From: the human T2T-CHM13v2.0 reference genome, Homo sapiens | Direction: 5' to 3' (one strand) | Assembly (NCBI RefSeq): GCF_009914755.1 | Contig: NC_060937.1 | Length of the DNA: 64,000 nucleotides | Shown here: positions 1 to 64,000 of the stretch, piece after piece | Layout of the letters: each line of letters begins with the position of its first letter | Position numbering within the stretch: the first letter of the stretch is position 1 | The notes under the pieces: model-generated | Seen by the model: the letters and a program-made list of their open reading frames with translations, nothing else | The model's database searches: none | What the model was told of the DNA's origin: nothing | Program-made: the position numbers and the translations under genes

Positions 1-85
1 TTTATACATATATAAAACAAATATATGTATATTTATATTTTGGGGGGTATATATTCAATAATGAGATTACTCAGTCAAATGGTAA

Positions 86-211
86 TTCTGTTTTAAGTTC
101 TTTGAGAAATCACCACACTACTTTTCACAGTGGCCGAACTAATTTACACTCTTCTGTTTTAAGTTCTTTGAGAAATCACCACACCGCTTTTCGCCGAACT
201 AATTTACACTC
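86..211. repeat. Local tandem duplication (66 bp + 60 bp) inside L1
   Basis: ttctgttttaagttctttgagaaatcaccacac...gccgaactaatttacactc at 86-151 and 152-211; second copy lacks 6 bp. Confidence 0.9.
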
Positions 212-613
212 TTACCAGCAGTGTATAAGCATTTCCTTTTCTCTGTAACCTTGCCAGAATTTGTTATTTTTTGACTTTTTAATAGTAGCCATTCTGATTG
301 GCATGTGATGGTATCTCATTGTGGTTTTGATTTGCATTTCTCTAATGATCAATAATTTTGAGCTTTTTTTCATATGCTTGTTGGCCACAAATATGTCTTC
401 TTTTGAAAAGCGTCTCTTCATGGTCTTTGCCCACTTTTTAAGGGGGCCGTTTATTTTTGCTTGTAAATTTGTTTAAGTTCCTTATAGATTCTGGATATTA
501 AACCTTTGTCAGATGCATAGTTTGCAAATATTTTCCCTCACTCTGTAGGTTTTCTGTTCACTCTGTATATAGTTTCTTTTGCTGTACAGAAGCTCTTTTG
601 TTTGTTTAATTAG

Positions 614-1131
<518 letters not shown>

Positions 1132-4100
1132 TGATTTTTATATGATGGGTAAGGTAGAGGCCCAGGCTTGATCTTCTGCATATGGCTAGCCATGTATCCC
1201 AGCACCATTTATTGAATAGTGAGTCCTTTCCTCATTGCTTGTTTTTGTCAGGTTTGTCAAAGATCAGATGGTTGTAGATGTGCAGACTTATTTCTGGGTT
1301 CGCTATTCTGTTCCATTGGTCTATGTGTCTGTTTTTATACCAATACCATGTTGTTTGGGTTACTGTAGCCCTGTAGTGTAATTTGAAGTCAGACAATGTG
1401 ATGCTTCTAGCTTTGTTCTTTTGCTTAAGATTGCCTTGTCTATTTGGGCTCCTTTTAGGTTCCATAAAAATTTTAAAATAGTTTTTTTTATAATTTTGTG
1501 AAGAATGTCATTAGTAGTTTGATAGGAATAACACTGAATCTGTATATTGCTTTTGGCAGTATGGCCATTTTAATAATGTTAATTTTTCCTATCCATGAGC
1601 ATGGAATGTTTTTCTATTTATTTGTGTCATCTCTGATTTATTTGACTAGTGTTTTCCAATTCTCATAAAAATCTTTCTCCTCCCTGGTTAGCTGTATTCC
1701 TAGGGATTTTATTCTTTTTGTGGGAATCATGAATGGGATTGTGTTCCTGATTTGGCTCTCAGCTTGTATGTTTTTGGTATATTGAAGTGTTACTAATTTT
1801 TGCATATTGATTTTCTATCTTAAAACTGCTGAAGTTTTTTATCAGCTTTAGGAGCATTTGGGCTGAGACTATGGGGTTTTCTAGATATATAATTATGTCA
1901 CCTGTGAACTGGGATAATATGACTTCCTCTCTACTTATTTGGATGTCTTTTATTTCTTTGTCTTGCCTGATTGTTCTGGCCAGGACTTCCAATACTGTGT
2001 TGAATAGGAGTGGTAAGAGAGGGCTTTCTTGCTTGTTACAGGCAACTAATCAATCAGCACATTTAACCTTTCAGCTACAGTTGACAATAAATAATATATT
2101 CTAAATTTTTAAAATTATTTATCTATATGTTTTTCTTTAAATAATCCAAAGTTTCTATAAAGTAGTATGAGTATTTAAATATATAACACATTAATTAGTT
2201 TTATGTTATTTAAAGGATAAAACCATTTCAAGAAGGACTATTCTTAGATAGTCCATCTATAACTACTACAAAATACTTCATAAGACCTTATTTTAAAAGG
2301 GTGTGAATGTGAATATCCTGATAAGCTTATCTATTTTTATGCTTTTCAGAACAGACTTATGGTTTGTCAAAATTCTAATGCTAATGCATGACAGGGAGAA
2401 TTATTAGTCCTCAAAAGCTCAAGACCCCTCGAATAAAATATAAAAAGGTTGAGAAAATAATAAGGAAGGATTTTTGTCTAATGTCTTTTAACACACTCCT
2501 CTCCAACCATTACAAGGGCTATTCAAAATATTTACTCAAAGCCTATTTGTAGCTTTTCACTGTATATTCCCACCCATAAATACATCAAATATATTAATTT
2601 TGAACTAAAATAATAGCATTATTAATAATGTAACTTTAAATCATTTAAATGAAGCAAATTTTGATCTATAAAGACATTTGATATTTATTGCTCATATTAT
2701 ATTTTTTCCACCTTTCTTCTCTCCCATCCCAATTTCCCTACCCCAAAAATGGCAAATGGCACTGAGGTGTGATTAGGCACTAAAAAAAATCAATAATAGC
2801 AAAAACCCCACACATACTTTTACACTTTTCATATTGATTTCAAATAATCACAGAGATCAAGTTATCAAACAGCAAGAAAATATAATCAAAACCTTCAACC
2901 AACCATGGCCAAAATAACCAATTACTAAAAAATGATGGAAAAATGTATGTATTATGAGATACAAAAGTTTGTTTATATCAAAATGAATAAATAAAATCCA
3001 GTGGGCAAGCCGAAACACAAGTAGGTAGAAAATATGTGCTTAAAGCAAAATGACAAGCTGTAATAGTGCCCATAATTTTCTTTTTTTATGTAACTTAATG
3101 AAAAAGTTATGATTTCGCATATTCACAGAAATAATGCTGTATCTTAGTTTGACAGTGTAACTGGTTTCACAGCCACCTCCCCACCCCTTTGGGAGTTAAT
3201 GGGAAATTTATTCTTCTACATCCTCTCCCTACCTCTTACCCAAGTATTCTGAAAGCATACTTTTTTGACCCTTTTTTTTTCATTGATTCTTAGTTTGAAT
3301 TTAATAATCAAAGACTTAATTTGAATTTGAGTTGAATTTTATTTTTAAAAAGTTTTTCTTTGCCTCGATTATTAGTTTGAGTTTATGCAAATAAGTAGAA
3401 AACCTACTGACGTAAAGAAATTTTGATTCTTGTATCTCTTGAATATGCAAACTAGCTTTTTAATGCACTAGTCAAAACACTAGATACATTTAGAAGAATA
3501 TTTGGATGTAAGATGTTAAACCAGGAACAATATAGTTCAACATTTTGATCTTAGTCCTCTTTTGATGTCATTATTTCATAATTTAACACTTTAGCTATAT
3601 TCACACTGCATTTTGATATACTGTCAGATGTATCAAAATCCAATGAAATATACTTGTATGTATTGTATTTCAAAATACTTACATTTACAACTATTTGGTT
3701 GCATTACATACATTTTTAAAACCTACTCAATTGAACTTACAATATTTGTTTTTGACTCTTTCAGAGCAGTTCAAAATTTGCCACGATTTTCTCTTGGTCA
3801 GAGGGAGCAAGTTATAATTGGTCTTATATTAATTAAACCAGATCAGGACATTATTAGCCTCAACAAAAACAATCAAATTGGGTTCTTTCAGTAGAATCTT
3901 TTCCAACTAATATTTCAAATTCTTAACTAATTCTTCCTGCTCAGTCAATTTATACCTAAAGAGTCTATTTGAGACTTTTTGTTCTTCCTTTTATGTTTGT
4001 CACTACTTAAAAAAAAATCAGAGGCTTAATTTAGATAATTTTATATATATGTATATACATATGTATTTACTTGGAATATTTAAAATATATTAACTGAGGT

Positions 4101-5718
4101 CTTGGCAAAAGAAATAAATTTTTAGACTTCTTAAAGTTAATTATGTCAATGAAGGTTATAAGAAACAAATTATAGGCACAACATACCAATAATTATTTTA
4201 AAATATCATCAGGCAAAACAAATGTTGACTCCTTTATAAGTAAGTCCCAGAAAATGGGGTTCAATTCATTGTCTTCATCTTTGATGTTTAAATTCATGAG
4301 GTGCTTGAGAAACTAAAGTTCAAATGATCTAAAAATAGTCACATTTGAAGGAAATTCAAGGTTATTAGATTGCTATCTTGTAGTCTATGTACATTGATGA
4401 CAAACCTCAGGCGAACATTACAAGTGAAAAGCAACACACCTTCAGGATTTTCTGTTACCTTTTATGTCATCAAAAGACTGTGAAACATAATTTTCTTCTA
4501 GAGAACTTCCAAAATTTTACTGATCTCTTTTAACATTTGCAAGTTATTTTATTTTAATTTTTTATTACTCTTAGTAGCTTCAAAAATAAACAACTATACT
4601 CTCTTATTAGGAAGTGTTTTTATACCTGACTTGGAAAAAGTCATTTGTCCTTGGTACCTTGACATTCTGATTCCTGTGGCAAACTTTAATAGACATTTCA
4701 AGAGGGTTGATTATAAAACAATCTGCAAGCCATTACTCGTAGCTATACTAAACCAGTAGCAATCAATCTCAATGCCTGGGTTCAATCGAGGTAGAAGAAG
4801 AGAGCTGCCTGAAACTATGGGTTATTGGAAATCTCACTGATAGGAAACACCAGGAAAATGAATGTTCATCTTCTTGACATTTACTAGGAGGAGAATACCT
4901 CATCCTAATTTATTTTGCTCTGGCTCTGTAAAAGTGAATCCGTTGATTTTCTCTGAAATATATTAAACTGCTTCAGGGAAAAATCACTGAAAAACATCAG
5001 TGTGTAATTTTTTTAAGTCAGACTACTTAAATTATTTAACTTATATGGTCTGCAGCATTCTAAATTACAAATATATTTTGGTTTAATTCTATTTCTTATC
5101 TTTTGCCAAAATGTTTTATTCAACACTCAATATCTTCGACTTTTGTCATGCAATTGAATGGACTTTTCTTACTGCTCCTATTGGGTTTGAGTGGAGCCAG
5201 TCCCCGTGGTGAATCGGTCACTGGAGGAAAAGCAATGATGAGGTCAGGATGGACATGCTGGCTCACAGGTGCCTCTCACACTGGGGCTTGTCTCTCAGCA
5301 AGCCACATACTAGCCACTCCCAGGAAGACATAATAACATTTTTATGGATTCTAAAAAAATGCAAAAGATAAAATTCTTTTTGCCTTAGTTTTACATTTGC
5401 AGTTATTTACAGAAGTCAATAGATATGTCATTTTTGAAATTTTCAACAATAGCCTCTTAAATATAAATAATAATAAATTAGTATATTTCTCAACAGATAT
5501 GACCACTTTTGAGTCCCTTTTTGACATCTGATGCTTTAGATAATTATCCACCAGCCTCACAAGATGGATTGTTTTGTATATTCATGTGACACCTGATAGC
5601 TCTCACAATGTCAAGCCAGTTACTATGAATCTCCTTCATAACAACACTTGGCAGGGCGTTCGGTGAGACCACCCTTAAATAATTATGATCATCATCATGA
5701 TAATAACAATTCTATTAA

Positions 5719-6165
5719 TGTCCCAGTCAGGGAGAATATGACCCACGGAAAAGAGTTGCTTGAAGGGAGTTTAATAAAGGGACTATTTACAAAGGTGTGA
5801 GGTGGTTTAAGGAAAACCAACAAGCAATGGTGAGTAACCACAGCAGGAAAGTCACTATCACCTTTGACCAAAAGAGGTTAAGGGATGGGAGGGTTCAATG
5901 GAACCCAGAAAAATTTGAAACTGTAGGGTAAGAGAGGGCACCTGATGTGACATCAAGATTCTCCTTTTGTGCAGAAAGGTAGTCCTTGCCAACCCCGTAG
6001 GAAGAAATATAATTATCCAGACTGAATTATTCTCCACTCTCTTCCTGCTGATGCCTTCCTTCATATGAACCCAAGAGAGGAGACTGGTTGATAGTGTTCA
6101 TAAAATGCAAGGTAGAGAGCACAAGATTGGATCTACAGGAAGCAAAATGAGAGTACTCAGCATAC
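5719..6165 (-). mobile_element. Old MaLR LTR (MLT1K-like)
   Basis: gagtttaataaagggactatttacaaaggtgtg...aaccaacaag motif recalled from MLT1K; highly diverged. Confidence 0.5.
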
Positions 6166-6589
6166 ATATTTAGTAAGCACCTGCATGACTTATTTAAATT
6201 TTATTACAACTCTTCATCATTTATTGAAAATTTGAACCTCAGCTTTCCAAGACCACATAGTGACTAGTAGAACTAAGATTAAGATTTATATTTGTCTCAT
6301 CCTAATACCTATGCTGCTTTTACTATGCTATACTCCACACGTGTATTCATGTGCCTTACATAGTCCCAAATACTTCCTTTGCAAATAAGTACGAATTTAT
6401 TCTCAGACCTCACCCATAATGGCTTTACCTTAAGAAACTATTGAAACTTACTGGAAGCCACTAACTATACCAGGACTCTCCTTAGAATCGAACCATTCCA
6501 GAGCCCTGCTTTTGGTTTGCTTTCAGCTCCTACTTACAAAAATCTCAGTAACTCTCATCCTAAAAGCTACATTGTATGTTTCAATATTT

Positions 6590-7056
6590 GAATATTGAAT
6601 GAATATTGAATGAATATTGAATGAATATTCGATATCGAATATTGAATGAATATTCGATATCGAATATTGAATGAATATTCGATATCGAATATTGAATGAA
6701 TATTCGATATCGAATATTGAATGAATATTCGATATCGAATATTGAATGAATATTCGATATCGAATATTGAATGAATATTCGATATCGAATATTGAATGAA
6801 TATTCGATATCGAATATTGAATGAATATTCGATATCGAATATTGAATGAATATTCGATATCGAATATTGAATGAATATTCGATATCGAATATTGAATGAA
6901 TATTCGATATCGAATATTGAATGAATATTCGATATCGAATATTGAATGAATATTCGATATCGAATATTGAATGAATATTCGATATCGAATATTGAATGAA
7001 TATTCGATATCGAATATTGAATGAATATTCGATATCGAATATTGAATGAATATTGA
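6590..7056. repeat. Minisatellite: 3 x 11-bp GAATATTGAAT, then 17 perfect 25-bp units (AATATTCGATATCGAATATT-GAATG)
   Basis: GATATC recurs every 25 bp from 6631 to 7031; 20 of the 25 bp form a perfect palindrome. Confidence 0.98.
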
Positions 7057-7919
7057 AACATTCCACTCTCTTTAACTTTTTGAAATAGTTTCGGTAGAAT
7101 TGATATTAGCTCTTCTTTAAATGTTTTGATAGAATTCAGCAATAAAGACATCAAGTGCAGTGTTTTACTTTGATGGGAGATTGTTTGTTATTGTTTTAAT
7201 CTTGTTGCCTGTTGGTGGTCTATTAAAGTTTTCTATTTCTTTATTATTCAATCTTGGTAAGTTGTATGTGTCCAGAAGTTTATCCCTTTCTTCTAGGTTT
7301 TCTAATTTGTTGACATATAGTTGTATTTGTAGTGGTTTGTTATAATCTTTTGTATTTCTGTTATATCAGTTGTAATGTTTCCTTTTCATCTCTGATTTTA
7401 TTTGAGTTTTCTTTGTTTCTTAGTTAATCTTGCTAAAGGTTTGCTGATTTTGTTTATCTTCAAAAAACCAGCTCTTTGATATATTAATTTTTTGTGTGTT
7501 TTTTAAAAGTCTCTACTAGGTTTATTTCTGCTCTGATTTTGATTACATATTTCTTTCACTTATTTAAGGTTTAGATTGTTCTTGTTTTGCTAGTTTCTTG
7601 AGGTATGTCACTAGGTAGTTTATTTGAGATCTTTCTACTTTTCTGATGTAGGCATTTATTGTTATAAATTTCCCTCTCAGATCTGCTTTTGCTGAATCCC
7701 ATAGATTTTGGTATGTTCTATTTCCACTTTCATATGTCATAAGAAAATTTTCAATTTCTTTTTGATTTTTTCATTGATCCATTGGTCGTTTATGAGCACA
7801 TTCTTTACTTTCCATGTATTTTTAGTTTTTAAATTTCCTCTTGTTATGGATTTCTAGTTTTATTCCATTTTTGCCAGAAAAGATGCTTGATATAATTTCA
7901 GTTTTTAAAAATTTATGCT

Positions 7920-9098
<1,179 letters not shown>

Positions 9099-12000
9099 AC
9101 TTGTTTTGTAACCTAATATATAGTATATCATGGAGAATGTATCAGCAGCTGTTGGGTGAAATGTTCTGTAAATGACTGTTAGGTTCATTTGGACTACAGC
9201 AGAGTTTAACTGATGTTTATTTGTTAATTTTCTGTCTGGATGCTCTGTTCATTGCTGAAAGTAAGTTACTCAAGTTCCCTATTATTATTGTACTGCAGTA
9301 GATCTCTTTGTTTAGGTCTGTTAATATTTGCTGTATGTATTTACATGTTTCAGTACTGGGTATACATATATATATATAATTGTTATATTCTCCTGCTCGT
9401 ATTGACCCCTTTGTCATTATGTAATGGCCTTCTTTGTCTTTTTAATTACTTTTTACTTAAAGTCTATTTGGTCTGATATAAATATAGCTACTTTTGTTAT
9501 CTTTCCTTTTTTAATTGCATGCAATATATCTTTCCTTCTGTTCACTTTCAGTCTGTCTTTATAGATGTAGTGATTTCTTGTAGGCAGCACATAGTTGGGT
9601 CTTTAAAAAATACATTGAGTCATTCTATGTCTCTTAATTAGATATTTTAGTCCTTTTCCACTCAAGGTTATGACTAATAGGTGACAACTTACTACTGCCA
9701 TTTTGTTGCTTGTTTCCTAGTTGTTTTGTAACTCTTGTCTTTTTTTTTTTTTTAATCTTTCTTACTGTCTTCCTTTGTGGTCAACTATTTTTCTTCTGTG
9801 GTATGTATTAATTTAATGCATTTTCATTTTAGGGCATCTGTTGTAGATTTTTGCTTTGTGATTACCGTGAGGCTTACCAAAACATCTTGTAGTTATAACA
9901 AGTTATTTTAAATTGATGACAATTTAACTTTGATTGTAAAAAGAATAAACAAGCAAACAAACAAAAGCTAAGAAACTCCAAACCTTAACTCTATTTAGAC
10001 TCTTTAATGTCTAAATTTACATGTTTTTATATTACCTATGTCTTAACAAATTGTTGTAGTTATTGTTTTCAATAGTTTTATCTTTTAGTCTTTATACTAA
10101 AGATATGAGTGGTTTATAAACCACAATTGCAATGTTAGAATACTATAAATTTTTCTGTATATTTCCTTTATCAGGGTGTTTTAGACCTTCAGATGTTTTC
10201 TTATTGTGCATTATCATCCTTTTTTTCAGATTGAAGAATTCTCTTTAGCATTTCTTGTAAGACAAGTCTGGTGTGATGAATTTCTTCAACTTTTATCTGT
10301 GAATGTGTTTATCTCTGTATTATGTTTGAAGTATATCTCTGCTGGGTACAGTATTATCAGATGGCAGTTTTATTTCCTTCATTACTTTAAATATGTCATC
10401 CTACTCCCTCCTAGCCTCTAAAGTTTTCACTAAAAAGCCTACTGCCAGATGTATCAGAGTGCCTTTAAATGTTATTTGCTTCTTTTCTCTTGCTGTATTT
10501 AGGATTATCTCTTTGTCTTTAACCTTTGAGAATTTGATTATTGTATGCTTGGAGTAATCTTACTGGGTTCAATCTACTTGATGACTTTCTGATCTTTAAG
10601 CTTGCTGTACCAGATATTTATATCTTTCTCAAGGTTTGGAATGTTTTTCATTATTATTGACCTGAAAACATTCCTACTGCTTTATCTTTCTCTGTTCCCT
10701 CTTGGAGACCAGTGACTTTCACATTTGCTCTTTTGATTCTATCCCATGGAGAATTCTTTGCTACTTTTCATTCTTCTTTTTTATTAAATTTTCTCTTCTG
10801 ACCATGTATTTTCAAATAGCCTGTCTTTGGGCCCACTTATCCTTTCTTTTGCTTAATTCTGCTGTTGTGACTTTTTAATGCATTTTCACTTTTTTCCACT
10901 GTACTTTATAGTTTCAAAATTTGTTTGATTGTCCATTATTTTAATCTCTGTTAAATTTCTCTAGTAAATATTTGAGTTGCTTCTCTGTTCTCTTAAAATT
11001 TGTTGAGTTTTCTCAAAACAGCTGTTTTGAATTCCTTTTCTGTAAGGTCATACATTTTCATATTTTCAGGTAAGTCACTGGTATCATATTGAGTTCACTT
11101 GGTGAGATTATATTTTCCTGAACGTTCTAGATGCTTGTGGATGTATGTCGATGTCTAGATATTGAAAAATTAGGCATTTCTTCTAATTTTTGCAGTCTGG
11201 CCTTGTTTGTATCTGCCCCTCTTCTGAGGGCCTTGTAGAAATTTAAAGGAGAGTGACTACTAAATTCCCCAAGCCTGTGGTCACTGCATACATTTTAACA
11301 CTAGAGAGCACCCTAAATCCTGGTTCACTGCAAATACCTTTCAGATTCCTAGGTCTTCACTCCTAGTGGATTTGGAGAAGATCAGGGAGAGTTTTCTGAG
11401 TTTCCAAGCAAAGTTCCACATTCACTTCCCTCTCCTTCCTACAAACATAAAAAGTCTTTGTGCTGCATTGCCTGGAGTTGGGGGGAAGAGTAATGCAAGC
11501 ATCCTTATGTTTACTGCAGCTGGCACCATGCTGTGTTGCACTTGAAGTCTTCCCACACCAGCATCACACCAGGGCTCACCCAAGGCCCATATCTGCTACT
11601 ACCTGACTGCCGTTGACATTTATTCAGGACCCAAGGCCACTTTAGTCAGCTTGTGGCAAAGCCAGTCAGGACTGGGTTCATCCTACCAAGGTAGCAGATT
11701 CCCTTCTGGCCCAGGGTGATTCTAGAAGTTCTGTCCATGGGCACCAGCCTGGAATCAGAAGACACATGATGCCATGTTTTACCTTGGCTGGGCCTATACT
11801 GGGTTCCAAGGCAAAGTCCCATGCAAACTTTTCTCTCCGTCTCCCAAACGGGTGGATTTTCTCTCCATACTGCACTGCTTGGAGTTTGTGGATGGATCAT
11901 ATAAGCAATGTGCGATAGTACATTCTCTTCGATGTTCCTTTTATTGTTATTATGTCAAAATCAAATACTGTGATCTCTCTCCTGATTTCTTTACTCTTGT

Positions 12001-14086
12001 GAATATTTTTTGCATAGATAGTTGTGCAATTTGTTGTTCCTGTGTGGTGATGATTACCGAAAGGCTCTATTCCACCATCTTGTTCCACCTCCTTCAAGGA
12101 GTGTTGATTATATAGATTATTGCCCTGTTTATGGACTGTTTATTTTTCTCTTGGTATAATACTTGTTTTACATATTTTTTCAAAAGATGTTGATTTCAGT
12201 GGAGTACTAAGCATTGGAAAAGAGAGCAAGAAAAGGGGAGAGAAAGAGGAAAAGACAGAGAAAAGTGGTCGAGAGATAGAAGATAGAGAGAAAAAAAGTA
12301 TTTCTAGGTTTCAGTACATAACACAAATTTATTGCCTAATTTATTTATTATTGAAAATGTATTATTAAATTGAATGAGCAGAGCACATGAGTTGCTATTG
12401 CTGGAGGCAACCATAAGTCACATTTTGACAGGTTACATGTATTTAATGCAACCATTTATTTTTTATACATGAGAAATGAATACTTTCTTTAGTAATTGCC
12501 AAATCGTAGACTTCCAGAAATTCACAGCATCTTTTTAAGGAAAATACATTTACCAAAATGTCATGGGAATTTATTCATATTTCAAAGCAAATTCAGAGGA
12601 AATATGTAGAATAGCTTCCTTTTTTCCAAAGGGTGACATTGACGGATAACTTGCATTTTGCTGTATTTTTTTAGCATATTTTACAATTTTTAAATGTTTT
12701 GTATATTTCAATAAAATATACTAGATGTAAAAGAGGCTATGTGTGGACAGTATAAGGCTATTATGCAGCAATAAGATAAATACTTTTGTTTTTTTTTTTT
12801 CCCCCCTTTTATGTTGGGGTGAGAGGAGACAGGATAAATCTATTCATTTGGCTTCACAATTTTTGGAAGATATTTGATAAAGCCAAGAGACTTGTCTTTG
12901 TAGCATTTAACTGTGTTTTATGAGACTCATCAGTTAACAATTCACCAGAAATATATAGCACAAACAGTTTACCAAAAGTGAGTAATCTAAAACCAAAAGT
13001 GAAAAATAAATTTACTTTCTGGAATGCCAGTGTTTCTAGGGACAAGAAGGTAATCCACAGGTAAATGTAATAATCCAGGTATGTTTTAGTGTTATAATCT
13101 GAATTAGGGGGATAGGGTAATGTACAATATAACAAATTCTGAGAAAAACAAATCCAGTGAAATAATTATATTTTATCTTTGGTAGTCTTTAATCCCATAA
13201 TACAAACTCTCAACATTCAGTACCTCAGGGAATAAATTACTCTTTTGTCTTTGTCATTTAGGTAAGAGAGTGGAATTTTGATTGGAGTAACATATAACAA
13301 ATCAAGACGTTAGATTGAAATAGTCTAATAAATGTATTTTCCCCTAAATTTATAGTTTCAAAAGCTATTTGAAAGTTGTAAACTTTTTTTCAGAGTTATT
13401 AGGAATACTTGGCTGAGCTTTACTGAACACGAGTCTTTCCACTCATTTTTATGCCTATCAATAGGCCAAGTATATCTCATACAATGGCTTTGACAGTGGA
13501 TTCAAATACATTTTAAAACATAATATGTCCTCCCTATGTAACTTTTCACTCTTATCATAAAATTTTATACTGCATTGTTAATTTTTTTTCTGTTAAAGAC
13601 TTGTAGGCATTATAACTCATTTTCTTAACTATCTCTAAATCTTCTAGATAGAATAATTAAAGCAAATGCACAGTGGTTACTTAGGTAGAATAGAAATGAG
13701 TCACAAAGATATAATTGAATTTCTTTTATATCCATTGTGTTTTCTTTCCATGCTAGGCATGGTTCTATACACAAAGATCTCAAAAATATCCATCAGAGTT
13801 TTCCAAATGTAACTCAGTTACTCATCAGGACTGATAGAGTGGCTCCATTTACAGTTCAGGGCATTTTTTTTTTTTTTGAAAAGTAAAAATAAGCAAAACA
13901 AAACAAAAATCCTTTCACAATCCTCAAAGCTAGCTTCATTGGTCATTTATTCATTCACTAATTTTAGCAAGTATAATTGAACATATACAATATACTCCTA
14001 CATGCTGAGGAAGCAAACAGAATCTCCTCTTGTAGGCATTTATATATAAACAAGAAACCATAACCCCATAAATATAACTGTGGGAT

Positions 14087-14423
<337 letters not shown>

Positions 14424-14576
14424 AATAATATACATTTTTATGTTATAAAAGAGGTATAGTAAACATAGAGATATATGGATCATTTTAAAATGAAACATTT
14501 ATTTTTACAAGAAAGGTCAGAGAAGTCTGAAATCTGGACAGGCAGAGGTGAGGAAGAGCTAGAATGTAAGGGGAAG

Positions 14577-18506
<3,930 letters not shown>

Positions 18507-19869
18507 AGAACGTAAGGAGAAGAAAGATGTTTCAGGCAGATGTAATAAGGCGAGGAAAGGCACAAAAGCTAAAATATATATGTGGGGGGGAAATGAAGAA
18601 AAATATAGAGGGATGTACCTTTACATTTTATGATATAGCTTGGTTATTGGTAGCTTTGAATTTGATGTTAAACAAGAAATGGCTTGAATCTAATCTGGCT
18701 ACCTATGAAAAGCTATAAAAATAATAATAACAAAAAGCATTCCTTTCTTCACAGCCCTGGATGGTGTGTTATTTTGTTTTGTTTAGCCAAAGGGGAAAAT
18801 CAAGCACAATTGAATTTAACAAGTCTTTATTAAGAACTTACAAGGGGCAGCACTCTATTAAGCTTATAGAACACATAAGCAGAAGGAATAAGACTAACAC
18901 AGTGACACAGCAGCACCAGGCCAAAAGAGAAAGGGGGTCCAGGGAGGAGGCCCTGCATGATTATGCCTGGTCAAGTGTTCACTGTCATCTAGTCTGCAGC
19001 TTTGGTAGTAAACAGCAAAAACAATACAGTTATGTCAATATATTATTTTCTTATTGTATAAGTACATATATACTTGTGCATGTATTTGTGTTACATTTTA
19101 TCTCATCCATTATATTTGGTGCCTCTAGAGCTGTGAATTAAACTCCGTAAGTATTACAGTGTTAAGGAACAGTAAGTTACCCAGGGTGACTCTATCAGGA
19201 TTTGCTATTTCAGTGTTGATACTCAGAAAGGTACCCAGATGAGTGTTACTCATACTTTCCAAACATTTCTGTGTAACAGATTCATTCAAGGTTCTCACCT
19301 GAATACCCTGGGTTTTCATTTAGCATACCTTTAGCAGAGGACTCTGGAGAAACTGCTGAAGGTAGTGTGTAGACCATAATATAAGAACACAATTATATAA
19401 ACTCTGTGTAGTAGGCAAACCCCCATTATTTTGTAATGAATAATCTATCCATTCAGGAAAATAAAATAAATAAAATAAAATGGTTTATTTATATTATTGC
19501 AAGTTAAAAAGGTTAACGTTAGTGATTTCTATCTATAATTCTTCTTTTATCTTACACATTATTTCTAAGATGATAAATAAGTTTCATCTTATGTGCCACT
19601 AATAATGAGTTCTGGGAGTACTGGCTTGTGAATATTTCTAGGGCTAATCAAGTCGACACTCTAGAGGGAAAAACCTTATGGTCAATAAGCAATGACTGCA
19701 ATAAATGGCAGAAGTGGAAGTATGCAGTAGGACCAAAGTCTGTGCATACTCACTTTCCTGAGATGTGCTTTACATTGCTTTACTTTTAGCATATTTCTTT
19801 TTTTGTTTTCTGAAATTTGGTGACTTATTTTTTTCTTTTTTTCAGGGTTGATGTTTTCTTATTTTTAAA

Positions 19870-20125
19870 AACATATTTATTTAAATTGACATATTAAATT
19901 TTATATATTTATCATGTACAACATAACACTTTGAAGTATGTATACATTGTGGAATGGTTAAATTGAGCTAATAAACATATGCATTACCTTACACAGCTAT
20001 TTTGTGTGTGTAGTGAGAATACTTAAAATCTACTCTCAGCAATCTTCAAGAATACAATTCATTGTCACCATATTGTGCAACAGGTCTCTTGAACTTATTC
20101 CTCTCATTTAACTAAATTTATTTTT
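19870..20125 (-). mobile_element. L1MA-type 3' end fragment
   Basis: ttgacatattaaattttatatatttatcatgtacaac...gtgagaatacttaaaatctactctcagcaat...tctcttgaacttattcctc matches a reversed L1MA 3'UTR. Confidence 0.75.
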
Positions 20126-21045
20126 TCTTTGCTTAGAAACTTGTTTACCCACCACTTGGACTAATTGTTCAAATCTTCCCTGATGGGGACACAGCCATCT
20201 GCATGCAGACTGCCTCCCACCAAGTCCAAGAGCCCCTTCTCTCGCAAAAGGGCTCTCTCTCCACTCACTCTAACACATCAGAGCTGTTCTGTCCCTTCTC
20301 TGTTTTTTAAAATTCTTAGCTATCTTGAAGTCACCTTTTTTCCCTTCTCCTCTCCCTGTAATAATTCTAGTTCCATCTAAGGACTATATCAAGTAGTAGT
20401 TTCTGGCTTGTTTCCCCAGTGGAATGGTGAATTATTCAGAATTATTATTATTCAGAATTATTTACATGTAAAACAGCATAATGATGTATTTCTAATCTCT
20501 ACTGTGCCAACACAGTAGAGAGTAAACAGCAAGCTATAAAAAATTGGAAGACAAAGATAACTAAATATATTTTATTTTGGTAATAATGCACTAAAATGTG
20601 TAACTTTTTGTTGTTTCCCATTTGAAAACAGTTTACATCAGTACTGGAATGTAATTTGGTAAGCATTAAAAACTCAGTTTATAAGTAATTCTTTAATATT
20701 AAACAGTGTTTTTTAGTATCAATTCTACCATAGTATAAAATTATATATTATATGTTTCATATTAGTGTGTATCTGTAGGTATACACATTATACCACACAC
20801 ACATAAATACACTGCAATAAGGAATACTGGATGGAAATTGTGATTATAATAATGCCAGAAATGTTAACCCAACTCTTGCTAAATGCTGTTACATATTTAA
20901 GAAGAGAAATGAGAGAAAGAAGGAGAGAAAGAGGAAAGGAAGGAGAGAGGGAGGGAGGCAGGGAGAAAGGAAAGAGGATATCCAAAAAGTTAACTAAGTT
21001 TATCCCTAGGTCTCCAAAATCAACATTAAGTGCCTAGTCACATAG

Positions 21046-21456
21046 TGCCTCATGCGTGTCCGTGTGAAAAGACCACCAAACAGGCTTTGTGTGAGCAACA
21101 AGGCTGTTTATTTCACCTGGGTGCAGGCAGGCTGAGTCTGAAAAGAGAGTCAGCAAAGGGTGGTGGGATTATCGTTGGTTCTTATAGGTTTTGGGATAGG
21201 CGGTGGAGTTAAGAGCAATGTTTTGGGGGCGGGGGTGGATCTCACAAAGTGCATCCTCAAGGATAAGGAGAATTACAAAGAAACTTCGTAAGGGTGGGGG
21301 AGATTAGGGTGGGGCAGAAACAAACCACAATGGTGGAATGTCATCAGTTAAGGCTATTTTCACTTCTGTGGATCTTCAGTTGCTTCAGGCCATCTGGATA
21401 TATACGTGCGGGTCACTGGGGATATGATGGCTTAGCTTGGGCTCAGAGGCCTGACA
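21046..21456 (-). mobile_element. Solo LTR7 (HERV-H LTR)
   Basis: Minus strand begins tgtcaggcctctgagcccaagctaagccatcatatcccc and ends ...cacacggacacgcatgaggca; perfect 5-bp TSD CATAG (21041-21045, 21457-21461). Confidence 0.96.
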
Positions 21457-22921
21457 CATAGAAGTTTAGTTTGATACCTATAAAATCTGTGTTCTCTTTA
21501 ACCTTTTGAAACACTTGCTAATGAATCACAAAGATAAAAGTCTTTCAAATGTATACACTGAAAACCTATGTAACACTGACAAAATGAAAGTTCTTTAGTC
21601 TCTCCCCACCTTTAAATCGAAGAAGTCATTGAGTGAGGATTTAGACTTAAAAGCAATTGTGACTTGCCTATGACTTGCTTGTTATGATGTCACCTTTACC
21701 CAAGATTTACTTTGGAACCTATGATTCATTCTGGCATTTTTACATGTCTTTTAATTGTCCAAGTTCAGACTTGGGTTTTTGGTATCTCTAAACTTATCAT
21801 CGCTAAGAGTCCTTTGTAATAGTCTTTCAAAATTAATGAATCAAATGCTGGTGAGCACATGAATTTCTGAAGCATATATTTTTTTAAAGCCAGGCTTTAA
21901 AAGTCAAGGGTGATAAGAAAGAGGATCAAGTAAGTGCTACAGCCAATAATCCAACTCACTCTTCAGTGCTTCTGAATTTAAAATTAGAAGTGTTTCACTA
22001 CACCTGAATTACTTGAATTACTTTGGCTCAGATAAGTAATTCTAATAGATCAACCCTAGAGATAAACACCTAACTTTAAAATTAGACTCACTGAAATGTC
22101 TGCTCTCCTCAAAATATCATTTTACAGGTTGAAGATGTTGTCCTATGAAAATCTAAGATGAGAAACACATTATGTATGATACATTACATGCAACATATAA
22201 ACTTGACTCACTTCTCAACATTTCACATTTTTGTGTATTTATACAGTTAAAATACAATTCAATGGACTCCTCATTATACTTGTATAACTCTAAAGGGAAA
22301 TAGTAGAAATAACAGTTATTGTAGTGTTATGCTACTGAAAAAAACTAGTTAGCTTAAGTCAAAGGATAGAAAAATGGAATGGTAAGCAATTACTGAATCA
22401 TTAAAAGAAAGGAAGAGCTAGATTCCATGAAGCAAGAGATCAAAGGAATAAAACTCAAGCAGAGGTAAATTCATTGCTAGCTCTATTCCCCTTAATGCAA
22501 TAAAACAAATGAAGAATCAGTTAAGTAGAGAGTACTTTCCATTATATCCAACATACTAATCATTTCTACCCTTCAATGGCTTGTCAAATTTCCATAAGTA
22601 AAAAGCATTATTAATATAGAAGTACAGTACATGACCATATTTTTCCTTAGGGATCATGCAATTTCAGAAATTATTAGAGATGGGAGTTAACATTCCTACC
22701 TACTCCAGCAAATACCCTTGGGTAGAATGCAAAAGTAAAAAGTGATGTAAATAAACATGGAAGAGCAAATCAGATAAACATGGGGTAAAATGGATATGTA
22801 GAGATACTCTACTATAATTTATCAAATCTGTTGTTAATCTATTGAAAAATCTGGGTATGTCATCTTCAAATTGACTACAAAACATGATTGTATTTTCCAA
22901 ATGGTTAGAAGTAGACACTAT

Positions 22922-23674
22922 TGAAAGGTGACAACGTGTTAGCAGCCCTGGCTCGCTCTTGGCGCTTCCTACGCCTTAACATCCACTCTGGCTGCGGTCC
23001 AGGAGCCCTTCAGCCCGCCGCTGCACCATGTGGGCCCCTCTCTGGGGCTGGCCAAGGCCAGAGCCGGCTCCCTCTGTTCCTGGGGAGGTGTGGAGGGAGA
23101 GGTGCAGGCGGGAGCCAGGGCTGCATGTGGTGCTCGCGGGCCAACACAGGTTCCCGGTGGGTGCAGGCTCCACGAGCCCCACTCTCAGTGCGTCCTGCCG
23201 GTGCCTGCTGGGCTAGATCAGGGAATGAGCTTGCTCTGGGCTGCCAGAGTGCCCGGGCTAGGTGCAGAAAAGTCCTGCAGTGAGTGACAGTGAGAGGTGA
23301 AGCCAGCTGGGCTTCTGGAACAGGTAGGGACTTGGAGAACTTTTGTGTCTAGCTAAAAAATTGTAAATGCACCAATCAGCGCTCTGTGTCTAGCTAATGG
23401 AGTGGGGACTTGGAGAACTTTTGTGTCTAGGTAAAGGATTGTAAATGCACCAATCAGCACACTCTATCTAGCTAAAGGTTTGTAAACGCACCAATCAGCA
23501 CTCTGTGTCTAGCTAATCAGGTGGGGGCATGGAGAACTTTTGTGACTAGCTAAAGGACTGAAAACGCACCAATGAGCACTCTGTGTTTAGCTAAAGGTTT
23601 GTAAATGCACCAATCAGCTCTCTGTAAAATGGAACAATCAGCAGGATGCGGGTGGGGCCAGATAAGGGTGAATA
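22922..23674 (+). promoter_or_regulatory. 5' LTR12 U3 with CCAAT enhancer repeats, truncated at the AATAAAA TATA-like box
   Basis: tgaaaggtgacaacgtg start; repeated tagctaaagg.ttgtaaa.gcaccaatcagc units; ends at gggccagataaggg(t)gaata, where the 3' LTR continues aaagcaggcc. Confidence 0.9.
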
Positions 23675-23815
23675 CGGGGAGTAAGAGCCAGCCCCTCCCC
23701 CCCCCCGCTCCCCGGCTATTAAGACCCACATCGCAAAGGGGTGAGGCACCCCCCACCATATGGGGAGTAAAAGCCAGCCCCTCTCCCATCCTGGTTATTA
23801 CGACCCACGGTGGAC
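23672..23815 (+). repeat. GC-rich ~80-bp satellite units (SATR1-like), left terminal block
   Basis: ggggagtaagagccagcccct...ctatta.gacccacatcgca...gtgaggcacc, about 1.7 copies. Confidence 0.8.
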
Positions 23816-23824
23816 TCACAGCCT

Positions 23825-24715
23825 GTTTACGATATTGGGAGTAATATCATCTCCCCCTCTGGAAATTATGAACTATTTCACAGACGAGTGTACACCCTCC
23901 GTGTACAGAGGGTGTACACCCGTCTGTATTGGGAGTAATATCATCCTCTTCCTCCCTGAATATTCAGAACAGTATCACAGGAGTGTTTCTACTCCCTGCG
24001 ATATTGGGTGTCATATCCTCCTCTCCCACGTGGAAATTAGAAACAATATCAGTGGGGGCGTGTACACCGTCTGTGATATTTAAAGTAATATCATCCTCTT
24101 CCCTCCAGGATCATGGGAACAATATCCCTGGGGTGTGTACACTTTCTGCGATATATGTAGTAATATCACCCCCTCTGCCTTGGAATATTATTAAGGACCA
24201 TCTCACACGGGGATGTACACTTCCTGCGATATTGGGAGTAATATCAACCTCTCCGCCTCTGAATATTAGGAACAATATCACAGGGTGGGTGTACACCTCC
24301 TGCTCTATTATGGGGAGTAATACCTATCATGGGGAGTAATATCATCCTCTCCCTTTCAGGATATTAATAACAATATCACAGGGTGGGTGGACACAGCCTG
24401 CGATACTGGAATTATTATCATCCTCTCCCCCTCAGGATACTAGGAACAATATCACAGAAGAGGTGTACACTCCCTGCGGTATTGGGAGTAATATCATACA
24501 CTTCTTCCGTGAATATTAGGAGCAATATCACCGGGTGGCTGTACATTCATTGCTATGTTGGGAGTCATGTCATACTCTACCCCCTGGATATTAGGATCAG
24601 TGTCACAGGGTGAGTGTACACCTACTGTGATATTAAAACTAATATCATGCTCACCATCCCTGGATAATAGAAACTATCACAGGTAGGTGTACATCCCCTG
24701 CGGTATTAGGAATAA
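23825..24715 (+). repeat. ~75-bp satellite array (SATR1/SATR2-like), about 12 units, forward
   Basis: Unit GATATTgggagtAATATCatcctctccc..gGATATTaggaacAATATCacagggggtgtacaccccctgc. Confidence 0.88.
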
Positions 24716-25100
24716 TAATATTATTAATTATTAAACAGTCTTAATATTATTAATTATTAAACATCAGTCTTAATATCAATGGTAATATTAATTCATAATA
24801 TACGTTATTAATCATTAATGATTATTTTAAATATATGATTATGCATGATTAAATTATTGCTATTGATGTCATTTTTAATATTAGTTATTAATCGTAATAT
24901 TATAGTTTTATTACCAAATACTTATGACTGATTTAATCAACATTAATTATATCATTATTTCATTATTAATAGTGATATTGCTATTATTAATAGTAATCAT
25001 TAATATTTTTAATCCGTATTAACTTTTACTATCTCTATTGTAATTATTAATATCGATGATTACTATTAATTGTTATATTTATTAATATTAATAATATAAC
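24716..25100. repeat. Very AT-rich low-complexity core between the inverted satellite arms
   Basis: Runs of attatt/taat/aatatt with few G or C. Confidence 0.9.
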
Positions 25101-26095
25101 TGTTCCCGATATCCGTGGGGGAGAGGATATTACTCCCAATATCGCAGAAAGTGTACAGCCCTCTATGATGTTACTCCTAATAGCCAGGGCGTAGAGGATG
25201 ACATTATTGAAAATATCGCAGTGGATGTACATCCGTTCAGTCATCTTGTTCCTAGTATCCTGGGTGGGAGTGGATGATATGACTCCCAATATCGAAGAGG
25301 GCATAGACCTCCCCCGTGATACTGTCCCTAACATCCAAAGGTGGAGAGGATGATATTTCTTCCAGTTTCGCAGGGGTTGTACACCACTCCTGTGATATTG
25401 ATCCTAATATCCAGGGGGCGAGAGGATGATCTTAGTCTCACTATTGCAGGAGGTGTACACTCCCTAGGGATATTGTTCCTAATATCCAGGGACAGAGAGG
25501 ATGATATCACTCCCAATATAGCAGGGAATGGACACCCCTTCTGTGACATTGTTCCTAATAGCCAGCAGGGGAGAGGAAGATATTACCCCCAATATCACAG
25601 GGGGTATGCACCCCCTTGTGATATTGTTCCTTATATCCTGGGAGGGAGAGGATGATATTAGTGGAAATATCCCAGGGGCTGTACACACCTACTGTGATAT
25701 TGTTCCAAATATCCTGACGGGGGAAAATGATATTACTCACAATATCGCGGGGGGTATATATCCTCCTGTGATATTGTTTCTTATATTCAGGGGGAGAGGA
25801 TGATATTACTCGAAATATGACAGTGGCTTTACACCCCATCTGTGATATTGCTCCTAATTTCCAGCAGCTAAAGTAGGATGTTCCTCCCAATAGAGCAGTG
25901 GGTGGACACTTGCCCTGTGATATTTCCCCGACTATTCAGGGAAACCCAGGATGACATGACCGCAAATCCCACAAAAAGTGTACACCCATTGTGTGATATG
26001 GTTCCTAATATGCGGAGGTGCAGAGGATGATATTAGTTTTCATATCACAGGCTGCGTACACACACCCTGTGAAATTGTTCCTAAGAGCAGGAAAA
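25101..26095 (-). repeat. ~75-bp satellite array, about 13 units, reverse orientation
   Basis: gagaggatGATATTactcccAATATCgcaggggg.gtacacccc.tgtGATATTgttcctAATATCcagg is the reverse complement of the left-arm unit. Confidence 0.88.
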
Positions 26096-26119
26096 AAGAG
26101 AATGCTAATAAAGGACAGA

Positions 26120-26357
26120 GATCACAGGGGGGTGAGGCACCCCCCCCCCCGCGATACAGGGAGTAAGAGCCAGCCCCTCTCCCCCGCCCCGGCTATTACG
26201 ACCCACATCGCAGGGGTGTGAGGCACCCTCCGCGATACGGGGAGTAAGAGCCAGCCCCTCTCCCCCCGCTGGGCATTACGACCCATATTGCAGGCATGTG
26301 AGGCACCCTCCGCGATACGGGGAGTGAGAGCCAGCCCCTCTCCACCCCCGCCCGGCT
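26120..26357 (+). repeat. GC-rich ~80-bp satellite units, right terminal block (3 copies)
   Basis: gcgatac at 26151, 26232 and 26312; same orientation as the left terminal block. Confidence 0.85.
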
Positions 26358-26980
26358 TATACTGCCAAAGCCATCAAAAAGGGGAAGGAGAGGGGAGAAC
26401 AGCAGCATAAGTGGCTGGCACAGGCAGAGAAATGCCTGCAGAGAGAAAAAGACAGAAAGTCAAAGAGAGTGAGACAGAGAGGAAGAGACAGACAGAAAGT
26501 CAAAGAGAGAAGGAGAAATGGAGGTAGTGGGGAGAAAAAAGTGTACCTTATTCCTTTAAAAGCCAGGGTAAATTTAAAATGAATAATTGATAATTGAAGA
26601 TCTCTGTAATCCTGTGACACTCCAATGCCACCTTGCTGTCAGTGTATTCAGGGGCGTGGCCCGAGAGCGCTGAGGCCACTGAAGGCCAGTAGCCTAATAA
26701 TTAGGCCAGTAGGCCTAATAATTGGTCTGCTCAAATGTGTGAGCTGTTTGCACTCAGCCAAACCTTGAAGTACTTACAGAATCAGGAAGGAGCCATCTAT
26801 ACTAATTCTAAGTTAATATGGACTGAACGAGGTCTTATTAATAACAAAGAATAATAATTGAAATCCCAAACTTACTAACCTAAAGTAAGTTTGCTAAAAT
26901 TTCACAGTGTAACATATATTATCCTAACTTTTAATCTTATGGAAATCAAACACTATAAGTACCCCTCAAAGCTTAAGTCC
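26358..26980 (+). mobile_element. ERV9 internal remnant (deleted pol-to-env region)
   Basis: tatactgccaaagccatcaaaaaggggaaggagaggggagaacagcagcataag and cctttaaaagccagggtaaattt resemble recalled HERV9 internal sequence; runs directly into env. Confidence 0.7.
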
Positions 26981-26982
26981 AT

Positions 26983-27565
26983 CAGCGCAGAGCCATACAA
27001 CTAATACCCCTACTTATAGGGTTAGGAATGGCTACTGCTACAGGAACCGGAATAGCCAGTTTATCTACTTCATTATCCTGCTACCACACACTCTCAAAGG
27101 ATTTCTCAGACAGTCTGCAAGAAATGAAGAAATCTATCCTTACTGAAGAAATCTATCCTTACTCTGCAGTCTCAAATAGACTCTTTAGAAGCAGTGACTC
27201 TCCAAAACCGCCGAGGCCTAGACCTCCTCACTGTTGAGAAAGGAGGATTCTGCACCTTCTTAGGGGAAGAGTGTTGTTTTTACACTAACCAGTCAGGGAT
27301 AGTACGAGATGCTACACGGCATTTACAGGAAAAGGCTTCTGAAATCAGACAATGCCTTTCAAACTCTTATACCAACCTCTGGAGTCGGGCAACATGGCTT
27401 CTCCCCTTTCTACGTCCCATAGCAGCCATCTTGCTGTTACTCACCTTTGGACCCTGTATTTTCAACCTTCTTGTCAAATTTGTTTCCTCTAGAGTCCAGG
27501 CCATCAAGCTACAGATGGTCTTACAAATGGAACCCCAAATTAGCTCAACTAATAACTTCTACTGA
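26983..27565 (+). pseudogene. env: ERV9 env transmembrane subunit, frameshifted
   Basis: RRAIQLIPLLIGLGMATATGTGIA (cleavage site/fusion peptide), immunosuppressive domain LQNRRGLDLLT, CX6CC (CTFLGEECC), TM helix; 19-bp duplication frameshift at 27125-27162. Confidence 0.93.
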
Positions 27566-27733
27566 GGACCTCTGGACTGATCCGCTGGCCCTTCCACTGG
27601 TCTAAAGAGTTCCCCTCTGGAGAACACTACAACTACAAGGCCCCGTTTTCACCCCTATCCAGCAGGAAGTAGCTAGAGCGGTCATCGGCCAAATTCCCAA
27701 CAGCAGTTGGGGTGTCCTGTTTAGAGGGGCGAT

Positions 27734-28760
27734 TGAGAGGTGACAACGTGCTGGCAGCCCCCGCTTGCTCTTGGTGCCTCCTCAGCCTTGGCATCTGCTC
27801 TGGCCATGCTCAAGGAGCCCTTCAGCCTGCCACTACGCCATGGGGGCCACTCTCTGGGGCTGGCTGAGGCTGGAGCTGGCTCCCTCTGCTCATGGGGAGG
27901 TGTGGAGAGAGAGGTGTGGGCAGGAGCCTGGGCTGTGCATGGCCTTCACGGGCCAGTGCTGGTTCCTGGTGGGTGTGGTCTCTGCCAGCCCCACACTCAG
28001 TGCAGCCAGCCAGCGCCTGCTGGGCTGGATTGGGGGATGAGCTCCCTCTGGGCTGCCTGAGTGCCTGGGCTAGGTGCCACAAAGTCCTGCAGCAAGTGCC
28101 AGCGAGAGGTGAAGCTAGCTGGGCTTCTGGGATGGGTGGGGACTTGGAGAACTTTTGTGTCTTGCTAAAGGATTGTAAATGCACCAATCAGCACTCTGTG
28201 TTTAGCTAAAGGTTTATAAACGCACCAATCAGCACTCTGTCAAAACGGACCAATCAGCTCTCTGTAAAATGCACCAATCAGGTGTGTGTAAAATGCACAA
28301 CAGCAGGATGTGGGTGGGGCCAGATAAGGGAATAAAAGCAGGCCACCTGAGCTAGCAGTGGCAACCCGCTTGGGTCCGCTTCCACGCTGTGAAGCTTTGT
28401 TCTTTCACTCTTTGCAATAAATCTTGGTGCTGCTCACTCTTTGGGTCCGTGCCACCTTTATGAGCTGTAACACTCACCACGAAGGTCTGCAGCTTCACTT
28501 CTGAGGCCAGCGAGACCAAGAACCCAGTGGAAGGAATGAACAACTAAGATGCGTAACACTCACTGCAAAGGTCTGTAGCTTCACTCCTGAAGTCAGCGAG
28601 ACCACGAACCCACCAGAAGGAAGAATCTCTGGACACATCTGAACATCTGAAGGAAAAAACTCCGGACACACCATCTTTAAGAACTGTAATACTCACTGGG
28701 AGGGTCTGTGGCTTCATTCTTAAAGTCAGAGAGACCAAGAACCCACCAATTCCGGAAACA
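27734..28760 (+). promoter_or_regulatory. Complete 3' LTR12
   Basis: Follows polypurine tract ttagaggggcgat; starts tgagaggtgac; CCAAT repeats, gataagggaataaaagc, polyA gcaataaatc, U5 repeats; ends aattccggaaaca. Confidence 0.95.
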
Positions 28761-29569
28761 CTATTTCATGGTCTGTTATAATATGGAATGATATGCAAAG
28801 TTAATTATTTCAGTTTATACATGAACAAAGTAAAACCTTAAAGTTTTCTTTGATGTTCCACAGGCTTTTACTCTTTCCTAGACCCTTGGTCACCCATATT
28901 CCTCAGAAAGTTGTGCAGCCATTTTGTGTTCTCTTATGCACCGCTCACCACTGAAGTGTCCAATGTAGCGTCAGTTTACCCTTTTAGGTAACATCCATGT
29001 TCTACTTGTTATATCAGTACTCTGCCTTCAAAATGGAATTCCTCCGTTTGACCCATTTCTCAACAGAAGGTTCTTTTCTGGGCTAGGTCAAATCCATTAA
29101 GCTGAAAAACGTATCCATGCTAATGATCAGTCATAGGTTAATTGCTCACCCCATTTGAAAGTATATGTTCATTATAACAGGCATTTCTAGGCATTATCTT
29201 AATCTGTGGTTTATTGAAGAAATTTCAGATACCATAATAGATGACATATAGTGAAGTGCATAGATGATTAAGATTTTCTAAGGACATTCCAAGTGAGAGG
29301 TAAAATAAAGAACAGCAAAATAGAATGGATTCCAACACCCTGCTTCAAAACTCAGAGATATAAAAAGGGTTCATAGGCATACCACTTGGGAAATTGTTGA
29401 TAAAATCCCCAAAACATTAAGCTGATGAGAGATATGGTTAGATGGTTTTAGAAGTCTTCTATCTACATAAATGTGAAGTCAGTTTCCTTGGAAGCCACTT
29501 CAGTAACTGATATGGTTTGGTTGTATCTCCACCCAAATCTCATCTTGAATTGGAAGCCACTTCAGTAAC

Positions 29570-29933
29570 TGATATGGTTTGGTTGTATCTCCACCCAAAT
29601 CTCATCTTGAATTGTAGCTCTCATAATTCCCATGTGTTGTGGGAGGGACTCGGTGGGAGGTAATCGAATCATGGGGACGGGTATTTCTTTTTCTTGTAAT
29701 AGTGAATAAGTCTCATGAGATCTGATGGTTTTATAAAGGGGAGTTCCCCTGCACATGCTCTCTTACCTGCCACCTTATAAGTAAGACGTGGCTTTGCTCC
29801 TCTTTCACCTTCTGCCATGACAGTGAGGCCTCCCCAGCCATGTGGAATTCTAAGTCAATTAAACCTCCTTTCCTTTATAAATTACTCAGCCTTGAGTATG
29901 TCTTTATTAGCAGTGTGAGAACAGACTAATACA
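29570..29933 (+). mobile_element. THE1-family MaLR solo LTR; its first 42 bp also duplicated at 29508-29549
   Basis: tgatatggtttgg..ccacccaaatctcatcttgaattgtag ... cagactaataca. Confidence 0.92.
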
Positions 29934-30423
29934 TTCCATCTCTTTAATTTACTAATCATTCCATCTCTGTAATTTACCAACAGTTAATACAAACAATTTC
30001 ATCTTTTAAAACTTTATGTTTACATCTGTGGGATTCTTGGGGTCAAGGCATATGAATACATGTGTTCAGAAACCAGATAACTGAATATAAAGGTTTTTTA
30101 AATAAAAACTACTATTATCACCAGACTTAATATTATTTCCACAGGTAATCTTTACTTTGATTCAAGAGATGAAGCAAAACTAAGCCTATCCTAGAGATTT
30201 AAAATCTAGAACACACTGCCACAGACATGAATAAAATGCATAAGGGCAATTTCAAAGTAATAAAAAGAAAAGTAAACAAAAAAGTTAATGAAATAATTTA
30301 TTTCCATTATTAGATAAAGGGTTAAAATTAATTGAAAATCTTATCAATTGGTAAATATTTTATTCAATTTATATAATAGCATAAATGTTATATCTTTATA
30401 GACTACCTTTGCAAGAAGATTTC

Positions 30424-30821
30424 TGATATAGTTTGGATGTTTGTCCTCTCCAAATCTCATGTTGAAATGTAATCCCCAGTGTTGGAGGTGTGGCCTGGTA
30501 GGAAGTGTTTGGGTCATGGGGGCAGATGCCTCATCCCTCATGAATTGCTTGGTGCTATCCTCATTATAGTGAGTGAGTTCTCCTGCGATCTGGTTGTTTA
30601 AAAGTGTGTGGCACCACCTCCTCTTTCTCTTGATCCTGCTCTTGCCATGTGATGTGTGGGCTCTCATTTCAACTTCTGTCATGTTTGTAAGCTTCCCAAG
30701 GCCTCATCAGAAGCAGATGCCAGCACCTTCCTGCAAAGCCTGCAGAACCATGAGCCAATTACACTCCTTTCCTTTATAAATTACCCAGCCTCAGGTAGTT
30801 ATAAAAACATGGCCTAATATA
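30424..30821 (+). mobile_element. MST-family MaLR solo LTR
   Basis: tgatatagtttggatgtttgtcc...aaatctcatgttgaaatgtaatcccc ... ttataaattacccagcctcagg...cctaatata; near-TSD atttc/ctttc. Confidence 0.9.
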
Positions 30822-30984
30822 CTTTCTAAAATCATATCAAAAAGAGACTCTTACTAATAAATTCTAAACAAATATATATAAAGTAAGAATTCTTGGGAGG
30901 AATTATAAAGGGATTGAAAAATAACATAAAACTACAGAAAAGTTTCAGAACATCTTCTCAGTGACCTTGAACTCTTGTGTCTTC

Positions 30985-31919
30985 ACATCACTGAATCCTT
31001 TGCAGACCTTCCCTAGCACCAGCCTGGCTTGTGGCAGCCCCCCAGGGTGGCTAGACCCAGAATAGCAGCAGGAGTCAACAGTAGTCTGGCCCTCAGGAAT
31101 TGCCACTCTTCAGGGAAGAGGGAGTGCACCACAGCAAGGGAGCACCCCGTGGGACAAAAGAAACCAGCGCGTGAGTTTTGTGTGTCCCGGAACTTCCCAC
31201 TTGTGGGCAGGGAGCAGTTGCAGTTCTTTCAGCAAAAGTACAAACTCAGTTCTGGGTTCATTGTGGAGAAGACTGTGGTTCTGCCCCATCAGTCATGCAG
31301 CCCCAGTGCTAATGAAGGGATCAGTAGAAGGGGACTTCTCTCCCTCCCCATCACTGCAGACACATCCAAGGCTTCTTCAACTGGAACTCAGCCTGGGTGC
31401 ACCTGTAGATGGCATTTATGGAGCATTTTGAGGTGCAGTCCCACAGGAGGTATGCTCTTTAGTCTCAGGCTTGCAAGAGGGGCAGGGTCCCGATCCCTCT
31501 CTCCCTGGAACATCAGCATTGCTAGTGATGGACAGAGGTGTTCGCCTGATCTGAATATCTGGAACACGGGGACAGAGGCATCATAAGGAGGCAGATTGCT
31601 TTCCTATTGGCCTGATAGTAGAGCTAAGGCAGCTCCTTTCCTTCCTGCTGAGAAGACCTAACAACATTTTACCAGGAGCTCCCCGAGCCTCCTCTGTCTG
31701 GGCTGAGGGTTTACTCACCATTGGGGTATTGCGTATACCCACCTGTTTCAGGTGCAGCCAGTTCTTATCCATGAGCATCTCCTAATAGCCTGAAGACTGA
31801 ACTATTCAACCCATTGAAAAAAAATTCTGGGAAAAGTGTACACCACTGGGGACTGAGAAAAGCTTCATGAGACCTCTTTCATCCTGGCCTTACAGGAGAC
31901 AGTGAGACTGTTCACACAC
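30985..31919 (+). mobile_element. L1 5'UTR fragment (old L1P-type)
   Basis: gggtggctagacccaga...agggagtgcaccacagcaagggagcaccccgtgggacaaaagaa resembles the L1 5'UTR motif at 15805-15920. Confidence 0.7.
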
Positions 31920-32253
31920 TGTGATGGTTAATATTAGGTGTCAACCTGATTGGATTGAAAGATGCCTAGAGAGCTGATAGAGCATTGTTTTGGGGCGTGA
32001 GGGTGTTGCCAGAGGAGATTGACATTTGAGTCAGTAGACTAGGAGAGGAAATCTGCCCTAAATGTGGGTGAAGCACCATCCAATTGGCTGCCACTGCGGC
32101 TGAGACAAAGGAGGCAGAAGAAGGTGGGATAAGCTGGCCTGCCGAGTCTTCTGGCTTTCATCTATCCCCCATGCTGGATGCTTCCTTATGTTCCTCATGC
32201 TCTTGAACATCAGAATCCAGTTTCTTCTGCCTTTGAATTCTTCAACTTAAACC
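31920..32253 (+). mobile_element. MLT2 (ERVL) LTR, 5' part only
   Basis: tgtgatggttaatattaggtgtcaacctgattggattgaa...gtgttgccagaggagattgacatttgagtcag. Confidence 0.88.
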
Positions 32254-32614
32254 ATAGAATACTATGCAGCTGTTAAAAAACCATGTCCTTTTCAGCAACA
32301 TGGATGGAGCTGGAGGCCATTATCCTAAGCAAATTAACGCAGCAACAGAAAACCAAATACTGCATATTCTCACTTATAAGTGGGTGCTAAACAACTGGAA
32401 CACATGGACACTAGGAGGGGAACAACAGACGCTGGGGGGTACTCGAGGGTGGAGGGTGGAATGAGGGACAGGATCAAAAAAACTACCTATTAGGTACTAT
32501 GCTTATTACATAGGTGATGAAATTATCTGTACACAAAACCTCCATGACATGCAATTTACCTATGTGACAAATCTGCTCATGTATCCTTGACCTATAATAA
32601 AAGTTACAAAAAAA
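32251..32614 (+). mobile_element. L1 3' end (L1PA13-16-like)
   Basis: ccatagaatactatgcagc...tggatggagctggaggccattatcctaagc...aataaaagttacaaaaaaa. Confidence 0.9.
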
Positions 32615-34250
32615 TTAGTGGCCCATAATTAGAGTTTACGGTGATAAAAAAAGGCTAAATATAATGAACTCACCATAGTACATATTATACAGTAGATGCA
32701 AAATCGTGGCTACTTTGCTTCTCAGGATCGAATACTAAACAAAAGAAAAATAAGTATATATCAACATTTACATTGGCAAATACATTTATCTTCAGTTGAT
32801 TAGAGCAAATACGATGCTGTCAGACAATGCGAGCTCTACTGAGTTGAATTTACTTCCTAATTTTAAATTCTGTACAATAAAAGCAAGACAATCTCAATTT
32901 AAAGCCAAATTGTTTTATACAGCAAGTTTTATATGTATGTGAATTCTAGTTTGTTTGTGTGCCTAATTAATGAGTTACAATATGCAGTCAGTGATTAATA
33001 ATGAGTGGATGAGTCTAGATAACATTGGGCTGTCTGATTTTTGCAAGTCTCTCAGAATCATGATGTATTTCTTTTCAAGCATGAATCTTGAAAACTCACA
33101 GGCTGTGAAGGGAGGGCTTAGGTTTCAGAAAAATACCTCAGTGATAAAGAAGAGATTGTCTGTTGTGTCATGACCTCTCAAGCAGCAATTCTATAAATAA
33201 GATGACACAAAGCAGCATGGCAGGCGTGTACCTATGATAACTCAAGTGTGTATTATAGAAATCAAGAAATTATTACATTGTGGCCTATTTGGCCAATTTT
33301 TAATTAGAAGCATTAGTATGAGTTCTGTATTTTTGAAATTGAATGAGTAAACTCATGTTGAGCAAGGAGGATGATAAATAAGAATCCATGGGTGATTTAT
33401 CACTTCTTCCTGGAGAGCACCTTTAGCAATAGCAAATGTAAATTAAGATGATACTACAAAACAGATTAGTGGAAAATAGTGTGCAGAATTCCAGAGAGAT
33501 TAACAATTAGGACGGAAGGTATTTAAAAATCACAAAGGAAACTCAAGTGCCTACTAGTCTTGGAAAGAATTTGTGTTTATCTAGTTTCTTTAGTCCAAGA
33601 ATCTCAGTACATTTAAATGGATTTTAAATTTACTTTCACATACTAAAGTATCCACACTGTAATTTAAATCCTACAGATCAAAATAAAAATCAAAGTGTCC
33701 TAACTTTATTGAGAACTACAAAACAGAAAGAAAGCTACTAATGAATCTCTCTTGGTAAATTATTCACAGACACATACATGGGGAAGATGAGCAGAAAACA
33801 CTGCACTTCACTAATACTGTGTGGCAGGATAATTTACTGGAAAATTCATTTGTGTTTTATTTTCTCTGCTGAGGAACAATCAGAAAGAATGAGAGAGTTC
33901 ATTGTGTTTTGTGCTCTGCATTTTTTCTTATGTTCTGTGAGGGTCTTTGTAGATTTTTTTTTTTTTGCCTCAGGGGATTTTCAGGGCCTAAAGCAGAAAG
34001 TACTTGAAAATAACCTCTTTTTCGGGTTTTTGTTAAAGTACAAACTGGGGGTCGCAAATTCAAACTGACAAAGCCAGGCAGGTATCTAAACGAACAAAGC
34101 AGACTGAGTTTAATTTGTTACTCATAGGCTCAATTAAGTGGCTTAATTGACTATATAGGAATAGTCTTTATTTTCTTTAGGAATATACTTTATTCCATTT
34201 TTCTTAAAATACTTAACATTTTGGTTCATCTTTTTTTTTTTCCTTGATAG

Positions 34251-34680
34251 TGTCAAAGAAAGATTGCACTAGCATTAAACAGGAAGGAAGGTTTTACTCA
34301 AGGCTAGTAAAATAGGGGTCAAGACTTGCAGTAGAGAAGAGAAATTGAACTCCACTTCACTGAAACAAAAGACTGTAAGAGTTTTTAAGCACTGGACTGA
34401 ACTAATGGAAAAATACTGGAGGGCTTTTGATGGGAGGTTGGTCAACGTAATTAGGTCATCTGTGTTTGCTAAGAGGTGCCCACTGAAGGTAGGCTTCCAC
34501 TCACTCAAAGAGATTTAGACATAAGGGCACTATGTTTTACATTCTGAAAAGATGCATTCCAGGTTTGTCAGAAAGAAATTTCTGGGTTGTAAAATTGGCA
34601 AGAGGCTGGGAGAAGGTTTACATCTAAAGAGAAAGAATTTATAATTGCAAGTTTTCTAAAGTAATTGCTCTTAGAAACGT
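34251..34680 (-). mobile_element. ERV1 MER4-group LTR fragment (MER31/MER67-like)
   Basis: tgtcaaagaaagattgcac...aaggttttactcaaggct...atctgtgtttgctaa; family from recall only. Confidence 0.5.
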
Positions 34681-35399
34681 GGACTAAACAGAGTCTCACT
34701 TTCATATTTTTCTTATGGTCTTATTTATTTAGTTTTTGAGAGGTTGGAGGAAGTTGAAATCTTTCTTTATAGTGATTTACAGAAAGTTGCTGAAAGAAAA
34801 GGATGCCTGAAGAAGTAACTTGGTGGCTTAAATATTAAATTCTCTAAGCTAGGTCATATTCTTCATGTCTCCAATTTGACTAAAACAATATGTCACAATA
34901 TAAATGAATTGTGAATTTATTTTGAGTGAATTCAACTGAATTATATAATTGTAAAAATAGGATGAAAACACATTGAACATATATATGTATATATATCAAA
35001 GAATATATATACTCTGTTATCAGGTAAAGAAATAGAGGCAAAAATAAGTCCCAGAACCTATTGTCAGAAAACAAGTAAAACCCCAAAGCACTAGGCTTAT
35101 GAGTGCAACTGGGTGGAAGCTTCAATAGTGTGATTTAGAGGAAGCTAAACTCATCTATCAAAACTATCTTTTTGGCAGAAGGTCATGGTACTCATCATTT
35201 TATTTAAGTTTTTTTTAGAGATAAGATATTGATTTTTAAAAATGTTTATATGTTATTATAAAGGAGTTTATGCAAGTATAAATTCAACTCTGTAGGAAAA
35301 GCTCTTGGAAATTCTCTTCCTTTATTTCATATTTTAGTGCATAAGGTTGGGTTCATTATACTCCTTGGATCTAATCTGGGCTCACTGTATTTTTTTCTT

Positions 35400-36260
35400 T
35401 GAGGCTTACTGCTCTTTCTTTACTTGCTCCCACTGAGAAGTTTTCTATGTGTTTTCGTGAATTGTGTATTGTTGTTTTGTGTGCATATATTTTAATGTAT
35501 ATAAATTGTGCCACAGATCTCATTTTTTTTGCAAAAAGCACTGTACTTTTGAATTATGTTTATGTTTTTATGTATAGATCTATTGCTTCTATTTTCTACT
35601 TGAATTTCATGTTGTGCATTGATTACACTTTACTTGTCTATTGTGACAATGATGGACAATTTGATTGACTCTAATTGTCTGCACCCACAGTAATGCTGTG
35701 GCAAGCACTCTTGTTTGTTTCCATTAGAAATCTTTATAAGAATTATCTAAGAAGGGTATTTTGGGGTTATAAGTTATCTTATTTATACAATCATCAACAA
35801 TTGATTCCCCAGAATGAATACACCAGCCTTCTCTTTCACTAGCAGTGCACGGACATTCCTATACCACATCTTCACCCACACTTGCAATATAATGGATGTA
35901 AAATAATACTTCATTGTGCTTTAATTTTCAATTATTTACCTACTAAGTAATTTAATCATGATTGTGATAAGTTTGTTAACATTTTGTGTTTTACCTTCTG
36001 TTAGTTGCATGTTTGTGTCTTGTACCCATTTCTTTCTAATACGATTTCTGTCTTTTCCTTGTTGCCATATAGAAGTTCATTATTTGCTCCACATATAAAA
36101 TGCTTAATTTTGTAATAATCAAATTTTCAATATTTTAACTTTTGTTTTTTGCCTTTGTTGTTTCTGCTGTTAGAAGTCCTTAGCTACTCCAGGGAAGCAA
36201 AGATCATTATATTAATTCCAATTAATTTTAAAGTTTAATCATTCATATTATAGGTATTTC
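35400..36260 (-). mobile_element. Ancient L1ME-type 3' fragment
   Basis: Degenerate L1 3' motifs (gatggacaatttgattg, ctagcagtg, cttcattgtgctttaatt). Confidence 0.55.
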
Positions 36261-36467
36261 TAAGTTTTAGTTTGAAGACCTTTACCCATACTATCTCATG
36301 GATCTAGTTATTTTACATGTCCTTTAAAACAGAGGAAAGTGACAATCAGTAGAATAAAGGATAAAAATGCATCATAAAAAATAAATATACATACCCTTAG
36401 ACAGAGAAGAATACAAAAAAAGGTATATTTCACAGGATTAAATCACATAAAAATTGTTAAATAGTAA

Positions 36468-36970
<503 letters not shown>

Positions 36971-38479
36971 AACTAATACAAGTGGGTAAACATGCAATAG
37001 AATTTTATGTTGAATCATCAGAAAACCTTTCTGCCACTAAATACTATCAAGATTGCAAGATAATTACTCCAGATAAATAATGACAATCACTTCCCATGAA
37101 AATATTTACAGCTACTAATGATAAATGCTAAAATATTTGTTGTATCAACTTGTGCTTAACAGGTAGGAGTGTAGATTGTTAGGTCATTTTTAAACTTTCA
37201 TGCTCTATTAACTATTGTTCATTGTTTGCCTAGCTATGCTATTGTAAAAAGAAATGTTGTAAAGTCTTGGTATACATAATGAAGCAGAAAAACAATGCAT
37301 TTGTACATAAATTAAGCTATTAGCTTAATTTCTTTCAAGTAACAATTTTAAACAGATGCTGATTCACTCTGCTAAAATAGGTTGTTTATTCGTTAACCAA
37401 ACATAAATTATAATAATAGTTACTCCTATTTCCTAGTTCCCTTAATATTCTATTTCTCATCCAAATAAATGGCTCTTTATTAGAATAACAGTGACTACTG
37501 TCCTTATGCAAATAAAAGTGAGGTATATTCCCATTTGTTATCAATGCTTTGACAGCAGAAGCTCAAGTTCAAAAATGATGTTTTTTTCTTAAATAGACCT
37601 CTTTCAACCTTTAGAAACCCTGTTGGTCTGAGATAGGATTTTTAATGTATTCAGTGCTTTGATGATAACCAGAGCAATGGCTGTATGCAACTGTCAATAA
37701 ATACACATGGGAAGAAAAAACATTATGAAATAACTCAAGATAAAATTTATTGGTGAGAATTGGAGCCACTATCATCAGTCAACTGTCTCCTTTCATTTCA
37801 CCTAGGTATATTGCTTTTAATTTTTTTCAGCTTACCAAGGATCACATTGCAGAAGCTAAAGGAATAGTAAGGACTCACTCATTGATTTATAGAATGTTCA
37901 AGCCTCCTGGTTTTAACTGGACTGAAGTTTATATGAGTAATTCTTATATACCTAGATGATGACACCTTCTTAGAGTGGTGATAAAACACCAACTCTGTTC
38001 AACATTAAACCAGCCAGGCATAGAGGACAGCCACCTTCTCTCATCCTCATTCCTGTTGATAAGATTATATATCACTGAGACAACAGCACGTCTAATTCAA
38101 GATATGAACTGCCTCTTTGTTCTCTCACATGTAGCGAGGAAAAGCATTTCAAAGTTTTCCATCTCTCTAGAACTAATCATGACAAGTTGATTCTCACTAG
38201 GTGACAACATTTTACTCAGCTCTATCAGAAGATGTGCACTGTAAACCAATTTGAAATACATTCAGAGAACTTGGCCTTTAGAATCTTATAATCTTATCTT
38301 TATTTTCACAAAATAGGATAAACAGCTGAGAGAAAAAAACATATGGAGCATATGCAGAGAGTCACTATTTCCCTCTCCTTCTTTCTCTGTCTTTGCTCTC
38401 ACTCTTGCTCTGTCTCAATCCCTCTCTCCCTTTCATTCTTGCTCTGACACTTTCTTGCTCATAGTGCAAGGGATGCACT

Positions 38480-38676
38480 GGTGTTGTTTTGACCAGGAGT
38501 TCAAATCCTGATTTTGGTTCTTAATATATGAAAAACTTAATAATATCTTTATTAGTAAAATAAAGCTAGTAACACTTACCTCATAGTCTTATGGTAAGAG
38601 TTAAAATTATCTATTAAAATACTCACATGCTTAGCATAGTGTCTGGCAAACATTTATCTCTTAATAAATGTTAGTA
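38480..38676 (+). mobile_element. MIR
   Basis: gagttcaaatcctg...acctcatag...gcttagcatagtgtctggca...aataaatgttag. Confidence 0.7.
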
Positions 38677-38722
38677 TGTTCAAACTCCATCCCTATGTTG
38701 GATTTTGAAAAAGATATTTTAC

Positions 38723-41700
38723 ACTTTTGGTTTTCAGTCTGGCATGTAAGATGCTTGAAAGTCACCACTCTATCTAACAAGTAAAATCATGTACGAACTA
38801 AACTATCAACGACCCTTTTTACATCCTTAAGAGAAGTGAGGTCATAGAGGAAGCACTGCCCCCAAACTGAAGATACCAATAGACAAATACAAAGCAAAAA
38901 TGTGTGAGCTGAAACCTCCATGGGAACCAGAGCTGGTGTAGAGAAACCAGAACTGGAACTGACAAATCACTGGAGGCTCAGTGTGAACAAGTGTGGGTTA
39001 AAGGATCCAGGGGAACCCTGTCACTGGGGTCACCCCCACACTTTGGTGACTTTTACCTTCTGAAGCTCTACCAGGTTCTCATAGTGAATATCTGAGAAAC
39101 ATCTCCTGCTTCTAACGGGGAGGGGTAAAGAATCTATTTGAAACATGCCAGATCACTGTGTCCTTCTGAACAAGGTCTGCCCTTAAGAGAAACTGCTTAA
39201 CCAGAACCTAACTGCTGGAATTTTATCAGAGCTTAGGTGACCTGGGGGAAGAGAAACATTCAGCTTCAGCCAGAGCTAGCCTTCCACGTGGGAGAAGGGA
39301 AACATCAAACTCCAGTCCACTGCAGTTATCCTGTTTCATGTAAGTCAGAGAAGCACTGAGAAAAAAGAGTGAAGCCCACAGTTCAGAGGCAAAGACTTAC
39401 TAAAAGAGTCATGTTTAATCTAATGATAGGTCTATAGAATACCTCCCTACCCCCATATTTTACCCCCATAGTACTGAAAGCCTATTTACAGCAGTACCCA
39501 GGACATCATGTTCAGCTACAGAGAAAAATTTGCATTACATACTGAAGGCAATAATAATAATAACAAATACATAGTCTGAAGAGACAGAGCAAGCATCATA
39601 ACAAGACTCAAATATGGCAGAGATGTTGAAATAATTAGAGCAGAAATTGTAAACAACTATAATTAGTATTCTAAGGGTTCTAATGTATAAAGTAGCTTGC
39701 ATGAAAGACGGGATTGGCAATGTAAACAGAAAGATGGAAATTCTAATAACAAAAAGAAGTAGTAGAGATAAAAAACACTTCCACAGAAATGAAGGATGTC
39801 TTTGACAGGACTATGAGTAGGCTGGACATGGCTGAGGAAAGTATCTCTGAATTTGAAGATATCTCAACAGAAAACTCCCAAACTAAAAAGCAAACAGGAA
39901 AAATCCAGAAACACAAGACAGGTATACAAGAACTTAAAGACAACTACAACAGATATAACATAGGCATAATGGAAATAATAGAAGAAGAAGAAAATGAGAA
40001 AGAAGAAGAAATAATTGAAACACTATAATACCTGAGAATTTCTCCAGATTAGTCAAATAGCAAACCACACATAATAGTAAGCTCAGAAAACATTGAGTGG
40101 ATAAACTTCAAAAACCTTACACTTAAATATATTATTTTCAAACTCCAGAAAATCAAAGATAAAGAAAAAATTGAAAAATGCCAGTGTAATGGGGGACAGC
40201 TTACCTACATATGGGCAAAGATAAGAATTATATCTGAATTTTCCTCAGAAATAATGCAAGCAAGATGTGAAAGGAGTAACAAATTTAAACTTGGAGAGAA
40301 AAAAAACCCACCAACTAGAATTTTGTACTCTGTGAAGTTATCCTTCAAACTGAAGGAGAAATAATGACTCAGAAACAAGGTAAGGATATCCCCTTTTACC
40401 ACTGCTTTTCAACATAACAGACAGCCATAGCCAATGCAATAAGATAAGAAAAGGAAATAAAAGGCTTACTGGTTTGGAAAAAAGAAATGAAACTGTCTTT
40501 GTTTGCAGATGAATAAACATCTGAGTAAAATGTCTCTAATCATTGACAATAAAATTCCTAGAGCACATGTGATTATAGCAAAGTTGCAGGATACAGGGTT
40601 AGTATATTAATACAAAATTGCTTTTCTCTATGCCACAATGAACAAGTGGGATTTAAAATTAAAAACACTAGACCATTTACATGAGCACTTAAAGCATGAA
40701 ACATTTATGTATAACTCTAACAAAAAATGTACTATATCAGGAAAATGAAAAATCTCTGATGAAAGAAATACATGGAAAAAATATTTCATGTTTATGAGTA
40801 AGACTCAATATCGTCAAGATGTAAATTATGCACAATTTGATCTATAGATTCAATGCAATCCCAATCAAAGTCTCAGAAAGTTATTTGGTGGATATTGACA
40901 ACCTGATTCTAAAATTTATGTTGAGAGGCAAAAGATCCAGAATAGCCAACACAATATTGAAGGAGAAAAATAAAGATGGAGAACTGATACTACTAAACCT
41001 CAAGACTTACTATAAAGCTACAGAAATTAAGGCTGTGTGGTACTGGTGAAAGAAGAGACAGAAAAATAAATGAAACAGTATAAAGAGTGCAGAAATAAAA
41101 CACTTACATATAGTCTACTGCTTTTTACAAAGGAGTGAAGACAATACAATGAACAAATACAGTCTTTTCAACAAAGTGCTGGAACAACTGGACACCCACA
41201 TGTAAAAAATTGAATCTAGACACATATCTAATGCTCTTCACAAAAATTAAGTCAAAATGAATTATGGACCTAAATGTAAAACACAAAACTATAAAACTCC
41301 CAGGAAATAACCTAGGAGACAATCTAGATGACCTTGGTTATGGCAATGCCTTTTTTAGACACAACATCAAAAGTACAATCATGAATTATGTAATTCGTGT
41401 TAAATTTTATTAAAATTAAAAATATCTTCTCTGTGAAAGACACTGTCAAGTGAATAAAAAGACATGCCACAGACTGAGAGAAAAACATTTGAAAATATAC
41501 ACATCTGATAAAAGACTGTTATCCAAAATATGCAAAAACCTCTTAAAACTCAGCAATAACAACACAAAATCTGTATTAAAAATGGGTCAAAGACCTTAGC
41601 AGATACTTCACCAAAGAAAAAATACAGATGGCAAATAAGCAAATAAAAAAGTCATATATTATATACTAGGGAATTGCAAATTAAAACAACCATGAGATAC

Positions 41701-42310
41701 CACTGTGTCCCTATTAGAATGGCCAAACACCTATTAGAATGGCATAAGTCCGAAACGTTGACTGTTGAAGATGTGATGAGAATTCTCATTTATTACTGGT
41801 AAGAAAGAAAATAGTACAGCAATTTTGGAAAGCAGTTTGGCTGTTTCTTACAAAACTAAACACACTCTTACCATGTGATCCAGCAACTGTACTCCCTGGT
41901 ATTTACCCAAAGGAGTTGAAAATCTATGTCCACAAAGAAACTTACACACAGTTGTTTATAGCATCTTTAATAATAATTGACAAAATTTGGAAGCAACAAA
42001 AATATCATTCAGTAGGTGATTGGAGAAATAAACTGTAGTACATCTAGGAGATGGAATGTTACTCAACACCAAAAAGAGATAAGCTATAAAGCCATGAGAA
42101 GGCAGGAGAGAGCCTGAATGTACATTATATTTAGTATGTAATGTTAGTAATATGTAATATGAAAGAAGCCAATCTGAAAAGGCCACATAATATATGATTC
42201 TAATTGTATGGTGTCTTGGACAAGGTAAACGAAGGAAACAATAAATAGATCAGTTGTTGCCAGGGGTTCCACATGGAGGAATAAATAAATAGGTGAAACG
42301 CAGAAGAACT
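38723..42310 (+). mobile_element. L1MC/L1MD-type element with an internal deletion joining the ORF1 end to the RT region
   Basis: ORF1 coiled-coil remnant (SRLDMAEESISEFED); ORF2 (IYRFNAIPIK, LKTYYKATEIKAVWYW); 3'UTR gaaagaagccaatctgaaaaggc; junction near 40365. Confidence 0.85.
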
Positions 42311-42354
42311 TAATCTTGGCAAAGTTTTTTCTCATATGACTTCAAAAGCGTAAG

Positions 42355-43285
42355 CAATATTAAAGTTTTTCCACTGTGTTTTCTTCTAGAAGTTTTACAG
42401 TTTTAGGTCTTATATTTAAGTCCTTAACCTATTTTAAGTTGATTGTTGTGTGTGGGCTGATAGGAGTCTAACTTCATTTTTCTGCATATGGATATCCAGT
42501 TTTCTCAGCCCCACTTATTGATGAGACTGCCCTTTCTCCATTGTGTGTTCTTGTCATCTCTTTCAAAGATCAGTTGACTTTAGATGTGTGTATTTATTTA
42601 TGCTCTCTCTTCTGTTCCATTGGTCTATTGTCTATTATTATACCAGTACCAAGCTGTTTTGATTACTATGCCTTTGTAGTAGATTTTGAAATCAGGTAAT
42701 GTGATTACACAACTTTGTTCTTTTTTGTGCAAAATTGCTTTGGCTATTTGAGGTCTTTTGTGGTTCCATATAAATTTTAGGATTACTTTTGTCTATTTCT
42801 ATAAAAAATATCATTGGAATTTTGATACAGATTGTACTGCATCTGTAGATTTCCTTGTGTAGTATGGACTTTTTGATGATCTTAATTCTTCCAATCCATT
42901 AACATGAGTTTTTTTATTTACTTGTGTTTTCTTTAATTTCTTTCATCAGTGTTTTATAGTTTTTGGTGGACAGACCTTTAACCTCCTTGGTTAAATTAAT
43001 TCCTAAGCATTTTCTGTTTTGAATTTGTTGTAAAGGGAATTGATTTTTTGCTTTTTTTCAGATAGTTCATTGTTCATATATAGATATGCTACTGATTTTT
43101 TATGTTGATTTTATGTTCTGCAACTTTGCTGAACTTATTTGTCAGTTTAACAATTTTTTTTTGGTCTTTTTTTTTCAGGGTTTTCAATTTATAATATTAT
43201 GTCATCTTAAAACAAAAAGTTTCATTCTTTCTTTCAATGTGGTTGCCTTTTGTTTTTATTTTTATTTATTTTTTAGTGTTACAGT
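42355..43285 (-). mobile_element. L1 ORF2 fragment (L1M-type)
   Basis: ctgcatatggatatccagttttc, tctgttccattggtcta, ttggttaaattaattcctaag: reversed L1 ORF2. Confidence 0.85.
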
Positions 43286-43995
43286 ATTAAGCAGATGGGA
43301 AAATAATTTGTCATACTGCTATAAAAGTTTGTGAACATTTTTTCTCTGTTTTTGCTCTTCCTTTATGGTGGACCATTATAAAACAGTTCATGGACACACG
43401 GAGGTCCACTGTCTAATATTTGAACTTCACTGTTCTAATGTATTTTTACAGGTCACTAGTGACTGTACACACACACACACTTTTCTTTTTAAGTGAGTGA
43501 GGAAAGGTAAAGATAAGAAGTTATTCAATAGGCATAGATGATTTAAAGTATTAAACATGTTTTGAATATATCCATATATTCAGTATTGAACTTTCAATAT
43601 TATGTTAAGGCCCATTCACTGAAGCAAAATCAATAAAACAAACAAAAAAATTCCTTAATGAAAAACAAGTAGCCCTTCTTTCAAGATGGAATGGCTGATT
43701 AAAAAAAAAAGTTTAAACAAAAATGCAAAACACTATACATGTAGGTGCCAAGATGAGTGACTTTCCATTTAGAAAAATTAGAAATCAGTATAGTTAGAAA
43801 AGTTGTCCTCTTCCTTTAGACTCTGCAATCTTTATGGAGGACTTAACTTTCGGCAAAAGTAACTAAACTTGAGGTGAACTTCCCAGTGTTTTCAATGCAT
43901 TGTAAGATCGGAAATTATTCCTCCTCCTTAGGAGCCTACAGAAGGCCAGCCAGAAAGTGGCAAATGGCTGTAACACCTGGGAAACCTGATGTATA

Positions 43996-44530
43996 TGGTG
44001 GCAAAGAGAAAACTTCCTCTTCACCCTCTGAAGGTTCATTGAAATATCAACTCACAAAAGGCAGGTTAATTGGAGAAAAGGCACATAAATTTATTTAACC
44101 TGTATAGACAGTGAGACTCACAGAGTGATTACCCACTCGCTACCACATTCCCAGTGTGATTCAGAAGCTTATATACCATCCTGGCTAAACAGATTATGGA
44201 GGGGGAAGAAGAGGAATTCCACTGAAGGGAAATAAAGGATTACTAGGCAGAATGAATGCATGCAGGAACAGAGATTAACTTGTAAATAGTAATTTTTTTT
44301 TTTTTTTTTTGACAGCAAAATGGTCTGTTCAGGTGTGGTTATACATTTTATCTTACAGGGAGAGGAAGAATAAACTGTTCTTGTTGGGTCTGGATTCTAG
44401 GCAGATAAAGGAACTTCAACTTATTTAAGAAAGATAGTGGGGTGGGGGGAGGGCTAAACAGACTATAAGCTTTCCTCAGTTGTCATGTCAATACGCCATA
44501 TTTTGGGGTACTAGCTTCTGAGTCCCAACA
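43996..44530 (-). mobile_element. ERV1 MER4-group solo LTR (MER34/MER39-like)
   Basis: Minus strand starts tgttgggactcagaagctagtaccccaaaatatggcgtattgacatg; aataaa near the other end. Confidence 0.65.
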
Positions 44531-45450
44531 TGTGTTCATACAACGTGAAAAGAAAGATAGGACTGGGTTTCCATTATCATGTGAACTGCCGTGGAGAAGG
44601 TACAAAAGGAGGGCTTAAAGGCAAGACTACAAGGAGTCCAGTCAAAAACTAGAAAGATGGACGAAACTACAAGAAATCTAAAATAAGGATTAGGAAAATA
44701 GAGAGTTAGGGCTTCAAGGGAGGATCTATGTGAGAAACTCTCTGAAGCCAGAAGAGTAGTCTGATTTTCCTTTTTTTTTTTTTTTTCACTCTCAAACTAT
44801 TATCTCTGGTTTTGTGTGTTACAGGTAATGAATTAGTTTAATTTTCAACTTCTAGACCTCCAGTATTACATTGCTTTATCATACGTTACCGGGATCCTAA
44901 AAAACAAATACATATACAAAAACAGAAAATAAACATCACCTCCACAAGTGGTTACTGTGCATTAATCCAGAATGGGTGGTGATCGGGATGAGTTGGGGGG
45001 TGGGGTTCAGCACCTATTAGAAAGACTGCAACTACTCTTGTGGTCTAATGGAACATAGGTTTTTCTTTAGGAGAGATTAATCGGGAGTGAGGTCTGCCTA
45101 AACCTGAGATGAGAAGAATTTGTCTCCTGAGAATAATGATGGATATCCCTCAAGAATTGAAGATGGGCCAGGTAACAAGCTTATCAGAAAGACTACTCTT
45201 GTGTAAAATAAACAATCTGAAAGGATCAGAATTCTAAAAGAATATGTTGATTATTCCTATTGAATAATAATTATTTATTATTTCACACTGATTAATGTGA
45301 TATATCAATTTCATGAGCAAGTATTTGCTGAACATCTACTATATTCATAGCATTGTGTTAGTCACTGCCACGGAGATGCTGGATAATCTATCTGGAGAGA
45401 CAGAAATGACAAAGGCAAGGTATAGCATAGTGTGCTATAGAATTAGATGC

Positions 45451-46217
<767 letters not shown>

Positions 46218-48559
46218 GATGCTAAATTCGGTTGTGCAAACATTAGGTCATAAAACATGGGAAAGGTTATCAGTGTGGGGTGTATAAGGAAGCAAGGAAT
46301 TCTCCCAGGAGATGAAGGAGAAGTTAGCCATAAATGACAAGGAATATGCGGATAGGAGCAAATTATGGAAGACACAGAGGACCCAGTGGGAAGTGCTTAC
46401 ATTGCGAACCCCAGTCAATTAGAATATGATCCCTTCCTTGGAAATAGGATCCAATGAAGTGAGAAAATTAATCCCCCTCACAAAGAGCCATCTCAAGGCC
46501 TCAAAGTACTCATTTTATCATTACATTTGTAACAGTGTATTTATAACATCACATCACTTTCAAAAATTTATTCACATGGCTTATATTTCAGATTTTTAAA
46601 AATTTTTTGGTATCTGAAATTCCAACTTTCCTGTTCATACCCCGTTACTTGTTCCCAGTCCCAGGGACATCTGCTTTATTGCCCTGTTTTATTGTTTTTT
46701 CACTGATTGATAAATACAGGCAAACTGGAACAGAATAACTTATGTACAGATATGATGCTTGCTTATTGATCACTACAGTGATCAATAGTGTTATATCCCA
46801 TGAATTCGGTAGTTCTGCTAGAACAATAACAGCCTGAGTTTTTTGCAAGTAAATCAGTATGATTGTCCTCTACCATGCATGTCTTTCAGAATCTGCATAG
46901 TGTAGGGATTATCATTATATAATAAAGTCCCTTCTCTTCTGACCATCTACATGCTTTTGGATATTATAAACCTGGAAATTGATTTTCCCCAAAAGAATCT
47001 ATAATATATTTTCACTGAGTAAGATGCCTGCCACTTAGTGGTAGTCACAGGTGCTGGTCCCGTGCTAAGAGATCTTAGGAATGAGTCATGCTGGGGAAGA
47101 AATTGCTTTAACATTTCAAGGGCAATATCTCAAAGCTAAAAAGTAGTATCTTTTCCATGTCATGAGTACAAATAAGAAGCATTCCATTCACACACAGATG
47201 CTCTTTTCCCATTTATCTTTGTCCTGGAGTATTTTTTCTTAGGAATATGGGGTTCTGCTTTTAATTCCAATTTTCCTGTGTGGTGAAACTTTCTGGCACA
47301 TCTCAGGAACTAGAACATATTAGGGAAACAGAGAAACAGTATTTGCCTTGAAAGAGTTGCTGGACAATCTTTGCTTTGATTGTGATGGATCATACAGAAG
47401 GCTCTGTGAGATTTAAGCAGCTACATTTTTCAGGGTCCCTTGTTAGAGCTATAGTCACTTACCCTGACTGGTCCAAAGAATGAATATAATGAAACACTTT
47501 CTTTTGCCTGGGTAATAAAAGATCAGTGAAAACTGATAGCATACTTGATGGTTTTGCAGCTTAGAGATCTCATCAGTATCTAAATCTGTCATAATGTATG
47601 TTTAACAAAAAAGAAGAGCATTTGGAGAACTGACTTGTTTCATTAAGTTACTGCTACATTCTCATAGCCAGATAGGAGAGTCTATCATTGTTATCTTAGC
47701 AACAAGACACTGGCTTGCTACTGACACCACCTTGGTGGGAATGATTTTAAGCAATTCATGTTCTCAGCCTGCCTGCCTCCCACACCAACATACTCTCTGT
47801 GACTTGTATAACCATGGAAAATGAGTTTGCATTTTCCTTGATGGCTATGGATATGTGACTCAAAGGGGTTATTTTTAGAGAAAATGGAAACAAGATGAGT
47901 TGATAGACTTAATACAAATCATTTAGAAATTATTTATAGGTCTTTGGTGTCATCAACAGTGAGAGATACATAAAGATGCAAGCTAGGGAGTAATAACAGC
48001 TTCTTTTAGAGTTGAAAAGGTTATCTGATGTGATGGCAAGTGAACTACTGTCATATACTTGGACATATGCATAGGCATCTACATGGGAATTTTACCACAT
48101 GGGATGACATTATTATTGAATATTACAGAACACTTGAGCTGCACTATTCATCAGAAAATCTAAAGTTACTCAGATGAACGCTAATAGCAAACATAAGGCA
48201 ACATTGACACAAAGTCTCCTAATTAAAATAAGTTGAAGGGAAATAAACTAAATTGTCCAGCCACACTTTATATTGTAAAGATGAGATTTTCTACTGTTGC
48301 ATTTGTAAACTTTAATTCTTTCTAAAATATTTGAGTTTCTTCTTAGATCACAATATATTCTAATAACCTTAATTTTGTAGGTAAATTACTCTTCTAATTA
48401 TCTGTAATTAGCTAATTTTAAAGTTAGTTATCATGTTAGAGACCTTTCCTTTTAGAGTAGATGTACACAAGTTTCCATTCCCAATCTGTAGCTCTCTTTC
48501 TCAATTATGCTTAAAAAACTAGAGTACTAGCATTATTTCTGTAGTATATTATAGTATAT

Positions 48560-48800
48560 AAGATTATGTGGTTTTGTTTAAGTCAAGTCAAGTTTTAAAT
48601 GCCATGTGTGCTAGCTACTCCATTGCTGAAAATTTGGGTAAGTAATTGAAATTCACTAAATTTGAATTTCTTCATTTACAAAATGTGGAAACATAGTGCT
48701 TGTACTATACCATATATTAAATCAACAGGGTTTTTGTGAGGATGGATTAATTTTAGAAATAGTTCTTTGACCAGTATCTGGTTTAAGTAAACACTCAATA
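48560..48800 (+). mobile_element. MIR (degenerate)
   Basis: ttgggtaagtaatt...tttcttcatttacaaaatg...gggtttttgtgaggat...agtaaacactcaata. Confidence 0.6.
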
Positions 48801-50515
48801 TTTTTAATGGATAAAAATTATTGTATTCTTAAGTACCTAATCTATGTTTACTAAGTATAACTTACTTGATTTCACTAAATCTTCTTTCTCAGAATTCTAC
48901 TTAGCTCTATGGAAAAAAAGTCAAGTGCATTTTAGATATTTAACTTCTCTCCCTAAAACAGTGGCATTCTTGGCTCAGTTAAATATTGTTAGGGATAATA
49001 TTGCCTTTATCATGAAAGAACTATACATAGAACTTTGAGAGTCATGAATATCACAATTATACTTCACTCCTAAAATCTTAAATCATCCTCTGTTGTAGTA
49101 TTTGCTTATCGTCTCCCATTTTATAAATGCATTAATGTTCTTGATTAATTAAAAAGGGTGAAATTTCATTCACGTTTAAATTAGATCCAACTCAAGGGAG
49201 AGCTGTGAATAGAACTTGCATCCACTGGATTGTCAAAAAGTAGTCATTTCTGTTTTACATGATTAGCTAAAACAGCCGACTCATGGCTTTTTGGAAACAA
49301 CACTCTTCCTCCAGGGCCACCCATGGGTCCCTTAGCAGCCTGGTTGGAAAGCAAATGCTCTATGTAATTGACAAATAATTCTTACCCATGAATAAATAAC
49401 TGTGCTGACCTTCAGGCTGTTGCCTATAGAACATGATGCAAATTCCTTCAATTTTTATTTTTTTACTTTTTAATATTTCTTGAAGTATTTTACTATTTCT
49501 CCCTTCTGTCAAAACATATCAATGTCACTTTGCAAAACTTTGATCCATAATGCCACTGTTCCACCTTTTCTTCCTTCTCTGTATAAATATCCATCACGGT
49601 TGACATTTAACATTCACAAATCATTGTAGCAGATTTCACTTATGCATGATTGGGTATGATTTTCTAAATTTAGACATGTGTTTGGTTCATCCAGAAAGTT
49701 TTCCAAATTCTTTATATTCATAGATTAATAAGTTAAATAAATTACATTTTTTTCACAGAACAAATTTGTATAAATAGACTACTTGAAGTCTTTCGTTTCT
49801 CAGGTTAAAATGTAGATATCTCATTTCCAGCCAATTAAAATTAATTATTTTTATTTGATGTTACATATTGTGTTATATATTAATAAACTAGTTTATATTA
49901 TAATAGGCATTTCACTCAATCATATAGGAACTACATTCAGAGAACCACAATTAGAAGACTCCAGCAGTGACTTTTGATAAAGTTGAATCATACTTCTGCT
50001 TGATATCTTATGTACGTTGGATTCCCTGTTCTTTTAATACTTTATCTACTACAGGATTGGCCCCTGTAGATTAAATAAGACTCCACTTTTGGGCTTTGCA
50101 AAGAAGTGGCCACAAATCTTAAGTGTTGGTTCAAACACTAGCTTTTTTTTTTGTCTACTGTAATAGTAATTACCCATACTTAAGTCTCACAGAAGATTAA
50201 GGTAGAATCTTCCTTAGGATACTTCTTTTATTTTTTCTTAGACACAAGATTTTCTATGACAGAGGGAATTGTCAGTCCATTAATATCTTCTAATAGAAAC
50301 AGTTTGATCATATATACATATATATCCACATATTAAAATTTTGTTCTTCAGGTTTTCACCTTAAACCAATATTTGATTAATTTTAAATTCAAGAACAATT
50401 CTTAACAACATACTGAAAGGACATTATTATAACATGATTTTCTCTAACATCAGTCCTGCTGTTTGGACCAAAAAAAGAAACCTAAGTTTAGGATTTATAT
50501 ATATGTTTATATCCT

Positions 50516-50518
<3 letters not shown>

Positions 50519-50558
<40 letters not shown>
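50519..50558. repeat. (CA)n microsatellite, about 20 units
   Basis: Read directly. Confidence 0.97.
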
Positions 50559-50563
<5 letters not shown>

Positions 50564-52447
50564 CTTAAACAGATGAATACTTATATGCATGCACACTTAT
50601 GAATATATAAATATATACATATAAATGCACAGGTATACATGTGTACATATCTGATGAGTTTGTGTGATATACATTCATAAACATATATAGACAAATATAT
50701 CTGCATTGTGCATAATTGAATAAATTATAAATTTTATTTTAACTATCAAATGGCCCAGTAATTGCAAATCATGGGCATTTAGTTTAAGGCAGATATAGAG
50801 GACAAGAATAGAGAAATAGCTACAGACCAAGGCATGAAAAGTGGCCAATCCAGAGCACAGTGAAACCAGTATAGAGCTGGAGATGGAGAGGGCCACATTT
50901 CCACTCTCACAGAGCTTGCTTAACTTTGTAGTTAACTATTCCTGTGTGGCATAACTGCGTGAAAACTCCCACCATAGCCACTCTTTCCCGAGACTCTCAG
51001 TTCCAACCACGGTCACCACAAATTTTTAATGAGAGTTAACATTCTCCCAAAGTAAGCTGGAGCCAAACTATATATATCTTTGCAGCCTGATCGTCTAGTC
51101 CTCTTCTATTGCTGATTCTTATTTATTGTCCTATTCCTCCCAATGTAAAACAGGACCCACTGCCAACATATACTAAGTCTTTAAGCGCATTGCCGAAAGC
51201 CATCTTATCCGGGTAGTTCAAATAGAAGTCATCTCTCCTCCCAGAAGAGGCAGCTCACTCTAGAGTGTAAAGCTGATTGAGGTTAGTGAGGGAGAAACTT
51301 CTGCCCCCACCTGTAGGCTCTCAGCCAGGCATCTTTGTGCAGGGCACAATTGGCACAGCCGTACCTGTCAGCCTTAATGGGAAGCCTACGCTTGGCCACA
51401 TTACTTATGTAGAATAACTTGTAATCGCTTAAACTAACTTAATTTTCTTAGACCCCTGCTGTAATTCTTAACACACTAGTCTATGTCATTTTGGGAACTA
51501 GCCAAAATCATGGAGGGCTCCCTCCTTTTCACAAATCTCCCCATTAATTAATTGCTTAGTTCTTCAAAGCAGTGAGATGAAATTTCAGAACACTATTAGA
51601 TAGAAATAATTTGAAAAAATTTTTTTCAAGTGACTTTTTTCGGAATTCTTCCAAAACAAAAGAGATTGGCAAAGAGTTTTGCCAAAGTCAAGCTTAATGG
51701 TTACTATGTAGTAACTGCTTCAAAAGGGACTGTTTTTTTGTCCTCCTCTGAAACACAGATGTTCGACAGTGATGGCATTCAATTATTACATTTCCTTTTT
51801 TTGAAACATTGAAAGAAGGATTTTTTTTAGTCTCTAGAATAAACACACAAAAGTAGCAAGCAAACAAAATTTTAGTTGGAGGACAGGTAGAAAAAAATAT
51901 TTCCATCTCTTTTTTTTCCCTTAAACAAAATAGATAAAATATATTTTGGGCTGGAATGTTCACAGTAGAGACAGTTTATCAATTATATTTCTTTCAGAAA
52001 GAAGAAAGCATTGTGGCTTGGTTGATGTACAGAAAGAGCTCTTACTGAATCCAGTAGCATTCCCAGTGCTGTTGAAGGTGTAAATCACTCTAAAGGCTTT
52101 GGTGTATGCAGTCCTGGATTCAAATCCTATCTCTGAAAGCTTGAAGAAGAGAGTTGACATTTCTGGAGCACACAAATCAACTCATTAAATAATGGTATCT
52201 ATAAATATAACATAATCCATAATTTAATGGGCCACAAAATCCTTTATAGAATCAAATGGTTTTCTAATTGTCTGAGAATGTTTACATAAAATAGAGCTAT
52301 GAAAGATGAGCCTTCTGGGTGACTGTTATTTCTTTGTTTGTTTTTCTTTAGACAAATGAATATCTTTTCTGACTTCGATAGCACACATACTAGAATTAGA
52401 AAATACCAAGGAGATCATTGTGGCCCCTGGGCATGGGTGATCTATAT

Positions 52448-52806
52448 CATCGTTCCCCAACCCCTGGGCCATGGACCTGTACTGGCTTATGGCCTGTTGG
52501 GAACCGGGTCACACAGCTGGAGGTGAGTGGCAGGTGTGCAAGCATTGCTGCCTGAGCTCCGCCTCCTGTCAGATCAACTGGGGCATTAGATTCTCACAGG
52601 AGTGCAAACCATATTGTGAATTGCACATGAGAGGGATCTAAGTTTCGTGCTCCTTATGAGAATCCAGTGCCTGATGATCTGAGGTGGAAGTTTCATCCCC
52701 AAAATATCCCCCACTCCCACCACTCCCCCGCCTCCCTGCCCCCATCCATGGACAAATTGTCTTCCACCAAGCCAGTCCCTAGTGCCAAAAAGGTTGGGGA
52801 CCACTG
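52448..52806 (+). mobile_element. MER1B-like hAT-Charlie MITE
   Basis: TIRs catcgttccccaacc / ggttggggaccactg; perfect 8-bp TSD ATCTATAT (52440-52447, 52807-52814). Confidence 0.93.
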
Positions 52807-55503
52807 ATCTATATTGTCTAAAGTGAAAATTCACTGTAGAAATATACAGAATAACTTATTTAAGACTCACTTTACTAAAACCCCTTCTAGATTTATTGAG
52901 ATATTCACAATTACAAACAATCTGTGAACCAGGAAGGTAGATTTGGATTATATATCAATGTTCAAGGGCAGTGCTTGATATAAATGCTACCACTGGCTTA
53001 ATCAAGAAGTAATTATCATCTAAAAATAGTGGCCTAGGGGTTTTTCTAAAGAAGCCTGGATCTTGAGTTGCAGGAGCCTCCAAAATGCATACAGAGCAAT
53101 CCAAAGATAGAATGTAGATTGTTGATAGTTCTTTAACTTCTCTCCACTTAGGCGTTATTTCTCATAGTATAACTTGACAAATAATTGTAGCCAGCAATTC
53201 TTATTTAGAAATGCACCTGTAGATATTGTTTCCAGTGAAATACAGGCTTGAAACACCACCTTTATTTACCTATGCAAAATTAGCAAGTTGTACATAAAGG
53301 AAAATTATGAGATACAGCAGCGTGATACCTAAATTAAAGTGTGAATAAAATCTTCATAATGCTGCGTGTAAAGATATAAAATAATAAGAAGTCCAGTTAA
53401 GGATCCATATCTGTCACACCAATAAAACATGATAAAATACATTAAACAGAGATGTGAACTATTTATTATAAAAAGAAGGAATGGCAACAGACACCATCTG
53501 TATGAGTGTACTTTCTAAAGCAGTAATTGGTTAATTGTATAATTTAGATATCTTACTTAAATCAAGTTTATATTTCACCATGAATTTCAGTATTACATTA
53601 ATGACTATTGTAATGAAGTCATTAAATCTGAAAGTCAATATTAATTTACTATAAGAGGACTCTTAGTGACTTACATTGGCAGGTGAGAAGGAATAGTTTA
53701 GTATTATCTATTTGATTATTTCATAACCTATGTGCAGACCATAAAGCAGTTTCTGGTTGCTAAATTTTTAGTTCAGTTATAATTACTTGATATTGAAATA
53801 CACCATATTATAGCAGCTTTTCACTGGTAATCATATCATGATTATTCATGATTATCTTTACCACATTTTTTTCACACAGTATTTTTTATATGTAAAGTTT
53901 GTTTTATGGAGTAATCAAATTCAAATATTTTAACTGACTCAGGGGAAAAAAGAAGTATCTTGATCACTTTTTTTTTTTCCCTGTGTCCATTGCCTCATGG
54001 AATATTGACAACTCCTTTAAACTTTTTTGGCTAATTTCGTCGTAAAACTTATTCTCAGATTCCTAAGTTGTATGCTTATTCTGCCCTGTTTTAATTTTTT
54101 TAAACTATTTTATCTACTAATTTGCTTCTATAGAGGTGGGAATTTAGTTCTGAAACCTACCCTCTACCTCCATCCAGTGAGCACACACATACTTGTGTAT
54201 GGATGTGCAACCTTACGTACCTGCACAGACTTCCTCTCCTCTCAAGCTCCTTATATAACTATATCCATTTTGGTTAAAGCAATATTTAGTGTTTGCGTTA
54301 TTAACACAATGTTAATATTATTCAGTGCTAAGTCATGCAATGCACTATGATTATATTTGCTTTCTCAAACCATTTTCTATTGACCTGGAGGCAATTATTG
54401 CCATCTTTATTTGCTTCATTTTCTTTGTCATAATCAGTATTCAGCCTGAAACTCCACAAGGGAAATATAAATCTCTGTTCAAAACATTTAAAACATATCA
54501 CATACTCTATAACATTTCTTATTTTCTTGGCTATTTCCCTTCTAGACACTTTCTTATTTTTCTCCTATCTTGCCCAATTGCTTTCTAGGCCTGCTGCGTA
54601 GCTGTCATCCTAGGAGGACTGTCACCTTCCCCTTTTATTCTTATATTACTATGCCTTTTTATATGGAGTGCATCACATGGCTTCTCCACAAGAAAGGATG
54701 AATATGAAAAAAATGTGTAAATATGTATACCTGAATTTTGTTTTCTTTTAAATTTTAGCCCTACACATGTTTGAACATATAACTTGGTATAGCATGCTAT
54801 TTGCGGATTAATATTACCTCCAAATTTTGAAGGTAGTGTTCCATTATGTTGTAGCTTTTTGATATTTAGAAGTTTAATCCCATATGTCTAAGTTAGTGTG
54901 TGAATTTTTTTTTCATGATTGTCCTCAAAAATTATCTTTTTTTTCCCCAATTACTGGAAAATATCCTGACAGTATGCTTTGATATAGGTGGTCTTTTTTC
55001 ATTCCCTATGCTGCTGAGCTCTCAATAAACCCTTTCAAAATAGAAAGTAATGTTCTCTTTATTTAATATTTCTTTGATAATTTTTTCTCTTGTTTAATCT
55101 TTCTGGAGCTTCTGTTACAGAGTAGGAAAAATGGATCAGAGACAAATGGAGCTCCTGGGTCAATCCTCTAATTTTCCTTTCTATTTTCCATTTCTTGGAC
55201 TTTTTTCCTGTCTTCTGGGAGATTTCTTAAACTTCATTCTATAAATAATTTATTTTGTGTGGAGATCTGACTGCCTGCCCCAAACTCTAAACATATTTGC
55301 AAGTTTTTTCTCTGCAAAGGTTGAATCAGAGGGTCTCTGAACTCAAGTGATGCAGGGATAGCTGAAGAAATTCTTCATCCTAATCATTTTTACCCCTGTT
55401 ACTTTCTGTCTATCTATTATATAAGTTTATTTATATGCCAATTCTATATTTACTTACATATGTTCATTTATGTATAAATGCCAGTTCTCAATTATTAACT
55501 TTT

Positions 55504-55822
<319 letters not shown>

Positions 55823-56113
55823 AATTATTAACTTTTAAGAAGTCTTAAAAACATTTTGTTTTCTGAATATAATTTTTATTATGTGTAAGCATTGTTTTAC
55901 AATGGATGTATAATTTTCTCCTAACTATCTGCGTAGAGTAATTACAGTTTTTTTTTCTTTAGGTTTTGCTCTGCTTTCTGCTTTATTTTTGTCATCACAT
56001 GTAGCTTTCCTCTGTTCATTTTGCTCTCTCTTTTATGATAGAGATTGTCCTTAAATACCTAGTCATCCAGAGCTCTTTGAAGTTTTTGAGTGAAAAACAA
56101 AATACCTGCTGGA

Positions 56114-56420
<307 letters not shown>

Positions 56421-56502
56421 ACAAACACGCCTACTGGAAACTCTGGGCATGCGTAGGCTTGCTGAGTGATGGATTGTGAAGGGAGATGTATTGATATGGA
56501 CA

Positions 56503-57300
56503 TATCTCCTAATGCTGATGTAACAAATTACCTCAAACTTAGTGGTTTAAACAACACAAATTTTATAGGTTAGACATTCAGTACAGGTCTCACTGGACTA
56601 AAATCAATGCGTCAGTGGGGCTATGATGCCTTCTAGGAGAATCTATTTATTTCTGTTTTCTACCTTCTAGAAAGAAGCCACCCACATTCCTTGGCTTCCA
56701 GCACTCATTCTCCATCTGCAAATACAGCAAGAGAGGGTAGATTAAGTTCATTCTGGCCATGTGTCATAGTCACATCTCCCAGTCATTACAGCCAGGAAAG
56801 GTTATCTGCTTTCAAAGGCCCATATGATTAGATTGGGCCCACCTGGGTAATGCAGGCTATAATTTCCTTATCACCTCTTAGTCACATCTGCAAAGTCCCT
56901 TTTGTCAGAGAAGGCATCATATTGATAGTATCTGAGGATAAGAAACTGTGCATCTGGCTGGGCGCGGTGGCTCACGCCTGTAATCCCAGCACTTTGGGAG
57001 GCCGAAGCGGGTGGATCATGAGGTCAGGAGGTCGAGACCATCCTGGCTAACACGGTGAAACCCTGTCTCTACTAAAAAATACAAAAAATTAGCTGGGCGT
57101 GGTGGCGGGCACCTGTACTCCCAGCTAGTGGGGAGGCTGAGGCAGGAGAATGACGTCAACTGGGGAGGCGGAGCTTGCAGTGAGCCGAGATGGCGCCACT
57201 GCACTCCAACCTGGGTGACAGAGCGAGACTGCATCTCAAAAAAAAAAAAAAAAGAAAAAAAAAGAAACTGGGCATCTTTGGGGACCCTTATCCTGCAGAT
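56503..57300 (-). mobile_element. MLT1 (C/D/E-like) LTR interrupted by AluY
   Basis: gtaacaaattac..caaacttagtgg.ttaaacaacacaaa, gattagattgggcccacctgggtaat, cacatctgcaaagtccctttt. Confidence 0.82.
56956..57261 (+). mobile_element. AluY
   Basis: ggctaacacggtgaaacc, ggagcttgcagtgagccgaga; TSD aagaaactg(t/g)gcatct at 56940-56955 and 57262-57277. Confidence 0.95.
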
Positions 57301-59695
57301 CAAGCAGAGAGGACCAAGTAGGGAATCAAGCAGAAAGACAAAACCATTTCGTTGATGAACAATTTTCAGTAGATGCAGTTCTCTGCTCTTTGAGAGAAAC
57401 CTTCCTTATTCTTCTTCCTTTTGTATGTAAGCCAGCCTACCAGCTTTCTAGGAGTCAAATGTAGAAAGTGTTAGGGGTAAAAATAATTAGGATGAAGATT
57501 TTCTTCACCTGTTCCTGGTGCACTTGAGTTCAGAGGCCCTCTGATTCAACCTTTGAAGAGGAAAAAAAAACTGCAGGTATGTTTAGTGTTTGGGGGCAGG
57601 CAGTCAGATCTCCACACAGAGTAAATACGGGCATTCAACCAGTTGTGCTATTCTTCAACCCTACATTCTCATGCATTGCACTCCAGCTTCTTGACACTCA
57701 CCAGCCTACAGGCACTTAGCGTTCAGCTTTTCCCATCTGCTGAGTTAGTTACTCTGTAAATCTGTTTTTCATTTTCCAACATTTGGCTGGAATTTCTCAT
57801 CTGCTGTCATCTTCTTTCCTATTCTCTTTTGCTTGGTGGATTTGTCTAGTTTCTAATCCTTTATTGTCATTTAAGTAAGTTTACAGGAGACAGTAGAAGT
57901 CAAGGGTTATGTTTAACACATCACATTAAAGTAGAATTTCCTTTGCATAAAGATTAATAAAAACATACACCTTTTCTATTTATCCCTCTTCATAGTTGAT
58001 TAAGTTTTGAGTTGTTGTTTGCCTTATACTGACTCATTTTGACACTGTAGTATTATGCATTGTATGAAGGTTTTATAGTTTAGACATAGATAAAAAAGTT
58101 ATACAATAATAATGTATCATTTAAATACATATGTATAAGGCATTTGTTTTGAAAGAAGAGTGGAATATTAAACTCCAGGGAAAAAGAGAGCATGGTCATC
58201 ATTAGATAAAACTATTATATATCAAATTAATTTTGCAGAGTTTATAAGCCAATGATAATATAATACAATGTTGAGTAGCATGTTATCATTATTGAAATCC
58301 TTTAACATATCTTGATAATTCTGGGAGGCTTTTTTTATACATTTTTATTCATATAATTTTTTATATTTTCTATTTTAACATTGTTGCAAGAATAAGTTAA
58401 CTCAAATTCATTTTGTAATGATCAAAAAATGTATTTATCAAAATTGAGAAGTAGAACCACATACTGGAATTCAGGGATTTGCTCTTCTTGAATTCCTATT
58501 TAGAGACCAATGATATAAATATTACATACTTGGATTCAGCATGTAATTTGGAAGCAAAATATTTTGCAAGTTCAATTAAGTTTAAACAGGAAAAAAAAAA
58601 AAACAAAACTAATTGCTGGAAGGCAATTGGAATGCCCCAGGCTTAGATTTAATGACTAAACCATGTCTGATCTCCAGGGTGTTGCTTTGCCTAGACTTTT
58701 TCTTTTGTTTGGAAACTTTCATTTTTCTTAAGATTCTAAAATTACAGGTTGTCAGCACATATGGCATATTTTGAAATCTAGAGCAACTGCATAGTAGGCA
58801 AATAAATGAATACATAGGTTTATAAATATAACTAAAAATAAGAAAAAATTAAAGTAAAACTATTAGTCCCAAAAATCAATATTACGGAACTTTAGATGTA
58901 TGATAAAGTATAAAGTAAAATAGTATCTCAGCAAAACAAAGCAATATGGGAAGCAAGAAAGCCAGAACAGTAAATCATAGGCTGGGGGAAGCAATTACTC
59001 AGCTAAGGTATATCTGCAAAGTTCAAATTAAATGTCCAGAGGCATGGTTGTCTCAGATGTCCTTTAGGCAGGTGGCAACCAGGTAGGGACCATGATAGCA
59101 AGAGTTAGTGCATCAGGCAATACCTAAGGCATGTGGACTCTATGAAATCAGTTCCAGGTGACCTGTTCATTAACAAGGCACTAACTAGAAGCCATGGTGA
59201 TGAGATGAAGCATCTTTTATATGGGGCTAGTAGAAGATAAATGGGGTGACAAAAACTCACCCATCAGACGTAGACTTAGAAAAGAGCATTAGAGTGGTAT
59301 GTGAGGAAAGTGTAACATTATAATGGAGGTAAAGGAATATCAGTTTGGAGGCAATGTATTAGGTCACTGTCAATCAGAACAATTCCATGCCTCCACATGA
59401 GACATGATGGCTGATATATTTCCTACGCAAATCAGCATTTTCTGTAATGTTAAGTCTACAAGTAGAGGGATGTAGTCACTTCAGATAAGAGGGTTGGAGA
59501 AGGCAGGGACTGGCAGAAAGAAGGATCCACCATTTTCTACAAAACCAAAGTTTATTTTCTCAGGCTTTCTGAATTAAGATGCACTTGATACATATTAATT
59601 TATGCTATTAATAAGTCCTAATATGACAACAAGTACAGTAGGTTGAATTTTATTATCAGGCAATGAGTAAAAGTCTCCCAAGATATTTACTAGCT

Positions 59696-59860
59696 CAATG
59701 GTTCTTAATACTGGCTGTGCTTTAGGATCACCTGGGAGATCTTTAAAAAATACTGATGCCTGGGCCTTCTTATCAAATTCTCTGCAGGTGGGGCCTAAGC
59801 AGCACTATTTTTTAAAAGTCTCCAGGTGACTTTAATTTGCAGGCAGGTTGAGAACCACTA
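59696..59860. mobile_element. MER5A-like hAT MITE
   Basis: caatggttct...atcacctggg...ctccaggtga...ttgagaaccact, quasi-palindromic. Confidence 0.8.
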
Positions 59861-62800
59861 GACTAAACAAATCATTAGCAGCTTATTATTTTTGCTTAGA
59901 TTGTGGTTGAAATATCCTTGGAAACAAAGGTAGGCTTGAGAAATTCTAAGAAAATTATTTAGTTCTTTAAGTTCAAGTACAGCAAAGATGAAGTTTGCAA
60001 AATTCAGCAGTGAATAAAACTCTGAAATCACTCTGCAAGTTTCAATTATTTTTTATAGTTTCTATGCATTTCTATAACATACCCAGAAGCTACTCTGATG
60101 TGTCTTTTGAAAGTCCACTGAGGGAAAACAATACCTTTTTTTCTTCAAATTGTTTGTTTTTCTACACACTGTACACACACAAAAAAAGAGTATGGAAGTT
60201 ATTATGTTGATATTTTAAGCAAAAAAATGCCTTCAATTATGTATTTTGAATATCTTGCTAATTGAAGCAAAAGAAGTATATATTTTTCACTTTCTTATAT
60301 TATCTAGAAAACTACCCTGATTATGGACTCTGCAGGTGTAGGAACAGCCTTCATCGGGAGAAGTAGAATTCATGATTTATTCAAATCTATAATGGTAATG
60401 AGTCGTCAGTCTATGAAGAAAATTCAGGTCTATTCCAAGGGTACTGAAAGCTTTCTTTACATGTAGCTGTTCATCTCTGTGACATTCCTGGAGGGCGTCT
60501 TTTCATAGTTTATTATTATTTGAAGTGGCAGGAGGCAGGTAACTTCAAACGAAGCAGCCTGAAGTAATAGTCTTGGGAAGACATTTCCTGTTCAAAATAC
60601 ACCTAAATTTGTTGATTGTGACCATAGGAAGCTGAGGAATATTATGGGAGAATGTACATTAGGAAAAGAGAGAGAATATAGTAACAACATCTTAGAAACA
60701 GCATGAAGAATAAGTGCTATTTGTAATCAAGCAGAGGTTTGTCAAAATCAAAGTTGTTGGGAAAGAGATGACTCATACTTTCCTTAAACAAAATCAATGT
60801 ATTCACCTTTCAAAACATGGAACAGTCATATTAAAAAAAGAGATGTCTCCAAAGAAGAAGGGGAGAAATTGAATAAGAAGGTAAATAAACAACTCCTGCT
60901 TCAATTCAAACAGTCCAACTTTTATTACTTCCATATAGATACCTACATAATCATTAATTTGGCAGAATGATTTTGCTACTAAAACAAACAAAAATAATAA
61001 TAAAGTTATGAAACTTACTTTTGGAAAGGGCCCAGTTACATTTGCCATGTCAAACCCAAAAATATGTATTGGCATCATGTAAAAAGACGTTATCAATTAT
61101 TAACACCATCCAGCACATTATTAGTGTAGAGTGCTCACCTCAAGCCATGCCTAACACATCCTTCTGCCCCTTTCTGGACTGTATACCCTTCCACCACCCT
61201 ATTCATTTTCCCTTTCCTCGCATTCCCTCTGCAGTTGGCTTTGAAGTATGGTATTAACATCTCTGCCATAAGTTTGACCCCTCTGGGCACTCTTCTGTTT
61301 TTTTATACCCACTTTGTGAGGCAAGTTTGAATAATTTGCCTTTCCCTTCATTCTAGCTCCTTGGAATCCTTGCACCTTGGTTTAATTTGGTTCCTGCCGA
61401 TTCAAAAGTATTGACTAGGTCAAGAGCACAAATAAATGAGTCTCAGAGCTGAAGGCAAAACTACTAATGATCCCATTTGCTGTATTTCAGTCGCTTATAA
61501 AAGTAGCTGGAGAAAAACTACTTTTTGCTTGCCTTGGGTAACTATGAAACAAGCAAATTCAAAATATTTGTAGAAAGTCTGAAGTTGCTAATCATATTAT
61601 AAATCTTACATCTAGAATGAAATTATTATGTGAGACATCACACATCTGTGAACCATTTTCATAATTGCATCTGGGTGTACATCTGTGTGTCTTAGTTCAC
61701 TCACAAAACGTGATTTTCTAATGAATTAGAAACTCTAAAATTAAAACCCCTATAAACCCACTAAAAGGCTACAAAAGGAATCACATAGCTGGAATCCACT
61801 TCACACAATCATGTGTTCAAACCCCATCTCACAGAGATCCACAATGAATTCTCAAAATAATAGAAAATAACATTTTAAGAGATGAAAATGGAAATTTCAG
61901 CTACAATGATTTATTCTTCCATATCCCTTTATTCCATAATTTCACTTTGCTAATTTTCCCTAGAGGATGTATCAACAAATTATTTCTCATTTGTCTTTTC
62001 TTACTCTGCTTTTCTTCTACAGTATCCTTATGTCCATAATTATGGGCTTGCAAATATCTACTGTGCAATCATTTAACCTCCTCTTTCACAAATGAAATTG
62101 CCCATTATGTGAAAAGAAACTAATCCTTTTTATTGCATTATATATTGATTTGTTGGGTGGTTGGTAGACAGATTGAGTTGCTCCTACCTAGCTTCTAAGA
62201 GTCTTTGGCATGACCAACTTTTCTATCTTATTCGTCAACTCTCCAGCTTTTCAACTCTTTTACAAAACATAAGTCAGAATTGAATAAATTTTCATGGCTA
62301 GTGGAAAAATACATAAAATAATTAATTCTTTCCTCTGCATTTCAATTTTCCTAAGTTATATAGGCATTTTTAGTGAAAGCACAAGTCACAGTCAGCCTGT
62401 GGACTCTGTGACCCTGCTGTACTTTTGTTTCATTGATTTTTACACCACTTTTGTCAATGTAGTTTGATATGCATTTTTAAATAGACCAACTTAGCCATAT
62501 TTTTGATAAAATTAATCTTGGTGTGGGTGAGTCAGTACATTATTTATAATTGCTAGTATTTTGAATCCAAAATTGTATTTTCGTTCAATAAAGCAAGGTG
62601 TATTTATATGATCTTAAGGTGATAATAGATAAGACAACATACTTATTCTGTGAAATTGTATTAACTATTGCTGGAGATTAAAGGCAAGTTAAAAATGATA
62701 GCACTAAACACATACGGTAACTACTGTAGACATTTAAAAATCCATAAATTTTCAGGTATTAAAATTCTGTAAAAAATTAACTTGCTCTACAAAATTTAAT

Positions 62801-62914
62801 AAAAATATTAAAACGAACTGGTCCAGATTCCTCTAGGGACCTTATTGGGCACATTATTCTAGTTTAGTTATGAACCACTACTATCCATGGGGAGAACTCT
62901 GAATTATAGCACAA

Positions 62915-63050
62915 AAATAATAGCTACCAATTCTTTGAGTGCTATATACCAGACACCGTGCAAGGTGCTTTGCTTACTGTTATCCTACTTTACAGTTATT
63001 TTCTTCACTTTACAGAAGAGAAAGCATAAGCTCAGAAACAAAGTAATTTT
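62915..63050 (-). mobile_element. MIR
   Basis: aataatagctacc...ccagacaccgtgc.aggtgcttt...ttttacagaagagaaa. Confidence 0.6.
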
Positions 63051-63444
63051 CCTACAGTCATAAAAATGTTTGAGGCTTTGATAGATACAGAGACTTTTAA
63101 TGCTAATTTGTATACACTTTGTCTTTGCTTCAGGGTACACAGAATGATTACATTTGTTCCTTGCTGTTAGGAGGAACAAGCAGAAGTTCCATATGCCACC
63201 TTCTTCTGCTACTGCAGCAACAAGTGATATTCGAGACAGTGAAGCCCCCATCAATTCTAGACTGATATGGAGCAGAGACGACCTCCTATACACACTCCCA
63301 CTACTGACCCATGGTGGACAAGAAACCAGAAATTTCATTATGTTAAGCTTCTGAGATATTTCTGTTTTTTCCACTGAACATTATTCTAATTTATGTGATA
63401 TATTTGATTTTAGAGCTAACTTGTTCTAAAGCTTACAGTCTTTT

Positions 63445-63582
63445 GCTGGGCAGGGTAGCAGTTCCAGCCACTTAGTAGGCTGAAACAGGAGGATGGCTTA
63501 AGCTCAGGAGTTTGAGACCAGCCTGGGCTAAATAATGAGACCCCATCTCTTAAAAATATATACAAAATATATAAACAAAAAT
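63445..63582 (+). mobile_element. FLAM (free left Alu monomer)
   Basis: gctgggcagggtagc...ggaggatggcttaagctcaggagtttgagaccagcctggg; TSD aaagcttaca at 63428-63437 and 63583-63592. Confidence 0.82.
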
Positions 63583-63766
63583 AAAGCTTACAATTTTTTT
63601 CAACAACAACCTTGTGTATAGTTCAAACGGATTTTGTACCCCATACCTTAGTAACCTACTCAATGTCATATAAGCCTTTCTACCTTTCAGAGTATCTTCT
63701 TGTCATTCCTTCTTAAAATGCTCCTCCCAAATCCTATTCTGTCTTTTTTTACTACTTTTGATCTGA

Positions 63767-64000
63767 ACTGTCCAATATGTGACTTTGTCCATATGTGTCC
63801 ACATGCAACTATTGAGCCCTTGAAATATGGCTAGTTCAAAACTGAGATACACTGTAAGTATAATACTGCATACTGGATTTTGAACAATTAGGACAAAAAG
63901 AATATTAAATATATTCTTAAAATTAATTACATGTTAAAATGGTATGTTGGATATATTTGGTTAAATGAAACTTTATTAAAATGAATTAGCCCTGTTTCTT
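63767..64000 (+). mobile_element. MER3/MER33-like hAT MITE, running off the window
   Basis: ctgtccaatat...ccacatg..actattgagc.cttgaaat.tggctagt...ttggatatatt.ggttaaat. Confidence 0.75.

What the first reader, a model, noticed from the sequence alone, without database searches (positions are those of the whole stretch)
6576..7061. Perfect palindromic 25-bp VNTR bounded by 13-bp inverted repeats at an L1 breakpoint
Seen: 17 identical copies of the 20-bp palindrome AATATTCGATATCGAATATT separated by GAATG, with all 34 CpGs intact in a CpG-poor region. Three 11-bp precursors (GAATATTGAAT) come first; the 25-mer is that 11-mer plus GAATATTCGATATC. The array is enclosed by ATGTTTCAATATT (6576-6588) and its exact reverse complement AATATTGAAACAT (7049-7061), and the right end is where an old L1 is truncated. 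Inference: fold-back synthesis at a break, followed by very recent expansion. It is likely length-polymorphic, prone to hairpins or cruciforms, and adds a new methylatable cluster.
Basis: partly seen in the sequence, partly recalled or inferred. Interest (0 to 1): 0.7.

Follow-up and report, generated by a model that had tools for sequence, protein, structure and literature searches.

The report
Palindromic minisatellite born from broken L1
This is a real, already catalogued human repeat on chromosome 13 that varies in length between people and whose palindromic 25-base unit overlaps the broken end of an old L1 retrotransposon; it likely grew from that end by copying slips and is likely without function.

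Summary
The palindrome occurs nowhere else in CHM13.

One correction: the old antisense L1 starts at 7044, so the GAATG spacer, the last 11-mer and the right arm lie inside it. The array was likely seeded by this L1 stub.

The locus is already in two VNTR catalogues. At GRCh38 chr13:54,296,983-54,297,034 the reference is 51 bp, against 348.7 ± 63.2 bp in 16 long-read genomes, with low Vst and no eQTL. CHM13 has 473 bp. So it is length-polymorphic and not an assembly artefact. Modelling suggests GRCh38 carries one palindrome.

Likely mechanism: template switches at the self-complementary hexamer AATATT, then hairpin-assisted slippage. The arms are identical, five departures from the L1 majority included, so they are younger than the L1. 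That they formed at the break itself is not shown. Ape state and methylation were not testable. Similar palindromic AT-rich arrays exist elsewhere. Verdict: a tidy but ordinary, likely neutral VNTR.

The parts
6576..6588 (.). Left arm of the 13-bp inverted repeat; inverted copy of L1 stub bases 7049-7061
   Evidence: Exact reverse complement, no outward extension; carries the five stub-specific departures from the L1 majority
6580..6596 (.). Degenerate first hairpin; differs from the expanded core by two CpG-type transitions and one extra T
   Evidence: Sequence comparison; 9-bp arms; predicted -4.2 kcal/mol for 6576-6600
6590..6622 (+). Three 11-bp units (A); a rotation of the first 11 bases of the L1 stub
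   Evidence: Parse; 23-mer unique to this locus; the catalogue's most informative k-mer lies here, at 6595 and 6606
6624..7043 (.). 17 perfect 20-bp palindromes at period 25 with GAATG spacers; 34 CpGs
7044..7064 (-). Terminal stub of the old L1; holds GAATG, the 11-mer rotation and the right arm; likely seed of the array
   Evidence: 16 of 21 columns match the majority of 27 of 29 paralogs; match collapses left of about 7040-7043
7049..7061 (.). Right arm of the 13-bp inverted repeat, inside the L1
7044..11547 (-). Old antisense L1 lacking its 3' half; interrupted by an Alu (7920-8219) and a sense L1 3' piece (8240-9098)
   Evidence: 40 best paralogs at 72-78%; homology traced to 11547; L1 ORF1 domain PF02994 on the minus strand, E 5e-5; Alu and ORF2 labels are recalled

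Best explanation
This is a single-locus, length-polymorphic human minisatellite whose spacer and 11-bp sub-unit match the terminal bases of a 3'-truncated old L1, and which likely arose from that end by short template switches at the self-complementary hexamer AATATT, then likely expanded by hairpin-assisted slippage, probably with no function. Steps: (1, shown) L1 homology ends at 7044 and its first 11 bases are the array's sub-unit. (2, inferred) Slippage duplicated the 11-mer, placing two AATATT hexamers 5 nt apart. (3, inferred) One strand folded back at those hexamers and copied 7 more bases, giving the left arm. (4, inferred) A short duplication, one T-to-C change and a 7-nt inverted copy made the 20-bp palindrome with two symmetric CpGs. 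(5, inferred from two catalogue rows) This one-palindrome state is the GRCh38 allele. (6, shown as variation, inferred as mechanism) The 25-mer amplified to roughly 12-13 units on average and 17 in CHM13; two neighbouring units are predicted to form a 20-bp stem that would stabilise slipped strands. Rough odds: real and polymorphic 0.97; L1 stub as seed 0.9; templated origin of the arms 0.75; arms made at the truncating break 0.35; neutral 0.9.
For: L1 boundary and seed. 61 of 74 junction bases parse as direct or inverted copies of the 21-bp stub, against 5-54 for the same bases of 27 paralogs and 2 of 3,127 random flank 21-mers reaching 61 (partly circular, as the stub holds the last unit). 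Chance of the outer 7-bp arms: 1.6e-4 to 1e-2. Removing one 7-nt inverted copy from the core leaves a sequence resembling the left end. Polymorphism: 51 bp in GRCh38, 348.7 ± 63.2 bp in 16 genomes, 473 bp in CHM13. 1 of 342 in-register models, one A plus one palindrome, fits both catalogue rows. Folding: -17.7 kcal/mol for two units, both strands alike. Neutrality: eQTL False, Vst 0.008-0.011; no CpG-island, TFBS, DNase or gene overlap for the GRCh38 interval; no gene within about 15 kb in the hub's annotation. Precedent: palindromic template-switch insertions in humans (PMC3638132); 5-34-bp fold-back inversions in yeast (PMC11724301).
Against: No ape or individual human allele was seen, so the order and direction of steps 2-5 are a parsimony reading; the CpGs could be ancestral and decayed in the leftmost copy. 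The GRCh38 sequence is modelled, not read; 19 calls among 5,340 cut-and-rejoin models, mostly out of register, also give a 19/36 repeat call. The excess of differences in the right arm is marginal (5 of 13 against 16.5%, P = 0.05; 51 of 762 windows do as well). The negative functional data are weak: the DNase and TFBS overlap was made on a reference lacking about 420 bp of the array, and the nearest protein-coding genes are far away, so an eQTL test has little to find. Lengths differ among populations slightly but significantly (ANOVA P 5.5e-6).
Confidence: 0.75

Rival explanations
1. The inverted arm was made by fold-back synthesis during repair of the double-strand break that removed the L1's 3' half, in the manner of alternative end joining; the array grew later from that scar.
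For: The arm sits at the junction between unique DNA and the L1 stub. The L1 lacks its 3' half, which normal insertion does not produce (established knowledge); the missing part is not adjacent, and the L1 ending at 2041 is a separate, younger copy. Size and geometry fit yeast fold-back inversions.
Against: Identical arms after L1-scale drift have about 1% chance, so the event cannot date from the insertion unless the hairpin was repeatedly corrected. Nothing here dates the deletion. A replication template switch needs no break.
Confidence: 0.3
2. The expansion is fixed or nearly fixed in humans and the short GRCh38 allele is a contraction in a bacterial clone; the expansion would then be older than human allele diversity rather than very recent. 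This concerns timing and is compatible with the best explanation.
For: GRCh38 is 4.7 SD below the assembly mean. The SD allows at most 1-2 such alleles among about 32 haplotypes. Palindromic arrays are deleted in E. coli (recalled).
Against: The modelled short allele also has one leading 11-mer instead of three and is an in-register precursor, as an ancestral allele would be. VNTRseek genotyped something at this locus in short reads (non-reference calls in 21 of 2,504), though it cannot see long alleles.
Confidence: 0.4
3. The flanking inverted repeat is a coincidence: the array is pure slippage from AT-rich sequence and the outer 7-bp match is chance.
For: Only 7 bp are independent; 1% chance with slack; tens of thousands of VNTRs exist.
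Against: The match is in exact register with the shared hexamer (1.6e-4), and the unit itself is a perfect palindrome, which slippage alone does not make.
Confidence: 0.1
4. The array is a functional, length-tunable regulatory element (methylation seed, nucleosome or factor-binding array) acting on MIR1297 or a distant enhancer.
For: 34 new CpGs in a CpG-poor region; an annotated enhancer about 10 kb and MIR1297 about 15 kb away (hub annotation).
Against: eQTL False in both tables, low Vst; no annotated overlap; all 34 Rfam matches are far below gathering score and the array ones are generic hairpins.
Confidence: 0.05
5. It is a miniature inverted-repeat transposon or a piece of satellite II/III inserted at the L1 end.
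For: 13-bp terminal inverted repeats; GAATG is a satellite III pentamer rotation (recalled); the 12-bp core has 4 other matches, on C15.
Against: No target-site duplication of 2-10 bp. No close-spaced copy of the arm pair in the genome. The right arm and GAATG are L1 sequence. The 1 of 4 C15 matches fetched is an isolated chance core in diverged satellite.
Confidence: 0.02

Closest known systems
This locus in VNTR catalogues: Lu et al. 2021 (PMC8275641), chr13:54296983-54297034; VNTRseek TRid 182437625 (PMC8096271)
   Same: Same place, matching k-mer, length variation recorded.
   Different: The rows give coordinates and lengths only; the palindromic unit, L1 seed and arms are not described in what I saw.
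Human-expanded AT-rich VNTRs with hairpin units, such as the 32-bp MYRIP and 31-bp RBPMS arrays (PMC8327921, Table S1)
   Same: AT-rich units, near-pure arrays; MYRIP has 35 CpGs in 35.8 copies at 78% AT.
   Different: This unit is more self-complementary (88% against 61-73% in four comparison arrays; 20-bp perfect palindrome against 8-14 bp). It is not in that table, which excludes repeats within repetitive elements.
FRA16B and FRA10B AT-rich minisatellite fragile sites (PMC9714581)
   Same: AT-rich minisatellite with 25-42-bp units; 14 copies of the FRA16B unit stall forks in vitro.
   Different: 77% AT against 91% for FRA10B; 0.35-0.47 kb against more than 5 kb for fragility; no fragile site is mapped here in what I read.
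Templated fold-back inversions and FoSTeS/MMBIR micro-insertions (PMC11724301, PMC3638132)
   Same: Short inverted copy of adjacent sequence; 6-bp palindromic microhomology.
   Different: Here the product was later amplified as a tandem array; break versus replication origin is unresolved.
Palindromic AT-rich repeats (PATRR11, PATRR22; recalled)
   Same: Whole array is an 88% inverted repeat with 221-bp arms.
   Different: Perfect stems stop at 20 bp, broken every 25 bp; serial small hairpins are predicted to be as stable as, or more stable than, one long fold-back.

Membership tests
Human minisatellite VNTR | Head-to-tail units of 7 bp or more | tested here: met
   Period 25, 18.7 copies, 99%
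Human minisatellite VNTR | Length varies among human genomes | tested here: met
   51 bp, 348.7 ± 63.2 bp (16 genomes) and 473 bp; published table, not raw alleles
Human minisatellite VNTR | Single locus | tested here: met
   20-mer 17 of 17 matches here; 23-mer 2 of 2 here
Human-specific expanded VNTR | Short or absent in apes | not testable with these tools
   No ape genomes held; not found in the 467-locus table; the 1,584-locus source paper is not held
AT-rich minisatellite fragile site (FRA16B/FRA10B) | Expanded to several kb | tested here: not met
   473 bp in CHM13, mean 349 bp; threshold above 5 kb
AT-rich minisatellite fragile site (FRA16B/FRA10B) | Break induced by BrdU or distamycin A at the locus | not testable with these tools
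   Cytogenetic assay
PATRR | Long near-perfect palindrome with arms of hundreds of bp (recalled) | tested here: not met
   Longest perfect arm 20 bp; 88% over 221 bp
Templated fold-back inversion | Short inverted copy of sequence next to the junction | tested here: met
   13 of 13 bases, 7 independent
Templated fold-back inversion | Formed at a double-strand break | tested here: inconclusive
   At the L1 truncation, but younger than the L1; deletion undated
MITE / non-autonomous DNA transposon | Target-site duplication | tested here: not met
   0 of 9 lengths, 2-10 bp
MITE / non-autonomous DNA transposon | Dispersed copies with the same terminal repeats | tested here: not met
   0 matches for the arm pair within 30 bp; wider spacings were not searched
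Satellite II/III | Tandem GAATG pentamers | tested here: not met
   GAATG occurs singly and aligns to L1

The most novel reading that the evidence does not exclude
The self-complementary hexamer AATATT is a recurrent seed for a class of palindromic minisatellites that grow by alternating inversion and slippage and create symmetric CpG pairs by templated copying. The chr13 array is the extreme case, still shows every stage from L1 stub to expanded array (with the one-unit precursor surviving in humans), and is a pre-mutation allele of an AT-rich fragile site that could reach kilobases in some families, possibly the BrdU-type site FRA13B listed at 13q21.
Probability: 0.08. Interest if true: 0.55.

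Novelty: already known. Interest (0 to 1): 0.22.

Why it matters
As it stands it matters little: an intergenic VNTR with no recorded expression effect. Its use is as a clean teaching and test case. The likely birth stages of a minisatellite are readable in 500 bp, the standard reference is about 300 bp shorter than typical genomes here, and every unit is cut by EcoRV and SspI, which makes hairpin-driven instability easy to assay. If the one-unit allele is real and apes lack the array, it dates a full inversion-then-slippage history to the human lineage. If kilobase alleles exist, it would be a candidate fragile-site sequence.

Tried and rejected
Twin-primed L1 with a target-site duplication at the array: no copy of the left junction downstream; the sense L1 piece at 8240-9098 has its own 12-bp duplication and is a nested insertion. 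L1 split by a 4.5-kb insertion: the L1 ending at 2041 has best paralogs at 80-83% against 72-78% for the host, so it is a separate, younger copy. L1 continuing left of the array: no real match. MITE and satellite origin. Non-coding RNA: 34 Rfam matches, none near gathering score. Dating by purity: too weak. Mutation cluster in the right arm: marginal. Pfam on 12 frames: only L1 ORF1 passed its cut-off; the ORF2 remnant gave none. Print: the unit sequence gave one unrelated Entamoeba paper; GRCh38 coordinates gave only unrelated papers in the 20 of 21 listed. Supplements of PMC13308034 and PMC13263140 had no hit (the latter held only 14,393 characters). Six neighbouring repeats tried as offset controls were absent from the stored VNTRseek file. 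Ape orthologues, per-haplotype alleles and methylation could not be obtained.

Full report
OBSERVATION. The sequence is as described. Seventeen copies of the perfect palindrome AATATTCGATATCGAATATT start at 6624 and every 25 bp to 7024, with GAATG in all 16 gaps. Three 11-mers (A) precede them; with the 14-mer B the array reads AAAB(AB)16 A. 6576-6588 is the exact reverse complement of 7049-7061. There are 34 CpGs (obs/exp 6.2; flanks 0.18 and 0.13). The 20-mer has 17 matches in CHM13, all here; the 12-bp core has 21, 17 here and 4 on C15. Folding beats 100 of 100 shuffles (z = -22.8).

THE L1 END. The DNA to the right is an old antisense L1: the 40 best paralog matches are 72-78% identical, homology runs to at least 11547, and an L1 ORF1 domain lies on the minus strand (PF02994, E 5e-5, 1 passing hit in 12 frames). 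Column by column against 27 of 29 paralogs (two dropped as not aligning at the junction), the match is high from 7044 rightward (16 of 21 columns to 7064) and collapses to the left. So the GAATG spacer, the last 11-mer and the right arm are the terminal bases of the L1, not something placed beside it. The left flank matched only itself, and the L1 does not resume there. The L1 ending at 2041 is a separate, younger copy (best paralogs 80-83%). The element has lost its 3' half; when is unknown.

THE ARMS. Six of the 13 bases are the hexamer AATATT that recurs through the array, so 7 bp are independent: chance 1.6e-4 in fixed register, 199 of 20,000 with slack. Five of the 13 right-arm positions depart from the L1 majority, and the left arm mirrors all five. 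Identical arms after drift at the L1's own divergence (16.5%) have about 1% chance. The copy was therefore made, or corrected, long after the insertion. There is no target-site duplication (0 of 9 lengths) and no close-spaced second copy of the pair in the genome, so this is not a MITE. Of 74 junction bases, 61 parse as direct or inverted copies of the 21-bp stub; only the left flank and a 7-base core are new (partly circular). The core can be made by one 7-nt inverted copy, whose removal leaves a sequence resembling the left end. The left end (6580-6592, TTCAATATTTGAA) differs from the core (6628-6639, TTCGATATCGAA) by two CpG-type transitions and one T. Whether CpGs were gained in the core or lost at the left end cannot be told without apes.

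POLYMORPHISM AND PRIOR RECORDS. I placed the locus on GRCh38 from a recalled MIR1297 coordinate and then found it in two tables. Lu et al. 2021 (PMC8275641; seen: passages, two table rows, README) list chr13:54296983-54297034: reference 51 bp, assemblies 348.7 ± 63.2 bp in 16 genomes, Vst 0.0077 and 0.0113, ANOVA P 5.5e-6, eQTL False. Their most informative k-mer matches window 6595 and 6606, which ties the row to this array without the recalled coordinate. The row turned up only in those two statistics files among the 11 searched; one of the 11 is the table on unstable loci. VNTRseek (PMC8096271; seen: passages and one row of a file cut when stored) lists chr13:54296985-54297020, pattern 19, array 36 bp, non-reference calls in 21 of 2,504, and no CpG-island, TFBS, DNase or gene overlap. 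CHM13 measures 473 bp on the same interval, 2.0 SD above the mean; GRCh38 is 4.7 SD below. Of 342 in-register allele models, 3 give the 19/36 repeat call and 1, a single A plus a single palindrome, also fits the end coordinate; out-of-register models can also give that call (19 calls among 5,340 models), so the GRCh38 length is firm and its sequence inferred. The SD allows at most 1-2 such short alleles among about 32 haplotypes. The array is thus real, typically about 12-13 units, and variable; the short reference allele is either a rare precursor or a cloning contraction. Purity alone bounds the expansion only to about 7 Myr (recalled rates, no homogenisation).

STRUCTURE. One unit folds at -4.5 kcal/mol, two units form a 20-bp stem with a 5-nt loop at -17.7 (plus) and -17.5 (minus). 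The whole array is an 88% inverted repeat, but one long fold-back (-146.9 plus, -126.1 minus) is predicted to be no better than serial hairpins (-149.7, -146.3). In the one-unit model the outer arms pair with probability 0.9-0.98. These are single-strand predictions; cruciform extrusion in chromatin is untested.

MECHANISM. Most likely: slippage duplicated the L1 stub's first 11 bases; two AATATT hexamers 5 nt apart let a strand fold back and copy 7 bases, giving the left arm; a small duplication, a T-to-C change and a 7-nt inverted copy made the palindrome; hairpin-stabilised slippage then amplified the 25-mer. Shown: the seed identity, the arms, the variation in length. Inferred: order, direction and enzymes. 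Precedent: palindromic template-switch insertions in human indels (PMC3638132, passages) and 5-34-bp fold-back inversions at yeast breaks (PMC11724301, abstract and one section). Whether a break was involved is open (about 0.3).

COMPARISON. It meets the tests for a single-locus minisatellite VNTR. It resembles other AT-rich hairpin arrays. One motif search alone gave 138 overlapping matches per strand; the listed part showed two arrays, on C2 and C3. The C3 array has the unit of the MYRIP human-specific expansion of PMC8327921 (seen: abstract, section 4, Table S1 searches, file 1 not searched). Among five hand-picked comparison loci (four arrays, one satellite stretch) this one is the most self-complementary (88% against 61-73% and 44%). 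A 100%-pure 20-bp array on C10 is built on the same AATATT seed without CpGs. This is a small, chosen sample, not a genome-wide rank. It works like the unexpanded state of FRA16B/FRA10B-type repeats but fails their size test (PMC9714581, passages); FRA13B is listed at 13q21 there, and this locus is, by recall, in adjacent 13q14.3. It is not a PATRR, MITE, satellite insert or known RNA.

NOVELTY AND SCORE. The locus and its length variation are already catalogued. I found no description of its palindromic unit or L1 origin in searches by sequence, coordinates and topic (listings only). Two key catalogues (Sulovari 2019, Audano 2019) were not held, bioRxiv supplements are closed, and some stored tables were cut, so a record could have been missed. 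No evidence of function; the negative data are weak because the reference lacks most of the array. Interest 0.22. The bolder reading, a recurrent AATATT-seeded class with fragile-site potential, is not excluded (probability 0.08, interest 0.55).

Noticed in passing
L050:48-154 (G000:C10:50100847-50100953): 100%-pure 20-bp array, 5.3 copies, with a 14-bp palindrome on the same AATATT seed followed by GAATG, but no CpG: an apparently independent parallel.
   Followed up: partly
L051:72-301 (G000:C4:155383421 onward): 37-bp, 92% AT array in which a block of three CpG-bearing units precedes CA-bearing units: a CpG variant spread as a block.
   Followed up: partly
L052 (G000:C3:40.098 Mb) and L053 (G000:C2:36.188 Mb): 32-bp and 28-bp AT-rich arrays with a TATCGATA core and 35 and 23 CpGs; the first matches the MYRIP human-specific VNTR unit.
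   Followed up: partly
window 7920-9110: Two nested insertions in the host L1: an Alu (7920-8219) and a sense L1 3' piece with poly(A), flanked by a 12-bp direct repeat at 8227-8238 and 9099-9110 (family labels recalled).
   Followed up: partly
window 86-2041: Separate, younger antisense L1 whose 5' end falls about 450 L1 bases from the host's 3' truncation; it has a 66-bp tandem duplication at 86-213.
   Followed up: yes
window 6590-6622: The k-mer that best explains length in the Lu table (r2 0.727) lies in the 11-mer tract, not the palindrome, so the 11-mer count probably varies along with total length.
   Followed up: no
window 24013-25864: Degenerate 75-76-bp tandem arrays, about 70% match, up to 10 copies.
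   Followed up: no
window 23327-23625 and 28156-28312: Related 24-, 41-, 78- and 119-bp repeats resembling LTR12-type internal repeats (label recalled).
   Followed up: no
window 29488-29614 and 27125-27163: Perfect two-copy duplications of 62 bp and 19 bp, likely recent.
   Followed up: no

What the first reader, a model, noticed from the sequence alone, without database searches (positions are those of the whole stretch)
23672..26357. Symmetric 2.7-kb satellite cassette replaces the inside of an ERV9 provirus
Seen: the block reads [GC-rich 80-bp units, forward] - [~12 x 75-bp units, forward] - [~385-bp AT-rich core] - [~13 x 75-bp units, reversed] - [3 GC-rich 80-bp units, forward]. It has direct terminal repeats around a ~2.3-kb imperfect inverted repeat. 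It starts exactly at the 5' LTR12 TATA-like box (shared 'ata') and ends in ERV9 internal sequence (shared 'ct', judged from recalled consensus), with no TSD. The R/U5, PBS, gag and most of pol are missing, yet the provirus TSD (CTAT) is intact. Known: the units resemble SATR1/SATR2 satellites (from recall). Inference: a 5' LTR lacking R/U5/PBS cannot be a normal reverse-transcription product, so the cassette arrived after integration, as break-repair filler or as a discrete satellite module that disperses as a unit. Repeat arms flanking an easily unwound core resemble iteron/DUE origin layouts, but that analogy is speculative.
Basis: partly seen in the sequence, partly recalled or inferred. 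Interest (0 to 1): 0.8.

Follow-up and report, generated by a model that had tools for sequence, protein, structure and literature searches.

The report
SATR satellite unit inside ERV9 provirus
One repeat period of a known human composite satellite (SATR1/SATR2 type) sits in an old endogenous retrovirus in place of about 5 kb of viral sequence, most likely as DNA-repair filler; it is a tidy example of how this satellite spreads, not a new kind of element.

Summary
The anatomy holds. The block runs from two GC-rich 80-mers through 12 forward 75-mers, a 383-bp core (15% GC) and 14 reversed 75-mers to three GC-rich 80-mers.

It lies between a 5' LTR12 cut just before its TATA-like box and ERV9 sequence that resumes at the end of gag. 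The CTAT target-site duplication is intact and both outer flanks are unique in the genome.

The block is not peculiar to this locus:
- The core with its arm edges recurs full length at 34 other loci on 10 chromosomes.
- The same part order was found in all 19 fetched core loci, mostly as tandem periods.
- Papers place SATR1/SATR2 at the edges of the Xiao/DA duplicons. A macaque T2T preprint describes a very similar SATR core unit.
- No other copy examined adjoins LTR12 or ERV9, and both junctions are unique.

Best reading: one satellite period was captured after integration, replacing about 5.3 kb of provirus. The joins show 0-3 bp of microhomology and no duplication.

The origin analogy has no support. 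One open point remains: left ends of these blocks cluster within 18 nt of one GC-rich unit.

The parts
22918..22921 (.). Left copy of the provirus target-site duplication, CTAT
   Evidence: Sequence strings. The same four bases follow the 3' LTR.
22922..23668 (+). 5' LTR12, U3 only, cut just before the TATA-like box; R and U5 are absent
   Evidence: Aligns to the 3' LTR: 393/481 with no gaps, and 89-93% over the U3 repeats. 38 of 39 other LTR12 copies scored stop matching at or before 23668, one at 23675. Its best non-self hit in the genome is its own 3' LTR, 82%.
23669..23671 (.). Three bases (TGA) assignable to neither side: filler, or mutated satellite or LTR
   Evidence: They lie between the end of LTR12 homology and the start of satellite homology.
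23672..23814 (+). About 1.8 GC-rich 80-bp units, forward (GC 0.62); a GC-rich variant of the 75-mer
   Evidence: (D9, D12). Collinear with other loci from 23672.
23815..24717 (+). Left arm: 12 forward 75-bp units (one enlarged by a 19-bp duplication, the last partial)
   Evidence: (D5: 12 copies). Its length is constant at about 870-900 bp in 19 of 19 other loci.
24718..25100 (+). AT-rich core, 383 bp, GC 0.151; single-copy-like and not itself palindromic
   Evidence: With its arm edges it recurs full length at 34 other loci at 76-87% identity. Its size fits the 'uniform ~377 bp SATR2' of the macaque preprint (passage); that equation is my inference.
25101..26110 (-). Right arm: 14 reversed 75-bp units (first and last partial)
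   Evidence: Its length varies among loci: about 740 bp in 8, at least 1,580 bp in 10, truncated in 1.
26111..26357 (+). Transition plus three forward GC-rich 80-bp units (GC 0.676); the start of the next period of the higher-order repeat
   Evidence: (D9, D12). The same arm-to-GC-unit order is seen in tandem loci.
26356..27733 (+). Remaining ERV9 internal sequence: end of gag, a short variable tandem repeat, an RNase H remnant and env TM; a deleted, non-coding ERV9 form shared with relatives
   Evidence: Homology to other ERV9 copies starts at 26356 in 8 of 11. Junction print-out. Collinearity. RNase_H match is weak (E 0.075, below cut-off).
27128..27565 (+). Open stretch encoding the env transmembrane part
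   Evidence: Pfam TLV_coat, E 1.8e-39, profile positions 436-559 of 560.
27734..28760 (+). Complete 3' LTR12 (U3-R-U5)
28761..28764 (.). Right copy of the target-site duplication, CTAT
   Evidence: Sequence strings.

Best explanation
The 2.69-kb block is one period, plus the first GC-rich units of the next, of the composite SATR satellite. Repeat libraries call its parts SATR1, a GC-rich SATR1 variant, and SATR2. Each period holds GC-rich 80-mers, a forward array of 75-mers, an AT-rich core of about 380 bp and a reversed array of 75-mers.

An ERV9 provirus of an already internally deleted subfamily integrated here and made the CTAT duplication. Later a DNA-level event removed about 5.3 kb, from just before the U3 TATA-like box to the end of gag, and put the satellite period in its place. 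That event was a break repaired by end joining with capture of a satellite fragment, or a replication template switch into a SATR array and back. The joins carry 0-3 bp of microhomology, possibly 3 filler bases, and no duplication.

Shown: the anatomy, the junctions, the recurrence of the module elsewhere, and the uniqueness of this locus. Inferred: the order of events, a single event, and the repair mechanism. I see no evidence that the block does anything here.
For: MODULE IDENTITY
- The core with arm edges recurs full length at 34 other loci on 10 chromosomes at 76-87% identity (only 40 of 332 candidates were scored).
- Collinear alignments run from 23672 to 25833-26084 at 84-88% identity.
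- The same part order appears in 19 of 19 fetched loci and in three further loci.
- Many hits lie at 4p16, 11q13, 7p22, 12p13 and 3p12. Papers place SATR1/SATR2 at the edges of the Xiao/DA duplicons in such regions (passages in PMC5088589; PMC2700803).
- The macaque T2T preprint describes a core unit of GC-rich SATR1v, inverted SATR1, an AT-rich repeat and forward SATR1, and uniform SATR2 pieces of about 377 bp (passages).
- PMC1794570 lists 2.3-2.6-kb 'SATR2' blocks on chr13 (passage).

INSIDE ONE PROVIRUS
- CTAT lies on both sides.
- The LTRs point the same way.
- The 5' LTR's best genomic hit is its own 3' LTR.
- env TM is present.

AFTER INTEGRATION
- R/U5/PBS/gag are missing, while 9 of 11 relatives continue upstream of the junction.
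- In one relative, the stretch between the two junction-equivalent points is 5,257 bp.

NOT A FAMILY, NOT A DUPLICATION
- Both junction 40-mers are unique at up to 3 mismatches.
- No other top LTR12 hit crosses the junction.
- Neither LTR12 nor ERV9 lies within 1.5 kb of the core at any of 19 other copies.
- Both outer flanks have a single genomic match.

OLD EVENT
- The window copy is 90-93% identical (gap-free) to all 16 other copies compared and sits near the midpoint of their tree.
- The LTR pair differs at 89 of 481 U3 sites.
Against: - No empty or intact orthologous site could be examined, so the order and the number of events are inferred.
- The LTR pair is no closer to each other (82%) than the 3' LTR is to some other LTR12 copies (83-84%). 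The pairing therefore rests mainly on a 4-bp duplication and on position.
- SATR names could not be checked against Dfam or RepeatMasker here.
- Both ends of the block fall in the GC-rich sub-arrays. Left ends of other blocks cluster nearby. That pattern fits a defined fragment better than a random slice.
- Genome searches scored only 40 candidates each, so a second LTR12-SATR junction older than about 8% divergence could have been missed.
Confidence: 0.75

Rival explanations
1. The SATR period is a discrete unit that moves on its own. For example, it could be released as a linear or circular extrachromosomal fragment with a preferred break site in the GC-rich unit and then re-inserted at breaks. 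The ERV9 copy would be one such landing.
For: - Five of six independent flank contexts have their left-most GC-rich unit starting within one 18-nt stretch of the 80-nt unit: the window, groups A, B and C, and the group D flank.
- Flanks A, B and C are not satellite-like (z at most 1 against shuffles).
- The right end of group B lies at nearly the same phase as its own left end.
- The window block and group B are single periods with non-satellite DNA on both sides.
- Papers map duplication breakpoints to SATR1/SATR2 (PMC5088589 passages).
Against: - The window's right end is at a different phase, and in a different unit, from the only other right end seen.
- One context (chr9:102.93 Mb) starts at another phase.
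- The group D flank is degenerate satellite (z = 4), so the 'terminus' may simply be where the GC-rich array naturally begins.
- Most copies lie in tandem arrays or within known segmental duplications, which explains their spread.
- The sample is 6 contexts, and my rough binomial estimate is only p about 0.02.
- There is no target-site duplication.
Confidence: 0.15
2. Two or more separate events: the satellite first inserted into an otherwise complete provirus, and one or more later deletions removed R/U5 through gag up to the edge of the block.
For: Nothing in the sequence excludes it. The provirus is old and carries other small rearrangements: extra U3 repeats in the 5' LTR (D8) and a 19-bp duplication in env.
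Against: This needs a deletion that ends exactly at a satellite edge while leaving satellite units intact up to that edge. A single replacement event is simpler.
Confidence: 0.1
3. The left LTR12 fragment and the right ERV9 part come from two different insertions flanking an older satellite block. The matching CTAT would then be chance.
For: The LTR pair is only 82% identical in the GC-rich U3. The 3' LTR has 16 better matches elsewhere among the 39 non-self hits scored.
Against: - A 4-bp match has a chance of 1 in 256.
- Orientation and order are those of one provirus.
- The 5' LTR's best genomic match is this 3' LTR.
- The AT-richer U3 parts agree at 89-97% (D17, 6).
- Neither fragment has a duplication of its own at the satellite edge.
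Confidence: 0.03
4. The block works as a replication origin or another unwinding element, with repeat arms as binding sites around an easily melted core.
For: The core has GC 0.151. As single-stranded DNA the arms pair with each other: 543 of 979 predicted pairs, with energy far below the shuffles.
Against: - Arm units are only about 74% alike, with no mirror correspondence (75.5% on the mirror diagonal against 74.1% overall).
- The core is not a palindrome.
- No binding, initiation or conservation data exist here.
- One paper lists SATR1 as a ZNF141 KRAB zinc-finger target, which points to silenced repeat DNA (passage).
Confidence: 0.02

Closest known systems
SATR1/SATR1v/SATR2 mixed-array core unit (macaque T2T preprint 10.1101/2025.08.04.668424; SATR1 variant in Hoyt et al. 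preprint 10.1101/2021.07.12.451456)
   Same: It has a GC-rich array, arrays of about 75-bp units in opposite orientations, an AT-rich piece of about 380 bp between them, and tandem repetition of the whole unit. The family is dispersed over many chromosomes.
   Different: Here there is a single period in unique DNA, inside a provirus. The arm lengths (about 900 and 1,010 bp) differ from the macaque unit (589 and 191 bp).
SES (SATR-HERVE-SATR) flanking elements of the Xiao and DA duplicons (PMC2700803; PMC5088589)
   Same: The same satellite module is combined with a class I endogenous retrovirus. Homologous copies of the module lie at 4p16, 11q13 and 7p22.
   Different: In SES the satellites flank a HERV-E, and the composite is copied with large duplicons to about 30 loci. 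Here the satellite is inside an ERV9, replaces viral sequence, and the composite is unique.
Composite ERVs with internal repeats such as Harlequin and HERV39 (mentioned in PMC2700803 background)
   Same: Repeat DNA lies within the body of an endogenous retrovirus.
   Different: Those are amplified families whose chimeric junctions recur. This junction pair occurs once. The 5' LTR lacks R/U5/PBS, so this copy could not have been made by reverse transcription in its present form.
Palindromic AT-rich repeats (PATRRs) of translocation breakpoints (recalled, not looked up here)
   Same: Inverted arms surround an AT-rich centre, and the predicted single-strand fold-back is strong.
   Different: PATRRs are near-perfect palindromes of a few hundred bp. 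Here the arms are about 74% alike at unit level, with no mirror register, and the core is not palindromic.

Membership tests
SATR1/SATR2 composite satellite | Sequence match to the Repbase/Dfam SATR1 and SATR2 consensus sequences | not testable with these tools
   No RepeatMasker or Dfam library is on hand. Rfam found nothing in the block.
SATR1/SATR2 composite satellite | Homology to blocks at loci that the literature annotates as SATR1/SATR2 (edges of Xiao/DA duplicons; chr13 blocks of 2.3-2.6 kb) | tested here: met
   Matches of 84-88% and collinear at chr4 8.9-9.8 Mb, chr11 68-71.5 Mb, chr7 6.97 Mb, chr12 8.43 Mb and chr3 75.66 Mb. Passages in PMC5088589, PMC2700803 and PMC1794570. The link is by region, not by exact published coordinates.
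SATR1/SATR2 composite satellite | Core-unit architecture: GC-rich array, SATR1 arrays in both orientations, an AT-rich piece of about 377 bp | tested here: met
   against the preprint passages.
ERV9 / LTR12 provirus | Two same-sense LTRs bounded by a 4-bp target-site duplication | tested here: met
   LTR alignment. CTAT at 22918-22921 and 28761-28764. The 5' LTR is truncated.
ERV9 / LTR12 provirus | Complete 5' LTR (R, U5), primer-binding site, gag and pol | tested here: not met
   LTR12 homology ends at 23668. ERV9 resumes at the end of gag. The corresponding stretch is about 5.26 kb in one relative.
ERV9 / LTR12 provirus | Gammaretrovirus-type env transmembrane domain | tested here: met
   Pfam TLV_coat, E 1.8e-39.
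Amplified chimeric ERV family (Harlequin-like) | The same ERV-repeat junctions recur at other insertion sites | tested here: not met
   Junction 40-mers are unique at up to 3 mismatches. No junction-spanning hit among the 40 scored candidates. Neither LTR12 nor ERV9 lies beside 19 other copies.
Discrete mobile DNA unit | Target-site duplication at the block's ends | tested here: not met
   The bases outside the two junctions differ.
Discrete mobile DNA unit | Recurrent termini in unrelated flanks | tested here: inconclusive
   Left ends fall within 18 nt of one unit in 5 of 6 flank contexts. Right ends differ in the two cases seen.
Replication origin with iterons and an unwinding element | Initiator or ORC binding and initiation activity | not testable with these tools
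Palindromic AT-rich repeat (PATRR) | Near-perfect palindrome centred on the AT-rich part | tested here: not met
   Mirror-diagonal unit identity is 75.5% against an overall 74.1%. The core has only short AT-rich inverted matches.
Segmental duplication | Flanks and junctions present elsewhere in the genome | tested here: not met
   There is a single match for 22150-22917 and for 28765-29480.

The most novel reading that the evidence does not exclude
The SATR period is a discrete DNA unit with a preferred break or join site in its outer GC-rich unit. It can leave an array as a one-period fragment, linear or circular, and land alone in unique DNA. These landings would seed the SATR-bounded duplicons (Xiao/DA) that later reshape regions such as 8p23.1. 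On this reading the ERV9 copy is the cleanest landing known: both pre-insertion sequences are identifiable and an LTR clock is attached.
Probability: 0.15. Interest if true: 0.55.

Novelty: new member of a known kind. Interest (0 to 1): 0.3.

Why it matters
SATR1/SATR2 blocks mark the edges and breakpoints of the Xiao/DA core duplicons, which are tied to 8p23.1 and related rearrangements. How the blocks reach new places is not known.

This copy is unusual in three ways. It is a single period in unique DNA. Both junctions are crisp, against sequence whose original state is known from other ERV9 copies. It is bracketed by an LTR pair that bounds its age.

That makes it a convenient test case for dating the event in other primates and for reading the repair signature. 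It does not by itself reveal a new mechanism or function.

Tried and rejected
- Rfam: it found only mir-1297 outside the block and nothing in the block or in three other copies. This was tried because one paper derives hsa-mir-3683 from SATR1 (passage), which might have tied the name to the sequence.
- A donor in cis: there is no other 75-mer or 80-mer unit anywhere else in the 64-kb window.
- A recent inverted duplication as the origin of the arms: rejected, because there is no mirror register between left and right units.
- G-quadruplex motifs as boundary markers: only one C-run motif (23692-23713) in the whole block, and none at the right end.
- Literature linking SATR1 with LTR12: 3 papers hold both words and 2 were listed. 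Neither title or abstract concerns such a composite (search listing only).
- A search for SATR with palindrome or eccDNA: none of the 10 listed papers holds SATR.
- The T2T repeat preprint does not mention LTR12, HERV9 or ERV9 in its main text.
I worked with the 3.5-kb loci already held plus four smaller fetches.
Full report
WHAT IS THERE

The window is T2T-CHM13 chr13:53,506,001-53,570,000. Between 22918 and 28764 lies one ERV9 provirus.
- It is bounded by the 4-bp duplication CTAT, at 22918-22921 and 28761-28764 (strings).
- Its 3' LTR12 is complete (27734-28760).
- Its 5' LTR12 holds U3 only, 22922-23668. 38 of 39 other LTR12 copies scored stop matching at or before 23668, a few bases before the TATA-like box, and one runs to 23675.
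- From 26356 the sequence is again ERV9. 8 of 11 relatives begin to align exactly there. In the junction print-out 9 of 11 carry further ERV9 sequence immediately upstream; one was misplaced and one gave no hit.
- The retained 1.38 kb runs from the end of gag, through a short variable tandem repeat and an RNase H remnant (Pfam E 0.075, below cut-off), to the env transmembrane part (TLV_coat, E 1.8e-39).
- The relatives are collinear with this stretch. The absence of RT, integrase and env-SU is therefore a property of this deleted ERV9 subfamily, not of the event studied here.

THE BLOCK ITSELF (23672-26357)

| Part | Span | Content | GC |
|---|---|---|---|
| Left GC-rich units | 23672-23814 | about 1.8 forward 80-mers | 0.62 |
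| Left arm | 23815-24717 | 12 forward 75-mers | 0.44 |
| Core | 24718-25100 | 383 bp, AT-rich | 0.151 |
| Right arm | 25101-26110 | 14 reversed 75-mers | 0.454 |
| Right GC-rich units | 26111-26357 | short transition, then three forward 80-mers | 0.676 |

- The 80-mer is a GC-rich relative of the 75-mer in left-arm orientation (D9).
- The 75-mer is itself quasi-palindromic, so forward and reversed units also match directly at 60-71% (D2). Inverted matches are better (70-84%) and GC skew changes sign across the core, so the inversion is real.
- Left and right units show no mirror register: 75.5% on the mirror diagonal against 74.1% overall. The arms are therefore two old arrays of opposite sense, not a recent fold-back copy.
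- The core is not a palindrome.
- As single-stranded DNA the block is predicted to fold arm on arm: 543 of 979 pairs, at -561.8 kcal/mol against -316 to -343 for 5 segment-wise shuffles.

IT IS A COPY OF A DISPERSED, KNOWN MODULE

A 531-bp query covering the core and both arm edges finds 34 other full-length matches at 76-87% identity. They lie on chromosomes 2, 3, 4, 7, 9, 11, 12, 13, 14 and 22. There are also near-full or partial matches, including one on chr5. Only 40 of 332 candidates were scored, so these are lower bounds.

For the 19 loci fetched around these matches:
- The window block aligns collinearly from 23672 to between 25833 and 26084 at 84-88%.
- All 19 show the same order: GC-rich units, forward arm, core, reversed arm.
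- The left arm is constant at about 870-900 bp in 19 of 19.
- The right arm is about 740 bp in 8, at least 1,580 bp in 10, and truncated in 1. The window's is 1,010 bp.
- GC-rich arrays range from 64 bp to more than 650 bp.
- In 5 of 19 a second forward arm follows the right GC-rich units. In 5 of 19 a reversed arm precedes the left ones (one locus shows both).
- Three further loci (chr2:71.05 Mb, chr13:40.6 Mb, chr9:102.93 Mb) are likewise tandem.
- On chr9 the cores repeat every 4.3 kb.

So the 'direct terminal repeats' are the GC-rich sub-array of one period and of the next. The block is one period plus about 2.5 units of the next.

NAMING

I could not run RepeatMasker.
- Xiao/DA duplicons are bounded by 'SATR-HERVE-SATR' elements, where SATR stands for SATR1 and SATR2 (PMC2700803, passages and background section).
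- 8p23.1 duplication breakpoints map to SATR1/SATR2 (PMC5088589, passages).
- SATR2 blocks of 2.3-2.6 kb are listed on chr13 (PMC1794570, passage).
- A macaque T2T preprint describes core units made of a GC-rich SATR1 variant, an inverted SATR1 array, an AT-rich repeat and a forward SATR1 array. It also describes uniform SATR2 pieces of about 377 bp between SATR1 arrays (10.1101/2025.08.04.668424, passages).

Equating the 383-bp core with SATR2, and the 80-mers with the GC-rich SATR1 variant, is my inference.

THIS COMBINATION IS UNIQUE

- Both junction 40-mers occur once in the genome at up to 3 mismatches.
- A junction-spanning query finds only itself across the join.
- None of the 19 other copies has LTR12 or ERV9 within 1.5 kb of the core.
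- 768 bp upstream and 716 bp downstream of the provirus each match the genome once.
- No other satellite unit lies in the 64-kb window.

The locus is therefore neither a segmental duplication nor a member of an amplified chimeric ERV family.

HOW IT GOT THERE

A provirus made by reverse transcription has two complete LTRs. A 5' LTR lacking R/U5, with no PBS or gag behind it, must have been altered afterwards.

In one relative (chr11:85.54 Mb), the distance between the points corresponding to the two junctions is 5,257 bp. So 2.69 kb of satellite stands where about 5.3 kb of provirus stood.

The joins are:
- Left: end of LTR12 homology, three unassignable bases (TGA), then satellite.
- Right: satellite and ERV9 share 'ct'.

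There is no duplication around the block. This is the signature of end joining with capture of a fragment, or of a template switch into a SATR array and back. I cannot tell these two apart, nor prove a single event.

AGE

The event is old.
- The LTR pair differs at 89 of 481 aligned U3 sites, or 15.9% outside CpG. In the AT-richer U3 repeats it differs by 7-11%.
- The block is 90-93% identical (gap-free) to each of 16 other copies and sits near the midpoint of their tree on a short branch (three loci with incomplete coverage were left out).
- The 5' LTR's best genomic match is its own 3' LTR (82%). The 3' LTR, however, has 16 slightly better matches elsewhere among the 39 non-self hits scored (83-84%). 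The LTR pairing therefore rests mostly on CTAT and on position.

THE OPEN POINT

The flanks of other copies fall into homology groups:
- A: chr9:0.1 Mb and chr2:113.9 Mb.
- B: chr11:71.5 Mb and chr4, two loci.
- C: chr7:6.97 Mb and chr4:8.94 Mb.
- D: six loci on chr14, chr13 (two), chr9, chr7 and chr2.
- A sixth context: chr9:102.93 Mb.

In the window and in groups A, B, C and D, the left-most GC-rich unit starts within one 18-nt stretch of the 80-nt unit. The chr9:102.93 Mb copy starts elsewhere.
- Flanks A, B and C are not satellite-like (z at most 1). The D flank is degenerate satellite (z = 4).
- The right end of group B lies at nearly the same phase as its own left end.
- On chr4, the right end of group B and the left end of group C lie about 9.6 kb apart. 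They look like the two sides of one insertion into a GC-rich array, which fits the published SATR-HERVE-SATR layout.
- The window's right end is at another phase.

With six contexts this clustering is suggestive, not established; my rough binomial estimate is p about 0.02. It may mean a preferred break site, or only that the GC-rich array naturally begins there.

VERDICT

The block is a single period of a known composite satellite, placed after integration into an old ERV9 by a repair-type event. The origin analogy has no support.

The block's value is as a clean, datable example of how SATR modules reach new sites. These modules mark duplicon edges elsewhere.

Noticed in passing
window 21992-22068 (-): MIR1297 precursor, confirmed by Rfam (mir-1297, 109.7 bits, full length). 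It lies about 850 bp upstream of the provirus. No link to the block was seen.
   Followed up: partly
window 29488-29614: A perfect tandem duplication of a 62-bp unit (2.0 copies, 100% matches), about 730 bp downstream of the provirus. Perfect identity suggests a recent event.
   Followed up: no
window 27125-27163: A perfect 19-bp tandem duplication (2.1 copies) inside the env transmembrane region of the ERV9 remnant.
   Followed up: no
window 26440-26520; L032-L042: A short tandem repeat near the gag end of ERV9 is present at varying copy number in other ERV9 copies, with several hits of the same query stretch per locus. The 11 relatives share the same large internal deletions, so a non-coding ERV9 form was widely amplified.
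   Followed up: partly
window 23344-23625 versus 28156-28240: The 5' LTR carries five copies of the 41/44-bp U3 repeat and the 3' LTR two. U3 up to the TATA-like box is therefore about 150 bp longer on the left (D8).
   Followed up: no
L018, L021, L024, L028, L043, L045: Six SATR loci on chr14, chr13 (two), chr9, chr7 and chr2 share a homologous left flank of degenerate satellite ending '...AGGAAAAAT' before the GC-rich array (75-92% identical between loci). This points to a larger ancestral unit than the period itself.
   Followed up: partly
L023 (chr4:8.925 Mb) and L027 (chr4:8.937 Mb): The right end of one SATR block and the left end of the next lie about 9.6 kb apart, at nearly the same phase of the GC-rich unit. 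It looks as if the DNA between them was inserted into one GC-rich array, which fits the published SATR-HERVE-SATR layout.
   Followed up: partly
G000 chr12:30.992-30.998 Mb and chr9:77.051-77.058 Mb: Long arrays made only of the GC-rich 80-bp unit (dozens of hits over about 6 kb each), without interspersed cores in the hit list.
   Followed up: no
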